A stretch of 62,524 bases of DNA from Pseudoalteromonas sp. (GTDB lineage Bacteria; Pseudomonadota; Gammaproteobacteria; Enterobacterales; Alteromonadaceae), in assembly GCF_041613455.1 (NCBI RefSeq), contig NZ_JBFJHD010000001.1, positions 1 to 62,524 of the forward strand, given 5' to 3'. This document shows, in pieces, positions 1 to 62,524 of the stretch (position 1 is its first letter; every line of letters starts with the position of its first letter). The position numbers and the translations under genes are program-made. The notes beneath the pieces are model-generated. The model saw only the letters and a program-made list of their open reading frames with translations, ran no database searches and was not told the origin of the DNA.

Positions 1-579
1 GGCGCTATTCGTTAAGTCGTTAAAGTTAATATGCGTTTTGGTGGCCAGTGGGTGTGAGGGCGGCGCAATGACACACATTTCATCGTGGCTAAAGACACTT
101 GAGATCAAATCAGGGTGGTGCGCTTGACCTTCTATCAGCGCTATGTCGAGTTCAAAGTCGTGTAGTTTTTGACAAATAAGTGCTGAATTTGAGATAAAGA
201 TTTGCTGTGAATAATGTTTTTCTTGTTCTCTAAAATCGCTCAGTAAAGTGGGGAGAATATGATTGCCAATAGTATCACTGGCGCCTATTTTTAATGCTCC
301 TGCTACCTGAGCATTATCGGTAAATAAAGCATCAATACTACTTGCCCTATTAAGCAATTCATCGGCTAAAGGCAGTAGTTTTTGCCCCTCTTGGTTTAAA
401 ATAAGTCGATGGTTGACGCGATCAAACAACGGGTGCCCCAACTGCTTTTCAAGCTCACTAAGTGCCATACTCACAGCTGCTTTAGATAAGCACAGTGATT
501 CGGCGGCAAGCGTTAGTGTGCTGTGCTGAGTAATACTGACAAACACATTAAGTTGTTTAAGTGAGATATTCACGGCCAT
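1..579 (-). CDS. LysR-family regulator, YeiE-like (3' end runs off window)
   Basis: Not in ORF track; read by hand from ATG at 579: MAVNISLKQLNVFVSITQHSTLTLAAESLCLSKAAVSMALSELEKQLGHPLFDR (LysR HTH), then LKIGASDTIGNHILP; frame open to base 1. Confidence 0.9.
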   Translation of the reverse strand, partial: MAVNISLKQLNVFVSITQHSTLTLAAESLCLSKAAVSMALSELEKQLGHPLFDRVNHRLILNQEGQKLLPLADELLNRASSIDALFTDNAQVAGALKIGASDTIGNHILPTLLSDFREQEKHYSQQIFISNSALICQKLHDFELDIALIEGQAHHPDLISSVFSHDEMCVIAPPSHPLATKTHINFNDLTNSA

Positions 580-702
580 AGTTAAAAAGTCAGCAGGCTA
601 TTTTAACGATTACAGCAGGCATGTTTAGCATTGCTGCGTCGTTACAATTAGCTTGTTTTAGTTGCATTATTGGCTTTTATAATAGCATTAATTAACGCAG
701 GA

Positions 703-735
703 AATTGACTATTTAATGCAGCTAAATAGTCAATT
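703..735. terminator. 13-bp AT-rich inverted repeat downstream of dadA (possible terminator or operator)
   Basis: aattgactattta-N7-taaatagtcaatt. Confidence 0.45.
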
Positions 736-842
736 AAGCTTGTGCCAGCGCTATACTTAAGCGCATATTATGCTGAAATTGCATTCAGTCAGTCGCATAC
801 AAGTCGCATTATCAACGTCGTTTACATACGCAGTACAGCGAG

Positions 843-2096
843 TTACGCATAGCGAAAAGAACTTAAGCCCCTGTTATCAATATCGGTTTCATTGCCCGAA
901 ACAATATCGGCCAGTAGCTTTCCTGAGCCGCATGCCATCGTCCAACCAAGTGTGCCATGGCCGGTATTAGTAAATAAATTAGCAATTTTTGTTTTACCTA
1001 TAATGGGGGTGCCATCTGGGGTCATTGGTCGTAGCCCGGTCCAATATTGGGCTTTAGCAAGATCGCCCGCGCGTGGAAATAAATCATCGGTCACCATGGC
1101 AATAGTTGCTTTACGCTTTGCGGCTATGTCTAAGTTAAATCCCGCTAATTCAGCAGTGCCCGCCACGCGAATGCGGTTATCAAACCGAGTAAGTGCCACT
1201 TTAAAGGTTTCATCCATCACTGTTGAGCGGGGGGCAAAGTCAGCATTGGTTATCGGTATTGTTAGCGAGTAACCTTTTACTGGATAGACAGGTAAATTAA
1301 CCCCGAGTGGTTTCAATAGCGGTGCAGAGTAGCTACCTAAGGCAACCACGTAAGCATCAGCACACAGCGTGCCTATTGACGTATTAACTGCGGTGATTTT
1401 TTCATTGTCAGTGACTAAATTATTTACTTGTACATTAAATTTAAAGGTCACGCCTGCCTGTTTGGCCAGTTCCGTAAGCTGTTGGCAAAACTGAAAACAA
1501 TCGCCGGTTTCATCATCAGGAAGGTGTAAGCCAGCCACTATTTTATTTTTCACAAATGCTAAACCGGGCTCCGTTTGCACGCACTCATCAACATTAAGTA
1601 GCTTAAAGCGGGTATCGCTATTTGCTAATAATTGCATATCTTTTTGCACCGCATCTACTTGCGATTGATTTCTAAATACCTGCAACGTACCCTGTTGGCG
1701 TCCTTCATAGGCGATAGCTTGTTGCTGGCGTAAATCGAGCAGGCATTGACGGCTGTAATTTGCAATGCGTAGCATTCTACTTTTATTGATTTGGTAATTT
1801 TTTTCACTGCAGTTTTTTAGCATTTGCGCCGTCCAGCAATACTGCTGCGGCGAGGTGCCTGGCTTTATAATCAATGGAGAGTGTTTTTGAGTTAACCATT
1901 TTAGTGCTTTTAATGGCACCCCTGGGGCCGCCCATGGTGATGAATAACCATAAGAAATTTGCCCTGCATTAGCAAAGCTAGTTTCTTCGCCGCTGCGCGC
2001 TTGGCGGTCAATAACGGTTACCTGGTGGCCCGCTTGGGCTAAATACCACGCAGAGGTTAAACCAACCACACCAGAGCCTAACACCATCACTTTCAT
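843..2096 (-). CDS. dadA: D-amino acid dehydrogenase
   Basis: GSGVVG FAD motif, ETSFANAGQIS, WTGLRPMTPDG, NTGHGTLGWTMACGS. Confidence 0.95.
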   Translation of the reverse strand: MKVMVLGSGVVGLTSAWYLAQAGHQVTVIDRQARSGEETSFANAGQISYGYSSPWAAPGVPLKALKWLTQKHSPLIIKPGTSPQQYCWTAQMLKNCSEKNYQINKSRMLRIANYSRQCLLDLRQQQAIAYEGRQQGTLQVFRNQSQVDAVQKDMQLLANSDTRFKLLNVDECVQTEPGLAFVKNKIVAGLHLPDDETGDCFQFCQQLTELAKQAGVTFKFNVQVNNLVTDNEKITAVNTSIGTLCADAYVVALGSYSAPLLKPLGVNLPVYPVKGYSLTIPITNADFAPRSTVMDETFKVALTRFDNRIRVAGTAELAGFNLDIAAKRKATIAMVTDDLFPRAGDLAKAQYWTGLRPMTPDGTPIIGKTKIANLFTNTGHGTLGWTMACGSGKLLADIVSGNETDIDNRGLSSFRYA

Positions 2097-2208
2097 ATCT
2101 ATGTTACTTTGCTAATAAAATATCAGTAGACAATGCAAAAAATTCATTTCTTTAGCAAACGATATTAATTAACATCAGTGTTTAGTTATTCTAAAGGCTG
2201 AGGTGGGC

Positions 2209-3135
2209 ATGGCATTATCAGGCAGTATATATTCTGGCTTAGTTACGTTTGAGGTGGCTGCTCGGTTAGGCAGTTTTACTAAAACCGCGGCACATTTAAA
2301 TATTACCACGGGGGCAATTAGCCAGCAGATAAACTTATTAGAGCAGCAATTGGCATTTAAATTATTTGAGCGCCACTCGCGCGGCATTGGCTTGACTGAG
2401 GATGGCAGGCAGCTTTATCAAGTGGTATCACATAACTTTGCAGCGATAGAGAGCGTTATTGATGATTTGCGTCAGGGACAATCGCCGGATGGCGAAATAA
2501 AGCTAAAGCTCACCCCCTCATTTGCCTATAAGTGGCTGATCCCTCGATTGCATAAGTTTTATAAGCTGTACCCAAATATAAGCATTCAAACCTATGCTGA
2601 AGGCGCTTTAGTTGATCATCAAGATAGTAACTTTGATTTGACCATAGATTATGGGCAATCACCTTACGCCAACCCTAGTGCCGAGCTATTGCTGAACGAA
2701 CAACTAATTCCGGTGATGAGCCCAAGTTACTTTAAGCGCTTTGACTGGCAAGATAGCACGTTAGCAAATCAACAGCGCATTTGGCAGTCTATCACCTTAT
2801 TGCATGATGCGATGCCATGGCGACATGCAAAAAAACATGCAGAATGGCGCTATTGGTTTACGCAAATGAACATTCAGGCTGAAAGTAATCAAGGGCATTT
2901 TTTTAATCGTACTGATATGGCAATGGCGGCTGCAGAGGCGGGGTTAGGGGTTGCACTGGCGCGCTATGCGTTAATCGCTGACGACTTTAAACAAGGGCGC
3001 CTCACATCCCCCTTTAAACCTATCAACGCGCATACCGGGTATTACATTATTCAGCATCGCTCATCTGCAATAATCGAATGCTTTAAATCATGGCTGTTAA
3101 CGCAAGGAAAAGTGATAAACACAGAGGGAGAATAA
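2209..3135 (+). CDS. LysR-family regulator, GcvA/DsdC-like, divergent from dadA
   Basis: FEVAARLGSFTKTAAHLNITTGAISQQI HTH; SFAYKWLIPRLHKF; ATG 2209 follows GAGGTG (ORF track starts at GTG 2203). Confidence 0.9.
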   Translation: MALSGSIYSGLVTFEVAARLGSFTKTAAHLNITTGAISQQINLLEQQLAFKLFERHSRGIGLTEDGRQLYQVVSHNFAAIESVIDDLRQGQSPDGEIKLKLTPSFAYKWLIPRLHKFYKLYPNISIQTYAEGALVDHQDSNFDLTIDYGQSPYANPSAELLLNEQLIPVMSPSYFKRFDWQDSTLANQQRIWQSITLLHDAMPWRHAKKHAEWRYWFTQMNIQAESNQGHFFNRTDMAMAAAEAGLGVALARYALIADDFKQGRLTSPFKPINAHTGYYIIQHRSSAIIECFKSWLLTQGKVINTEGE

Positions 3136-3271
3136 ACAAACGGCACAGAGGGGCTTAGTCTTATTTTATCAGCCTATCGCGCGTTGTTTAATAGCCACCG
3201 CTTAGGCAATGTTTTCGAGCGTAATCAATAGGGCGAATGTTACGCTGTGAGTAGTACGTTGTTGGTTTTGT

Positions 3272-3319
3272 GTTTATAATTTTTGAACGCTTGTTTTGTT
3301 TTATTAGATTTAACTTAAC
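3272..3319. promoter_or_regulatory. Two LysR-type T-N11-A dyads upstream of TDT transporter
   Basis: GTTTA-N7-TGAAC (3272-3288) and ATTAG-N7-TTAAC (3303-3319). Confidence 0.35.
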
Positions 3320-3373
3320 AGATTACCCGCATATACTTTAATTAAATAAGGTAAGTGAGTTTGGAGTTACGTC

Positions 3374-4339
3374 ATGTTTAATAGTATAAAATGCAAAGTA
3401 AAAGCTGCACCCACGGCTATGAGTGGCTTAGCATTAGGGATTGCTAGCCTTGGTTGGGCATGGGAAAGCGTAATCAATGCTAACGGTTATAGCCAGTATC
3501 TAGGTGCGGCTTTGGCAGCTGTGTTACTGGCGATGCTAAGTATTAAATTTGTGTTACATCCGCGTTTATTAATCGCTGATTTAGCGCATCCAGTAGTGGG
3601 GAGCGTGATACCTACTTTTGCGATGGCGACTATGGTGATTGCTAACGCGGTCGGGCAATTTAATCCCGTGCTGGGAGATGCGCTTTGGGTGCTCGCCTTT
3701 ATGTTGCATTTAAGCTTTCTGAGTAGTTTTGTATACCATCGTACTCGTGATTTTAAACTAGAGCATATGGTGCCAAGCTGGTTTGTGCCCCCGGTTGGTA
3801 TAATTGTGGCGGATGTGACTTTTTCAGGCAATGCTGCTTTAGCGTGGTTGGCACAAGGGGCATTGGTATTTGGCATGGTCATTTACGCGATTATGTTGCC
3901 TATCATGATTTACCGTATTATTTTTGCTACACAAATACCCGATGCGGCGCAGCCAACGCTAGCTATTTTAGCGGCCCCGGCAAGCTTATCGTTAGCAGGG
4001 TACTTCACGGTCGTTGAGAGCCCATCCCCGCTAATTGTCGGCTTATTATTTGGGATTGCGGTGTTGATGACCTTTATTATTTATGTGGCATTTTTTAACT
4101 TACTGCGCCGCCCATTTTGCCCAGGCTTTGCCGCGTTTACTTTTCCTATGGTAATCGGGGCCACGGCACTCTTTAAAATGGCGGAGTGGATGCTAACCTT
4201 GCAAGTAAATACACAGTATATAAACCAAATACAGTGTTTAGCAGTCGTCGAATTGCTCATTGCCACTGCGGTTGTCGGGTATGTTGCTGTGCGTTATCTC
4301 GGGCACTTTAGTCCGTTCACAGCGAAGCAGGTAGGGTAA
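3374..4339 (+). CDS. TDT/SLAC1-family transporter (tellurite/dicarboxylate/sulfite efflux family)
   Basis: About 10 TM segments; PSWFVPPVGI, LAILAAPASL, AAFTFPMVI motifs. Confidence 0.88.
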   Translation: MFNSIKCKVKAAPTAMSGLALGIASLGWAWESVINANGYSQYLGAALAAVLLAMLSIKFVLHPRLLIADLAHPVVGSVIPTFAMATMVIANAVGQFNPVLGDALWVLAFMLHLSFLSSFVYHRTRDFKLEHMVPSWFVPPVGIIVADVTFSGNAALAWLAQGALVFGMVIYAIMLPIMIYRIIFATQIPDAAQPTLAILAAPASLSLAGYFTVVESPSPLIVGLLFGIAVLMTFIIYVAFFNLLRRPFCPGFAAFTFPMVIGATALFKMAEWMLTLQVNTQYINQIQCLAVVELLIATAVVGYVAVRYLGHFSPFTAKQVG

Positions 4340-4343
4340 ATAA

Positions 4344-4369
4344 AATAAGCGCCGTAACCGGCGCTTATT
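4344..4369. terminator. Bidirectional intrinsic terminator
   Basis: aataagcgccg-taac-cggcgcttatt between convergent genes. Confidence 0.8.
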
Positions 4370-4538
4370 GTTGCTCTAAATTTACTGCCGTTTCCACTTC
4401 AGCCGTTAGTTGTTGTGCAGCAAGCTTTTCACGTTCAGCTTTTGAAATATAAGCAGGTTTACTGCTTTTATGCAGTTTAGCGTTGGCACGCTTGTCTTTC
4501 TTTTGAAATTTGGTAACAATTTTTTTGCGGCGGTTCAT
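4365..4538 (-). CDS. DUF2986-family small basic protein (57 aa)
   Basis: Not in ORF track; MNRRKKIVTKFQKKDKRANAKLHKSSKPAYISKAEREKLAAQQLTAEVETAVNLEQQ; ANAKLH..KP.YISKAER is the family signature as I recall it. Confidence 0.85.
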   Translation of the reverse strand: MNRRKKIVTKFQKKDKRANAKLHKSSKPAYISKAEREKLAAQQLTAEVETAVNLEQQ

Positions 4539-4712
4539 AGTTAATACTCATCATGTTAAGGGGCGTATTATATCGCAGCTAATGTAAAAGCAACTAATTA
4601 AATATGAAGCTATTTCACTGACACTGATGTGGCTTTATCGCAAAGCGCTGTAGATAGGTTGTAGATAAGGTTATAGTTGCGTTTATGAGTGATTAATTAA
4701 CTGGAAATTGTT

Positions 4713-6200
4713 TTGCAAAAATTAGCTTTAGCCTGCGCTGCGTTATTATCGTTTCATGTTGATGCCCAATTAAATAAACGCGTTGAAGATATTGCCGAAT
4801 ACGCGGTAAATACTTATCAAACAACCCAAGTGCATACGCTCACTAACTTAGTCTCTTTTCCTACGGTAAATAAAGCAACGGTAAAAGCACCGCAAAACCC
4901 CGACTTTATCGGCTTTAAAGCCTTATTAAAAATGAAGGCCGCCGAGCTTGGGTTTGATTATCAAGACTTAGGTTATACGGTACTTATCGGTATGGGGGAG
5001 CAAAGTGAAAAAGTGACGATTGTAACCCATGGCGACGTACAACCCGCTAATGCGAGTAAGTGGCAACAAAGCCCATTTATTATTGATACGTCAGAGCCGG
5101 GCAAGTTAATTGGTCGTGGCACCGAAGATGACAAAGGCGCTATTGCCACCGCACTGTATGCAATGAAAGCGATTAAAGATAACAACATCAGTTTAAACAA
5201 TCGCATTGAACTGATGATTTACCTTGCTGAGGAGTCTGACTGGGGCCCACTGCAAGAATTTATGAAACGCTATTCGCAGCCTAAGTATGCAGTGACTATT
5301 GATGCCTCTTACCCGGTGGTGGTGGCTGAAAAAGGCTGGAGCTTAATCGCCCCGACTTTTGCAAGCACTTCAGACCAATCAGGGGTATACGTGAGTGATG
5401 TGACAGGCGGTGCGTTTGCCAGCCAAATCCCAGAAGATGCGAGCTTAGTACTACATAATGCAAGCACTGAGTTAGTTGCGCAGCTTAAACAAAAGGCCAC
5501 TACACTGAAGCAAGTAGAATATACTTTTACTGAGCAAAACGGCGGCGTTTTAATTAGTGTGAAAGGCCGGTCGGCGCATTCATCTGAGCCCGAGTCTGGT
5601 GATAACGCGATTGCTTATTTAGCTGAAATATTTAGAGGCATTGAACTTGAAAATAACAGTGATGGCCAGCTAATTAAATTTGTAAATCAGCTGATTGGCC
5701 TAGATATACACGGTAAACAATTTGGTGATATTGCCTATCAGCATGATTTTATGGGGCCGATGACCGTGGCGCCGACGGTAATAGAGCGTGATGGTAATAA
5801 ATTAACCCTTGTGGTGAATGCTCGACGCCCGATGGGCAAAGATGAAAGCTTACTGCAGCAGCAAATTGAAACGGCGTTAACCCAGTGGCAAAGCCACAAC
5901 CAAGTGACACTGCAGGGTATAAAAGTTTCTATCGGCACGCCTATGTTGCTCGATAATGCGCCGCATGCGCAAAAGCTACTTGATATTTTTAAACATTTTA
6001 CTGGCGATAAAGACGCGGGCTTTGTTTCAATTGGTGGCGGCACTAATGCTAAATTGTTCAATAACGCGGTGTCGTTTGGCCCATCAATGCCGGGTAAGCG
6101 TTACACTGGCCATTCTGAGCATGAGTTTATAACGCTTGAGCAATTAGAGCTTAATTTGCGGATGTACACCGCAATGATGATTGAACTGGGTAATATGTAG
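4713..6200 (+). CDS. Secreted M20-family dipeptidase (PepV/Sapep-like)
   Basis: Signal peptide; THGDVQP, GRGTEDDKG, AEES, GHSEHE metal motifs. Confidence 0.88.
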   Translation: MQKLALACAALLSFHVDAQLNKRVEDIAEYAVNTYQTTQVHTLTNLVSFPTVNKATVKAPQNPDFIGFKALLKMKAAELGFDYQDLGYTVLIGMGEQSEKVTIVTHGDVQPANASKWQQSPFIIDTSEPGKLIGRGTEDDKGAIATALYAMKAIKDNNISLNNRIELMIYLAEESDWGPLQEFMKRYSQPKYAVTIDASYPVVVAEKGWSLIAPTFASTSDQSGVYVSDVTGGAFASQIPEDASLVLHNASTELVAQLKQKATTLKQVEYTFTEQNGGVLISVKGRSAHSSEPESGDNAIAYLAEIFRGIELENNSDGQLIKFVNQLIGLDIHGKQFGDIAYQHDFMGPMTVAPTVIERDGNKLTLVVNARRPMGKDESLLQQQIETALTQWQSHNQVTLQGIKVSIGTPMLLDNAPHAQKLLDIFKHFTGDKDAGFVSIGGGTNAKLFNNAVSFGPSMPGKRYTGHSEHEFITLEQLELNLRMYTAMMIELGNM

Positions 6201-6202
6201 CC

Positions 6203-6241
6203 TAAATTAGATGCCAGCGTGATAAGCTGGCATCTAATTTA
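6203..6241. terminator. Bidirectional terminator
   Basis: taaattagatgccagc-N7-gctggcatctaattta. Confidence 0.8.
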
Positions 6242-6263
6242 TTATTACGTTTTCAAACTCAGC

Positions 6264-6704
6264 TTAAAAACTTGTTTGCAAGTTTGCTGTAAGTGATATT
6301 TCGGCGTTCATTAATTTGGAAATAGGGCAGGTGTTTTTCGTTTTTTCACATAGAACCTGAAATTGCTCATCTGAAATGTCATCGATTTTAGCATTCACTT
6401 CAAGTGCAATGTGGGTGACGGCAAAGCCATCGTCTACCTCATCTAAACTTACCACAGCTTCGGTATCAATGTTATCAGCGGTAAATCCGGCTTCTCCAAG
6501 CTCAAGTGATAACGCCATACTAAAGCAAGCGCTATGCGCAGCGGCAACTAATTCCTCGGGGTTTGACCCTGGCTTGTCTTCAAAACGGGTATTAAAGCCA
6601 AATGGTTGCTGTTGTAACGCGCCACTTTGAGTCGAAATACTCCCTTTACCCGTTTTAATGGCACCAGACCATGAGGATTTAGCCGATTTTTTTATAGTCA
6701 TCAT
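6264..6704 (-). CDS. osmC: OsmC peroxiredoxin
   Basis: FNTRFE..GSNPEELVAAAHSACFSMAL...CPIS; start moved to MMTIKK after AGGAGA. Confidence 0.92.
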   Translation of the reverse strand: MMTIKKSAKSSWSGAIKTGKGSISTQSGALQQQPFGFNTRFEDKPGSNPEELVAAAHSACFSMALSLELGEAGFTADNIDTEAVVSLDEVDDGFAVTHIALEVNAKIDDISDEQFQVLCEKTKNTCPISKLMNAEISLTANLQTSF

Positions 6705-6884
6705 TTTCTCCTTGTTACGAGTCATGTAATTTTTTCAGTGTTGTCATCGATTATGAGTAAAATAAACCGACATTGACGCAAAAATTCATGTGCTAACTAA
6801 CCCGCTGCAAGAACAGCGCCAATGGCTATTTATTGCCTTTCAGCACGGTATACAATAAAGCAGGCGTTGCTCATTGTGTTGCAA

Positions 6885-8186
6885 CTATTTTGTTTGCGGT
6901 AAAAAGAACGCACTGATAGCACCTATAAAACCAAGCACACTGTAGAGTAAAATAAGCTCAGCGGTTGATACAAATGATTCCAACAAGCCAATACTGCCTA
7001 GCATCAAGAGTAAAATACCAATAACGGTATTACTGACCGACACATAGTCGGTGCGTTTGTTTCCCTCTGCCATATCGACAAGGTAAGTTTTGCGTCCTAA
7101 ACGCACACCCTGATGCGCAACCGAGAGTAAAAAGTACAACATTGGCATCAGCCACCAATTAAGCAGCAGATCGCCATACCAAGTAGCAATAACAAATACA
7201 GCCAGCCCATTAATAGTGACCAAAACGGCACTGAGTACCAGCACTCGTTGGCTAGATAAGTCGCTTAAGCGCCCCCAGATAGGCGCAGAGACTAAACTAG
7301 CAAAGCCTGAAACGGCAATAAAGGTGGCAAGTAACGAAAATTCAAACGACTGTTTACTGGCTAAAATAATATAAAATGGGGCACTTAGGGCTGAGCAAAG
7401 CAGTAACGCTCGAGTAATGACAAAATGAGCAAATTGTGTGTCTTGGTATAAAATTCTCAACTTCGCAAGTGCATGCAACAGGCCATTGTTAGCCCCTTCG
7501 GTGGCGCCGCTATACTCGTTAATTTGTGCGTAAAAAAATGCGGCAATGAGCCACATAAAAGCACCCAGTAATAACGCGGTGATCACTATGTCTTGATCTT
7601 TTTGCTGTGAAAAAAACCACATCATTAAGCCAAACGTTAAGGTGGCAAAGCCTGCAATACTTGCAGCAAGCCCACTAAGGTTACCACGTTGTTGTTTAGG
7701 AATAACCTTGCCCAGCACATCTTTTGCGGCCACGGAATTAAAGCCTCTGGCCAAGCTAAATAAAATTAATAGGCTAATAATGGCGTAGCCTGCTGGTGTA
7801 CCTTGGAGTGTAAAAGCCACCCCGACCATAGCTAAAATACACAGCGATTGCACACAAGCACCTATTACCCATACCCATTTACGAATAGGAAGTTTGCGCA
7901 CAAAACTGGCAATTGCCAATTGCGGTAGCATTGAACCTGACTCTCTAATGGGCACCAGCCACGCAATAAAACTTGCCGGTACGTTTAAGCTTTGCATTAA
8001 CCATGGCAAGGTGATTTTAGGGTTCAGTAAGGCATCGGCAAATTTACTAAACAGCTGACTGAATAGTAAAATAATAAAGTTGCCAGGGACTTGCCGACAG
8101 GCGTTGGCATCTATTGCTTTACAGGCGCGCGCGTCTTCTTCATTGCTTAAACGTTTATATATTTGCTCTTTATTCAGCTTTTTCAC
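6885..8186 (-). CDS. MFS transporter of unknown substrate
   Basis: About 12 TM segments; WGRLSDLSSQR loop; LVPIRESGSMLPQL. Confidence 0.8.
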   Translation of the reverse strand: MKKLNKEQIYKRLSNEEDARACKAIDANACRQVPGNFIILLFSQLFSKFADALLNPKITLPWLMQSLNVPASFIAWLVPIRESGSMLPQLAIASFVRKLPIRKWVWVIGACVQSLCILAMVGVAFTLQGTPAGYAIISLLILFSLARGFNSVAAKDVLGKVIPKQQRGNLSGLAASIAGFATLTFGLMMWFFSQQKDQDIVITALLLGAFMWLIAAFFYAQINEYSGATEGANNGLLHALAKLRILYQDTQFAHFVITRALLLCSALSAPFYIILASKQSFEFSLLATFIAVSGFASLVSAPIWGRLSDLSSQRVLVLSAVLVTINGLAVFVIATWYGDLLLNWWLMPMLYFLLSVAHQGVRLGRKTYLVDMAEGNKRTDYVSVSNTVIGILLLMLGSIGLLESFVSTAELILLYSVLGFIGAISAFFLPQTK

Positions 8187-8340
8187 AATCGGTTACCCAA
8201 GTAAAATAACGCTATATTTAAATTTACGACTGTTCGACAGCGCGTGCAGATATTGTGCGGTAAATTAAAGTTAATCAAAAGCAAGTGGTATTAACCCTAA
8301 AATTTACAACACAGAGGGGCCATAACAGGGCGTTATAGGT

Positions 8341-8378
8341 AACAGCAAAAAATCAGCGCACGCTGATTTTTTGCTGTT
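8341..8378. terminator. Intrinsic terminator after yghU
   Basis: aacagcaaaaaatcagcg-ca-cgctgattttttgctgtt. Confidence 0.8.
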
Positions 8379-8384
8379 GTGTAA

Positions 8385-9227
8385 TCAATTAAAGTCGCTT
8401 GCATCGTGGCGCTCTGGCATTTGTTCTGCTTCAGGCCCCCAGATACGATTCACTCGGCGGCCACGTTTTACCGCAGGTCGCTCTGATATTTGTTTGGCCC
8501 AGCGCTGTACGTGCGTATATGAGGCAACATCTAAAAACTCTGCGGCATCGTACAAGTTACCAAGTACTAAAGAGCCATACCACGGCCAAATAGCGATATC
8601 GGCTATTGAGTATTCATCGCCCGCCATGTATTCATGCGCGCTTAAGTGGCGGTTTAATACATCAAGTTGGCGTTTGGTTTCCATGGTGAAGCGGTCTATC
8701 GGATATTGCATTTTGCTGGGTGCATAGCTGTAAAAGTGACCAAAGCCACCGCCTAAATAGGGCGCCGAACCCATTTGCCAAAATAACCAATTGCGGCACT
8801 CTGTTTTGGCTTTAAAGTCTGTGGGGACTAAAGCACTAAATTTTTCAGCTAAGTATTGCAATATAGCACCGGACTCAAAGATGCGCGTAGGCGGGCTGGT
8901 GGAATGATCCATTAACGCTGGAATTTTTGAATTTGGATTAATCGCCACAAAGTCACTGCCAAATTGATCACCTTGGTTAATATCAATTAAATAGGCGTCG
9001 TACTCGGCAGCGGTTAACCCCAGCTCTAATAGCTCCTCAAACATAATGGCCGCTTTTTGACCGTTAGGTGTTGCCAAAGAATACAGCTGAAAAGTATGTT
9101 TACCAATTGGCAAGGTTTGCTCATGTGTAGCCCCTGCGATGGGGCGATTAATACTCGCAAACTTACCGCCACTTCCATTTTCCCAGCGCCATACTTTTGC
9201 TGGCGTATACGTATCTTGATCACTCAT
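8385..9227 (-). CDS. yghU: Glutathione-dependent disulfide oxidoreductase (Nu-class GST)
   Basis: LYSLATPNGQK, INPNSKIPAL, IFESGAIL, ERHDASDF; start moved to MSDQDTY after GAGG. Confidence 0.93.
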   Translation of the reverse strand: MSDQDTYTPAKVWRWENGSGGKFASINRPIAGATHEQTLPIGKHTFQLYSLATPNGQKAAIMFEELLELGLTAAEYDAYLIDINQGDQFGSDFVAINPNSKIPALMDHSTSPPTRIFESGAILQYLAEKFSALVPTDFKAKTECRNWLFWQMGSAPYLGGGFGHFYSYAPSKMQYPIDRFTMETKRQLDVLNRHLSAHEYMAGDEYSIADIAIWPWYGSLVLGNLYDAAEFLDVASYTHVQRWAKQISERPAVKRGRRVNRIWGPEAEQMPERHDASDFN

Positions 9228-9255
9228 AAATAACCTCAATGAATATTGATTACAG

Positions 9256-9837
9256 TTACCGACTTTTACGTTTGTCGGCTTTTGCAAGTTTATACCCTAA
9301 AAGTAGCCCACTGATTGCGCCAAACATGTGGCTTTCAAACGATACATAAAAACGTTGTGGTAGTACCCCCCAAATAAAGCCACTGTAAAGTGCAGCCACC
9401 ACCACAGCGATAATAATTGATTTAAATGAGCGCCTCACTATGCCATAACACAATATAAAGCCCCACAGACCATAAATGACACCGCTTAAGCCTAAATGAA
9501 AGCTGCTACGCGCAAACAGCCAAACTAAAAGCCCTCCCAGTAACGCTGTCACCACAAACACCGTATAAAAACGCTTTACGCTGTACTGGCAAATTAACCA
9601 ACTTAACACTATAAAGGGCAGCATATTACTTGCAAAATGCCACCAACTACCATGTAAAAATGGCGCACAAAGAATGCCAACGAGCCCTGTAATACTGCGT
9701 GGGTAAATGCCGAAACCATGCAGGTTAATACCCGGTAAGCTATTGATAAGTTGCAATACAAAGCACAGCATCACAATGCTTACAATAGCAAAGCGGGTAC
9801 TGTTGAGAGGTAAAGCTGCGCGTGGTTTCGCGGCCAT
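9256..9837 (-). CDS. Rhomboid-family intramembrane serine protease
   Basis: HGSWWHFASN, GLSGVIYG (catalytic Ser), SHMFGAISG (catalytic His). Confidence 0.9.
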   Translation of the reverse strand: MAAKPRAALPLNSTRFAIVSIVMLCFVLQLINSLPGINLHGFGIYPRSITGLVGILCAPFLHGSWWHFASNMLPFIVLSWLICQYSVKRFYTVFVVTALLGGLLVWLFARSSFHLGLSGVIYGLWGFILCYGIVRRSFKSIIIAVVVAALYSGFIWGVLPQRFYVSFESHMFGAISGLLLGYKLAKADKRKSR

Positions 9838-9890
9838 AATGTCGTCCTAGTTAACTACAAGAAAGGCCAGTATAGGAGTTGTTGTTAACA

Positions 9891-9924
9891 ATGAAAAGCA
9901 CAGCTTAATTGCTGTGCTTTTCAT
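9891..9924. terminator. Intrinsic terminator after DJ-1/PfpI gene
   Basis: atgaaaagcacagc-ttaatt-gctgtgcttttcat. Confidence 0.75.
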
Positions 9925-9939
9925 GGTGATTAATGTTAA

Positions 9940-10623
9940 TTAACCCAGTTTGGTAAGTAGCTTTTTAGCCGCTAATTCTGAACTGGCGGGGTTTTGACCG
10001 GTGATCACTAAGCCATCTGCAACGGCAAGGATGCCCCAATCATCTGTTTTTTGATAGTCGCCGCCTTTTTTAATGAGTTCGTCTTCCACTAAAAATGGCA
10101 CTATGTCAGTTAGCTCCACAGCAGCTTCTTCGCTGTTAGTAAAGCCGGTGACTTTTTTACCCGCAACTAAGGCATTACCCTCGTTATCTTTTACGTTTAA
10201 CAATACGGCGCTGGCGTGGCAAACCGCCGCAACCGGCTTTTGCTGTTTAATAAAATTTTCGAGCAGCGTAATAGAAGTTGTGTTGTCGACTAAATCCCAT
10301 AATGGGCCGTGGCCACCGGGATAAAACACGGCATCAAAGTCGCTGGCATTCACATCACTAAGCTGCTTGGTGTTAGCCATTAATGTTTGTGCGGCACTGT
10401 CGTTGTCGTAGCGTTTAGTGGCGTCTGTTTGGAAGTCAGCCATAGTACTGGTTGGATCTATCGGTGGTTGCCCGCCCTCAGGGGAAGCTAAGGTGACTTC
10501 TGCACCTGCATCAATAAAGGCATAATAAGGAGCGGCAAATTCTTCAACCCAAAAACCTGTTTTTTCGCCTGTGTTGCCCAGCTCGGCATGAGAGGTAAGT
10601 ACCATCAGTATTTTTTTAGCCAT
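9940..10623 (-). CDS. DJ-1/PfpI (Hsp31-like) type 1 glutamine amidotransferase-domain protein
   Basis: TGFWVEEFAAPY, PGGHGPLWDL, AVCHA nucleophile elbow, ITGQNPAS. Confidence 0.9.
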   Translation of the reverse strand: MAKKILMVLTSHAELGNTGEKTGFWVEEFAAPYYAFIDAGAEVTLASPEGGQPPIDPTSTMADFQTDATKRYDNDSAAQTLMANTKQLSDVNASDFDAVFYPGGHGPLWDLVDNTTSITLLENFIKQQKPVAAVCHASAVLLNVKDNEGNALVAGKKVTGFTNSEEAAVELTDIVPFLVEDELIKKGGDYQKTDDWGILAVADGLVITGQNPASSELAAKKLLTKLG

Positions 10624-10775
10624 TAACGTATTCCTTTTGCTGGTTTAAATGAATTAATTTTGCTTAACACTCACTATATGCACTAAGTGATATTTTAACA
10701 ACGATGATAACTTTAACAATATTGGTTTAATAATTGATACAATTGGTAGGGGAATAGTAAAACAGTGGCATATTG

Positions 10776-11699
10776 ATGAAAGTATCGTTTGAACAGTTGA
10801 AAAGTATGGTGGTGTTTGCGCAAATTGTAGAGCAGGGCAGTTTAACAGCGGCGGCCAAACAATTAGGCTTAACGCGCGCTGTGGCGAGCTATCATTTAAA
10901 AAAATTAGAAACTCAGTTAGAGGTCACATTGCTTAATCGTTCTACTCGCACTATGGCACTGACTGAAGCGGGTATAGCGTATTACGAGCGTTGTCGAATA
11001 ATTACCGAGCAAGCCAATGCGGCTAATCAGCAAATTGAAAATATAAAAAGCGAGCCTCAGGGGTTATTAAAAATTAGCTGCCCAGTGAATGTAGGTATGC
11101 AATTAATTGTGCCGGCAATTAATCACTTTAAACGTCAATACCCAAAAATCCACATCGATTTACAGCTTAGTGACGATGTGGTTGATATTATAAAGTATGG
11201 CTTTGACTTCGCTATTCGTGGAGTAGCGCTGCATGACTCTAACTTACAAGCCGTTAAACTCACCACTATGAGTACCTGTATTTGTGGCGCTCCTGATTAC
11301 TTTAGCCATTTTGGCAAACCAAAAAAACCGGCAGATCTTGCTGCGCATCAATGGGTGGTTTATCAGCTTGGCAGTTGCACACTGACGTTACAAAAAGAAG
11401 GCAAAAAACACAGTATTGAAATGCAAGGTAGTTTAAGCACCAATAATGCCGCAGCCCGTACCGCGTTTGTTGAAGCTGGGCACGGCTTGGGTCGCATTCC
11501 TCTGTATGATGCGTGGCCAAAAGTACAAGCTGGGGTGCTTGAAATTGTTTTAGATGATTATAAAAGCAAAGACATTGATCTATATGGGGTGTTTCCCCCT
11601 GGGGCTGCGGGTTCTAAAAAATTACGTGTGTTTATTGATTATTTAAAAGCCTACTTTGTTAAACAGCAGACTGCCTTGCGTGTGCATAACAGTGATTAA
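10776..11699 (+). CDS. LysR-family regulator (CrgA/DmlR-like), divergent from DJ-1 gene
   Basis: HTH plus LLNRSTRTMALTEAG; FDFAIR. Confidence 0.92.
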   Translation: MKVSFEQLKSMVVFAQIVEQGSLTAAAKQLGLTRAVASYHLKKLETQLEVTLLNRSTRTMALTEAGIAYYERCRIITEQANAANQQIENIKSEPQGLLKISCPVNVGMQLIVPAINHFKRQYPKIHIDLQLSDDVVDIIKYGFDFAIRGVALHDSNLQAVKLTTMSTCICGAPDYFSHFGKPKKPADLAAHQWVVYQLGSCTLTLQKEGKKHSIEMQGSLSTNNAAARTAFVEAGHGLGRIPLYDAWPKVQAGVLEIVLDDYKSKDIDLYGVFPPGAAGSKKLRVFIDYLKAYFVKQQTALRVHNSD

Positions 11700-11727
11700 G
11701 CGCTGTTACACCCGTGAGGTTAAAACT

Positions 11728-11770
11728 GCGATGGGAGCAAGTGCTGCATCGTAGCGATTGCTTCCATCGC
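11728..11770. terminator. Long hairpin between convergent LysR and GDPD genes
   Basis: gcgatgggagcaa...ttgcttccatcgc. Confidence 0.55.
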
Positions 11771-11896
11771 GCATAAAAGCATGCTGTGCACTCATTGCCT
11801 GGCAGTGGTAGTTTATTGCTGTAATAACGACGTGTTGATAAATTTTAACAGGGCTTTATGAATTGTGTAATTGAACGGCGTAAATGATTCGCTTAA

Positions 11897-13204
11897 TTAC
11901 TGGCTCGCAGGCATTTTATTACAGCTGGCGTAGTAACTGACAGTGGCAGGCCAGTCGGAAAAAATACCCATTACCCCCACTTGTTGGGCAAGTACATCAA
12001 CGACTTTCATCATGTCGCCATCGTTAGTTATTACATCTGCAATGGATTGATAGTAATAGCCGCCGCCTTGGTTTAGAGGGCCTGAACGCTCAAGGCTCCA
12101 TGTCATCAGTGCTAATCCCGCCGCTTTGGCGTCAATTGCGTATTGTGATGGCACAATATTACGGTCGCTATCTATAGTTAGCAGCATCCAAATGGGGGGA
12201 GCTAAAATCTTTATCCCTGCTGCAGCCAGTTCATTCATGCTAGGTTGCCACGTTGTTGGGTTGTTAGCATCAAACCCCGTATCTCTGTCACGGCCATCAA
12301 GGTAGACACTTTTATTAGCAAAATCCGGATTAGTATTAATCCAGTATTTTACGTCATCTAAATTAAATGATTGCGGAAAAACATGCTCAGCGGGTACGTT
12401 CAGTTGCGTATATTCATTCAACATTTTTTGTGCGTATTGCTGTTGCGACATACCATTGAAAGGCATGCTTACTTGGGGGGATTTAAGTTCTGGCGTCATT
12501 TTTACCCCAAGTGTTTTAAATAGCGCAATACTTTGTTTATGCGTCATTAGTGTGCCGCTCGTTGCGTATAAATCGGTACGCCAACGGGGTGTGCCTTGCA
12601 TATACTGCGCAGCGGTCGTAGCTTGTGTATTCGCGCCATCCATTTTTCCTTCAAGGGTTAAAAACTCCGCAAGGGTAATATCGCTGGTACAGCACTTAGC
12701 AGAAGCAGGCGTACCACTGTTAGCATCCGCAGGTGTAAAGGGCACACTGCACTTTGCAGCTAGTTCGGGCACCGCTAAAATATTGGTAGTAGTGTGTAAA
12801 TCGCATTGCGAATGGCGGCAAACAAGCTCATTATCGCTGGTAAAAGTAACATCGCACTCTACCACGCCTGCTCCCATTCGAGCTGCCGCAATATAAGCTT
12901 CTTTAGTGTGTTCAGGGTACTGCATCGCGGCACCACGATGGCCAATTGAAAAATCGGTGCGGTAAAAAGGGCCTTCACTACACGATGCTAATTGCGCTTT
13001 TAATTCGCCAGCGTCCATTTCGTTAATTAAATAATAGGGGCGAGTACCTAGTTGAATTGCAGCAGCGTCACCGTTAGGCACTTTTACAATAACAGAGCTA
13101 GGCACTTTAACAATGAGTTCTCTTTCTTGTGTTTTTACATTGTTTTTGCAGCCAGCCTGAAAGGCTAACAATAGGCAACTGGCAAGTAGGGGAGTCAGCT
13201 TCAT
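11897..13204 (-). CDS. Glycerophosphodiester phosphodiesterase-family lipoprotein
   Basis: Lipobox-like QAGC; IGHRGA, ECDV, CRH, ELK, GIFSDWP. Confidence 0.9.
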
Positions 13205-13249
13205 TATTGTTCCTTAAAAAATTAACGCTTACTACCCTAACTAAGGTTA

Positions 13250-13267
13250 ATGACAATTTAGCGACAA
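13250..13267 (-). promoter_or_regulatory. Putative Pho box upstream of GDPD gene
   Basis: Minus strand TTGTCGC-TAAA-TTGTCAT, followed 10 nt later by TAGGGT (-10-like). Confidence 0.65.
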
Positions 13268-13272
13268 AGTGA

Positions 13273-14124
13273 TTAATTTACTTGTTTATTAAAGTATTGA
13301 TTCACTAATAAGGCGGCGAAAATAATGCCTGCGCCAAGGCTCAGTCTGAGTAGATCGGCGTCTCTGTTCCAGATGACAACATTAACCACAATACCGGCCG
13401 GAATAAGCATGTTATTCATCACCGCCAGTGTGCCGACATTCACCTGAGTAATGCCTTTATTCCAGACAAAGTAACCCACTCCCGATGCAATGGCGCCTAA
13501 ATAAATCAGTATTCCCCATTGCGTGGCTGTGGTGGGTAATTTTTCACTATTACCAAATACGCTATAGCACACGACTGCGACACACAGTGCGCCAATAAAG
13601 AACCAACCAAACACCGTTTTTTGTGCTACCGCGCTGTGGTGCATGACGCGTTTATAAGCGACTTGCCCTGCAGCAAAGCAAAGGTTAGCCCCTTGCACCA
13701 GTAGTAAACCAAGCACAAAGTCACTGTTAATACCTTCATAGCGGATCGCAATCGCGCCCGCAACGGCAATTAGCGCGACAATAAAAAAACGCGGGTTAAA
13801 GTGTTTTGCTAACGCATCATTAAGTAAAGTGATGTAAATGGGAGTCATAACGGTAAATAACAGTACTTCTGGCACGGTTAAATATAAAAAGGAGTGATAG
13901 TAAAAGCCGTACATAGCCCCCAGCTGCACGGCACCGATGAGCATTAGTTTAAACGCCAAAGGCTTAGCTGTGTGTTTAAACTTTAAGAACGGTAAGAACA
14001 CTAACGCTGCCATTGCGACACGCATTAAAACACTAAACCATGCATCCACTTGGCCTGCTAAATACACCCCAATTAAACTAAACGAAAAGGCCCAAAGTAA
14101 AGTAACGGCAAATAAATAGCCCAT
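13273..14124 (-). CDS. yigM: EamA/DMT transporter, YigM(BioP)-like
   Basis: LWAFSFSLIGVYLAGQVD, LTVPEVLLFTVMTPIY; 10 TM segments. Confidence 0.8.
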   Translation of the reverse strand: MGYLFAVTLLWAFSFSLIGVYLAGQVDAWFSVLMRVAMAALVFLPFLKFKHTAKPLAFKLMLIGAVQLGAMYGFYYHSFLYLTVPEVLLFTVMTPIYITLLNDALAKHFNPRFFIVALIAVAGAIAIRYEGINSDFVLGLLLVQGANLCFAAGQVAYKRVMHHSAVAQKTVFGWFFIGALCVAVVCYSVFGNSEKLPTTATQWGILIYLGAIASGVGYFVWNKGITQVNVGTLAVMNNMLIPAGIVVNVVIWNRDADLLRLSLGAGIIFAALLVNQYFNKQVN

Positions 14125-14182
14125 AGTATTGTTTGCTCCAAACTAAAAATGCGAGTGTATACCACAACGGGTATGAAAGGGA

Positions 14183-14202
14183 GGGCTCAGCAAGCTAAGC
14201 CC
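14183..14202 (-). terminator. Hairpin after amidohydrolase gene
   Basis: gggctcagc-aa-gctaagccc. Confidence 0.5.
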
Positions 14203-14212
14203 ATTAGTTGAT

Positions 14213-15643
14213 TTACTGTTGTGAGCTAACGAATTGCTTGGCTTGTGCTTTAAGGTTTTCTAATGCAGCTTTATCGTAATAGCGATTGTGGCTGATCACC
14301 CCTTGTAATGATTGGGTATTACGCACGTTGATTAATGGATTGCTATCTAAAATAATAATATCGGCCACTTTACCAACCTCTAAAGAACCAAACTGTTGTG
14401 CTTTATCTAAAAAGGTTGGCCCTGCTTGGGTCGCACTGTGTAGTATTTGTTGAGGGGTAAGGCCATAGTCACTAAAAATAGCTAGCTCCTGATGAAGCGA
14501 CAGCCCAGGGTAAATATAAGAATTTAAAAAGCCTGCATCGGTGCCCGCAATAATAGGCACACCCGCCTCTTGTGCCCAAGGTAGCAGTTGAGCGGTTTGA
14601 ACAAAGCGTTGTTTGCGTGCTTTTATTTGTGCGGGGGTATCTTTATTTGCACGATCAACACGCCACTGGTAGGTGTCTTTTAAACCTTTACCTAAGTAAT
14701 TTAAAAACTCATCTTGCTGGTGGTTATCTTCGTCAATATAAGCGGTAACTTGGCCGCCAATTAAGGTTGGTACAATCGCAGTGTTATTTTTGGCTAAAAG
14801 ACGGTACTTTTTCATTGCGGTGTCTTTATCTATGTTATCCATCACAACGGGTAAGGCGCTGCGATAGCTCAGTTCACCCGCTTTTACTTTAGCTGAAATA
14901 TCATCTTCGTTTTTAGCTGCCGCCTTGAGTAAATAAGTCATATGCTCTATTGCGTCTAAACCTGCGCTAGATACATCAGTAACGGATAAAGAAAACGGAA
15001 TATGACCTGATATTTTGTAACCACGCTTTTTAACTTCTTTTACTGCTTGTAAATAAAGTTCTGGAGTTAATGCGCTATCAGTAATTTTAACAAAGTCGAC
15101 ATTCATCGCATCTAGTTTATCAATAGCTGCATGCATTTCTTGGGTTGTTTCAACCTCAAGATCGCCTGGCCAAATAGAGTCTTTACCCTCTAGTTTGGGT
15201 CCTGAGGTATAAATAGTGGGACCTATTAGCTCACCTTTAGTTATTTGCTCACGCCAGCTTAAAACCGAGGGGCTTAAATCAGCAGCCGCATCACGCACCG
15301 TAGTAACGCCGTAGGCTAAATATAAAGGCAGCAATTGTTTGTTTTCTTCAATTAATGCGTCGCCACCGCCAAAGTGTACATGCATATCCCAAAGGCCTGG
15401 CATAACAAAGCGCCCTTGAGCATCTACTTGTGTAGTGGCATGGTAATTTAACTTAAGAGCGTCATCGCCACGGGCAATAATTTTAGCATCGGTAATAGCA
15501 ATAGTCTGATTGGGGATCACCACTGCATTTTTAATATCAACCACATTGGCATGATGAATGAGTAGGTCGACATGTTGTTTTTCATTAGCAAAACTCAATG
15601 TACTTAGTAACAATGAGAATGGGAGTAGGAGAGTGTATTTCAT
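14213..15643 (-). CDS. Secreted metal-dependent amidohydrolase
   Basis: Signal peptide; PGLWDMHVH, FVKI, SGH, IEH, AGTDAG, GKVADI. Confidence 0.88.
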   Translation of the reverse strand: MKYTLLLPFSLLLSTLSFANEKQHVDLLIHHANVVDIKNAVVIPNQTIAITDAKIIARGDDALKLNYHATTQVDAQGRFVMPGLWDMHVHFGGGDALIEENKQLLPLYLAYGVTTVRDAAADLSPSVLSWREQITKGELIGPTIYTSGPKLEGKDSIWPGDLEVETTQEMHAAIDKLDAMNVDFVKITDSALTPELYLQAVKEVKKRGYKISGHIPFSLSVTDVSSAGLDAIEHMTYLLKAAAKNEDDISAKVKAGELSYRSALPVVMDNIDKDTAMKKYRLLAKNNTAIVPTLIGGQVTAYIDEDNHQQDEFLNYLGKGLKDTYQWRVDRANKDTPAQIKARKQRFVQTAQLLPWAQEAGVPIIAGTDAGFLNSYIYPGLSLHQELAIFSDYGLTPQQILHSATQAGPTFLDKAQQFGSLEVGKVADIIILDSNPLINVRNTQSLQGVISHNRYYDKAALENLKAQAKQFVSSQQ

Positions 15644-15748
15644 AAAGGCACCTTAATTTTTTATTAAGGTTAACATGGGCAAGCTAGGTTGTGAGTAAGT
15701 TTGAGTTTAAGTGTGTTGTAAATCAGCTAAAGTGTTTGATATACATAA

Positions 15749-15776
15749 AATAAAAGCCCGCGAGCGGGCTTTTATT
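15749..15776. terminator. Intrinsic terminator after M3 peptidase gene
   Basis: aataaaagcccg-cgag-cgggcttttatt. Confidence 0.85.
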
Positions 15777-15793
15777 AACGACATTATGGTTTA

Positions 15794-17929
15794 TTAGTCA
15801 ACTAAACCACGGCGCTTAAGCAATGCGTCAGTGGTTGGTTTTTGACCTCTGAACTCAATGTAGCTTTGCATTAAGTCGCGGCTGTTACCTTTAGACAGGA
15901 TCTCTTTACGGAACTTGTCGCCATTTTCACGGGTTAACCCGCCATTATTTTCCATATACGCAAAAGCATCTGCTGCGAATACTTCAGTCCATAGGTAGGC
16001 GTAGTAACCTGCTGAGTAGCCCCCAGCAAAAGTATGGCTAAAGTAGTTTGATTTATAACGCGGCGGCACCGGGTAATACGCAATACCATGGGCTTCTAAC
16101 GCTTGTTTTTCAAACTGTTGCACATCGGTTACTTTTTTATCTGAACCAAATGAGTGCCATTCCATATCAAGTAACGCGGCGGCTAAGTACTCAGTGGTGC
16201 CAAAACCTTGGTTGAATTTTTGCGCTTCAAGCATTTTATTAAGTAAATCTTGTGGGATTGGCTCACCGGTTTTGTAATGCTTTGCATAGTTTGCCAGTAC
16301 CGTAGGCTCAATCATCCAGTCTTCGTGCGCTTGTGATGGAAATTCAACAAAGTCACGGGCTGTTGCTGTGCCTGCTAAGCTTGGGTATTTAACGTCTGAG
16401 AATAACCCGTGCGCCGCATGACCAAACTCATGGAATAAGGTAGACACTTCATCGAAAGTCATCAGGGTTGGCTCGCCTGCGGCAGGCTTTGGAATATTTT
16501 GCGCGTTATAAATAACCGGCTTCGTGCCTTTTAAGCCACTTTGGCCTACGTAGGCGCTCATCCATGCACCACCACGTTTACCTTCACGTGCATAAGGGTC
16601 CATGTAAAATAAACCAATAGCGCTGCCATCGGCATTAAATACTTCAAATGCCATTACATCTTCGTGGTATAGCGGTAAGTCTTTACGCTCTTTGAAGGTA
16701 ATGCCGTACAGTTTCTCCATTGCAAAGAATAACCCATTATGGATCACCGACTGCATTTCAAAGTAGGGCTTAACAAGTGCTGGGTCTAGGTTGTATTTTT
16801 CGGCACGTACTTTTTCAGCATAAAAAGCCCAATCCCATGGCTTAAGTTCAAAATTTTCGCCAGAATCGTAAATAACTTTTTGAATTGCTGCAGCTTCAGC
16901 TTTCGCTTTTTCAACGGCTTTTGGTGCCAGATCATCTAAAATGCCGTACACATTTTCAGTGGTTTGTGCCATACGGGTAGTCATTACATAAGAAGCCCAA
17001 TCTTTATAGCCTAATAGCTCCGCTTTTTGCGCGCGTAGATTGGTTTCTTTAATAATGATAGGGCCGTTAGTTTTGGCGGCGCGATTGGTAGAGGCTTTAA
17101 AAATTTGCTCACGGAGTTCGCGGTTTTCTAGGCTGCTTAAAATAGGCTGCTGAGTAGTATTAACTAGCGTGATCATGTAACCGTCTTTGCCGGCTTTTTT
17201 AGCTGCGGCAGCAAGACCGGCAATTTCACCGTCAGAAAGACCAGCTAATTTGCTTTTATCAGTAACAACAATCACATCTTCTTTAAACGATTTTAATACG
17301 TTTTGCGAAAACGCGGTCGATAGCTTGGCAAGCTCAGAGTTGATCTCACGCATTTTAGCTTTTTCGGCTTCGGTAAGTTTTGCCCCAGCATTAACAAACT
17401 TTTTATAATAAAAATCAACTAAGCGTTGATCTTCGGCGTTTAACGCCGCTTTATTGTCATAAATTGTTTGTACACGGTTAAACAACGCTGCATTGAGGTA
17501 AATGTCGTCAGAGTGAGCAGATAGCACCGGTGCCATTTTTTGGCTAATGCGCTGATACTCGTCATCAGAAATCAAACCCGATAAGTTGTAAAAGGCGGTA
17601 GAAACGCGGTCCAGCAACTCACCCGACAGCTCCATTTCAACTAAGGTATTTTCAAAGGTCGCAGCAGCCGGGTTGTTTGCAATAGCTTGAATTTGTGCTG
17701 TGTGCTGTGCAATACCCGCGTCAAATGCAGCTTCGTAATCTTTGGTGCCGAATTTATTAAATTCAGGTGCCATATATTGCAATGGACTTGGCTTAAACAA
17801 TACATTGTTTGCGTTGATATTTTGCACTTGTGTAGCGCTCTCTTTTGCCATGTTGTTTGAATCGTTTGTTGTACAGGCAGATAATACAAGAACACTAGCA
17901 ATGGTAGTGGCGATCAATGTTTTACGCAT
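15794..17929 (-). CDS. dcp: M3-family peptidyl-dipeptidase (Dcp-like), lipoprotein
   Basis: LSAC lipobox; KRGGAWM, FHEFGH, RDFVEFPSQ, GYSAGYYAYLW; start at MRKTL after GGAG. Confidence 0.9.
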   Translation of the reverse strand: MRKTLIATTIASVLVLSACTTNDSNNMAKESATQVQNINANNVLFKPSPLQYMAPEFNKFGTKDYEAAFDAGIAQHTAQIQAIANNPAAATFENTLVEMELSGELLDRVSTAFYNLSGLISDDEYQRISQKMAPVLSAHSDDIYLNAALFNRVQTIYDNKAALNAEDQRLVDFYYKKFVNAGAKLTEAEKAKMREINSELAKLSTAFSQNVLKSFKEDVIVVTDKSKLAGLSDGEIAGLAAAAKKAGKDGYMITLVNTTQQPILSSLENRELREQIFKASTNRAAKTNGPIIIKETNLRAQKAELLGYKDWASYVMTTRMAQTTENVYGILDDLAPKAVEKAKAEAAAIQKVIYDSGENFELKPWDWAFYAEKVRAEKYNLDPALVKPYFEMQSVIHNGLFFAMEKLYGITFKERKDLPLYHEDVMAFEVFNADGSAIGLFYMDPYAREGKRGGAWMSAYVGQSGLKGTKPVIYNAQNIPKPAAGEPTLMTFDEVSTLFHEFGHAAHGLFSDVKYPSLAGTATARDFVEFPSQAHEDWMIEPTVLANYAKHYKTGEPIPQDLLNKMLEAQKFNQGFGTTEYLAAALLDMEWHSFGSDKKVTDVQQFEKQALEAHGIAYYPVPPRYKSNYFSHTFAGGYSAGYYAYLWTEVFAADAFAYMENNGGLTRENGDKFRKEILSKGNSRDLMQSYIEFRGQKPTTDALLKRRGLVD

Positions 17930-18141
17930 AGTAACTCCATAAAAGATGAGCCGAAATAGGCTGTGTGAGTCGAAAAACACAGTTAACTTACCAAATTTGC
18001 AGTTATATACAACAATGTTTATCGGTATTAAGCGGGGTTTAAACGCAAATAACGCAGAATTTTAGTGAAGGGTGAGCAAAAGTAGCTCTAAAAGTATTCG
18101 CGAGCTACTTAAAGTTAATAAAAGAGGAGGTCGGTAGAAAA

Positions 18142-18351
18142 TTAATTGTAACCCAGTACAAATTTTTTATCGGCTTCAAAATTAGGCGATTGCTGTTGCC
18201 CGAACTGTTTATTAATGGATGCGATTTTTTGCTCTTGTATGGCCAGTAAAGATAAAATTTTATTACGATACTCAAGGCTGTTTTCAAATAAAGTCAGGTC
18301 TACCTGAGGCTGCAAAATAGCGACTCTTTGCGTTAACGTTAGTTGCGTCAT
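18142..18351 (-). CDS. Small hypothetical protein (69 aa)
   Basis: ATG 18351 with GGGAG upstream; ends KKFVLGYN; no recognised domain. Confidence 0.6.
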   Translation of the reverse strand: MTQLTLTQRVAILQPQVDLTLFENSLEYRNKILSLLAIQEQKIASINKQFGQQQSPNFEADKKFVLGYN

Positions 18352-18534
18352 AATGATATTCTCCCATGCAGTTACACTATTTATATAGCACTTAGTGAGC
18401 AATAAAGTTAGTTAAACATGCACTTTATGTTAATTGATTTTAATCTCTTAATAGTATGGCGTGCTAAACTTAGCAGACCCTGAACCTTATAATTTACGCA
18501 TAAGTAAGGTTTATTAACTAAATTTGGACAATAA

Positions 18535-19407
18535 ATGACATTAGAACAATTCCAGCAAATACTCGCCTTTGTACTGTTTAGCTATAACGAGGTACAAATC
18601 ACGGTCGCTAAAATTATTCAAGTTCCACTCATTTTATTTACTTTATGGTTTGTCGTAACTCGCATTGGGAAGTTGATACGTCGCTCGCTATTAGCGCGTA
18701 AAATTAGCCAAGATGCGGTGCACTTATTTACGCGTTTTTATTTCATTTTAAGTATTACCATTTTAGTTTTTACCTCGCTAGAAGTACTTAACATTCCGCT
18801 CACCGCATTTGCTTTTGTATCAGGTGCTATTGCGATTGGGGTTGGTTTTGGTGCACAAAATATTATCAATAACTTTATTAGTGGCTGGATATTAATGTGG
18901 GAACGCCCCATACGTATTGGCGACTTTTTAGAAGTTGGTAACGCCAAAGGAGTTGTAGAAACGATTAATACCCGTTCTACCCGTATTCGTCGTAACGATG
19001 GCGTGCATATGTTAGTTCCTAATAGTCAGTTATTAGAAAACACCGTGACTAACTGGACGTTAATTGATCGCAATGCGCGTACTTCGGTGAATGTTGGGGT
19101 TATGTATGGCTCAGACGTGGAACTGGTGGCAGATATCATTAAGCAGGTTGTTGGCGAGCACCCGGCGATATTACCTAATTTACCCAAAGCGGTGTTGTTT
19201 GACGACTTTGCTGAAAGCGCGTTAATGTTTACTGCTATTTTTTGGGTATATGCCGAGTCTGAAACTATGTTACGCCAGGTACGTAGCGATATTCGCTTTA
19301 GCCTTTATAAGCAATTTAAATTGCATAATATTAAAATTGCCTTGCCGCAACGGATTATTCATATTGATGAAAATAAATTAACCCCCACGGCCAAATCGCA
19401 TAGCTAA
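18535..19407 (+). CDS. MscS-family mechanosensitive channel
   Basis: GVGFGAQNIINNFISG, ERPIRIGD, VPNS..TVTNWT. Confidence 0.93.
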   Translation: MTLEQFQQILAFVLFSYNEVQITVAKIIQVPLILFTLWFVVTRIGKLIRRSLLARKISQDAVHLFTRFYFILSITILVFTSLEVLNIPLTAFAFVSGAIAIGVGFGAQNIINNFISGWILMWERPIRIGDFLEVGNAKGVVETINTRSTRIRRNDGVHMLVPNSQLLENTVTNWTLIDRNARTSVNVGVMYGSDVELVADIIKQVVGEHPAILPNLPKAVLFDDFAESALMFTAIFWVYAESETMLRQVRSDIRFSLYKQFKLHNIKIALPQRIIHIDENKLTPTAKSHS

Positions 19408-19443
19408 GCTGTATTAGTAAAGTGCTTAGACTTTAAATGAGGC

Positions 19444-20010
19444 TTAGTTATTCTGAGTCTCATCAATAGTATGCTGTAGCGTTTTTAACTTTAACGCGAG
19501 GCCAATCGCTAAGCTACCAAATATAACGGCGTAGGTTGCCACCAACCACAGCAAGGTTATGATGCCGGCCCCAGGATTAACGATTAAGTAACCACCAAAT
19601 AATATTGAGATCACACCACTGAGCACTAATATCCATTCGTTACTGATTTCATGGCGTAACTTTTGTGCTAATAGAATTTCAACGGCACCAATTGCAATTG
19701 CCCAAGCGGCAACATAATAAAGTAATAATAACGCCGTTATATTAGGCGCAGTTAAAGTCACAATGGCGGCAATAATACTCAGTAAACCGGCCACTAACAG
19801 TAACCCCCAAAACGGATTGACATTTTTAGAGTTAATCGCCACCCAAACACGCAGTATACCATCCACTAAAAAGTAGCCGGCAAAAATAAGCAGTATCAGC
19901 TGTAGAGATGCTTCCGGTGCAAACCACGTTATTACTCCAAATAGCACGGCTAAAATACCGCGCACTAAAAGCAGTGACCAATTTTTGCTGAGTGTGCTAG
20001 TAAGGTTCAT
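19444..20010 (-). CDS. HdeD/DUF308 membrane protein
   Basis: W.LLLVRGILAVLFG repeats, 6 TM segments. Confidence 0.85.
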   Translation of the reverse strand: MNLTSTLSKNWSLLLVRGILAVLFGVITWFAPEASLQLILLIFAGYFLVDGILRVWVAINSKNVNPFWGLLLVAGLLSIIAAIVTLTAPNITALLLLYYVAAWAIAIGAVEILLAQKLRHEISNEWILVLSGVISILFGGYLIVNPGAGIITLLWLVATYAVIFGSLAIGLALKLKTLQHTIDETQNN

Positions 20011-20239
20011 TTCTATCCTTAATAAAATAGTATTAGCGCATGAGTTAAGGTATCGCTTGTGGTGATTTTGGTCAACGGATTAATGTAAATTCCTACATGA
20101 TAAATAGCGTTAAAAACAGGTCAAATGTCCGCTCCTAGTGGGTATTTAAGAGTTTATTTTGCATTTTTTTTTGCTCTGTAATTTTTTTATATTAATTGTA
20201 CTTTTTATGGCTGTTTTATGACGTAAAAGGATATCAGGG

Positions 20240-20248
20240 TGTTATAAT
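20240..20248 (+). promoter_or_regulatory. Consensus extended -10 promoter for TonB receptor
   Basis: TGTTATAAT (TGn-TATAAT); implies a TSS near 20255. Confidence 0.65.
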
Positions 20249-20254
20249 ATTAAC

Positions 20255-20400
20255 CGCTCATTCAGCCTCTTTAATTCGTTTTGCACTCTCGATAAAGAGG
20301 TCCGCGTAGCGTATCGCGAAAAATTGTTTGAGTCCGCTATGTAAGTGGCGCAACACATCAACCGTTGAACAAGAGTGCACTAAAAAGGTTAATCCTCGAC
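20255..20400 (+). ncRNA. Candidate structured 5' leader (riboswitch-like, unassigned)
   Basis: Stem 20266-73/20293-300; its loop 20282-89 is complementary to 20372-79; further hairpins in between. Confidence 0.4.
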
Positions 20401-22665
20401 ATGAAAGCAATGAAAAGATCTACGTTAGCAACCCTAGTTAATGCAGCGTTATTCTCTGCTGTAGCAGGTACTTCATTTTCAACACTGGCTGCTGAGCAAA
20501 CGCCAGCGGTAAAGAAAAATCAATTAGAAGTTATTCAAATTACAGCGCGTAAACGTGTAGAAAATGCACAAGAAGTACCCGTCGCTGTTTCTGCACTGCA
20601 AGGCGATAGCTTGGATGCTTACAGCTCTGCTGGTATGGATATTCGCTTTATGAATGCGAAAATCCCAAGTTTATCAATTGAGTCTTCGTTTGGTCGTTCA
20701 TTCCCACGCTTTTATGTTCGTGGTTTAGGTAATACAGATTTCGATTTAAATGCATCGCAACCAGTATCGTTAGTTGTCGATGAAGTGGTACAAGAAAACG
20801 CAATATTAAAAGGTTTCCCTGTATTTGACGTTTCACGCGTTGAAGTATTACGTGGACCACAAGGTACATTGTTTGGTCGTAATACACCGGCAGGCCTAGT
20901 TAAGTTTGATTCAGTAAAACCAAGCCAAGAATTTGATGGCTATGGTTCGGTATCTTACGGTAGCCGTGGCGCAGTAGATTTTGAAGGCGCGGTAGGCGGT
21001 GGTTTAACTGACCGTTTATCAACGCGTGTATCGCTATTATGGCAAGATAAAGACGATTACATTGATAATCGTGCACCAGGCCATGAACAAAAAGACGTAC
21101 TAGGTGGTTACACCGATAAAGCAGCCCGTATTCAGTTTTTATACGAAGGCGATGACTTTACCGGTTTATTTAACTACCACGTGCGCGACATGGACGGTAA
21201 GCCGATTCCTTTTTTCGCAAACTCAATTAAGCCAGGCACTAATGAACTGGTTGATAACTTTAAAAACGACGTGGTATACCACGATGCGGCAGCACGTGCC
21301 ACACAACAGGTTGAGTCACAAGGTGCCAGCTTAAAACTTGAGTGGGACTTTGATAACCATACCCTAACCTCTATTTCGGCATGGGAAAGTGCAGAAATAT
21401 ATTCGCGTGCGGATATTGACGGTGGCTACGGTGCAGCGTTTTTAGATGACTATATGGGACCTGGCTTCATTCCTTTCCCTTCTGAAAGTGCCGATGGCAT
21501 TCCTGACCACGATCAATATACTCAAGAACTGCGCTTATCAAGTAACTTTGCTGGTGACGTAAACTACCAAGTGGGTGTATTTTATTTTGACGAAGCACTG
21601 ACCATTGAAAACTTTAGCTATGATACGTTTTCAACACCAGCAGGTGAGTTGAACGGTTACGTGCTGCAACAACAAGATACTAAAGCATGGGCGGTATTTG
21701 GCTCGGTTGATTACACCATCAGTGATGATTTAAAAATAACCGCTGGCTTGCGTTATTCAGATGACGAAAAAGAGTTTTCAGCCAACCGTACGCTAAGCCC
21801 AATTGGCGGTGATCCGTTATTCATCGAGCGTAACGTGAGTGATGACCATATTAGCTGGGATTTATCGGCTAATTATAAAGTAAATGCAGATGTAAACTGG
21901 TATGGCCGTATTGCTAATAGCTTCCGTGCACCGAGCTTACAAGGGCGTATATTATTTGGTGATGATGTTACTACCGCAGAAACTGAAACCGTTACTTCAT
22001 ATGAAACAGGTATTAAGTCAGACGTACTAGACGGGCAAGGCCGAGTAAATGCGACTATTTTTTACTACACTATGGATGACCAACAGTTAACAGCGGTAGG
22101 TGGCGGTGCTAACTTTAACCGTTTAGTGAATGCAGATAAAACCACAGGTTACGGCTTTGAGCTAGATTCTGAGTGGGTATTAAGCGACGAACTTAATGCT
22201 ACATTTAACTTAAGCTATAACAAAACCGAGCTTAAAGATAACGACTTAGCAGTAGCTGTATGTGCACAATGTATAGTGAAAGACCCTATAAATGGCTCAG
22301 GTCTTGCTGTATTAGATGGTAACAGTTTACCGCATGCACCAGAGTGGATCTCTAACGTTACATTACGCTACACCAAAGAATTAGCCGAAGGTGATTTCTT
22401 TGTTTATGGTGATGTATCTTACCGCAGCAAAATTAACTTCTTCTTATATGAATCAGTTGAGTTTGAAGGTAAGCCACTTATCGAAACAGGCATACGTGCT
22501 GGTTATGCTTGGGCTGAAGGCGATTACGAATATCAAGTATCGGCATTCGTACGTAACTTATTTGATGAGCAACAATCAATTGGTGGCGTAGACTTCAATA
22601 ATAATACTGTCATGGTAAATGAAGAGCGTTACGTTGGTGTCGAGTTTAAAGTTAACTTCTTTTAA
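20401..22665 (+). CDS. TonB-dependent outer-membrane receptor
   Basis: Signal peptide; TonB box EVIQITARKR; VEVLRGPQGTLFGRN plug; C-terminal Phe; start placed at ATG 20401. Confidence 0.95.
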   Translation: MKAMKRSTLATLVNAALFSAVAGTSFSTLAAEQTPAVKKNQLEVIQITARKRVENAQEVPVAVSALQGDSLDAYSSAGMDIRFMNAKIPSLSIESSFGRSFPRFYVRGLGNTDFDLNASQPVSLVVDEVVQENAILKGFPVFDVSRVEVLRGPQGTLFGRNTPAGLVKFDSVKPSQEFDGYGSVSYGSRGAVDFEGAVGGGLTDRLSTRVSLLWQDKDDYIDNRAPGHEQKDVLGGYTDKAARIQFLYEGDDFTGLFNYHVRDMDGKPIPFFANSIKPGTNELVDNFKNDVVYHDAAARATQQVESQGASLKLEWDFDNHTLTSISAWESAEIYSRADIDGGYGAAFLDDYMGPGFIPFPSESADGIPDHDQYTQELRLSSNFAGDVNYQVGVFYFDEALTIENFSYDTFSTPAGELNGYVLQQQDTKAWAVFGSVDYTISDDLKITAGLRYSDDEKEFSANRTLSPIGGDPLFIERNVSDDHISWDLSANYKVNADVNWYGRIANSFRAPSLQGRILFGDDVTTAETETVTSYETGIKSDVLDGQGRVNATIFYYTMDDQQLTAVGGGANFNRLVNADKTTGYGFELDSEWVLSDELNATFNLSYNKTELKDNDLAVAVCAQCIVKDPINGSGLAVLDGNSLPHAPEWISNVTLRYTKELAEGDFFVYGDVSYRSKINFFLYESVEFEGKPLIETGIRAGYAWAEGDYEYQVSAFVRNLFDEQQSIGGVDFNNNTVMVNEERYVGVEFKVNFF

Positions 22666-22685
22666 GCTAACACATTAACTATGCT

Positions 22686-22711
22686 AAGCCCGCTTTAAAA
22701 GCGGGCTTTTT
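22686..22711 (+). terminator. Intrinsic terminator
   Basis: aagcccgct-ttaaa-agcgggctt plus U tract. Confidence 0.88.
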
Positions 22712-22778
22712 CGTTTTATATTGGCCTAATTTACTGCTAAAGTAGCGCTAATTAATTAGCTAAATAAAGAGAGCACAG

Positions 22779-23078
22779 ATGGCTGGATTTTGGAACTATC
22801 GCGTTATTTATTGTGAAGCCACCAAAGATGAAGCGGCGCAGTATCAAATACACGAAGTAGAATATAATTTAAACGGCAAAGTTACTAATTGGTCTGAAAC
22901 CGGTGCAGCGCCGTTTGGTACCACACTAGAGGCACTAAAAGATGATGCAGAGCGTTTAAAAACCGCATTTGAAAAGCCTGTATTAAAAGTAATGCGTAAA
23001 ACACGCGGATATGAGTTAGTTGACGTTGAAACTGAGCAAGAGGCTTTTGCTGAGCCACCTGCAGGATTGACTGAATAA
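22779..23078 (+). CDS. Conserved hypothetical protein (WNYRV...IHEV family)
   Basis: 99-aa ORF with purine-rich RBS, bounded by terminators on both sides. Confidence 0.8.
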   Translation: MAGFWNYRVIYCEATKDEAAQYQIHEVEYNLNGKVTNWSETGAAPFGTTLEALKDDAERLKTAFEKPVLKVMRKTRGYELVDVETEQEAFAEPPAGLTE

Positions 23079-23092
23079 TACATAAATTAATT

Positions 23093-23116
23093 AAAGGTGC
23101 TCAGGCGCCTTTTTTT
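23093..23116 (+). terminator. Intrinsic terminator
   Basis: aaaggtgc-tcag-gcgccttt plus T run. Confidence 0.7.
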
Positions 23117-23138
23117 AGCACTGTGTTAAGGAATAAAG

Positions 23139-23795
23139 ATGACGTTTAAAGCGGTATTATTTGATATGGATGGCACACTGGTTAATTCAGAAGTGATGCA
23201 TTATCAGTGTTGGAGCCAAGTACTTACGCCTTATGGTGTAAATTATGAAGAAGATGATTTTTGTCAACGCTTTGCAGGGCAAGCAACACTGCAAGCGGCC
23301 ATTGAAATCAAGCAAACGCATAATCTAATAGTAAGCGCACAGTGTTTAGCCGATGAAAAATATCGCTTATTTGGCGACTATGTAAAAACGCATTTGCCCC
23401 CTTTGTTGCCTTATGCCAAACAGGTGTTATTAGCGGTCAAAAAAAGTGGCTTAAAAATGGCTTTAGTAACTGGCAGTGCGCGTCATGAAGCAGAGCCCAT
23501 TTTAAAAGGGCTGGAGTTTTATGATTTGTTTGATGCGGTAGTAACAAAAGATGATGTAACTCACTCTAAACCTGCCGCAGAGCCTTACCTGTTAGCGCTG
23601 CAACAGATAAATGTAGCCGCTGAGCACGCCATAGCTGTAGAGGATACCTATACGGGAGTAACGGCCGCAAACAACGCCTTAGTGCCTGTGGTGGCAATAG
23701 CTAATAGTCATACGCAGCAGCATGACTTTAGCCGCGCAACACGGCAAATGAATAACTTAGCAGAGTTTTGGCAATGGCTGCAATCTCAACTATAG
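23139..23795 (+). CDS. HAD-family phosphatase (beta-PGM/CbbY-like)
   Basis: FDMDGTLVNSE, VTGS, SKPAAEPY, AVEDT..G. Confidence 0.9.
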   Translation: MTFKAVLFDMDGTLVNSEVMHYQCWSQVLTPYGVNYEEDDFCQRFAGQATLQAAIEIKQTHNLIVSAQCLADEKYRLFGDYVKTHLPPLLPYAKQVLLAVKKSGLKMALVTGSARHEAEPILKGLEFYDLFDAVVTKDDVTHSKPAAEPYLLALQQINVAAEHAIAVEDTYTGVTAANNALVPVVAIANSHTQQHDFSRATRQMNNLAEFWQWLQSQL

Positions 23796-23827
23796 TTTAA
23801 GCCTGAATACCTTGCTAGGACGCAGCG

Positions 23828-24670
23828 ATGACCCTTTCAAAATGGCTAATTCTGTTCAGTACACTATTTTTTTGTAATTGCGTCAGCGCTTCGCCGCCGC
23901 AGGTATTACTGGCCAATGTTTATGATGAAACTAAGCACAGTAATATTTCTGATTACTTAGTCAGTGAGAAGTTTGATGGGGTACGTGCCATTTGGACAGG
24001 CAAGCATTTCTTGACACGACAAGGTAATAAAATTACCGCGCCTACCTGGTTTACAGCGCCTTTACCTGATGTGTGGTTAGATGGCGAGCTATGGAGTAAA
24101 CACCAGCAGTTTGCCACACTCAGTGGCATAGTACGAACGCACATACCTAACAATCATGACTGGCAAACAGTTAGCTATCAGGTGTTTGACATGCCGAATG
24201 CTAAGTTGCCATTTAGTCGCCGTTACCAAAACTATACCACGCTGATAAGCCAGTTAAATGCGCCACATATTCAGGCGGTTAAGCAACATCAATTTGCTAA
24301 TAATCAATTACTAACCCAGTATTTTGAGCAAATTACGGCACAAGGTGGGGAAGGGGTGATGTTGCACTTAGCAGCCGCCAAGCACACGGTAGGACGCAGT
24401 GACGCATTATTAAAATTAAAGCCTTATTTCGACGCTGAAGCGACCGTGGTGGCGCACTTGCCAGGTAAAGGGAAATATCAAGGCCAGTTAGGGGCGTTGA
24501 GAGTAACAACATCGCAAGGGCTATTGTTTTCAATAGGTACCGGGTTTAGCGATGCAGAACGCAGCACACCGCCAAATATAGGCAGCACTATTACCTATCG
24601 CTATCATGGTTTCACCAAAAATGGGCTGCCACGTTTTGCCAGCTTTTTACGCGTAAAGCAGCCAGAGTAG
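23828..24670 (+). CDS. Minimal ATP-dependent DNA ligase with signal peptide (Lig E type)
   Basis: SEKFDGVRA (motif I), LDGEL, FD, GEGVML, LLKLKP, OB domain ending GLPRFASFLR; N-terminal Sec signal. Confidence 0.9.
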   Translation: MTLSKWLILFSTLFFCNCVSASPPQVLLANVYDETKHSNISDYLVSEKFDGVRAIWTGKHFLTRQGNKITAPTWFTAPLPDVWLDGELWSKHQQFATLSGIVRTHIPNNHDWQTVSYQVFDMPNAKLPFSRRYQNYTTLISQLNAPHIQAVKQHQFANNQLLTQYFEQITAQGGEGVMLHLAAAKHTVGRSDALLKLKPYFDAEATVVAHLPGKGKYQGQLGALRVTTSQGLLFSIGTGFSDAERSTPPNIGSTITYRYHGFTKNGLPRFASFLRVKQPE

Positions 24671-24752
24671 CGCTCTATAGGCACTATATGAGTATAAATT
24701 AATTGCTAGGTGTGCTAAATTGCGCGGCCTTTTTAATGATGTCTGGTGATCT

Positions 24753-26117
24753 ATGTTTGTTGGTTTTGATTATGGTAGTTCAAATTGTGCTATGGGTGTA
24801 ATGAACGAGGGACACGTTCAGTTGGTGCCACTAGAGCAAGGAAAACATTATCTACCATCAACACTCTATACACATCATAGTGCACTGGTGGTTGATTATG
24901 TTGCCAAGCATTTGCAAGGTAGTGGGGAAGAGCAGGCGTTTAAAACGCAGCGCCAAGCACTGCTAAATACTTTACCACGAATTAAATCTGATCTTGATTT
25001 ACAGCCCAGCGATGAAACTTTGTTTATTGGTCGTGAAGCGATTAGTGAATATGTGCAATTTCCAGAAGAAGGTTATTTTGTCAAGTCGCCAAAATCATTT
25101 TTTGGTGCGACGGGCTTAAAGCAAGGACAAATTAACTTTTTTGAAGATATTGCTACGGCAATGATTTTAAAAATTAAACATCGCGCCGAGCAGTCGTTAA
25201 ACGACACGCTAACCCAAACAGTGATAGGACGGCCGGTTAACTTTCAAGCGGTCGGTGGCGAAGAATCGAACCAGCAAGCAATTGGAATTTTAGAGCGCGC
25301 AGCGAAACGTGCCGGCTTTAAAGAGGTGGCCTTTTTATATGAGCCACTGGCGGCAGGTATTGATTATGAAAGTAATTTAGCTGGCGATAAAAAAGTACTG
25401 GTTATTGATATTGGCGGTGGTACCAGTGATTGTTCATTTGTACAAATGGGGCCAAGTTTTAGAGGTAACAGTGAGCGCGATGCTGACTTTTTAGCCCATA
25501 GTGGTAAACGTATCGGGGGCAACGATTTAGATATTGCGCTGAGCTACTATGGCTTAATGCCGTTGTTAGGTATGGGCAGTACGTTTAAGTCGGGCTTACC
25601 CTTACCTAATCAACCCTTTTGGCAAGCGTGTAAAATTAATGATGTAAATTTACAAAGCCAATTTTACAGTGCCCAGCATCATCGCGAGCTAAGTGCGCAA
25701 TTACGTGATGTTAGCGCCCCTGAACTCTATCAGCGGTTAATACATTTACAACAAAATAAGCAAGGGCATCAATTAGTGCAACAAGCCGAAGCGGCAAAAA
25801 TCGCCTTATCGTCGGCCAATCAGTTTAGTTGTGTTCTTAGTTTTTTAGAAACAGCGCTAGATAAACAACTCACAGTGAGCGACTTAGCACAGGCTGTTGA
25901 TGATAGCATTAGCCAAATAGTGAGCCTCGCAAAGCAAGCGATAAGCGACGCGGCAACCACCCCCGACGTTATATATTTAACCGGGGGCAGTGCACAATCG
26001 CCATTAATTAAAGCGGCGCTGAGTCAACATTTAGGTGCTATAGAGATGGTTAACGGCGATCACTTTGGCAGTGTTACCGCCGGACTCACCAAGTGGGCGA
26101 ATATGCTTTATAAGTAA
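24753..26117 (+). CDS. yegD: Hsp70-like protein YegD
   Basis: GFDYGSSNC, VIGRPVNF, EPLAAG, DIGGGTSD, LTGGS. Confidence 0.9.
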   Translation: MFVGFDYGSSNCAMGVMNEGHVQLVPLEQGKHYLPSTLYTHHSALVVDYVAKHLQGSGEEQAFKTQRQALLNTLPRIKSDLDLQPSDETLFIGREAISEYVQFPEEGYFVKSPKSFFGATGLKQGQINFFEDIATAMILKIKHRAEQSLNDTLTQTVIGRPVNFQAVGGEESNQQAIGILERAAKRAGFKEVAFLYEPLAAGIDYESNLAGDKKVLVIDIGGGTSDCSFVQMGPSFRGNSERDADFLAHSGKRIGGNDLDIALSYYGLMPLLGMGSTFKSGLPLPNQPFWQACKINDVNLQSQFYSAQHHRELSAQLRDVSAPELYQRLIHLQQNKQGHQLVQQAEAAKIALSSANQFSCVLSFLETALDKQLTVSDLAQAVDDSISQIVSLAKQAISDAATTPDVIYLTGGSAQSPLIKAALSQHLGAIEMVNGDHFGSVTAGLTKWANMLYK

Positions 26118-26582
26118 CTATACCGTGATGTGTCGCGTTGCCAGATACTTTTCGTAATCGGGTAGGCTTCGCTCTAGCTCAGCATTCATAAATGGTGAGC
26201 TGAGCAGCATATCAGCACTCACTTCATTACACGCAACCGGTATATTCCACACCGCGGCTAAACGTAGCAAAGCTTTAACATCAGGATCGTGTGGCTGTGA
26301 CGCCAAGGGATCCCAAAAAAAGACCAGCATATGTATTTCATGCTCGGCAATTTTTGCCCCTAATTGTTGATCGCCGCCCATCGGGCCACTTAAGAGCTGA
26401 ATAACCTCAAGCCCAGTGGTTTTATTGATTAAGTGCCCAGTGGTGCCAGTGGCATAGAGCGTATGTTGGCTCAGCGTCGTTAAATGTTTACTACACCACA
26501 GTTTTAAGGCTGCTTTTTTGCCATCATGAGCCACTAAAGCGATGTTTTTTTTAGCCGGTAGCGATTGTATTTTTTGATCCAT
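26118..26582 (-). CDS. mgsA: Methylglyoxal synthase
   Basis: IALVAHD, ATGTTG, SGPMGGDQQ, FFWDP..PHDPDV. Confidence 0.96.
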   Translation of the reverse strand: MDQKIQSLPAKKNIALVAHDGKKAALKLWCSKHLTTLSQHTLYATGTTGHLINKTTGLEVIQLLSGPMGGDQQLGAKIAEHEIHMLVFFWDPLASQPHDPDVKALLRLAAVWNIPVACNEVSADMLLSSPFMNAELERSLPDYEKYLATRHITV

Positions 26583-26602
26583 AAATAATGTTCTTTTTAT
26601 TG

Positions 26603-27235
26603 TTAAAGTAATAAGTTGATAGCCAGGGCAATAAATACAATGCCGGTGATACGATCAATCCACAGTTGGCTATGGGGGTTATCCCGAAAAAATTGTGCAA
26701 TTTTATCGCCAAAGTAAATATAAGTGCAGTCAATTGGAAAGGCAAACAGCGGATACAGTAAACCAAAAAAAGCCAGTTGAAAGGTGGCAGACGACAAGTT
26801 AGGGTCAACAAACTGTGGTATAAATGCAATAAAAAATAACGCGACTTTGGGGTTGAGTACCTCGGTCATCATTGCCTGAAACATCACATTTCGCTTTTTG
26901 TTGGTGCTCACGTGAGGCTTATCACAGTGCTCGGGCTGCGCTGTTTGTAAGGTACTTTTTAGCATCATAACCCCTAAATAACATAAATAGGCAGCACCCG
27001 CATACTGTACGCTTGTGTAAGCCAATTCTGAGGCTTTCAGTATTGCGGTTAACCCAACCACAGCAAAAAAGGTATGCACCACGCCACCTAAGGCAAAACC
27101 AAACGCACTTTGCATCCCCGCCGTGCGGCCATTAGCAAAGGTTTGTGCCATTAAAAAGGCATTAGATGGTCCAGGAGCAACAGCAATTAAAAAACTAGCA
27201 AATAAGAACGAAACTAAATATTCAGGGTTGATCAT
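26603..27235 (-). CDS. LysE/RhtB-family exporter
   Basis: PGP near N-terminus, LNPKVALFFIAFIPQF. Confidence 0.9.
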   Translation of the reverse strand: MINPEYLVSFLFASFLIAVAPGPSNAFLMAQTFANGRTAGMQSAFGFALGGVVHTFFAVVGLTAILKASELAYTSVQYAGAAYLCYLGVMMLKSTLQTAQPEHCDKPHVSTNKKRNVMFQAMMTEVLNPKVALFFIAFIPQFVDPNLSSATFQLAFFGLLYPLFAFPIDCTYIYFGDKIAQFFRDNPHSQLWIDRITGIVFIALAINLLL

Positions 27236-27282
27236 GAGATTTAACAGTAGGAAGTAAGGAGACTAATACTAGCAAGTTTATA

Positions 27283-27313
27283 AAAAAATAAAAAGCGGGC
27301 CCATTAGCCCGCT
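27283..27313 (-). terminator. Intrinsic terminator after S8 protease gene
   Basis: agcgggc-N6-gcccgct with U-rich tract on the minus strand. Confidence 0.75.
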
Positions 27314-27331
27314 AGAGAAGATGATTAGTGG

Positions 27332-29167
27332 TTAAAATACAACGGTTGCATTGCTTGAACAAGCAGTTGTGCTTTGTGCTTCACATACTTGGTAGCTATA
27401 AGTACCACCGCCTTTACCGGCAATAGTGTCTGTATAGCTGTTATTATTGGCAGTGCTGGTTACTTTTGTACCATTACGATAAATATCCACTTGGCTGGTT
27501 GTTGCCCCACTCCAATTTAAATCAACAAACTTATTACCTTTCGACTTATAGCCATTTGCCGATAAGCTAATATCGCTTGCAGTCGGATCGCCACCACCTT
27601 GGCTTCCGCCAGCACAGCCATTGGCTGTTAAGTAGGCGTTTGCATCGGCGGCTTTAACAATACCATAGCCAAAGTAATCATCTTTACCCGTTGCGCCTTG
27701 ATCTTGTGCCGTTGCTTTTAATGCATTACGAATTTCTGTGCCGGTACATTGTGGGTGGTTTGACCAAACCAGTGCCGCAAGGCCTGCAACCGCAGGGGTT
27801 GCCATTGAAGTGCCACTCATAAAGCCGTAATCACTGCTACCAATGTTTACGCTGATTGAGGTACTGGCAAGTAATGCTGAGCGATCTTCAAAAGCGGCAC
27901 CAACTGCTGGAATGCTAGTATCATTGGTTTCACCTAGGGTACCGTATAGCATGCCAGCTTCGTTATTGATAATAACGGCGCCTACGCCACCTGAATTTTC
28001 ACAGTTTGCTACCTTGTCATAAAATGACACCACACCACGGTCGATTAAACATACTTTTCCTGCCGCATTGCTATCGCTGCTTTCTGCCGTTCCCATGTAG
28101 TAAGCAGTTGCTGTTACATCACCAATATTTTCCATCGCTGATGAAGCATAAGGAGTGCCATCTGCGGCAAGGTTTGCAGCACTTGCTAAGCCTGCCGGAT
28201 AGGTTGACAGCGTATCGACGCCACCCGCGGTGACTTCAACACAAATTGTTTCATCATTGGTCGCGTGTTTACCGCGGCCAGATGAACAGCTTGGGAATTG
28301 TGAAAAGCTTGCAATATCATTATTGGCGTCGTTAGCACCTATCATCATCACTGAAGAGTAACCAGCAGGATATGAACGAACGTTATTGCCATCGTTACCC
28401 GCTGCTGCAACTACTAAGCCACCGGCATTAGTAAAGTTAGCAAAGGCATTTGACTCGGTGCTATTTGAACCACCGCCGCCTAGGCTCATATTAATAATAT
28501 TAGCGCCTGCTTGAGCACATAAATCAGCGGCATGAGCTAAATCAGAAGAATAACCCCAACCTGCTTCGTTGAATACTTTAATAATATGCATAGCTACACC
28601 GGGTGCCATACCGATAACACCTTGGTTATTATCGGCAGCGCCTATGGTGCCGGCGACGTGGGTGCCATGCGGGCCGCCATGTTCAAACCAATTACCGGTT
28701 CCGGCATCGTTATCACCAGTAATATTGCCCCAAATAAAGTCGGGATTGGAATTATCTAAGCCAGAATCAATTACACACACTTTCATGCCCGCATTGGCAT
28801 CAAATGTGACTTGGTCTGCTTGAGATTGGTAAACAGCATAAGGTGTTAATTGCTGTTGCATTGGGTCGCCCATATCATCGCTATATTGCGCAAAAGGGAC
28901 GCGTTTATTATCTTCTTCTATCAGGGTGATGTGGGGGTTATTCAATAACCCTTTAACACTGGCTAAATCGTGGCCGCTAAATTGCGCAGCAATAAAACCG
29001 TTACCGTCAACTTTAATCGTTGCGCCTAACTTTTTAGCTAAGGCTTTTACTACGCCTTTTTTGCTATTGTCTACTTGAATAATATAACGATCATTGTCTG
29101 CATACGCATTGCCTGCTGTACATATACCGCTTAACAAAAGTGCTAGTGCTAATTTATTTTTATTCAT
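27332..29167 (-). CDS. Secreted S8 subtilase with propeptide, PA domain and C-terminal beta domain
   Basis: VIDSG, HGTHVAG, AAGN, SGTSMATP; CLIDRG..FYDKV PA insert; Gly-rich linker then ~80-aa tail. Confidence 0.93.
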   Translation of the reverse strand: MNKNKLALALLLSGICTAGNAYADNDRYIIQVDNSKKGVVKALAKKLGATIKVDGNGFIAAQFSGHDLASVKGLLNNPHITLIEEDNKRVPFAQYSDDMGDPMQQQLTPYAVYQSQADQVTFDANAGMKVCVIDSGLDNSNPDFIWGNITGDNDAGTGNWFEHGGPHGTHVAGTIGAADNNQGVIGMAPGVAMHIIKVFNEAGWGYSSDLAHAADLCAQAGANIINMSLGGGGSNSTESNAFANFTNAGGLVVAAAGNDGNNVRSYPAGYSSVMMIGANDANNDIASFSQFPSCSSGRGKHATNDETICVEVTAGGVDTLSTYPAGLASAANLAADGTPYASSAMENIGDVTATAYYMGTAESSDSNAAGKVCLIDRGVVSFYDKVANCENSGGVGAVIINNEAGMLYGTLGETNDTSIPAVGAAFEDRSALLASTSISVNIGSSDYGFMSGTSMATPAVAGLAALVWSNHPQCTGTEIRNALKATAQDQGATGKDDYFGYGIVKAADANAYLTANGCAGGSQGGGDPTASDISLSANGYKSKGNKFVDLNWSGATTSQVDIYRNGTKVTSTANNNSYTDTIAGKGGGTYSYQVCEAQSTTACSSNATVVF

Positions 29168-29459
29168 CTTTTACAATCTCACTGTTATGTTTGTTATGTC
29201 ACTGCTACGTTAATATAGTGTTGCATAAATAACAAGAAAAGATTAATGAAAGATGTGAATGAATGTAAATCAATGATTTTTACTCATTTTAATTATTGCA
29301 AATAATGTGAGGTTGATGTTTTGGCAATAATAGCAGTTTATAGTGAGCAGGCGGGATAGCGGCTGGGAGCGTCGTTTAGTATTGCTTTTAGTTCATTTAG
29401 CAGGCTATTTTGCATTAAAACTGGAGCACGCTGTTTGAATGCAAAATAGCGATATTTAA

Positions 29460-30650
29460 TTAACCCTGTGGGTGCAAAGCTTGGCCTCTTTTTGTTATTA
29501 AAATGAGCCATAAGGGCAGCAATAATAATAAATGAAAGGCGATTAGCCAAGGTGTGCTTAAGCCTAAATACTGCGTCGCAAATACCAGTACACTGGCGCC
29601 ACTCATTTGCATGGCACCAAGTAGTGCAGACGCGGTACCAGCTTGTTTTGCAAAGCGCGACAACGCCATGCCCGCCGCAGAGCCCAAGCTTAAAGCAAAA
29701 CCCAGTGCCGCAATTAGCATGGGCAGCATCATTGCTAAGGCGGTGTGTATATGGCTGAGCGCGAGCATTAACAAGCCCGAAAAAATTAACAAACCCACTC
29801 CAAGACGTAGCGCATTCTGGCTATTATTTTTTATATACAGCGGAGCAATAAAGCTAGCCACTATGCTAAATACCGCATTGAGGGTGAACCAAAAGGTAAA
29901 ATCAGTCACCGTACCGCCTAAATGAGTTATCAACCAGCCTGGCGCGAGGGTTACATACACTAGAATTGCCGACATGGCGATCATACACAGCAAACTATTA
30001 AACAAAAAAATCGGTGAGCTAATGATAGGCAAAAAACGCCGTAAATCGAGTATATGGCCTTGGTAATGGCTATCTTCAGGACGGGTTTCTTTAAACAGTG
30101 ACAGCACCACGACTAAGCCAATTAGCGCAAACAAGGTTAAAAATAAAAAATTCATTCGCCAGCCAAACTGAAGCGTTAACCACGCCCCTAAAATGGGTGC
30201 TAATGCCGGTATAAAGCAAATAATGCCATTTAGGTAGGTGATCATTTGGCCACTACGCTGTGGCCCAAATTTGTCGCGCACGATGGCAAACGCCACTACA
30301 AATGTGGCACAAGCGCCAAGGCCTTGCAGTGCGCGTGCTAATAACAAAACGTTAAATGAGGGGGCATAATAAGCTAACAGCGCTGAGCCTGCATATAGGC
30401 TAATACCAATTACCGCCACTGGTTTGCGGCCAAACTTGTCCGCCAATGGCCCTGCAATGAGTTGTCCTAACCCAACGGTAAGCATAAAAATAGCCACACT
30501 TTGCTGTACGTGTTGTTCAGACACCGAAAATTGCTCAGCAATAGTTGGAAAAGCAGGTAAGTAAATATCGATTGCCATTGGGCAAAAAATAACGAGTAGC
30601 GCTAAGATCAGTAACAACATTAAGTTTGGTTTAGCGGGCTGTGTTTGCAT
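29460..30650 (-). CDS. Bcr/CflA-family MFS efflux transporter
   Basis: IDIYLPAFP, GPLADKFGRKP, RALQG. Confidence 0.92.
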   Translation of the reverse strand: MQTQPAKPNLMLLLILALLVIFCPMAIDIYLPAFPTIAEQFSVSEQHVQQSVAIFMLTVGLGQLIAGPLADKFGRKPVAVIGISLYAGSALLAYYAPSFNVLLLARALQGLGACATFVVAFAIVRDKFGPQRSGQMITYLNGIICFIPALAPILGAWLTLQFGWRMNFLFLTLFALIGLVVVLSLFKETRPEDSHYQGHILDLRRFLPIISSPIFLFNSLLCMIAMSAILVYVTLAPGWLITHLGGTVTDFTFWFTLNAVFSIVASFIAPLYIKNNSQNALRLGVGLLIFSGLLMLALSHIHTALAMMLPMLIAALGFALSLGSAAGMALSRFAKQAGTASALLGAMQMSGASVLVFATQYLGLSTPWLIAFHLLLLLPLWLILITKRGQALHPQG

Positions 30651-30781
30651 TGGTTCTCCTTTTGCGCGTATTTTAGGTGGGCACTGCTAAAAAAGAAAGG
30701 CCTTATGACCCTAGTACCGAGAGGATTACTACTTTTTAATTAAAATACGTGTAAGCAAAGGGGGGGAGAGCTGCTTTTGCA

Positions 30782-30798
30782 AGCTGGTCAGATGTGTT
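30782..30798 (+). promoter_or_regulatory. Putative FadR operator
   Basis: AGCTGGTCAGATGTGTT; lies between TTGCAA and TGn-TAGTTT promoter-like elements. Confidence 0.6.
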
Positions 30799-30831
30799 AG
30801 TTTAAGCCAAGTTTAATGATGGAAAATTATA

Positions 30832-31305
30832 ATGAGTAATAAAACGTCACTTTTAAGTGTTTGGCATCGGGTTAAAACGTTACCTTTGGGTCGTTGGCTA
30901 TTTACGAAAGCGGTGTGTTTTAAAGCCCCTTACTTTGGCTCTATGAAGCCTTATATACTGGAATTGCGAGCGGGATATTGTAGTGCGCGGGTAAAAAATA
31001 GACGCCGAGTGCATAATCATATCGGCACAATACACGCTATTGCGCAATGTAACTTAGCCGAATTGTGCGCTGGTGTGATGGTGGATGCCACCGTACCGGC
31101 TACAACCCACCGTTGGATCCCCAAAGGCATGACAGTGCAGTACTTAGCTAAGGTTGATACTGATGTTACCGCTATTGCTGAGATTGCGTTACCGCATCAA
31201 TGGCAAGATAAGGAGGATCTTGTGGTGCCGGTAAAGCTTTATAATACCCGCAATGAATTGGTGTTCACTGCGGATATTACTATGTACATTACCGCTAAAA
31301 AGTAA
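30832..31305 (+). CDS. Hotdog-fold thioesterase-like protein (DUF4442/PaaI-like)
   Basis: KAPYF, NHIGTIHAIA.CNLAE, WIPKGMTVQYLAK. Confidence 0.85.
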   Translation: MSNKTSLLSVWHRVKTLPLGRWLFTKAVCFKAPYFGSMKPYILELRAGYCSARVKNRRRVHNHIGTIHAIAQCNLAELCAGVMVDATVPATTHRWIPKGMTVQYLAKVDTDVTAIAEIALPHQWQDKEDLVVPVKLYNTRNELVFTADITMYITAKK

Positions 31306-31306
31306 C

Positions 31307-31792
31307 TTAGCTTTGATCTGTGGCCGGTTTGTTGACAAATGACAAGCCGCTGTCGTCCTCGTCAAATAATGTTTTTACGTCATCTACCGACTTTAGTTCT
31401 TCGCTTGTTGCGGTTAGGCTTTCTTGTTCAAAGCGTTGCTTTAAATTACCTTCAATGGTGGCACCGGCTTCTATGCTCAGTGAATCATGAAAAATATCAC
31501 CATGCAGATGGGCACTATTTTTTATAGTGACTTCACTGGCATTCAGTGAGCCAATAATTTTGCCTTTGACAATAATGCTTTTGGCCTCAACAATACCTTC
31601 AACAACGCCACTGGCACCAATGACTAAGTGTGCAGCTTTAATGTCGCCGTCAATACGGCCATCTAGCTGAACTTCACCTTGGCTGGTCAATGAGCCGGTA
31701 ATGCGCATATCTTGTGAAATAATCGAAGGGGTATTATTAACACGCGCTATAGAGGCGTTATTGTTTACTTGCTTTTTTTTATTACCAAACAC
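31307..31792 (-). CDS. Bactofilin (polymer-forming cytoskeletal protein)
   Basis: MFGNKKK N-terminus; SIISQDMRITGSL..GEVQLDGRIDGDI beta-helix; IEAGATIEG. Confidence 0.92.
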   Translation of the reverse strand: MFGNKKKQVNNNASIARVNNTPSIISQDMRITGSLTSQGEVQLDGRIDGDIKAAHLVIGASGVVEGIVEAKSIIVKGKIIGSLNASEVTIKNSAHLHGDIFHDSLSIEAGATIEGNLKQRFEQESLTATSEELKSVDDVKTLFDEDDSGLSFVNKPATDQS

Positions 31793-32939
31793 GAGAAAGC
31801 GCCTTTGTTATTTTAAGAGGGTTGACATGCTCACCATCAATGAGCACTTCATAATGTAAATGAGTGCTGGTACTGCGACCTGTGCTACCCATTAAACCAA
31901 TCACATCATGCTTATTGACAGTTTGCCCTTTTTTAACGTTAATTTTATTTAAATGACCGAAACGAGTCACTAAGCCATTTTTATGTTCTAGCTCAATAAA
32001 GTTACCATATCCGCCGTTACGCCCAGCACGCAGTACTGTGGCATCTGCTGGGGCAAATATTTCGGTTTTATGCCAGCCCGCCAAATCAACGCCTTTATGG
32101 AACGCACGGCGGTTGTTCATCGGATCTTTACGCAGCCCAAAATTACTTGAAATATAATATTTAGCCGCAGGCAATGGCAAGGTGTTAGGTAGCTCACTTA
32201 AAAAACTTTCTAGAGTGTTAAGTTGCAGTAACTTATCGGCAACAGCTAAAAAGGCGCTCGGAATTTTAGTTTCATCAAACATGTCTAACGGGCCACCTTG
32301 TGCCACACTGGTGTCGCTTAAGGCTAAATGTTGTTCAAGCGCTGATTCAAGTCCCGCGCCTTTTAACATGGCTAAAATGGCTTGATGACGCAAGTTAATT
32401 TGCTGCTCTAGTAAAGCAAAGTTTTGTTGGTAATGTTGATTTAATTGCGCGTAACGCTCAGCAAAAGCGTTTTCGCTCAGGTGTACATGTTTATCAAGCG
32501 GCACTTCATCAACTAAAGGTTCATGAAACTCGTCCTGATCTTCCTCAAAAGGTGAGCTAAGCTCATCTTCGCTGAGTACATCTTTACTAATCGAAGCCGG
32601 TAATGACTCAATCATGCTTTGTAGCAAAGCTTGTTTTTGTTCTAACTCGGCTAATTGTTCAGCTTGTTGCGCGTGCAACGCTTGTTGTTTGCTAGCCTGC
32701 TGCTGCCACAATTTTTGTTCATCGAGCTTAGCTTGTTCAATGGCTGAGATTTTAGTTGTTTGGCTGTATACGCGATAACTCGAAATGCTCACCCAACTAA
32801 GAGTAATCAATACCAGCAACACGGCAAAAATTTGTAACCAAGGCGCTAAAACAACGTGCTTTACCTCACCATTTTGGCGGATAAGTAGTTGGCGAGGTGG
32901 AAAAAAATGTTCAAAAAAAGACTTTATAAATACAGGCAT
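31782..32939 (-). CDS. M23 peptidoglycan endopeptidase, membrane-anchored with coiled coil (LmdC-like)
   Basis: One TM, coiled coil, HKGVD and HLHYEV zinc motifs; 3' end overlaps bactofilin start. Confidence 0.92.
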   Translation of the reverse strand: MPVFIKSFFEHFFPPRQLLIRQNGEVKHVVLAPWLQIFAVLLVLITLSWVSISSYRVYSQTTKISAIEQAKLDEQKLWQQQASKQQALHAQQAEQLAELEQKQALLQSMIESLPASISKDVLSEDELSSPFEEDQDEFHEPLVDEVPLDKHVHLSENAFAERYAQLNQHYQQNFALLEQQINLRHQAILAMLKGAGLESALEQHLALSDTSVAQGGPLDMFDETKIPSAFLAVADKLLQLNTLESFLSELPNTLPLPAAKYYISSNFGLRKDPMNNRRAFHKGVDLAGWHKTEIFAPADATVLRAGRNGGYGNFIELEHKNGLVTRFGHLNKINVKKGQTVNKHDVIGLMGSTGRSTSTHLHYEVLIDGEHVNPLKITKALSRVW

Positions 32940-33026
32940 GGCACACAAATACTGGCTATTAACTAGGCTAAGATAGCAATTTGAGTTGAAAAAGCCAGAA
33001 AAAAATTGTAACTGAGAAAAAATTAA

Positions 33027-33061
33027 GCAAAAAAGGCGGCAATGTTTGCCGCCCTTTTTGC
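33027..33061 (-). terminator. Intrinsic terminator after fahA
   Basis: aaaaaaggcggcaa-tgt-ttgccgcccttttt. Confidence 0.82.
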
Positions 33062-33080
33062 GCTGGCTTTATGTGCAAAC

Positions 33081-34394
33081 TTACTTAGCTGGAAGCACAG
33101 TGCTTTCTACAAAACCAAAGCCGATACGCGCAAAGCCTTCTTTTTCACACCAACCGCGCATAATGACATTATCACCGTCTTCTAAAAAGCTGCGTTGCTC
33201 ACCATTACTTAGGGTGATTTTCTCTTTACCACCGCGAGATAGCTCAAGTAACGAGCCAGCCTCTTCATGGGTAGGACCAGACTGAGTGCCTGAGCCAAGC
33301 ATATCGCCGGGCATAAAGTTACAGCCATTAACGGTGTGATGGGCAACCATTTGTGCCACAGTCCAATATGAGTGCTTAAAGCTTGACGCAGAAACACGTG
33401 TTGGTTTGTGGCCCGCGTCGCGCATTTGCTGTGTTTCAATGCTCACATCCATTTGAATATCAAATGCACCTTGCTCACGGTTTGCTTTTGATTCTAGGTA
33501 GTCTAGTGGCTGCGGATCGTTTTCATCGCGAGTCCATTGTGTTCTAAAGGGGGCGAGTGCTTCTGTGGTAACAATCCACGGCGACACAGTCGAGGCAAAG
33601 TTTTTAGCTAAAAATGGACCTAATGGCTGGTATTCCCACGCTTGTAGATCGCGCGCCGACCAATCATTAAAAACACAGAAACCAAAGACGTGATTTTCAG
33701 CATTTTCAATCGCAATAGCATCACCCATAGCGTTACCTTTACCTAAATAAATGCCTAGCTCTAGCTCATAATCAAGGCGTTTACACGGGCCAAGTGATGG
33801 CGCATCGGCATCGGGTGCTTTAGTTTGACCATTAGGGCGGTGAAATTGTTGCCCCGATACACCAATAGAGGATGAACGGCCATGATAGCCAATCGGTACC
33901 CATTTATAGTTTGGCAATAACGGGTTGTCTGGGCGGAATAAGCTACCTACAGCAGTGGCATGGTAAATCGAAGTGTAAAAGTCGGTGTAGTCACCAATAT
34001 GACACGGTAATGCAAATTCAATCTCAGCTTGTGGAATAAGTGCTTGTGCTAACTGCGCTTGGTGCTCAGAGCCGGTGCGCAATGCTCTAGACAAGGCTAG
34101 ACGCAGTGCAGACCAATATTGCTGACCTAAACCCATAAATTCATTAAGGGTTTCTTTACTTGCAGCCGTTACAGCGGTTTGTGCATCGCCACTAAATAGC
34201 GCCAGTTCATTGAGTTTAGCTAAATCGATAACTTGATCGCCAATCGCAACAGCACCGCGAAAAGCCTCGTTGCTGTTTTTACGACGCACTTCAGCAAAAG
34301 GAAGGTTTTGAATTGGGAAGTCGCAATTAGCTACGTTAGCTGAGTCTACCCAGCTAGTTAAATTTATATCGTGGGTTTCATTTATTAAACTCAT
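33081..34394 (-). CDS. fahA: Fumarylacetoacetase
   Basis: DFPIQNLPF, GDYTDFY, PIGYHGRSSS, LDYELE, NDWSARDLQAWEYQPLGPF. Confidence 0.96.
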   Translation of the reverse strand: MSLINETHDINLTSWVDSANVANCDFPIQNLPFAEVRRKNSNEAFRGAVAIGDQVIDLAKLNELALFSGDAQTAVTAASKETLNEFMGLGQQYWSALRLALSRALRTGSEHQAQLAQALIPQAEIEFALPCHIGDYTDFYTSIYHATAVGSLFRPDNPLLPNYKWVPIGYHGRSSSIGVSGQQFHRPNGQTKAPDADAPSLGPCKRLDYELELGIYLGKGNAMGDAIAIENAENHVFGFCVFNDWSARDLQAWEYQPLGPFLAKNFASTVSPWIVTTEALAPFRTQWTRDENDPQPLDYLESKANREQGAFDIQMDVSIETQQMRDAGHKPTRVSASSFKHSYWTVAQMVAHHTVNGCNFMPGDMLGSGTQSGPTHEEAGSLLELSRGGKEKITLSNGEQRSFLEDGDNVIMRGWCEKEGFARIGFGFVESTVLPAK

Positions 34395-34559
34395 TACATT
34401 TCCTTTGGTTTAGTTGGTCGTGCCGTTCAGTATAAATATCAATTTATTAAATAAGTCGAGCGCTGTAAATACAGTGCACAGTACTCACTTATATGGTGAT
34501 GAACAACACGATTTAAACAGACAGCGCACAATAGGCGCTCATTATCAGGGTAAAACGAC

Positions 34560-34586
34560 AAAAAGCAGCGAGTTACGCTGCTTTTT
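34560..34586. terminator. Intrinsic terminator after hppD
   Basis: aaaaagcagcg-agtta-cgctgcttttt. Confidence 0.82.
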
Positions 34587-34603
34587 AATGGTGTCAAATG
34601 GAC

Positions 34604-35650
34604 TTATAAAACGCCGCGGCGCTCTTGGTCACGCTCAATTGATTCAAATAACGCTTGGAAGTTACCTTCACCAAAGCCGCCGTCATCAACACGTTGGATC
34701 ATTTCGATAAAGATAGGGCCAAACAAGTTCTTAGAGAAAATTTGCAGTAGGTAGCAATTCTCACTTTGGCTATCGACCAGTATTTGATGCTCACGAATTT
34801 TGTCTTTGTCTTCTTTAACCCAAGGTACACGGTCAAAAATAGTCTCGTAATACTCAGGAATAATATCCAAAGTGGCAATAGTCGACTTATCCAACTTATC
34901 CAGTGAGCTTACTAAGTCATTGGTTAAGAATGCTAAATGCTGTACACCCGGGCCATTATATTCGCCAAGATATTCATCGATTTGGTTATTGTCGTTGCCT
35001 TTCCCTTCGTTAATTGGAATAGAGAAGGTGCCACAGGGTGACTTAAGGGCATACGAAATTAACGCCGTTTTTTGGCCTTTAATGTCAAAGTAGCGCACTT
35101 CACTAAAACCAAATACGTCTTTATAAAAGTTAGCCCATGTTTCCATGGTGCCTTTGTAAACATTGTTGGTTAAGTGGTCGATACGAATAAAGCCTTTATC
35201 TTCAACAATGTTTTGCTGTTCTAAATCTTCAAAATCTTGTGCGTAAATAGAGCCTTTGTCACCAAATTGCTCAATAAAGTAAATTAAGCTATCACCAATA
35301 CCGTAAATAGCTGGGTAAGGTAAATCTTTATTGGCCGAGTCGGTAGCAGGTTTTGCACCACGCTCCACAGCAATATCAAACGCTTTTTGGGCATTTTCTA
35401 CGCGCCAACCCATAGAGCAAATAGCAGGGCCATGATCTTTGGCGAACTGGGCTGAAAAACCTTCACGTTCGTTATTTAATAAAAAATGAATATCATTTTG
35501 GTTGTAATAAACAATGTCTTTACCTTTGAATTTTTTTAGCTTTGAGAAGCCAAAATCAGTAAACACTTTGTCCATGTAATCGGCATCTGGTGTTGCATAT
35601 TCTGTAAATTCAATACCAACCAAACCTAAAGGGTTATTTACTTCACTCAT
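34604..35650 (-). CDS. hppD: 4-hydroxyphenylpyruvate dioxygenase
   Basis: IDHLTNNV, GVQHLAF, FIEMIQR..GFGEGNFQALFESIE. Confidence 0.96.
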   Translation of the reverse strand: MSEVNNPLGLVGIEFTEYATPDADYMDKVFTDFGFSKLKKFKGKDIVYYNQNDIHFLLNNEREGFSAQFAKDHGPAICSMGWRVENAQKAFDIAVERGAKPATDSANKDLPYPAIYGIGDSLIYFIEQFGDKGSIYAQDFEDLEQQNIVEDKGFIRIDHLTNNVYKGTMETWANFYKDVFGFSEVRYFDIKGQKTALISYALKSPCGTFSIPINEGKGNDNNQIDEYLGEYNGPGVQHLAFLTNDLVSSLDKLDKSTIATLDIIPEYYETIFDRVPWVKEDKDKIREHQILVDSQSENCYLLQIFSKNLFGPIFIEMIQRVDDGGFGEGNFQALFESIERDQERRGVL

Positions 35651-35764
35651 TTTCATTACTCCCGCAATAAAGTACTGCGCTTATTTGTTGTCGTATTACG
35701 GTAGATGATTAACCAGATTAACAGTTTGGGGAAGGGGGCGTTGTTATTTAGTAAATGGCGCGTG

Positions 35765-35782
35765 TGTACATTTTATAGGACG
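35765..35782. promoter_or_regulatory. Possible degenerate TyrR/PhhR box upstream of hppD
   Basis: Minus strand CGTCCT-N6-TGTACA, resembles the box before tyrR. Confidence 0.3.
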
Positions 35783-35904
35783 GTTAGCAGTTGGTTACTT
35801 TTTTGTAGTGCAGTTAAAATGAGCAACGCGCTATTATGATTTGACAAGACAGTGTTTGTTTTATTCAAGTTATTGATTTATATTTATTTTAAATGCAAAT
35901 AACG

Positions 35905-35926
35905 AGGCTGAAAATAACTTCAGCCT
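35905..35926. terminator. Hairpin after metallophosphoesterase gene
   Basis: aggctgaa-N6-ttcagcct. Confidence 0.55.
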
Positions 35927-35961
35927 GTTTAGCCGTTGTATATTTATAGCTTTTATTGTAA

Positions 35962-38703
35962 TTAATTGTTTACACTTTTGTGAGTACCAAAGAAGCGCTG
36001 ACGTTGCTTGAGCCATAAATTAGGCTTTATAGCTGGGGCCTGTTGGTAATGGCGCTTAATTGTTTGATTAAGCGTGCGCGTTGCTTGCTGAAAAGTGAGC
36101 TTTGTTTTGGCATGGCCCATGCTTTTTATTTCAGCGCGGGTCATTGCACGGCCAGCATAAAGTAGCGCATTTAAATAGCCGGGCTCAGTTTCGTAGTTAT
36201 TATCGGTTAATAATAATACCGCTTGATCGAGTGACCACCGTTTACCTATATCACCGTCTCTTTTAACGCCTTTAAACTCACCGTCAATATACACTTCAAA
36301 TACGCCATTTTCAGGGGCGCTATAAAACACAAAAGCAATTCGATGCCAGTTATCCGGCTGTGAACGCCCAAAATAACCGCTGTCAGTGGTTGATATGCCG
36401 AGCCCACCGAAAGGGCTAATAAATATGTCGGCGTCGTTATTCAAATCATTTGTTGCATCGGTTTGAATAAGTGCTCGGTATATGTCCTTTGTGGCATAGG
36501 GCCAGTAAATATCCATAACGAGGGTGTAGTCTGACACTCGGCCCTCATTGGCAAAATCGCCATTAGCCGCAGTGTTTAAAGTAATCTCTAAGCCTTCAGT
36601 AGGAGAGTGATCGGTAAATGCCATTACCGTAGCTGGGCCATCGGCTAAATCAGCAATATTAAATGCGCTGGTGCTACCAAAGCGGGTTTTTTCTGGGCCC
36701 CAACCTTTATTATCAGGATCGAAATAACTCAGGGTTGAAGGACCAAAATCGGCTTTAAGTGGATTGCTGCTATCAGTAAAATTCCAAATAGTGATATTGG
36801 CGCTATCTTGACAGGCATTAAGTGGGGTATCGGTATCTATATGCAAACATTGGCTGGTTCTAAAGCGAGCGTATTGGTCGAGTAACCACCATGCTTCGGC
36901 TATCGGCGCTACATCGTTAAACGTAACGCCATTAAAAAATAACTCCGGATTAAGTGCGGGCCCCTTAAACAGTGCAACTTGATAGTTAGCAGCGGCTTCA
37001 ATGGTGTCTGGCGTTAATAAAAACCAATCGGGCTGGTCAGCTAACATGGCGTTTAAGTCGGTGCCGCTCACCGTTACTGTGTATAACGAATTAAACCCCG
37101 GTGTATTAGATGGCTGTCTTTCTACATAATAGGCTTTATGAAAATCTTCTTGTGTTAGTGCGCCGGGAGTCCAGCGTTTTTGTACTAACTCAGGGTTCAG
37201 TAACGCAGCTGAAATAGTTTGCTTTGAATGCTGCACAGCGGCAGCGGTGACAGCGGTTAATTGCATTGCATTTAAGTAGTTTTCAGATATCGCAATCTCG
37301 GTTTGTGCATCGGGGGCATAACGGCCCATAATGGTATCAATGGCCTGTTGGGTAGCAGCATCGCGCTCGGTAATGGTGTCGGTTTTTAGTGTTTTGTAGT
37401 CAATGTTTTTTAGTGTTTTATCACCGGTGCTGAAGGTTAAATTGAGGTCGGTGATACCTTTTGCATAAAAGTCAGGCTGAATAACAAGGGCGCCATTATT
37501 AAGCGTAGTAAAACTTTCACCACCATGGGTATGGCCGCCTAACACGAGGTCAATACCCTGCACATTGGTGGCAATTTTAGTATCCAGGCCTTCACCTAAA
37601 TGGCTCAGCATTACCATGTAGTCAACTTCGGCTGCGTACTGGTTAACAATACTTTGTGCTATTTGTTGCCACTGCCAGCTCATTTTAAATTGTTTGATAA
37701 AATCAGGTATGGGGTCGTCTTGTAGTGGCCTATCTAGCTCATTCCACGGTACTGAAGTCATGCCAAATACGCCTAACGTTATACAGCCCACTTGCACTTT
37801 GGCGAAATCGACCGCGCCAAAATCCGTTTTACTTTCACCTTCGTAGCGCGTGTTACTGGCCAGCACGGTAGCATGACTGTCTTGGGAAAAATTAATCAGT
37901 GTTTCAGGGCCCCATGCATAATCATGGTTACCTATCACACGTAAATCAAAACGCATCGCTTTAATTGCTTCATCGGTGGCAAGCCCCTGTGATATTTGCT
38001 CTGCCACGGTGCCTTTTTCGTAATCATCGCCGCCATTAGTAAATAAGGTATAGGGCGTCTCAGCTAATACCTGTTTATGGTACGCTTTGATACGGCTAAA
38101 ATATTGCTGTTGGTAACCAAAACGCGCATGTAGGTCGGCTACATGTACAAAGCGTACGGCTTGTTCGCTGGCATTAGCGTCACAAGCGGTGCCCATATTG
38201 CGTTGCTCTACAATACGCTGCATACGTATGGCGAAGGTGCCCAGTTGGCTAACTTGGGCACTAACAAAACGCTCTGATACGGTGGAGTTGTCAATAGTAA
38301 TCCAGCCTGCTGCCGTTAAACGGGCAAGATACAGTTGCCCACCTAGTGCATAATCGTCGGGAATTTTTAAACTAATAGTAATTGGTTTTTGAAAGGTAAG
38401 GCTTTCAGGAGCTAAAGTATGCAGCGAGGTAATAATCCCTTGCGCTGTTGCAGCCTCATCAAGCGCCGTATTTTCATAGCTTATTTCAGTATCACTATCC
38501 ACACTGTTAGCGGCTACTGTAATTTCGATATTTTCGTTGATGCTAACGGATAAGCCGCTGCTTGAGGTGATCAGGTAATTGTTAGCTTGAGGTGGTGTTG
38601 GCAAGTTGGGGTTGGGAGTGACTGCATCGCCTGCGCCGCAAGCCGATAACAAAACACTCAAAGAGATGATTACAACTAACCTAAACCATGTTAATGCCAA
38701 CAT
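35962..38703 (-). CDS. Multidomain lipoprotein: ZU5-like + calcineurin-like metallophosphoesterase (5'-nucleotidase-like) + LamG-like domain
   Basis: LSAC lipobox; DLH, GGD, GNHD, SHLG, GGHTH; YTLVMDI...WHRIAF..VYIDG C-terminal module. Confidence 0.8.
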   Translation of the reverse strand: MLALTWFRLVVIISLSVLLSACGAGDAVTPNPNLPTPPQANNYLITSSSGLSVSINENIEITVAANSVDSDTEISYENTALDEAATAQGIITSLHTLAPESLTFQKPITISLKIPDDYALGGQLYLARLTAAGWITIDNSTVSERFVSAQVSQLGTFAIRMQRIVEQRNMGTACDANASEQAVRFVHVADLHARFGYQQQYFSRIKAYHKQVLAETPYTLFTNGGDDYEKGTVAEQISQGLATDEAIKAMRFDLRVIGNHDYAWGPETLINFSQDSHATVLASNTRYEGESKTDFGAVDFAKVQVGCITLGVFGMTSVPWNELDRPLQDDPIPDFIKQFKMSWQWQQIAQSIVNQYAAEVDYMVMLSHLGEGLDTKIATNVQGIDLVLGGHTHGGESFTTLNNGALVIQPDFYAKGITDLNLTFSTGDKTLKNIDYKTLKTDTITERDAATQQAIDTIMGRYAPDAQTEIAISENYLNAMQLTAVTAAAVQHSKQTISAALLNPELVQKRWTPGALTQEDFHKAYYVERQPSNTPGFNSLYTVTVSGTDLNAMLADQPDWFLLTPDTIEAAANYQVALFKGPALNPELFFNGVTFNDVAPIAEAWWLLDQYARFRTSQCLHIDTDTPLNACQDSANITIWNFTDSSNPLKADFGPSTLSYFDPDNKGWGPEKTRFGSTSAFNIADLADGPATVMAFTDHSPTEGLEITLNTAANGDFANEGRVSDYTLVMDIYWPYATKDIYRALIQTDATNDLNNDADIFISPFGGLGISTTDSGYFGRSQPDNWHRIAFVFYSAPENGVFEVYIDGEFKGVKRDGDIGKRWSLDQAVLLLTDNNYETEPGYLNALLYAGRAMTRAEIKSMGHAKTKLTFQQATRTLNQTIKRHYQQAPAIKPNLWLKQRQRFFGTHKSVNN

Positions 38704-38717
38704 TTAGCCGCTATCCA

Positions 38718-38745
38718 TATTATAAACAATCAATTGTTTATAATA
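38718..38745. promoter_or_regulatory. Perfect 13-bp palindrome over the promoter of the 913-aa gene
   Basis: tattataaacaat-ca-attgtttataata; overlaps minus-strand TTGCCA-N16-TATTAT promoter-like element. Confidence 0.55.
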
Positions 38746-38773
38746 CCAGCTAAGTTACTAGTGGCAAAGAGTA

Positions 38774-38816
38774 TTAAACTAACAACCCGCACTTTGGGGT
38801 GGGGTTGTTAGTTTAA
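38774..38816. terminator. Terminator after POT transporter
   Basis: ttaaactaacaaccc...gggttgttagtttaa. Confidence 0.7.
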
Positions 38817-38857
38817 AGCTAACAGTATGATTAGTTAGCTATTGTTGTGACTAAGTA

Positions 38858-40342
38858 TTAATCGCTTAGCCCTTGTCTTTCCCATACCTTAGATTTGAAG
38901 GTCATCAGTACTAAGATAATACCCACGCCGATACTAAATAGTGCTATTTGTAAGTAAAGGTTAGGAATTTCATCTACGTTATTAGGATCAAAGCCGCCTG
39001 CTAGCAGACCCGCAATAATATTACCGATTGAATAGGTTAATACAAATACGCCCATCATTTGTCCTGAGAAGCGTCTTGGTGATAACTTGCTCACTGCGCT
39101 GAGTGCCACAGGGCTTAAACAAAGCTCACCCACGGTGTGTAAAAAGTAAGTTGTAACCAGCCAGTAAGGAGCAACTTTTAGTCCTTCTGCAGCATAATGC
39201 GCAGCCATAAACATCACCAAAAAGCCAGTAGCCATGATGATTAAGCCTACCGCACATTTAGCGCTGTAAGAAGGCGATACAAGGCGCTTTGACATGTTGA
39301 TCCATAGCGCAGCAAAGAAAGGTGATAAAACAATAATAAAGATAGAGTTTAGTGATTGGAACCAAGCTGTTGGGATCTCAAACGTGCCAACAAAGCGGTC
39401 AGTATAATCACGGGCAAATAAATTTAAAGAAGAGCCCGCTTGCTCAAAACCAGACCAAAAACACGCAGAGGCAATACAGACTAAAAATAATGCCCACATT
39501 CTCTTTTTTTCAGCATCAGTTAGTTCACCACGGAAATAAATAGCGCCAAAGTAGGCAAAGAAGATAATAGTAAAAGCAACAGCCACATAGCCGGCAATAA
39601 CCACAGGGTTAATCACCAGGTGACCGGTAAGCGTGGCAGTGGTAATTGCAGCAGTCGTAATGACAAAGGCGGCAATTGCACCCCAAGTACGCGTTGTCGC
39701 TCTAGGGCTTAATGGGTTAGCCGGTTTTGCACTATGATCAGGTAGGTTCTTAAGTGAAAAATGGTATTGAATTAAGCCTAACCCCATACCTACGGCAGCG
39801 GCGCCAAATGCCCAGTGCCAGCCAACATTTTCCATGAAGTAGCCACACACGTAATAACCTATGATAGAGCCTAAGTTAATCCCCATGTAGTAAATAGCAT
39901 AACCACCATCACGGCGCTCATCGGCATCACTATATAGCTGACCCACCATGGCACTAATATTCGGTTTTAGTAAACCGGTACCAGTAGCAACAAAAATCAA
40001 ACCGATAAAGAATGAGTAGTCGTGAGGAATGGCCAAAATGATATGACCACACATAATAATAATACCGCCATACCATACTGCTTTTTGGCCACCAAATAAG
40101 CGGTCAGCAAGCCAACCCCCAGGTAAACCTAAAAAGTATACTGCACCGGTATACAAACCATAAATAGCGGCTGCAGAAGCGACCGTAAAACCAAGACCTT
40201 CTTGTTGTAAACTCGCGGTCATAAATAAAACGAGCAACGCTCGCATACCGTAATAACTCATTCTTTCCCACATTTCAGTGAAAAATAGCGTGGAAAGTCC
40301 TTTAGGGTGGCCAAAAAAGCCACTATCTGGAGCTGAACTCAT
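38858..40342 (-). CDS. Proton-dependent oligopeptide transporter (POT/DtpT-like)
   Basis: FTEMWERMSYYGM (ExxERFxYY motif), GTGLLKPN, YYMGINLG, GELCLSP. Confidence 0.94.
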   Translation of the reverse strand: MSSAPDSGFFGHPKGLSTLFFTEMWERMSYYGMRALLVLFMTASLQQEGLGFTVASAAAIYGLYTGAVYFLGLPGGWLADRLFGGQKAVWYGGIIIMCGHIILAIPHDYSFFIGLIFVATGTGLLKPNISAMVGQLYSDADERRDGGYAIYYMGINLGSIIGYYVCGYFMENVGWHWAFGAAAVGMGLGLIQYHFSLKNLPDHSAKPANPLSPRATTRTWGAIAAFVITTAAITTATLTGHLVINPVVIAGYVAVAFTIIFFAYFGAIYFRGELTDAEKKRMWALFLVCIASACFWSGFEQAGSSLNLFARDYTDRFVGTFEIPTAWFQSLNSIFIIVLSPFFAALWINMSKRLVSPSYSAKCAVGLIIMATGFLVMFMAAHYAAEGLKVAPYWLVTTYFLHTVGELCLSPVALSAVSKLSPRRFSGQMMGVFVLTYSIGNIIAGLLAGGFDPNNVDEIPNLYLQIALFSIGVGIILVLMTFKSKVWERQGLSD

Positions 40343-40565
40343 ATTTACTTCCTAACTTTAAGTATTGTTATGATGATGTTATATATTTTTTCTGTCGCTA
40401 TTTAACGCGTTGATTATTCGTTAAATGCTGGATCATCAGTAGTGTATAATGTAGCTAAGGTAATGGTTTGCTGTATGGTTTTTGTTACCAAAAGGTTAGA
40501 GTCACACCCTTATCCTAGCTACAATTGGCCTCAAGTATACATATACCTTACAGTCAGGGGAAGTA

Positions 40566-40595
40566 TTGCGCGGTGACTCACTGTGTACCGCGCAA
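40566..40595. terminator. Hairpin at end of bcsC
   Basis: ttgcgcggt...accgcgcaa. Confidence 0.6.
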
Positions 40596-40599
40596 CGTA

Positions 40600-43500
40600 T
40601 TAAAAGTCAGCGTAAGGAATTATTGGGGTACCAGGAAATTCTAATCTGCCGTACACCGGGTTAAAATAGTAGCGCAGATAAAGCTGGCCAAAATTGGGCT
40701 GGTAAAAATCAGCACGATCTATAGAGAGGTAGCCACCGAAAAACCAATGTGGAGTGACGCGGTACTCAAAGCTTGCCCCTAAGTTGTAAGACACACCGCT
40801 ACTGGTGCCGCCCTCAAAAACAGGGCTAACACCGGTTATAGGTTCTCTATTGTATGCCGCTATTTGTAAGTCCCGATCATTAGGGAAAAAGTCGATACTG
40901 TGAGTTTTGGTAGTTGACACGCCAACACCGGCCCTGAGTCGATAAACAAAATCGTCTCCCCAGCGCGCGTCATAACTTAATGGCAGAGACAAGCCAATAT
41001 AGTTCTGTGGGCTGTAATAGCCGCCGTGTCCATATGTTTCTTCGCTTAAATTAAATTTATACGCCCAATGCAATACGCTGGCACCCACAGTAAACTCACG
41101 CTGTTGATTGCTAATGACGCGATAATAACTGCCGCCCATAAGGCGGTAACGCTGGTTATCTTTAACATTTTGGCCATTATAGAGTTGGAAGTCGGCACTT
41201 GACCAAAAGCCCCAATCGCCGCCTAAGTCATGAGACACGTTCAAACTTAACCCGGTTGAACGCACGCCGCCCCATACCTCTCCAGTTTTAATGTCGGTGA
41301 GTCCCGCATAAGACAGTACCGAGCTGGTCACTGGGCGTTTTTCAAGTTCAAATCGATAGCCAAAATCACCTAGCTTGTTGTTATAATTAATACCCCAGAC
41401 AATGTCTTCTACTAAAAATCCCAGTGGCGTGGTGCCGATATCAAAGCGCCAGTTATCATTTTGCCAACCTAGGCCAATATCAATACCACTTTGCTCTGGC
41501 GTTATCTCGCCCGAGCAGCTGTCAAAAATACACAGTGCACCTTGCCCGTAGCGACTGCCGGCAAATTGCTCATCAAAACGGGTTGTTTGTGCGCTCACCC
41601 TCGTGGGATCTAGTTTTACAAAACCTTGGCCTTGCCAAAGGGGAAAGTAAGCCTCAATCGGCACTTGTCCAGCGCCAAGGGTAGCCTCGCTGGCAGTACT
41701 GGTTTGACCGCTAAAGTTAACCCCAACGGCAATATACGCTTGGTTTTGCTGTTGTTGGTTGATTAACGCGCGCTTAGCACCGTTGATATACCACGCATCC
41801 TGCTCATCGAGTTGCGCTAAACTGGCGTACAATTGCTGCTCAGTAAGTGTTTGCTGTGGCGCTAACGTTTGTTGATACCAGGTTGTTGCTTGTTGTTGCT
41901 GGTCAAACTGCTCTGCAAGCTGCGCGGCTAAATAACGTAGCTGTTGATCATTGGGCGATATATCTATTAGTTGTTGTGCGAGAAACAGCGCGTCATCAGC
42001 GGTATTAAATTCGTTTAACGCGGTCATCATTTGCTGTTGCAAATAACCTTGTTGAGCATCCGTTTGGTTAATTGCTTGCAGCATTACGTTTGTTGCCGCG
42101 GTATCATCACCTAGCGCCTGATAAGCTGTTGCAATAGTCATTAACGCTTGCGGTTCAATTACTTGATTATTATGTAACTTTTGCTGATACAAAATAATTG
42201 CAGCTTGGTGGTGGCCAAGTGCTACATTCGCGTTGAGCAGTGCCGTGGTTGTGGTGGCGTTGTGTTTATAGCGTTGATCGAGTTGATTTAATTTCGCTAT
42301 TAAATCATCGCCACGGTAATACTGCTGAATATAAGCAGTGCGTAATTGTACATACTGGTTAATGTCACTTGCAGATGCATCTTCGGGTAATTGATAGTCA
42401 CTGAGCCATTGCTCGGTGCTGGTTTTATCACCTTGGTTAAGTAACCACTGGCCATACAAAATGTGCCAGTAGGGAGCAAGGCTGGGCGCTGTAGTCAAGG
42501 CGCGATTAAGATGCGTTAACGCTCGCTGATGCTCATCTATTTGATACCAGTTACTGGCTAGTTTTGCACGCATTAAGGGGGTTAACGGCTGCGCTTCTAA
42601 ATTAGTGAGCTGATAAATCGCAGTACTTTTTTGTTGGGCGGTTAAATGCCGCTCGCTTTGTGCCAGAGCTTGATTGATTTTTAACTGCTGCTCAAGGTTT
42701 ATAACCTGCTCATCTCTGTCTTTAAAAGGGATATAATCAAGGGTTGTGAGTGCACCCTCATAATCATCAATAGTGCGTAAAAATAACGCGTGACTATAGC
42801 GCAGTTGCGCGTTCAGTGGGTACTGCCAAAGTACATTATTATACACGCTGCGCGCTTGCTCAGTTAAGCCTTGTTGTTGATAAACTAAGGCTAAATCATA
42901 ATACAACCAAGGCTGTTCGGGTGCGAGTGAAATAGCCTGCTTGAGGGTGTTTTCGGCATTAGCAACATCCCCCAGGTTATAATAATCGTTGGCTTTATCT
43001 CTAAGATTGCTCGCCATCGCCGTGCGATAATCGGCTGCAACTACTTGTTTTTGTGCTGCTGTTAGGCCAGCATAAAATGCAGTTAATGATTGTTCACTGT
43101 TATCGAGTTTAACAATATTGAGTAAGCCGGTGAGGGCACTGCTATTGAGTGGTTGGTCATTTAATATTTGTTGGTAGATGCGTGCTGCTTGCGCATAGTG
43201 CCCCTGCGAATACAGCACGAAACCACGGTGATATAACACCGTATTTGGGTCTTCTTGCAGCGCATCCGCTAAGTTAAGTTGCAACTGGGCAGCATGATAA
43301 TCATCGGCAGCTATTGCTTGTTTGGCTTCGCGAATGTATAACCAAAACTTCGCTGTTTTGGCTAACCCTTTTAATACCTCGCGCTCGTTGAAATCTACAG
43401 CCTGTTTTTGTGCATTGCTAAAATAGCGGTGGGCTGTTTCATGCTCACCTAAACGTAAATACAGTGTACCTAAGCTGCGCATAATAGCGCTATCTGTGGG

Positions 43501-44418
43501 GCGGCTTTGCAGCGCTTTTAACAACAGCGGCTCAGCGGCTTTAAATTTATTCTCTGTTACCAGTTTGTCGCCACGTAACCAAAGTTGGTAGCCCGGATCG
43601 GCCAGTAATTGTTGTTGAGCAAGCAGGGCTTGTTTAAAGTTTTGAAACTGTAAACTGCCTTTACTACTAAACGGATAAACAGTGAAATAATGCTGGTATT
43701 GTTGTTCAGTACTGCGCGCCACCGGCATGTTTTTGAGGGTGTTTAGCCAAAGCCCTTCTACTTCATTAGAGAAGCGCGATGTTGTGCCATATTTACTCAA
43801 TATATCAATTGCTTGTTTATCACTGTTATCACGTCTAAGTAAATGACGTGCGTGGGCGATGGCTATTTCTCCGACCCCAGGGTAGCGTTTAAATAGTTGT
43901 GTATAGCGTTTATTAACAGGCTGCCAGTGCGTGCTGTCTTGTGCGTACCAACTTAAGTGTTCTAACTCATAATTGAGGCTCGGGTAACCTTGCTTGAATA
44001 ACCGTGTATATATAGTACTTGCTTGCAGGTACTGGCCTGCCCGTGCTAATAACTTTGCGCGCTGCACTTCGGCCTGACTCTGACCTGTTATATTGGCAAT
44101 AAGCTGCAATTGAGCAATACACGCTTGCGTTGAAGTTGTTTGTTCAAGCAGGTTGGTTAATAGCTGCTCGGCTTTAACTATGGCGTCGTTATTAAAATAA
44201 TAGCGGGCTAATGCGCATTGCGTTTCGATATGCTGAGGGGCAACGGCTAACAACTTTTGCAAACTGTCTGCTACAAGTTGTTTATTTTGCTGCACTTCAC
44301 CAATATTTATTTGGCTCAGCAGCCAGCTAACTGACTCACTATCAAGGTCGTTTACTGTTTTGGCCGCTAACAACGGGCTGATTGTTAACGCACAAACCAC
44401 TGCCAATCTTAGCGGCAT
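40600..44418 (-). CDS. bcsC: Cellulose export TPR/outer-membrane protein BcsC
   Basis: Signal peptide, TPR repeats, DIGTTPLGF, RPVTSSVLSYAG, GHGGYYSPQ barrel motifs. Confidence 0.93.
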   Translation of the reverse strand: MPLRLAVVCALTISPLLAAKTVNDLDSESVSWLLSQINIGEVQQNKQLVADSLQKLLAVAPQHIETQCALARYYFNNDAIVKAEQLLTNLLEQTTSTQACIAQLQLIANITGQSQAEVQRAKLLARAGQYLQASTIYTRLFKQGYPSLNYELEHLSWYAQDSTHWQPVNKRYTQLFKRYPGVGEIAIAHARHLLRRDNSDKQAIDILSKYGTTSRFSNEVEGLWLNTLKNMPVARSTEQQYQHYFTVYPFSSKGSLQFQNFKQALLAQQQLLADPGYQLWLRGDKLVTENKFKAAEPLLLKALQSRPTDSAIMRSLGTLYLRLGEHETAHRYFSNAQKQAVDFNEREVLKGLAKTAKFWLYIREAKQAIAADDYHAAQLQLNLADALQEDPNTVLYHRGFVLYSQGHYAQAARIYQQILNDQPLNSSALTGLLNIVKLDNSEQSLTAFYAGLTAAQKQVVAADYRTAMASNLRDKANDYYNLGDVANAENTLKQAISLAPEQPWLYYDLALVYQQQGLTEQARSVYNNVLWQYPLNAQLRYSHALFLRTIDDYEGALTTLDYIPFKDRDEQVINLEQQLKINQALAQSERHLTAQQKSTAIYQLTNLEAQPLTPLMRAKLASNWYQIDEHQRALTHLNRALTTAPSLAPYWHILYGQWLLNQGDKTSTEQWLSDYQLPEDASASDINQYVQLRTAYIQQYYRGDDLIAKLNQLDQRYKHNATTTTALLNANVALGHHQAAIILYQQKLHNNQVIEPQALMTIATAYQALGDDTAATNVMLQAINQTDAQQGYLQQQMMTALNEFNTADDALFLAQQLIDISPNDQQLRYLAAQLAEQFDQQQQATTWYQQTLAPQQTLTEQQLYASLAQLDEQDAWYINGAKRALINQQQQNQAYIAVGVNFSGQTSTASEATLGAGQVPIEAYFPLWQGQGFVKLDPTRVSAQTTRFDEQFAGSRYGQGALCIFDSCSGEITPEQSGIDIGLGWQNDNWRFDIGTTPLGFLVEDIVWGINYNNKLGDFGYRFELEKRPVTSSVLSYAGLTDIKTGEVWGGVRSTGLSLNVSHDLGGDWGFWSSADFQLYNGQNVKDNQRYRLMGGSYYRVISNQQREFTVGASVLHWAYKFNLSEETYGHGGYYSPQNYIGLSLPLSYDARWGDDFVYRLRAGVGVSTTKTHSIDFFPNDRDLQIAAYNREPITGVSPVFEGGTSSGVSYNLGASFEYRVTPHWFFGGYLSIDRADFYQPNFGQLYLRYYFNPVYGRLEFPGTPIIPYADF

Positions 44419-45536
44419 TCAGTGCTCCATGCAGGTTGCAGGGTCCCGTTAATTGACATAGTAAACCGCTTACTAATACTGCCATTAGCAAATAAATTTA
44501 ACACACTGTCGTAATAACGGGTTTGACTAAACGAGTTATCTACCATCAGCTGTTGCTGAATCGCCATTTGGGTTTCATTATGCCCTTGAGTTGCTAAAAG
44601 TGGCAATAATGCCGCTTGGAAACCCGCAGGGCCCTTGTTGTTATCAACCTTGCCTGTTTTAGCATAACTGTTTAAGGGCACATAACCGCGTTGCTGAACG
44701 CTATTAATAAACGGTGAAAACTGGGTAATAAGTTGTTTTTTATAGGGCGCGTTATCTGCCATCATTGCTGCCCATAAATAAACTCTAATGGCATTATAGC
44801 TCCCTAAATCAGAGGTGTTTTTATCAAAGTAAAAACCGCTATTCGCATCATACATCACCCAGTCCGGCGAGACACCGTGTGGGCTGGTTGCAATTAATAA
44901 TTCAGCAGAATTATCATGCAGTTGTTGCCAAGGGCTATGCGGATAAAGCTGACTAAATTGCTGGTAAATAAACAGTGGTGAATAGCTTGGGTTTAGCTTA
45001 AAGCGAGCATCAGCAAATTCAAAGCCGCGAGGTCCCGGCAGTAAAGATAAGCCTAAACCCGGTATATACGCGGTTTCTTCACGCATGATCCGCTGTGCCA
45101 ACACGGCAGCTAACACACTGTAGCGACGCTCGCCCCACAGTAAAGCCGCTTGCGATAAGCTATACGCAATCCATAAATCAGAGTCTGACGCTGGAGTTGA
45201 GTCTAAAATACCCGCCGTGTTGTCGTTATTAATTCCCCACTGCCATGCGGGAAGTCGAGTGCTTAAATCACCTTCCGCTAAATGTGTTTGCGTCCAGTTT
45301 AATACTCGGTCAAACGTGACTTTGTCGTTGGCAACTAAGGCAAAAAATAGCGCATAAGACTGCCCCTCAGAGGTGGTGATCTGCTGCTTACTGCCCAAGT
45401 CGATTACTCTGCCATCTTTGCTAATAAAGTGGCTTTTAAATGTGTGCCATTGTTGCCAGGGGGAGCACTGCTGCGCCTTGAGCATGGGTGAAAACACCAG
45501 TACCACAAGGAGTAGTTTAAATATTAATAACTTCAT
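44409..45536 (-). CDS. bcsZ: GH8 endoglucanase BcsZ
   Basis: ITTSEGQSYALFFAL, ASDSDLWIA, NPSY, SYNAIRVYLW. Confidence 0.95.
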   Translation of the reverse strand: MKLLIFKLLLVVLVFSPMLKAQQCSPWQQWHTFKSHFISKDGRVIDLGSKQQITTSEGQSYALFFALVANDKVTFDRVLNWTQTHLAEGDLSTRLPAWQWGINNDNTAGILDSTPASDSDLWIAYSLSQAALLWGERRYSVLAAVLAQRIMREETAYIPGLGLSLLPGPRGFEFADARFKLNPSYSPLFIYQQFSQLYPHSPWQQLHDNSAELLIATSPHGVSPDWVMYDANSGFYFDKNTSDLGSYNAIRVYLWAAMMADNAPYKKQLITQFSPFINSVQQRGYVPLNSYAKTGKVDNNKGPAGFQAALLPLLATQGHNETQMAIQQQLMVDNSFSQTRYYDSVLNLFANGSISKRFTMSINGTLQPAWSTECR

Positions 45537-47785
45537 TACTTATCTCCTTCAGCTAAGCGTTTATGGGTGAGTGCTTTAAGTAAACGCCATATTATAAATG
45601 ACACAAGTATCAAGGTAAGAATCGATAACAGCGCTAATATATAAGGGTGATCAGACAGATGGAACCACACTAATGTATGCACCGGAATTTGACCCACATA
45701 GTATTGTTTGTCTGTTTTTATAGTATTAATCGTTTGCTTGGTGATCACCGCTGCACTGCCTTTTATTTGGTTTAAGCGTTGTGGATCAGTTAATGCGTTG
45801 CCTAATAAAGCAAACGTTCTATTGGAAGTTGCCGTTAATGAAACAATGGAACGCTCAGCGTCAAAAGGAGATTGAAAGCCGGTAATAACCGCTAAATCAC
45901 CTCGACTTGTGACATTTACCGTCACTTTTTCAGTAACTTCATTATCATAAGCCCCGTTATATATTGCTTCAGTGATAGCTCGTTGCTGATTACTTAACAG
46001 CACGTTGGTGGTGTCGTTGATTTCACCAATCGTATCAAATTGCTTGTTAGCAGGAGTAATAATAAGAATATCTTTATCGGCAAAGTGGGTGGCTTCGCTT
46101 AAGCGTTGTACCGTGAGCCGGTGACCTGGGTAACCGGTAATTGCGCCAAAGCGCGCCGTGAGGTTGAGTAATAACGTAATGGCTTCAGGACTTGGGTTGT
46201 CGTCAATGAGTAATAATGTTTGCTGCAGATCCGCATACTTAGTGAAAGGAAAACCACTGTTGGCGAATACATTTAAATCAGGCAGGGCGATATAATGGTG
46301 AAAACTGCTAGCATCTATTGTGGAGTTACCATCAATAATTCCGTATTCACCACCTGCGGGCACTGACGTACACTCTCCGGGTTTTACCCTACCAAACCTA
46401 AAATCAAACGCCAGCTCGTTACGTGCCGCCAAGTTAATCCCATTCACCGATACGTTTTCAATGTTTTGGGTTGTTTCGGTATTACCTAATAACGGCATAA
46501 ACGTTTTGGTTGCTTTAACCAAAGAGTCATCGTTATTAAGCAAGAAACCACTTATAAACTCTTGGTTTATTAGCATGTTTAAGCGAGAGTCTAAAATGAT
46601 ATTCTCGGGCGTATTACGGTATTGTAAGGTAATAGGTATGCCTTTTTCACGCCAAGTAAACAAGTCGGGTGCAAAGCGTACATTGAGCTTCACCGGCCCA
46701 TGTTGTAAGCCTTGTGCTTGCAGTTGGGTTGGGTAATCAAGCAGCTCATCAAAACTAACGGGACGGTCGCCTCTGAGCCAGCGCGGAGCATCATACGCTT
46801 TTCGTCGTGGCAATTTATTTATCGCCTCGATGCTAGCACTTCTGCCGGTCATTATTTTATGGCCAAATACCAAGCCGTTGACGGCCGCTTTTAGATCGGC
46901 TGTATCTCGACCTAAAATAAGTAACATTTTATTATAGCGGTTGATTGGACTAGAAATAATTTCAATTGTTGGCTTATCAACATCGGGATAATCAACTAAA
47001 AAGTCTGGTTTACTGTCGTTGGTAACAAACACCACGCTGTGGCTGTCTGCGCTAGTATTTAGCAGCAGCGGGAATTGCGCGCCACGCCAATCTGCTTTTG
47101 CGCCAAACCAACTAGATAAAGTGGCTGCGGCTTCAATCGCCTCATTATTTGGGGGCTGCGCAAATACAAATGGCAGCGTTAATTTATCGTAACTTTTACT
47201 ATCAAAAAACGGTGCTGGTAAATACTCAAGTAAGCTATCTATGGCTAATGCTGTTTGATCAAGCGTAATATGACTCGATTTACTGATCTCAGTCCAAATA
47301 GCGCGATTATGGTAATCATGACAAGTTAAATCATAATAGCCGACTAATTCAAAGCGGATTTGATTATAGTCTTTGATGTATTTAGCGTTTAGTTTAATAC
47401 GGTGAGAAACGGTATTTTCAACCATACTTAACTGCTTATTGATTGGTAATACGGTCACTAAATTCTCATTAAAGTAGAGTTTTAAATGCGACACATGGCT
47501 AAGTAATGAAGGAGAGTTTGTATACGAAAAATTCAGCATTAAATTTTTGCTGATTTTATCTACAGGGTTAGTAAAATCGACGCGCGAATTATTATTGATG
47601 CCATCTAATTTATAGCCATTAAATCCCAGTGCACTAAAGTCTAAACGTAAGCTTGAAACCGGAGCGCGCTCAGGGTAGCCATTGTTAAATATAGACTTAT
47701 CGGACAAAGGTTCGGTTGCAATTGCTTGCCACACGAAACTAATTAGTAAAAATGTAACAACGGTATTAAGCCATGTTTTAATCAT
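45536..47785 (-). CDS. bcsB: Cellulose synthase subunit BcsB
   Basis: Signal peptide, R.AYDAPRW, LPDLNVFANSGFPFT, C-terminal TM. Confidence 0.93.
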   Translation of the reverse strand: MIKTWLNTVVTFLLISFVWQAIATEPLSDKSIFNNGYPERAPVSSLRLDFSALGFNGYKLDGINNNSRVDFTNPVDKISKNLMLNFSYTNSPSLLSHVSHLKLYFNENLVTVLPINKQLSMVENTVSHRIKLNAKYIKDYNQIRFELVGYYDLTCHDYHNRAIWTEISKSSHITLDQTALAIDSLLEYLPAPFFDSKSYDKLTLPFVFAQPPNNEAIEAAATLSSWFGAKADWRGAQFPLLLNTSADSHSVVFVTNDSKPDFLVDYPDVDKPTIEIISSPINRYNKMLLILGRDTADLKAAVNGLVFGHKIMTGRSASIEAINKLPRRKAYDAPRWLRGDRPVSFDELLDYPTQLQAQGLQHGPVKLNVRFAPDLFTWREKGIPITLQYRNTPENIILDSRLNMLINQEFISGFLLNNDDSLVKATKTFMPLLGNTETTQNIENVSVNGINLAARNELAFDFRFGRVKPGECTSVPAGGEYGIIDGNSTIDASSFHHYIALPDLNVFANSGFPFTKYADLQQTLLLIDDNPSPEAITLLLNLTARFGAITGYPGHRLTVQRLSEATHFADKDILIITPANKQFDTIGEINDTTNVLLSNQQRAITEAIYNGAYDNEVTEKVTVNVTSRGDLAVITGFQSPFDAERSIVSLTATSNRTFALLGNALTDPQRLNQIKGSAAVITKQTINTIKTDKQYYVGQIPVHTLVWFHLSDHPYILALLSILTLILVSFIIWRLLKALTHKRLAEGDK

Positions 47786-50447
47786 AATTATTATGCACTA
47801 TTGGTTTTTTTGGAATAAAAGTGTTTAAGTAGCTAAGCACTTCACTAATAAGCTTTATTATGGGTTGTAGTGGTCTGGGTGCGTGAAATAATAAATTGCT
47901 AAAGCCCCTAAAACTGGTTTTTTGTACTTCTTTAAAACTATACGCTGGGCGATCGTGTCTAAAGTTATCTTGCCAGTCTAGCCATGCGTCAGCACGTGAA
48001 AACGTACATTGTATATATTCACCTTGTTTTGCAAGTGATAAATCACTCAATGTAAGCCCTAAGTGATGTGTATTAGTGTTACACACATAGCTAGTGAACG
48101 AAAATTGCTTAGTGCCGCGACTCATTAATAGTTCTATTTTATCATTAACTTGGCAAAAGTGGGGCTGTAAAGTTTTAATACCTACGCCATTATCGCAAAA
48201 ATCAGTAATTTTTACTTTTAAAGTATGGCCATTGGCTAACCGTATTCCTGCGGGAAAATTTGCTTTAATGCGGTGCGACTGCCTTACCTGACGCGCTTCG
48301 GCAGCCACCGCTACCGCAGCGCCTAGAATAATAATATTATAGCTGGCCCACGCCATACTGATGAGCAACACACCATACTGATTAGCATCACCAAATATAA
48401 GCCGAAGAATACCGACTAGCATGCCTAATAGATTGATAACTAATAAGACCAAGTAAGGTTTGGATATTTGCCAATCATAATGCTCTTTTTCGTTGAGCCC
48501 ACCTTTTTCGGTGACATTAAACTTACCTTTATTGGGATTAAATAATGCCACAGTCGTGGGTTTTAAAATGTACCACGCTAACACCGACTCATAGACTTCC
48601 CCCCAAAAAGAATAGCGGTACTTTCCCTGTATTCGCGAGTTGGTGGTTTTTATTTGGATCAGGGTGGGGACGACATAGATAAAAATAGCGATAAACGGCG
48701 CGTAAATAATATAGGCATTGAAATATATCAGTGCCAACGGCGCGGTTAAAAATATTATTCGTGGAATACCCGATAAAAAATGCAGCATGGCATTGATGTA
48801 ACATAATCGCTGCGCTATGTTTAGCCCTTTGCCGAGTAACGGATTGTCGAGTCTAAATATTTGCGCCATACCACGCGCCCAGCGAATGCGTTGCCCTATG
48901 TGCGCCGACAAGCTGTCGGTGGCTAACCCTGCGGCTTGTGGAATATTGATGTAGGTTGTTTTGTAGCCGGCGCGCTGCATGCGCAGTGCGGTGTGAGCAT
49001 CTTCAGTCACGGTTTCATAGGCAAAACCACCGACATCATCCAACGCTTGACGTTTTAACACCGCGCAAGAGCCACAGAAAAAAGTGGCGTCCCACATATC
49101 GTTGCCATCTTGGATCAAGCCATAAAAAAGCATGTTTTCATTGGGTATTTCACTGTGGTTATTTAAATTGCGCTCAAACGGGTCGGCTGAAAAAAAGTGA
49201 TGTGGTGTTTGTACTAAACACACTTGGCTGTCTTTTAAAAATTGCCCCATGGTCACTTGTAAAAAAGAGCGGGCAGGAATATGGTCACAATCGAAAATAG
49301 CAATGTATTCGCCCTGAGTATAGCGCATCGCATTATTCATATTGCCCGCTTTAGCATGGTTATTGTTAGAGCGAGTTACATAGCCGACGTTTACTTGTTG
49401 GGCAAATTCACGGATCTCATCGCGTTTGCCATCGTCTAATAAGTAAACATTGAGTTTATCAGTAGGCCAATCAAGACTTAATGCCGCCAGGGTGGTTGGT
49501 TTTATTACACTTAGAGGTTCATTATAAGTGGGAATATAAACATCAACACTGGGCCACAAGCTGGTGTCGGCAGGCAGCGGAATTGGTTTGCGTTCCAGTG
49601 GGTTAATCGTTTGAAAGAAGCCTAAAATTAACACCACCCAGGCATAAGTTTCCGCAAACAGCAGTGCCATGCCTAAAAACAGCGACAGGGGATCATTCCA
49701 GTTCAAGGTTTCGGTGTAACGCCACCATAAATAGCGCGAAGCGGTAATCACCGACAGCGTGATCATAATAATGGTGGCAAGCTGGCCTTTAACGCGCTTT
49801 AAAGAGTAGGCTACCAGTAAAATAAAACTAATAAAGACAGCTTGCGCTTCTAAGCTAAATGGCACAGTGACAAAGGTGGCAAGTAAAAACAATAAAAAGG
49901 CGATAACGGTATATTTTACTACGCTGTTTTGCCAAATTTTAGCATCGGCCATGGTTTGAAACGCACTTTTTTCCATTTTACGCTGGGGCGTGGAGAAAAG
50001 TCGCTTTAACAGCTTGCCTAATTTTAAATCTAACCAACGCAGTTGCCGAAAACAGTAGCTGATCGCCGCATAAAAATAGTTAATAGCAGGGTCTATAATG
50101 GGACTCGGCTTAGGGCTGCGTCTAAAAAATAGCAAGAATAAGCTTTGCAGTATAAAGCGGATAGAATTTGAATATATATAGCTTCTAAATGGCAATCTTA
50201 AGTGTGGGTAATAGTCATATAAAAATAACTCATAGCTGAGCTTATCCCGTTTAACTTTAACCAGTAATGAACTAAATAAGGTAAAAAATGGCATTAAAAA
50301 CGACTCAATCACATTGACCCGGTGTTGATTAAAGTAGCCATGAAATTGAAACGAGATATAGCGCACTAGCTTGTCGGTAAATAGCAGCATTAGCACCAGC
50401 GTCATGGTGCTATGTATAGGGCGTTGTCGAAATTTCTTAAAGTTCAT
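47778..50447 (-). CDS. bcsA: Cellulose synthase catalytic subunit BcsA
   Basis: PTYNE, DDG, HAKAGN, DCD, FFCGS, TED, QRIRW, FNVTEK; PilZ RQSHR. Confidence 0.97.
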   Translation of the reverse strand: MNFKKFRQRPIHSTMTLVLMLLFTDKLVRYISFQFHGYFNQHRVNVIESFLMPFFTLFSSLLVKVKRDKLSYELFLYDYYPHLRLPFRSYIYSNSIRFILQSLFLLFFRRSPKPSPIIDPAINYFYAAISYCFRQLRWLDLKLGKLLKRLFSTPQRKMEKSAFQTMADAKIWQNSVVKYTVIAFLLFLLATFVTVPFSLEAQAVFISFILLVAYSLKRVKGQLATIIMITLSVITASRYLWWRYTETLNWNDPLSLFLGMALLFAETYAWVVLILGFFQTINPLERKPIPLPADTSLWPSVDVYIPTYNEPLSVIKPTTLAALSLDWPTDKLNVYLLDDGKRDEIREFAQQVNVGYVTRSNNNHAKAGNMNNAMRYTQGEYIAIFDCDHIPARSFLQVTMGQFLKDSQVCLVQTPHHFFSADPFERNLNNHSEIPNENMLFYGLIQDGNDMWDATFFCGSCAVLKRQALDDVGGFAYETVTEDAHTALRMQRAGYKTTYINIPQAAGLATDSLSAHIGQRIRWARGMAQIFRLDNPLLGKGLNIAQRLCYINAMLHFLSGIPRIIFLTAPLALIYFNAYIIYAPFIAIFIYVVPTLIQIKTTNSRIQGKYRYSFWGEVYESVLAWYILKPTTVALFNPNKGKFNVTEKGGLNEKEHYDWQISKPYLVLLVINLLGMLVGILRLIFGDANQYGVLLISMAWASYNIIILGAAVAVAAEARQVRQSHRIKANFPAGIRLANGHTLKVKITDFCDNGVGIKTLQPHFCQVNDKIELLMSRGTKQFSFTSYVCNTNTHHLGLTLSDLSLAKQGEYIQCTFSRADAWLDWQDNFRHDRPAYSFKEVQKTSFRGFSNLLFHAPRPLQPIIKLISEVLSYLNTFIPKKPIVHNNYD

Positions 50448-51163
50448 GGTATTAGCGCTGCTTTACTTATTAACCAACCTACCAATGTTTCAAAGTCATC
50501 GTTCGCTATGCTTAGGGGAGCACAATTTACCGCAACATTTCGTGCTGCGGTTGACTCTTTAACTGCTTCATCATGATTGATAAAAAACGATGCCATCAGC
50601 GGCAGCGTTGATTGCCACAAGCTAAATAGATCAAACTCCAGCGTGGAAGCTGAATTATATTTATTGATTAAAAAAAAGTGCTTCCAGCGTGAGCTTGCGC
50701 CTTTTAAGCTTAATAAGCGCTTATAAATAAGGCTGTGGCATACGGCATCGCAGTTTACTAGCTCCAGCACAATATCATTGGGTTGCAGCGGGATAGTTGC
50801 TAAATCAAGGTGGGCAGGGCAGTCGAATAACAACCAAGTTGTTGCTTTACAGTCTAGTTGTTGGCAATTGTTAATCACGTTGATAATGTCATTTTCATGT
50901 TTCGACATGGTGCCGTAAGGTAGAAAAACTACCCCATCATCATCTTGATAAAAATAGCTCAGTGCCGCTGCAAAGTTATCGGCGTTACTCCAGCCAAATG
51001 TATTGTCCCACGGTAAACCAAAGTGTAAGCTTAAATCGCTTTTCGCATCTAAATCGATGGCAATCACATCGACGTCAGCTTTTTTTAGCGCACACGCAAG
51101 ATTGGCCACTACTGATGTGCTGCCAGTTCCGCCTTTAATTCCTTTTATAAAGACTCGTTGCAC
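50444..51163 (-). CDS. bcsQ: Cellulose biosynthesis ATPase BcsQ (YhjQ)
   Basis: KGGTGSTS MinD/ParA-type Walker A, LSLHFG; directly upstream of bcsA. Confidence 0.9.
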   Translation of the reverse strand: MQRVFIKGIKGGTGSTSVVANLACALKKADVDVIAIDLDAKSDLSLHFGLPWDNTFGWSNADNFAAALSYFYQDDDGVVFLPYGTMSKHENDIINVINNCQQLDCKATTWLLFDCPAHLDLATIPLQPNDIVLELVNCDAVCHSLIYKRLLSLKGASSRWKHFFLINKYNSASTLEFDLFSLWQSTLPLMASFFINHDEAVKESTAARNVAVNCAPLSIANDDFETLVGWLISKAALIP

Positions 51164-51366
51164 GCTGCGTCGCCACCTTTTGCTGAAGTATTCGCTATTA
51201 CACGTTCAATGTCTTTTAATAAAGGGTACTTATTAATGGTTGCTTTATTATATTGGGTGTTAACAATTTCCACATAGTCTTGTTGCCTACCACCAAAATG
51301 TTTGCTCAGATTGGTTACATCGTTAGATGTTAACGTTTGTGAATCTTTTAAAACGATATTTTGCAT
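51145..51366 (-). CDS. bcsR: BcsR (YhjR)
   Basis: ND..L..HF....DY.EI.....KYPLL pattern; overlaps bcsQ start. Confidence 0.75.
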   Translation of the reverse strand: MQNIVLKDSQTLTSNDVTNLSKHFGGRQQDYVEIVNTQYNKATINKYPLLKDIERVIANTSAKGGDAACNESL

Positions 51367-51482
51367 TACTACGTATACCACCCAAACTAAGTAGTTAATA
51401 TTTAAAGTAGACTTTATTTACCTATTATATATAAAATAGCAGCCAAAACTAGTAACAAGTTATTAAAACGAGAGGTGTTTAA

Positions 51483-53126
51483 GTGTTCAAGTTTCATATT
51501 TCGGGATTAGAACCAACAGCACAACAGCTAATGAGCACCTCTAATTACGCGCTGCTCGCGCCATTGGATAGCTTTGTGATTGAGTTAGCCTTGCAGGCAA
51601 TTAGTGATGAGACCGCAGAAAATATATTTATAGTCTCCTCGCAAATCGAGGCTTTTTTTGAATCTCCCTTTTCAGATAAGCTAAATGGTGCATATCAAGA
51701 TCAACGTGTTTATCCCTTTTCATTTACTGCATTAGCCTCAGGTTGGACGTTGCAACACAGTTTGCAAAGAGCCATTGATGAGTTAACAGTGTATCCGCAA
51801 AGCCGTAATTCTTTAGTAATGCTGCATTTAAATACCGAACAATTGCAAGGTATTGATGAGGTAAAGTTATCAAACACGTTGAATTATGTGCAAACGTTTT
51901 TAACACAAAGCAATGCCACCTTATTATTGTTAATCTCGGGCCCTGAGATTGCTAATTACCGTTTTATGATACGCCGGTTGAATAAGCAGTTTGACGGCAG
52001 CGTGTTTATAGAAAGCGATGCCGCAATGCGTATCTTCGATTTTGACTTTTGGCGCCATAGCGCAGGCATTGTCACTAATAAACAATATCAATTAACGATA
52101 AAAAATAACCAATTGATAGCGCAGGCATCGCTTGCAGAAACGCAGTCTACGTTTACTCACAGTGAAAAAAATGATGATGAAGATGACGTCTGGCTAGTCG
52201 CTAATGCGGTACCAGAAGGCACCAAATTACCAAGCTCTTATCATTTAGTGAAAGATAATCAGCAATTATTTAATAAGGGACCCAATGTAACAGCGGCCAC
52301 TTTGGTATTTTCAGTCAGTCGTTACACCGATTTAGCGGAGTTAGCCAATCAGTGTTTTCAATTACGCAAAAATTGCGGGCGTTGGCTTAAACTCGTTATT
52401 CAAAATGTAGATGGCACTATTCGCCACCAAGATGAATGTCTGTTTTTGAACCTAGGGGTAAATTTAATTTTATACAGCTTTTCTGAACCGTCACGATTGC
52501 TCTCACAAATACAGTCAATACAGGGATTTCAATACACGCGACCATTACCTCCTTCTGCTGCTGATGTATTGAAATACACAGAAAATACCTTTGCCAAAGG
52601 CTATTTACCGTTTTTAGAGTTCACTCGCCAAGTTGAAGTTCATAGTGACTCAGCGGTTAATTTAGGGGTCAGTGGGGTGCTGGTGATATTTGAGTTACTG
52701 CCAAGGATTAAACCCATACATGGGCTGCATTTATTTCATATTAAGCGTGCCGGTGACATATTTAGTATTGTTGATAATGAAATTTACTTATATTTGCACG
52801 CGTGTAGAGAGCATGACGTGGGGAATGCAATTCAGCATACCTTTAAGCTTAAAACCGGTGATTTTTTTGGCCATGAAAATTTAATTACCGACCATTTTTA
52901 TATTCAACAAAAATGCAAAGAGTTAAGGCGTCGTTATAAAGGTCAGTCAATCATTGATTATACTAAGCAGTTAACAGAAAATAACCGCAGAGAATTTGCA
53001 GCGGCACAGCGCGTTGATAGCAATCGTGCAGATAACCAAAGCACTGCAGCGAGGCTAGCTTTTAAAGAACGTAAAAATGCCACGCCTTATGTAATGACGT
53101 TAAAGGAGTGTCAAGATGAGTCTTAA
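51483..53126 (+). CDS. bcsE: c-di-GMP receptor BcsE
   Basis: Divergent from bcsRQ; IRHQDECLFL.LG.NLI; GIL RxGD motif (KRAGD); LYLHACR. Confidence 0.85.
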   Translation: MFKFHISGLEPTAQQLMSTSNYALLAPLDSFVIELALQAISDETAENIFIVSSQIEAFFESPFSDKLNGAYQDQRVYPFSFTALASGWTLQHSLQRAIDELTVYPQSRNSLVMLHLNTEQLQGIDEVKLSNTLNYVQTFLTQSNATLLLLISGPEIANYRFMIRRLNKQFDGSVFIESDAAMRIFDFDFWRHSAGIVTNKQYQLTIKNNQLIAQASLAETQSTFTHSEKNDDEDDVWLVANAVPEGTKLPSSYHLVKDNQQLFNKGPNVTAATLVFSVSRYTDLAELANQCFQLRKNCGRWLKLVIQNVDGTIRHQDECLFLNLGVNLILYSFSEPSRLLSQIQSIQGFQYTRPLPPSAADVLKYTENTFAKGYLPFLEFTRQVEVHSDSAVNLGVSGVLVIFELLPRIKPIHGLHLFHIKRAGDIFSIVDNEIYLYLHACREHDVGNAIQHTFKLKTGDFFGHENLITDHFYIQQKCKELRRRYKGQSIIDYTKQLTENNRREFAAAQRVDSNRADNQSTAARLAFKERKNATPYVMTLKECQDES

Positions 53127-53289
53127 TCAGTTTATTATGACAACTGTTATCGCCATGCTGTTGGGTGCGGTATTGTGTTTAGTAGGGACATTTATACTTA
53201 CAAAAATAAAGGCTTATTACCTGAAGTTGACCTTTAAGCATGAGGTTTTAGCGCCTTACACACCAAATACAATAAAAAAGGATAAATAG
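53116..53289 (+). CDS. bcsF: BcsF (single-TM small protein, 57 aa)
   Basis: Not in ORF track; AAGGAG RBS; MSLNQFIMTTVIAMLLGAVLCLVGTFILTKIKAYYLKLTFKHEVLAPYTPNTIKKDK; overlaps bcsE stop and bcsG start. Confidence 0.8.
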   Translation: MSLNQFIMTTVIAMLLGAVLCLVGTFILTKIKAYYLKLTFKHEVLAPYTPNTIKKDK

Positions 53290-54860
53290 TGAAACTATCG
53301 GGTTTAGGTGTTTGGAATCTATATTTTTTAATTAAATTTGTGCTGTTTTATTACGGGGCCATTAAATTTGATGTACTGAGTAACGCAGCACTTGCCGCTT
53401 TTTTAGTGCTGCATTTCTCAAAGCCACTATTAGAAAAACTAAAGCATGTTATCGGTGCTGTGCTTGCGATTAATGTGCTTTACCAAGACTCTTGGTTGCC
53501 GCCAATTAACCGGCTATTAAAACAATCAGACTTGCTACAAGAGTTTAACCTAGGTTATCTATTAGAACTAACCGGCAGAATGATTAATGTTGATTTGCTA
53601 CTTGGCTTGTTTGTACTCATTGTTTGTTTTTGGTATACCTCACAATGGATCCGCTTTACAACAGTGACGGTTCTTGGCTTGGCGCTGATAAGTTATCAAG
53701 GCAACCAGCAAGCAGAACCAGTAGGGCAACCGGTGGTAAGTGCTCACTCCAATCAGCAGCAAGTAAGCTTAAACAACCCTGCTGAAGTGAGTAAATCACG
53801 CTCACCCAATCAACAATTAAATGATTTTTACCAACAACAAAAACAACTTGTAACGCATTTCCCGGCCCAGCTTGAAACACCGTTTGATGTTATTATTTTA
53901 AATATTTGCTCTATGGCCACCGCCGATTTAAATGCTATAGGCGTGAGTGTTGATACCCTTTTTGAAGATTATGATATTGTTTTTTCAGACTTTAATACTG
54001 CAACATCTTACAGTGGTCCAGCCGCTATTCGTCTGCTGCGGGCAAGTTGTGGGCAAACAAGTCAAACCGCGTTATTCGATCCCGCGCCACAGCAATGCTA
54101 TTTATTTGATAACCTCGAAAAGCTAGGCTACAGCAGCCACATTGCAATGAATCATGATGGTCATTTTGATGCGTTTAAAGAGTTGATAAAACAGCATGGT
54201 AATTTAACTGAGCCGGTATTCAATAATCAATCATCCCCCATTATGCAATACAGTTTTGATGATACACCTATCTATTCCGATGGAGCAGTGTTACAGCGTT
54301 GGCTAGCAGAGCAAGGCGATGATTGTGCGCCTTGTGCGCTCTATTACAATTCAATCAGTTTGCACGATGGAAACCAACTTGCCAACCAAGCACGAATGAA
54401 TAGTAAGCAAAGCTATCCACAACGCCATGCCAACTTATTTGCCGACATCACGCAGTTTATTAATAGCTTAGAGCAACGTGGGCGCAATGTCATGCTAATG
54501 ATAGTTCCCGAGCACGGTGCGGCATTAAAAGGTGATCGCGTGCAGTTTGCAGGGCTACGCGAAATACCCAGTCCAGCCATAGTATCGGTACCGGCGGCAA
54601 TTAAGTTTATTGGCCCCGATGTGCCCCGTTTCGAGCAAATTAAAATTGCTAAATCGAGCAGTTATTTTGCCTTGTCGGAGCTGGTCAGTGGTGTCATGAA
54701 AAGCAACCTTTTTGCTGGTAATAACAACCTGTTAGACATAGTAACTCGATTGCCTGCAGCGCCTAAAGTGGCCGAAAACAGTGGCACCATTATGATGTAC
54801 ATAAATCAGCGCCCTTATATTCAGCTTGATGGCGGTCAGTGGACTGCTTACCCAGAATGA
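53289..54860 (+). CDS. bcsG: Cellulose phosphoethanolamine transferase BcsG
   Basis: GLGVWNLYFLIKF, LNICS, TSYSGPAAIRLLRASCGQ, SLHDGN, VPEHG. Confidence 0.95.
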   Translation: MKLSGLGVWNLYFLIKFVLFYYGAIKFDVLSNAALAAFLVLHFSKPLLEKLKHVIGAVLAINVLYQDSWLPPINRLLKQSDLLQEFNLGYLLELTGRMINVDLLLGLFVLIVCFWYTSQWIRFTTVTVLGLALISYQGNQQAEPVGQPVVSAHSNQQQVSLNNPAEVSKSRSPNQQLNDFYQQQKQLVTHFPAQLETPFDVIILNICSMATADLNAIGVSVDTLFEDYDIVFSDFNTATSYSGPAAIRLLRASCGQTSQTALFDPAPQQCYLFDNLEKLGYSSHIAMNHDGHFDAFKELIKQHGNLTEPVFNNQSSPIMQYSFDDTPIYSDGAVLQRWLAEQGDDCAPCALYYNSISLHDGNQLANQARMNSKQSYPQRHANLFADITQFINSLEQRGRNVMLMIVPEHGAALKGDRVQFAGLREIPSPAIVSVPAAIKFIGPDVPRFEQIKIAKSSSYFALSELVSGVMKSNLFAGNNNLLDIVTRLPAAPKVAENSGTIMMYINQRPYIQLDGGQWTAYPE

Positions 54861-54903
54861 GAGTGGATACCGCGCTGGGCTTGATTAGCTAAAGGTAAAG
54901 TTT

Positions 54904-54921
54904 TGTCCAATTTTGTTTACA
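54904..54921. promoter_or_regulatory. Putative TyrR/PhhR box (autoregulation)
   Basis: TGTCCA-N6-TTTACA versus consensus TGTAAA-N6-TTTACA. Confidence 0.55.
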
Positions 54922-54990
54922 ATATGCTATCCAGCAGATCAGAGTTAGCGTATTATTCAGGTAATGTAGTTTTACCTTATTTGAGGGTGT

Positions 54991-56547
54991 ATGCGATTAG
55001 ATATTCACTGTGCAGACCGAGTTGGTATTGCTCAAGAAATTCTTAATATTTTAGTTAACTATAATGTTGATCTAAAGGGAATTGAGGTCGATTCAGTTAA
55101 TTGTCGTATGTATGTGAGTTTTCCTGAAATTGAGTTTGAGCAGTTTCAAAAAATCATGCCATCCATTCGCTTAATTGACGGTGTTCATGACGTGCGCACC
55201 ACCGCTTTTTTACCTTCTGAGCGTGAGCATAACGAGCTTAATACTTTACTAAGAGCACTTCCCGATGGCGTTATTTCGATTGATGCTAAAGGGTGGGTGC
55301 GTTTATGTAATGACGCGGCATGTAAAGATTTACAATTAACAGAAAAAGAAGTGATTGGCGCAAATATTAATAATTTGCTCAAAGGCTTTAACTTTACCCG
55401 TTGGCTTGAAGGAAAAGAAGTGTTGGGCCAAACCACGCGCGTAGAAGTGGCGGGGGAAGATTTTATTGCTGATATATTACCCATTGCCGTACCGCAAGGC
55501 AAAGAAGGCGATGTGCTTGCCGGTGCAGTAATAAACATAAAATCGCAAAGCCGTTTAGGGCAACAAGTCAGTGCCTTTAGACGCTATGGGCAAGAAAGCT
55601 TTGCTACTATTCATAACTTTAGTACCGCTATGCGCCGTGTAGTGCGTGAAGCACGTAAAATGGCGCAGCTAGAAGCCCCTATTTTAATTACCGGCGAAAC
55701 CGGAACCGGTAAAGAGCTACTTGCGCGGGCATGTCATTACGCGTCTAATCGCTCTGTTAAGCCCTTTATTGCGTTGTCGTGTGCGTCACTGCCCGATGAT
55801 GTAGCCGAGTCTGAATTATTTGGTTATGCCGGATACGAAGAAAATGCAGCCCCAAAACGTGGCGTGCTTGAGCAAGCTGATGGCGGCACGGTCTTTTTGG
55901 ATGAAGTAGGCGAAATGTCTACGCAGTTACAAACCAAGCTGCTACGTTTTTTACAAGATGGCACATTTAGAAAAGTAGGCGATGAAAACGAAGTAAAAGT
56001 AAATGTGCGTATAATTGCTGCCACGCAAAAAGACTTACCAGCTATGGTGCAAGAAGGGGTTTTTAGGGAAGATTTATATTATCGTATCAATGTACTTACC
56101 CTTGAGATAGCACCATTGAGGGATCGTAAAGCCGATGTGGGCCCCCTTGCTGAACACTTTATTCAAAAGTATGCCCAGCAAAATGGCCACGATGTTCCGC
56201 TGTTATCGCAAGAATGCTTAAGCTTTTTACAAGCCTATCCGTGGCCTGGAAATGTGCGCCAGTTAGAAAATGCGATTTACCGTGCTGTGTCGCTGTTAGA
56301 TGACAGTGAATTACGCGTAGAGCATTTGCAACTGCCTACCTTTACCCATGATTTAGGCTACTTAGAGTCAGATTTTGAAGGCACACTCGATCAGGCAGTG
56401 AAGCGTTTTGAAGCAACGTTACTCCGTAAGCTTTATCCGGCTTACCCAAGCTCGCGTCAATTGGCAAAACGACTTGGCCTAAGTCACACCGCGGTGGCCA
56501 ACAAATTACGTGATTACGGGATTAACCGTAAAACAGTTAAAGTGTAG
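54991..56547 (+). CDS. tyrR: Transcriptional regulator TyrR/PhhR
   Basis: ACT (MRLDIHCADRVGI), PAS, AAA+ GETGTGKE without GAFTGA, C-terminal YPSSRQLAKRLGLSHTAVANKLR. Confidence 0.93.
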   Translation: MRLDIHCADRVGIAQEILNILVNYNVDLKGIEVDSVNCRMYVSFPEIEFEQFQKIMPSIRLIDGVHDVRTTAFLPSEREHNELNTLLRALPDGVISIDAKGWVRLCNDAACKDLQLTEKEVIGANINNLLKGFNFTRWLEGKEVLGQTTRVEVAGEDFIADILPIAVPQGKEGDVLAGAVINIKSQSRLGQQVSAFRRYGQESFATIHNFSTAMRRVVREARKMAQLEAPILITGETGTGKELLARACHYASNRSVKPFIALSCASLPDDVAESELFGYAGYEENAAPKRGVLEQADGGTVFLDEVGEMSTQLQTKLLRFLQDGTFRKVGDENEVKVNVRIIAATQKDLPAMVQEGVFREDLYYRINVLTLEIAPLRDRKADVGPLAEHFIQKYAQQNGHDVPLLSQECLSFLQAYPWPGNVRQLENAIYRAVSLLDDSELRVEHLQLPTFTHDLGYLESDFEGTLDQAVKRFEATLLRKLYPAYPSSRQLAKRLGLSHTAVANKLRDYGINRKTVKV

Positions 56548-56653
56548 TCGCTTGCCACAGCCGTTATCGACTTGATCGCACGTGGAAAGTGGTTTTGTAT
56601 GCTTTAATACACTAAACCTAGCTAAACACGTGTGATACACTTAATTTAACTTT

Positions 56654-56670
56654 AACTGGTAAGACCTCTA
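56654..56670 (+). promoter_or_regulatory. Putative FadR operator
   Basis: AACTGGTAAGACCTCTA ending 2 nt before GTG start. Confidence 0.6.
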
Positions 56671-56672
56671 CT

Positions 56673-57209
56673 GTGAACTTATATATTCGACTCATTTTAT
56701 TATTTTTTAAAATCAAGCGTAACCGCGACTATCAACCACTGCTTGATAGCATAGATATTGATTACAAAGCACTGCCTACAGATTGCGATATTAATTTGCA
56801 TTTAACGAACTCACGTTACTTAGCAATGATGGACTTATCGCGTACTTGGATGACTGAGCGAGTGGGGTTATTAAAACAGATATTAAAACGTCGCTGGTTT
56901 CCTATTGTTAACGCCACTGCGATCACTTATATTCGCGATATCAAACCCATGCAGCGCTATACTATTAGTACCCGCTTAGTGGGCTGGGATCATAAGTACT
57001 TTTATATAGAGCAAAAATTTCACTCGCAGCGTGGTTTGCACGCAATCGCATACGTGCGCGGGGTGTTTAAAAGCAAAAAGGGCATAGTAAGTATTGAAGA
57101 AATGCTGGCAGTAGCTGGCTTTGATGGCGTAGCGCCTATTTTACCGAGCGAAGTCATGCACTGGAAAGAAATGCTAGAGCAGAAAAAAATCACTAATTTA
57201 CCGCGCTAA
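56673..57209 (+). CDS. Acyl-CoA thioesterase-family hotdog protein (4HBT/THEM6-like)
   Basis: LPTDCDINLHLTNSRYLAMMDLSR; GWD.KYFYIEQ.F. Confidence 0.85.
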   Translation: MNLYIRLILLFFKIKRNRDYQPLLDSIDIDYKALPTDCDINLHLTNSRYLAMMDLSRTWMTERVGLLKQILKRRWFPIVNATAITYIRDIKPMQRYTISTRLVGWDHKYFYIEQKFHSQRGLHAIAYVRGVFKSKKGIVSIEEMLAVAGFDGVAPILPSEVMHWKEMLEQKKITNLPR

Positions 57210-57226
57210 TTACTTATAAAGTTTTA

Positions 57227-57256
57227 GTTAAAAAAGGCCTTACGGCCTTTTTTAAC
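57227..57256. terminator. Bidirectional terminator
   Basis: gttaaaaaaggcc-ttac-ggccttttttaac. Confidence 0.88.
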
Positions 57257-57273
57257 AGAGATACGTAATACCA

Positions 57274-57930
57274 CTAAAAGTGGTATTTAACCGCAAACAT
57301 GGCCACAACAGGATCAATTTTTACGCTAGATGTTAATGCTTGTGCACCATCAGCGTACACAGTGGAATCCGTTTCAATATCCATTACCGACACCATAGCG
57401 TGTAGCCCCCACTTTTCTGCTATTTTATAGTTAGCACCCAGTTGCGCGACAAAGCCAAACGAATCTTCTAATTTAACTTCTACATCCGCTGTGCCAAGTA
57501 CTGTTTTAAGTGCCTGAGAAGGTTGCTCATCAAAGAAAGTGGTATAGTTAACACCGACACCAATAAAAGGACGGAATGCGGAGCTTGAGTCTAAAAAGTG
57601 ATATTGCGCTACTAGAGAAGGCGGTAAATGCTTAATGTTAGCGATTTTATTCCCCGCTAAACCGCCCGCACCATGAATGTCATGCGAAAACGGCGTGGCG
57701 GCAATGAGCTGTAAAAACCACTGCTGGTTAAATGCATAATCTACGCTAATACCAAGCTGAGTATTGGAGTTCGGGTTTAATCCTAGAGCAGAATTTTCGT
57801 TAATGGCTGAGTGAGTATTATCAGGGTTTACGTTGATAGCGCCGATGTTTACGCTAACGTTAGCTTGTGCAGCCGCAGAGAGGGCTAATAAAGAACTCGT
57901 GAGTAATGCCATGCTTAATTTAGTTTTCAT
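57274..57930 (-). CDS. ompW: Outer membrane protein W
   Basis: NTQLG, IAATPFSHDI, KHLPP, RPFIGVGVNYT.FF, IDP..C-terminal F; start at MKTKL. Confidence 0.93.
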   Translation of the reverse strand: MKTKLSMALLTSSLLALSAAAQANVSVNIGAINVNPDNTHSAINENSALGLNPNSNTQLGISVDYAFNQQWFLQLIAATPFSHDIHGAGGLAGNKIANIKHLPPSLVAQYHFLDSSSAFRPFIGVGVNYTTFFDEQPSQALKTVLGTADVEVKLEDSFGFVAQLGANYKIAEKWGLHAMVSVMDIETDSTVYADGAQALTSSVKIDPVVAMFAVKYHF

Positions 57931-57991
57931 GTGGTGTTCCAAAACGACTGTGTGATTGCTGCTATTATTATTGTTTAGTGCCAATAATCAG

Positions 57992-58055
57992 TTGTTTTAG
58001 ATCAAGGTTTTTCAAATCTGTGCAGCACGACTAACCCTTTATTGATTTAGATTAA
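57992..58055. promoter_or_regulatory. Two FNR/EtrA-like boxes upstream of ompW
   Basis: TTGTT-ttag-ATCAA (57992-58005) and TTGAT-ttag-ATTAA (58042-58055), each one mismatch from TTGAT-N4-ATCAA. Confidence 0.65.
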
Positions 58056-58171
58056 GTGTTTACTATTTAGTGAAACTAAATGCTTGATTTATTAATCTAA
58101 TATTCAGAATAAAATCAGCCACGTTTTGCTACACTCCCCGTTATCTATCCGTTACACATTAAGCAGGTTAA

Positions 58172-59590
58172 ATGAACGCTACCCAGCAGCTATTTCTTCA
58201 TGGTTCCATTTCTAAAGCACTGCTTAAACTAGGCATTCCAATTATTCTGATTAATATTTTGCAATCGGCGTATCAACTGACCGACGCATTTTGGGTAGGG
58301 CGCTTAGGGGCCGCGCAAGTGGCCGCGGTGTCGATTAGTATGCCGGTGACTTTTTTAGTTATTGCCATTGGCGCAGGGTTTGCCATGGCAGGGGCTATTT
58401 TATCGGCGCAATATATGGGGGCTGGGCAGCAAGATAAGGTAAATCATGTTGCCGCGCAAACTATGTTAATGGTAACGCTCACTGCCATTGTATTAGGCGG
58501 CATAGGTTATATGCTTTCGCCTTATTTTTTAACATTGTTAGGGGTTGAGCAGCAAGTGTATGGCGATGCGCTGAAGTTTATGCATGTGTCGTTTATTGGG
58601 GTCATTTTTGTGTTTATTTATGCCATGTTTCAATCACTAATGCGTGGGATTGGCCAAACGAAAGTGCCGTTAATTATTGTCAGTGTGACCGTGCTGCTTA
58701 ACTTTGTACTCGACCCATTATTTATTTTTGGCTATGGCCGCTTTCAAGGCTTAGGTGTGATGGGGGCGGCTTTGGCTACGTTAGTAACACAAAGTTTGGC
58801 GGCACTTGCTGGGGTGATCATCTTTTTACGTGGCCGTCATGGTATTCAATTACAGCTTAAAAGCTTTTACCCCGATTGGCGTTATATAAAGCAAGCCTTT
58901 CTTTTAGGTGCGCCGGGGTCAATCGAATTGTCGGCGCGAGCATTTGGCTTAATTATTATGTCATTTTTAGTGGCCAGCTTTGGTACTCACACCATCGCCT
59001 CTTATGGCGTGGGCTCTAATATTTTACAGATGGTGATGATCCCCGCCATGGGCCTGTCGATGGCCGTGTCAACACTTGTCGGGCAAAATATGGGAGCGGG
59101 CAACCCGCAGCGGGCAGCAGAAATTACTAAACTTGCCATTCTGTGGGGCTTGTTTGGTTTATCGCTGGTGGGTGTATGCGCCTATTATTTTGCTGAGCAT
59201 TTAGTGGCCTTTTTTATTCCCGATGATGCTGCAGTTATTACCAAGGGCGCACAATTTATTCGCATTATGTGTTTAACTTGGGGAGGGATTGGTGTACAAC
59301 TTTGTGTTGTGGCTGCTTTTAGAGCATCAGGCAATATGCTGAATGCGATGTTAGTTGCGCTATTATCACAAGGAATAGTGCAGTTTCCGGCGGCGTATAT
59401 TTTAGCTAAGCATACGCAACTGGGAGACAATGGTATTTGGTATTCGTTTGCCATTACCAATGTTGTTATAGCGCTTATTACTTATGCTTGGTTTGTGCAA
59501 GGATCGTGGCAAAAAACGATTTTAACAAAACAAGACAAAGACATAGCAAAAATTAGCCAAGAAGCGTTTATCGAGGAAGGTAGTCACTAA
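58172..59590 (+). CDS. MATE-family efflux transporter
   Basis: D..WVGRLG, RGIGQT..P, N.VLDPLFIFG..GLGVMGAALAT; two-fold repeat. Confidence 0.93.
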   Translation: MNATQQLFLHGSISKALLKLGIPIILINILQSAYQLTDAFWVGRLGAAQVAAVSISMPVTFLVIAIGAGFAMAGAILSAQYMGAGQQDKVNHVAAQTMLMVTLTAIVLGGIGYMLSPYFLTLLGVEQQVYGDALKFMHVSFIGVIFVFIYAMFQSLMRGIGQTKVPLIIVSVTVLLNFVLDPLFIFGYGRFQGLGVMGAALATLVTQSLAALAGVIIFLRGRHGIQLQLKSFYPDWRYIKQAFLLGAPGSIELSARAFGLIIMSFLVASFGTHTIASYGVGSNILQMVMIPAMGLSMAVSTLVGQNMGAGNPQRAAEITKLAILWGLFGLSLVGVCAYYFAEHLVAFFIPDDAAVITKGAQFIRIMCLTWGGIGVQLCVVAAFRASGNMLNAMLVALLSQGIVQFPAAYILAKHTQLGDNGIWYSFAITNVVIALITYAWFVQGSWQKTILTKQDKDIAKISQEAFIEEGSH

Positions 59591-59638
59591 ATCATGACGA
59601 CAGCTTGCATGTCGTGTTTAATTTTATAAGGAGTCACT

Positions 59639-60559
59639 ATGTCTGTTTTGGTTGCTATCGCAGATCGCGATAATTCTAAATTGGTTGCACAGCTACAAGC
59701 CCGTTTGCCTGATATTGTTATTGAGCAATACTCACAATGTACGGATTTTAGTAATGTTGAGTTTGTATTAGCCTGGTATGCGCCTAAAGAGCTGTGGGCA
59801 AAATTACCTAATTTAAAAGTAGTGTCGTCGTTTGGGGCTGGGGTGGATAGCATTGATTTAGATTTACTCCCCGCGCATGTTGAAGTGGTGCGTATTGTTG
59901 ATACCCAATTAGAAATTGATATGGCGGAGTATGTGCTGACCCATGTATTGGCGCAAAAACTACAATTAAACATGTTTTATCAACAACAAGCTGCAAGGCA
60001 ATGGAAACCAAAACGGGTATTAAGTCATAACCGAGTGGCTATTTTAGGTTTTGGTCAATTAGGCAGAGCTTGTGCACAAAAGCTGATTGCTAATGGCTTT
60101 AACGTAAGTGCGTGGGCACAAAGTCATAAAGATCTGACTGACGTAACCATGTATTATGGTGAAGCAGGGCTTAACGACATGCTGCCAAATAGCGACTATT
60201 TAGTGTGTTTGCTCCCTTTGACGAAACACACCACCGGCATTATCAATAAAGAGCTATTGGCTAAACTTCCTGCCCATGCGGTATTGATTAATGCTGCACG
60301 AGGGCAGCATGTGGTGGAAGCCGATTTATTACACGCCCTTGATAATGACACTTTACGCGCCGCAACCTTAGATGCGTTTGATCAAGAGCCGTTACCTAGC
60401 GATCACCCCTATTGGCAGCATGCTAAAATAACCGTCACACCACATTGTGCTGCGCTGTCAGACGTTAACTGCGTTATTGAACAAATAGAAGTGAGTATTC
60501 AATGCTTAGCTAATGGCACAGCGCTGAAAAACCGTGTCGATAGAACAAAAGGCTATTAA
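59639..60559 (+). CDS. ghrA: Glyoxylate/hydroxypyruvate reductase A-like 2-hydroxyacid dehydrogenase
   Basis: GAGVD, GFGQLG, LLPLT..T, INAARG, LD.F..EPLP..HPYW, TPH. Confidence 0.85.
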   Translation: MSVLVAIADRDNSKLVAQLQARLPDIVIEQYSQCTDFSNVEFVLAWYAPKELWAKLPNLKVVSSFGAGVDSIDLDLLPAHVEVVRIVDTQLEIDMAEYVLTHVLAQKLQLNMFYQQQAARQWKPKRVLSHNRVAILGFGQLGRACAQKLIANGFNVSAWAQSHKDLTDVTMYYGEAGLNDMLPNSDYLVCLLPLTKHTTGIINKELLAKLPAHAVLINAARGQHVVEADLLHALDNDTLRAATLDAFDQEPLPSDHPYWQHAKITVTPHCAALSDVNCVIEQIEVSIQCLANGTALKNRVDRTKGY

Positions 60560-60651
60560 TTAAAATGATTAAAGAAACATCTTGTTAACAGGTGTAATTT
60601 TTATTATTGTATGAAACGTATTCTACTAATAACAATAATATCGAGAATAAC

Positions 60652-60771
60652 ATGAAGTCAAATCAAGGTGGCGCTAAATTAAGTTTAGTCATTATATCTA
60701 TTATCATTTTAGGCGTGTCGGCGTTGTTTAATCAAGCCCATGCCAATGAACTCATCCAACTACTATCGTAA
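60652..60771 (+). CDS. Putative 39-aa signal-peptide-like small protein
   Basis: Not in ORF track; GAGA RBS-like; MKSNQGGAKLSLVIISIIILGVSALFNQAHANELIQLLS. Confidence 0.55.
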   Translation: MKSNQGGAKLSLVIISIIILGVSALFNQAHANELIQLLS

Positions 60772-60777
60772 TGCTTA

Positions 60778-60821
60778 ACCGCCTATGCGCAGTGTTTTCT
60801 ATTGCACTGCGCATAGGCGGT
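60778..60821. terminator. Perfect 17-bp stem hairpin after the sORF
   Basis: accgcctatgcgcagtg-N10-cactgcgcataggcggt followed by gttattt. Confidence 0.75.
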
Positions 60822-61025
60822 GTTATTTGCGCTCAACCCACTGCTGTGCCTAGTGAATAAGTTAACGCGTAAAACGTGTTTGCCCCCGCGTAGTGTCATG
60901 TCCAAAGTGTTCCTTGCTATTTTATTAATATCCTTTCGAGTTAGTCCAGATTGACGATGATAGTTGCTCGGCGTCGGCCTTATGCTGGCTGATAAATTAG
61001 TCAGTAGTATTTTTTGGAGAAAACA

Positions 61026-61811
61026 ATGACGACAGCACCTAAGTACGTAGCAGGGCATAACCTACTGCGTGGAAAATCGGTTTTAGTAACCGCCGCCGCA
61101 GGCGCAGGCATCGGCTTTTCAGCCGCATTACGTGCAGCCGAAGAAGGGTGTCGAGCATTAATGATATCTGACATTCATCCACGCCGTTTAGAAGAAGCGG
61201 TAGCCAATATTAAGCAACAAACAGGGCTACAGCAGGTTTATGGTCAATTATGTGATGTAAGCCAAGAAGAACAAGTTCAGCTGTTGATCAACGCAGCCGA
61301 AGACAAACTCGCCGGTGTTGATGTGCTTATTAATAATGCAGGCCTTGGCGGTCAAACTGCGGTAGTCGAGATGACTGACGAGCAGTGGCATAAGGTGATT
61401 GACATAACCCTTACAGGCACCTTTCGTATGACCCGTGCCATGCTGCCCTTTATGCAACAGCGCAAAGCAGGTGTAATCATTAATAATGCCTCGGTATTGG
61501 GTTGGCGAGCACAAAAAGAGCAAGCACATTATGCCGCTGCTAAAGCGGGCGTGATGGCCTTTACGCGCTGTTCGGCATTAGAAGCTGCAGAGCATGGGGT
61601 AAGAATTAACGCAGTATCGCCATCAATCGCATTACATGAATTTCTTAAAAAAGCGTCCAGTGCCGATGTGCTGGAGAAATTAGCGGCAAAAGAAGCGTTT
61701 GGGCGTGCTGCCGAAGTGTGGGAAATCGCTAATGTGATGATGTTTTTAGCCAGCGATTATTCATCTTACATGACCGGCGAAGTTGTGTCTGTTAGTTCAC
61801 AGCGCGCTTAG
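61026..61811 (+). CDS. SDR oxidoreductase, IpdF/ScdG-like (steroid C/D-ring acyl-CoA dehydrogenase/reductase)
   Basis: Atypical TAAAGAGIG cofactor motif, ISDIH.RRL, NNASVLGWRAQ..QAHYAAAK, EAFGRAAE.WE. Confidence 0.85.
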   Translation: MTTAPKYVAGHNLLRGKSVLVTAAAGAGIGFSAALRAAEEGCRALMISDIHPRRLEEAVANIKQQTGLQQVYGQLCDVSQEEQVQLLINAAEDKLAGVDVLINNAGLGGQTAVVEMTDEQWHKVIDITLTGTFRMTRAMLPFMQQRKAGVIINNASVLGWRAQKEQAHYAAAKAGVMAFTRCSALEAAEHGVRINAVSPSIALHEFLKKASSADVLEKLAAKEAFGRAAEVWEIANVMMFLASDYSSYMTGEVVSVSSQRA

Positions 61812-61819
61812 GAGGCGGT

Positions 61820-62281
61820 ATGGCAAATCAAATAATGACGAGCAAGGCGCAATTACTGGCCGCAACAGGGCTTAATTTGGGCGTGAGTGATTGGATTGCA
61901 GTTGAGCAAAGCCGAATAGATATGTTTGCCGAGGCGACAGGGGATCATCAATGGATCCATGTCGACCCAATAAAAGCAGCACAAGGGCCATTTGGCGCTT
62001 GCATTGCGCATGGTTATTTAACGTTGTCGTTGGTTAATTATTTTTTACCGCAGTTAATTGATGTGCAAAACATTACCATGGGCGTTAATTACGGCTGCGA
62101 TAAAGTGCGCTTTCCAAATGTAGTTAAAGCCGGCAGTAAAGTGCGTGGCAGCGGACAAATAATCAGTGTTGAAGAAATTAAAGGCAGTGTGCAAGTGATC
62201 ACCCGCGTGACGATTGAAGTGGCCGAGCAGCAACGGCCTGCCTGTGTAGTTGACACCATTAGTCGTTATTCGTTTGCTTAA
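61820..62281 (+). CDS. MaoC-family (R)-enoyl-CoA hydratase
   Basis: FAEATGDHQWIHVD, IAHGYLTLS, NYGCDKVRF. Confidence 0.9.
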   Translation: MANQIMTSKAQLLAATGLNLGVSDWIAVEQSRIDMFAEATGDHQWIHVDPIKAAQGPFGACIAHGYLTLSLVNYFLPQLIDVQNITMGVNYGCDKVRFPNVVKAGSKVRGSGQIISVEEIKGSVQVITRVTIEVAEQQRPACVVDTISRYSFA

Positions 62282-62405
62282 AATGACCTGCTAAGCACGA
62301 CTAAAGCATAACAGCTAAATCGTTAACGGTTATGTTACACATAACAATGTTAAATCGCGGGAGTTAATTAATGGGTTGGGGTTTTATCACCTAAGCGAGG
62401 GGTAA

Positions 62406-62524
62406 ATGGTTAATACTGATACGCGTTATATTATTTGGTTACTCGATTTTTTAGCGAGTTTAGGTATGGATAGTGATGCCATTGCCACCCACAATGGTAT
62501 CAGTAGAGATGCGCTGCATAAACC
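62406..62524 (+). CDS. Probable AraC-family regulator N-terminus (partial)
   Basis: GAGGGG RBS; MVNTDTRYIIWLLDFLASLGMDSDAIATHNGISRDALHK resembles OruR-type AraC N-termini; open to window end. Confidence 0.5.
   Translation, partial: MVNTDTRYIIWLLDFLASLGMDSDAIATHNGISRDALHK

What the first reader, a model, noticed from the sequence alone, without database searches (positions are those of the whole stretch)
20240..20400. Unassigned pseudoknot-capable 5' leader controlling a TonB-dependent receptor: candidate new riboswitch/cis-RNA
Seen: a consensus extended -10 (TGTTATAAT, 20240-48) implies a ~145-nt leader. It has an 8-bp stem CCTCTTTA/TAAAGAGG (20266-73/20293-300). The loop of that stem carries TGCACTCT (20282-89), perfectly complementary to AGAGTGCA (20372-79) just before the RBS region. 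Three smaller hairpins lie between: CGCG..CGCG at 20303-18, CCGCT/AGTGG at ~20334-48 and TCAA/TTGA at 20358-68. A weak AGG/CCT hairpin covers the RBS. Known: TBDR genes are often controlled by B12 or TPP riboswitches or by Fur, and I see none of those signatures. Inference: the leader is a pseudoknot or two-state switch sensing the receptor's cargo. From memory, this receptor subfamily (FPRFYVRGLGNTDFDLNASQPVSL) often sits near nucleoside/purine salvage genes, which suggests a nucleoside-type ligand; this is unverified.
Basis: partly seen in the sequence, partly recalled or inferred. Interest (0 to 1): 0.72.

Follow-up and report, generated by a model that had tools for sequence, protein, structure and literature searches.

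The report
New riboswitch-like leader on nucleoside importer
Almost every Pseudoalteromonas genome searched carries the same folded RNA leader, matching no Rfam family, in front of one outer-membrane importer gene that shares a control box with purine and nucleoside genes, so the leader is likely a new switch predicted to sense a purine or nucleoside and set translation of that importer.

Summary
An 8-bp pseudoknot from the P2 loop ends 5 nt before the Shine-Dalgarno sequence. A covariance model finds it once in 138 of 140 genus genomes and gives no credible hit outside the genus in family, order or class samples. Tree-aware counts of compensatory changes exceed all 300 null runs for P1, P2, P3 and the pseudoknot; a stricter all-pairs test is weak. 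Rfam has no match. The nucleoside link is now tested. Distant orthologs follow phosphopentomutase in 19 of 24 loci. A GGACA-NN-TGTCC box lies upstream of 84 of 84 leaders and also precedes purE, purM, deoB, udp-cdd and a purine permease. Best reading: a translational riboswitch for a purine or nucleoside, weakly favoured ON (0.4). Rivals are a protein-bound leader and a constitutive stabiliser. Ligand binding, start site and direction are untested. It fails the xanthine-riboswitch and guanine-riboswitch membership tests.

The parts
20119..20130 (.). Palindromic operator GGACA-NN-TGTCC (here GGTCAAATGTCC, 1 mismatch); candidate site of a purine/nucleoside regulator
   Evidence: Found upstream of 84 of 84 leaders (77 perfect, 6 with 1 mismatch, 1 with 2); lies 122-123, 129-134 or 173-174 nt before the end of the -10; same box precedes purine and nucleoside genes
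20240..20248 (+). Extended -10 element; start site inferred at G20256
   Evidence: TGnTAYAHT lies 14-16 nt before the core in 80 of 84 homologs; C then G at positions 7-8 after it in 81% and 68%; start site not mapped
20256..20333 (+). Three-way junction: P1 20256-64/20325-33, P2 20265-73/20293-301 with P2b 20276-78/20290-92, J2/3 = C20302, P3 20303-06/20315-18, J3/1 AAAAAU 20319-24; candidate aptamer
   Evidence: RNAalifold consensus; pair counts; tree-aware double changes; 5' domain folds this way in 78-81 of 84 homologs
20282..20289 (+). Pseudoknot 5' strand UGCACUCU in the P2 loop, after a 3-nt U-rich loop 20279-81
   Evidence: 97% of cells paired in 37 genomes; 3 double changes on the tree against a null maximum of 2; one more in L282
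20335..20350 (+). P4 hairpin CGCUA/UGGCG
   Evidence: Columns 100-102/113-115 of A1 paired in 94-100% with several pair types
20361..20369 (+). Conserved element ACCGUUGAA; could pair with UUCARC (20261-66) or GGU (20299-301); role unexplained
   Evidence: 92-96% conserved; alternative pairings possible in 93-100% of rows but with no double changes
20372..20379 (+). Pseudoknot 3' strand AGAGUGCA, 5 nt before the Shine-Dalgarno
   Evidence: spacing of 5 nt in 58 of 84
20385..20397 (+). Shine-Dalgarno AAGGUU inside a weak GG/CC hairpin; can alternatively pair with AGCCU (20264-68)
   Evidence: SD to AUG 11-12 nt in 84 of 84; main predicted SD partner is the local hairpin in 55 of 84 and the P2 5' strand in 9
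20401..22665 (+). TonB-dependent receptor, 754 aa; likely nucleoside/purine importer
   Evidence: PF07715 + PF00593 on close relatives; below the cut-off of every named NCBIfam receptor model; neighbourhoods
22686..22715 (+). Intrinsic-terminator-like hairpin with U run after the gene; transcript likely monocistronic
   Evidence: Read from the sequence

Best explanation
This is a conserved, folded RNA element directly in front of a TonB-dependent receptor gene throughout Pseudoalteromonas, and it likely works as a translational riboswitch whose three-way junction is predicted to bind a purine base or nucleoside related to the receptor's likely cargo. Shown: the fold (P1-P2-P3 junction, pseudoknot, P4), its fixed place between the promoter element and the Shine-Dalgarno sequence, and the gene's sharing of an operator with purine and nucleoside genes. 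Inferred: transcription starts at the base of P1, so the junction folds first. Without ligand the leader would partly relax into a near-equal-energy form in which the P2 5' strand and a local hairpin cover the Shine-Dalgarno sequence. Ligand would lock the junction, with the pseudoknot stacked on P2b, and free the ribosome site. That makes an ON switch (about 55:45 over OFF) acting on top of transcriptional control by the operator-binding protein.
For: Conservation: core in 37 of 37 genus genomes found through the protein; model hit in 138 of 140, one strong copy each; all 84 Pseudoalteromonas pattern hits lie directly before this receptor. Structure: 85% of cells paired, 97 double-change cells against 37 in shuffles, and slid registers much lower; double changes on the tree P1 9, P2 12, pseudoknot 3, P3 5 against null maxima 5, 5, 2, 4 (0 of 300 each). 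Near-invariant letters cluster at the junction while P3 and P4 loops vary in length, the usual aptamer pattern. Divergent variants L078 and L287 keep the shape and the pseudoknot. Two states are close: -27.0 against -23.4 kcal/mol, pseudoknot not scored. Forcing the junction lowers the cost of opening the ribosome site by at least 1 kcal/mol in 29 of 84 homologs and raises it in 2 (35 and 1 with the pseudoknot strands removed). Cargo: deoB directly upstream in 19 of 24 out-of-genus orthologs; deoD, add, udk, nupC, xdhA and tdk nearby; operator shared with purM, deoB, udp-cdd, a xanthine/uracil permease and a 2OG-Fe(II) oxygenase.
Against: No binding or expression data. One genus and one gene only, so invariance may partly reflect shared ancestry. 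In my all-against-all covariation test only a P4 pair (whose partner was chosen by pairing) passed, and the next best had E 0.18. The pseudoknot rests on 3 events plus L282, and four of its pairs never vary in the 84-row set. The anti-SD pairing has no double changes and is broken at one pair in 3 rows. The mean accessibility gain is only about 1 kcal/mol, and in the window's own sequence it is nil (3.2 free, 4.0 junction forced, 3.0 with pseudoknot). L078 and L287 change the junction letters themselves. G471 keeps the gene without a recognisable leader. The gene already has a likely transcriptional regulator.
Confidence: 0.4

Rival explanations
1. The junction is a binding site for a regulatory protein (a salvage enzyme or RNA-binding protein) that controls translation of the receptor according to nucleoside supply.
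For: The same conservation, covariation and position evidence. Genus restriction fits a lineage-specific partner. An A-rich junction strand and variable loops fit protein recognition (inference).
Against: No candidate RNA-binding gene is a constant neighbour. The motif occurs once per genome, not before other regulon genes.
Confidence: 0.2
2. The leader is a constitutive device: a 5'-terminal stem that shields the mRNA from decay, plus a pseudoknot and A/C-rich linker that set a fixed translation rate. All regulation is transcriptional, through the operator.
For: P1 begins at the inferred first nucleotide. Computed switching is small. Variants tolerate changed junction letters. An operator is present in 84 of 84. 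That 5' stems stabilise bacterial mRNAs is general knowledge.
Against: A stabiliser does not need near-invariant unpaired junction letters or the conserved ACCGUUGAA element, nor a near-equal alternative fold.
Confidence: 0.2
3. The fold presents ACCGUUGAA as a landing site for a trans-acting small RNA, or melts with temperature, and this opens or closes the ribosome site.
For: The element is conserved at 92-96% without a covarying partner. A CsrB-like RNA in the own genome has the complementary 9-mer.
Against: That complement is in 1 of 25 loci of that RNA. Another apparent intergenic match is a coding junction, and a third (contig C265) was not followed. The element is absent in some members (L031 clade, L078, L287).
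Confidence: 0.12
4. It is a remote, rearranged relative of the xanthine (NMT1) aptamer and binds xanthine or urate in the same way.
For: Consensus CGUUCAG ... UCCG ... GAAAAAUUG resembles C11-G17 and C32-G42 of the xanthine aptamer as numbered in PMC8266621 (U14 inferred from its pairing). The 2OG-dioxygenase class linked to NMT1 (PMC7373994) is in the same operator regulon.
Against: The ligand-contacting UAGAAG strand is missing. The matching positions here covary as P1 pairs. A P3 stem is inserted. RF03054 does not hit this locus.
Confidence: 0.06

Closest known systems
Xanthine-I (NMT1) riboswitch, Rfam RF03054 (PMC7373994, PMC8266621)
   Same: Proteobacterial 5' leader next to the ribosome site of purine transport and oxidation genes; similar letter runs (UUCAG, CCG, GAAA-UUG)
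   Different: NMT1 is a two-stem rod with a ligand-binding UAGAAGCG strand and is an OFF switch. This RNA is a three-way junction plus pseudoknot, lacks that strand and scores no hit.
Purine (guanine/adenine/2'-dG) riboswitch family, including the translational adenine ON switch of Vibrio add (recalled)
   Same: Three-way junction ahead of a purine-related gene; proposed release of the Shine-Dalgarno sequence on binding
   Different: Junction lengths are 0/1/6 nt here, against about 2/7-8/2 (recalled). The P2 loop pairs with a downstream strand, not with the P3 loop. No Rfam hit.
H-type pseudoknot translational riboswitches (SAM-II, preQ1; recalled)
   Same: Stem-loop-stem geometry with a short U-rich first loop, no second loop, and a second helix close to the ribosome site
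   Different: Here the pseudoknot helix stops 5 nt before the Shine-Dalgarno sequence instead of containing it, and sits on a three-way junction.
Cobalamin and TPP riboswitches on TonB-dependent receptor genes (btuB type; recalled)
   Same: Leader RNA on an outer-membrane receptor mRNA, proposed to respond to the cargo
   Different: No match to these families; the receptor is below the B12 receptor cut-off; gene context points to nucleosides.

Membership tests
Any Rfam 15 family | Covariance-model score at or near the gathering threshold | tested here: not met
   Window 19500-20700: three hits, all E 0.24 or worse and far below gathering; six loci at gathering, none; six divergent leader loci, only weak unrelated hits
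Xanthine-I (NMT1) riboswitch | J1 strand U5-A6-G7-A8-A9-G10 that stacks on and pairs with xanthine | tested here: not met
   The corresponding positions are variable and pair in P1; feature read in PMC8266621 parts 2-3
Xanthine-I (NMT1) riboswitch | Two-stem rod (P1, P2a/P2b) without a third stem | tested here: not met
   P3 is present and covaries
Xanthine-I (NMT1) riboswitch | Match to RF03054 | tested here: not met
   Only own-genome hit is elsewhere, 18.4 bits against a cut-off of 36
Xanthine-I (NMT1) riboswitch | Binds xanthine and urate | not testable with these tools
   Needs in-line probing or ITC
Purine riboswitch family | L2-L3 loop-loop pairing and a long J2/3 (features recalled) | tested here: not met
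   L3 varies freely in length and sequence, J2/3 is one C, L2 pairs with 20372-79
Riboswitch (general) | Conserved, covarying structure in the 5' leader of a transport or metabolic gene | tested here: met
   leader status rests on the conserved -10 spacing, not on a mapped start
Riboswitch (general) | Expression platform overlapping the ribosome site or a terminator | tested here: inconclusive
   Anti-SD pairing and SD hairpin are possible in nearly all rows but show no double changes; computed effect about 1 kcal/mol
Riboswitch (general) | Protein-free selective ligand binding that changes expression | not testable with these tools
Upstream-ORF attenuator | Conserved short ORF in the leader | tested here: not met
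   No start and length combination occurs more than 31 times across 84 leaders

The most novel reading that the evidence does not exclude
A new riboswitch class that senses a nucleoside or oxidised purine directly and turns on an outer-membrane nucleoside importer, wired in series with an undescribed, genus-specific Crp-family regulator that binds GGACA-NN-TGTCC and runs purine synthesis and nucleoside scavenging in Pseudoalteromonas.
Probability: 0.3. Interest if true: 0.85.

Novelty: new variant of a known kind. Interest (0 to 1): 0.68.

Why it matters
New riboswitch classes are rare, and most candidates lack a ligand clue. This one comes with over 100 distinct natural sequences, a defined 78-nt junction to synthesise, natural core variants and a short ligand list, so it is directly testable. 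It also assigns a likely cargo to a receptor subfamily found in 126 of 201 family genomes and outlines a purine/nucleoside regulon in a common marine genus. Both bear on how marine bacteria scavenge dissolved nucleosides.

Tried and rejected
Rfam at loose and curated thresholds: nothing credible. Single-sequence folding energy: not unusual. Out-of-genus homologs: none credible in 150 order, 150 family and 150 class genomes. The two weak family hits lie inside coding sequences. The 35 non-Pseudoalteromonas pattern hits have no receptor and score at most 17.6 bits, against 42-92 for real ones. One decayed copy sits before a close ortholog in another genus (L288, 15.9 bits). Second copies in the genus: 5 of 12 weak hits (25 bits or less) were inspected; they lie in unrelated places, two inside ORFs and three between genes, and were treated as chance. 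A conserved upstream ORF or upstream in-frame start: rejected. Pairing with the CsrB-like RNA: complement in 1 of 25 loci. An intergenic sRNA seed in contig C63: it is a coding junction. RutR as operator-binding protein: no ortholog over cut-off in the 87% complete own genome. RNA-seq: only assembled contigs of relatives, with small shares of shared words, were available; three run from within or before the leader into the gene but cannot show a start, strand or level. Solved structures: only a distant pesticin receptor. Earlier scan findings: four look-ups, none returned anything. P4 was mis-registered in the structure strings, so their P4 rows are not used. L082 was mis-parsed and dropped (85 to 84 rows).

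Full report
Observation. Two crossing perfect 8-bp stems arise in 3 of 2000 dinucleotide shuffles. The folding energy of the single sequence is ordinary (z -0.29), so the case rests on comparison. The downstream ORF is a 754-aa TonB-dependent receptor starting at ATG 20401. It scores below the cut-off of every named receptor model and is followed by a terminator-like hairpin. The upstream gene (HdeD-like, weak match) is divergent.

Distribution. Orthologs were collected by protein, without regard to the leader. The core TCARCC...GGTCCG...YGNAAARTTG was present in 37 of 37 same-genus genomes and in none of 4 more distant homolog loci. A covariance model of the junction (R1) hits 138 of 140 genus genomes, one strong copy each. 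Of the two misses, G461 (74% complete) has a divergent variant and G471 has the gene without a recognisable leader. An exact-pattern scan of GTDB, which stopped at 60 of 64 parts, gave 119 loci. The 84 titled Pseudoalteromonas all have the receptor directly downstream; the other 35 do not and score at most 17.6 bits. R1 found nothing credible outside the genus in samples of 150 order, 150 family and 150 class genomes. It scores divergent variants poorly, so remote versions could be missed. The receptor itself is far wider: 126 of 201 family genomes at E 1e-100 or better.

Structure. RNAalifold on the 37 leaders gives a three-way junction: P1 20256-64/20325-33, P2 20265-73/20293-301 with a short P2b, one C as J2/3, P3 20303-06/20315-18 and a 6-nt A-rich J3/1. 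The order is stem, 3-nt U-rich loop, helix strand, no spacer, stem, which is H-type geometry (inference from the sequence). Pair counts: 85% of cells paired; 97 double-change cells against 37 in shuffles; slid registers 22-45% paired (these shuffles ignore relatedness). From 106 distinct leaders, 84 distinct segment rows were kept. Parsimony on a tree gave double changes P1 9, P2 12, pseudoknot 3, P3 5, above all 300 runs of my own null (maxima 5, 5, 2, 4). Another tie-breaking gave 12, 16, 3, 5. Against this, my all-pairs test passed only one P4 pair, whose partner was chosen by pairing. The next had E 0.18, although 10 of the top 20 of about 6,200 column pairs were among the 38 proposed. Part of the 84 rows came from the pattern scan, which forces the core letters; the same letters are invariant in the 37 protein-found rows. 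L282 adds a C-G to U-A change inside the pseudoknot. L078 and L287 keep the three stems and the pseudoknot while changing junction letters (my manual reading); R1 without filters places weak hits exactly on them.

Promoter and ribosome site. An extended -10 lies 14-16 nt before the core in 80 of 84, followed by C and G at positions 7 and 8 (81%, 68%). This suggests a start at G20256, the first base of P1, and a 145-nt leader; it is not mapped. The Shine-Dalgarno AAGG is 11-12 nt before AUG in 84 of 84 and 5 nt after the pseudoknot in 58. It can pair with a local CC or with the P2 5' strand, but no alternative pairing shows a double change. In the window the junction state scores -27.0 and the anti-SD state -23.4 kcal/mol, the pseudoknot unscored. 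Forcing the junction lowers the cost of opening the ribosome site by at least 1 kcal/mol in 29 of 84 and raises it in 2; the mean shift is about 1 kcal/mol and nil in the window's own leader. This leans to ON but weakly.

Cargo. In 19 of 24 out-of-genus orthologs examined (the best-scoring ones) phosphopentomutase lies directly upstream. Metagenome loci add deoD, adenosine deaminase, uridine kinase, NupC, xanthine dehydrogenase, thymidine kinase and a deaminase. Within the genus the gene has moved, but a palindrome GGACA-NN-TGTCC lies upstream of 84 of 84 leaders (77 perfect), at spacings that differ by about whole helical turns. The top 11 matrix hits in the own genome are all intergenic. They precede a 2OG-Fe(II) oxygenase, deoB/udk (twice), purE (named by recall from its sequence), this receptor, udp-cdd, purM, a Crp-family gene, a xanthine/uracil permease, a GGA-rich CsrB-like RNA (label recalled, no Rfam hit) and one unknown ORF. 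In five relatives there are 4-6 perfect sites each against 1-3 for the reversed control. Of 24 sites, 15 were examined: Crp-family gene 5, purM 2, this receptor 2, udp-cdd 1, deoB 1, oxygenase 1, unrelated 3. The Crp-family protein was found only in the genus in a 151-genome family sample and is the best candidate regulator, untested. A nucleoside or purine cargo is therefore well supported by context, not by assay.

Mechanism. I commit to a translational riboswitch for a purine base or nucleoside (0.4), ON slightly favoured. The rivals are a protein-bound leader (0.2), a constitutive stabiliser (0.2), an sRNA or temperature target (0.12) and a xanthine-aptamer relative (0.06). That the structure is real and selected I put at about 0.95.

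Comparison and literature. No Rfam family matches. The core resembles the xanthine aptamer in letter runs but lacks its ligand-binding strand. I read parts 1-2 of 5 of PMC7373994 and parts 2-3 of 7 of PMC8266621. Nine paper searches (listings and abstract starts only; one search showed 30 of 67) showed no description of this RNA. Term searches in the main text of PMC11109978 and PMC8632094 found no 'TonB' or 'Alteromon' (I also read part 2 of 8 of the former). Passages of PMC5343134 and its supplement and of bioRxiv 10.64898/2026.07.10.737749 did not describe it. PMC5737381 I saw only in a listing. The supplements of PMC11109978 and PMC5737381 could not be read and that of PMC8632094 was not opened; genome lists and minor motifs there could hold this RNA. 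Features of the purine, SAM-II, preQ1 and cobalamin switches are recalled.

Verdict. A real, apparently undescribed, genus-wide structured leader with a pseudoknot and a concrete ligand class to test. Interest 0.68; new variant of a known kind.

Noticed in passing
window 20119-20130; own genome contigs C20:14657, C310:2542, C231:2408, C108:869, C194:5202, C85:2770, C248:4023, C137:1032, C53:4482, C157:3499: A GGACA-NN-TGTCC operator marks a purine/nucleoside regulon (purE, purM, deoB/udk, udp-cdd, NCS2 permease, 2OG oxygenase, this receptor). At purE it lies downstream of the -10, suggesting repression there. I found no description of it in one targeted paper search.
   Followed up: partly
G000:C137:364-1014 (-); L300:1488-2180; L336-L340: A Crp-family protein, 82-97% identical across the genus and not found elsewhere in a family sample, has the operator at its own start in 6 of 6 genomes and in several sits tail-to-tail with a phosphoribosyltransferase; candidate regulator.
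   Followed up: partly
L305 (G000:C53:3850-4600, - strand); L311-L335: A GGA-repeat, CsrB-like RNA with no Rfam hit at gathering. A UvrY-type box (recalled) lies upstream, and an operator-like site abuts it in 9 of 25 loci, linking the purine regulon to Csr control in part of the genus.
   Followed up: partly
L078:2840-3003; L287:2700-2850 (-); L288:1341-1428; L289: Natural variants of the leader: two keep the shape and pseudoknot with changed junction letters (L078 is followed by a nucleoside-type deaminase gene), one is decayed in another genus with a 78%-identical receptor, and one is lost.
   Followed up: partly
L001-L037: Receptor identity (65-94%) does not track leader similarity: L033 has a leader close to L008 but only 68% protein identity, suggesting exchange of receptor alleles behind a fixed leader.
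   Followed up: no
G000:C231 and G000:C108: The own assembly holds two similar nupC-udk / deoB clusters, each with the operator; a real duplication or mixed strains (4.85% contamination).
   Followed up: no
window 22779-23078 (+): A 99-aa ORF with no Pfam or NCBIfam match follows the receptor in most genus loci, ahead of a HAD hydrolase and a DNA ligase.
   Followed up: no
L031, L032, L274-L277: One clade has a 35-nt insertion after P1, lacks P4 and ACCGUUGAA and lacks the consensus -10 at the usual place, yet keeps the junction and pseudoknot.
   Followed up: no
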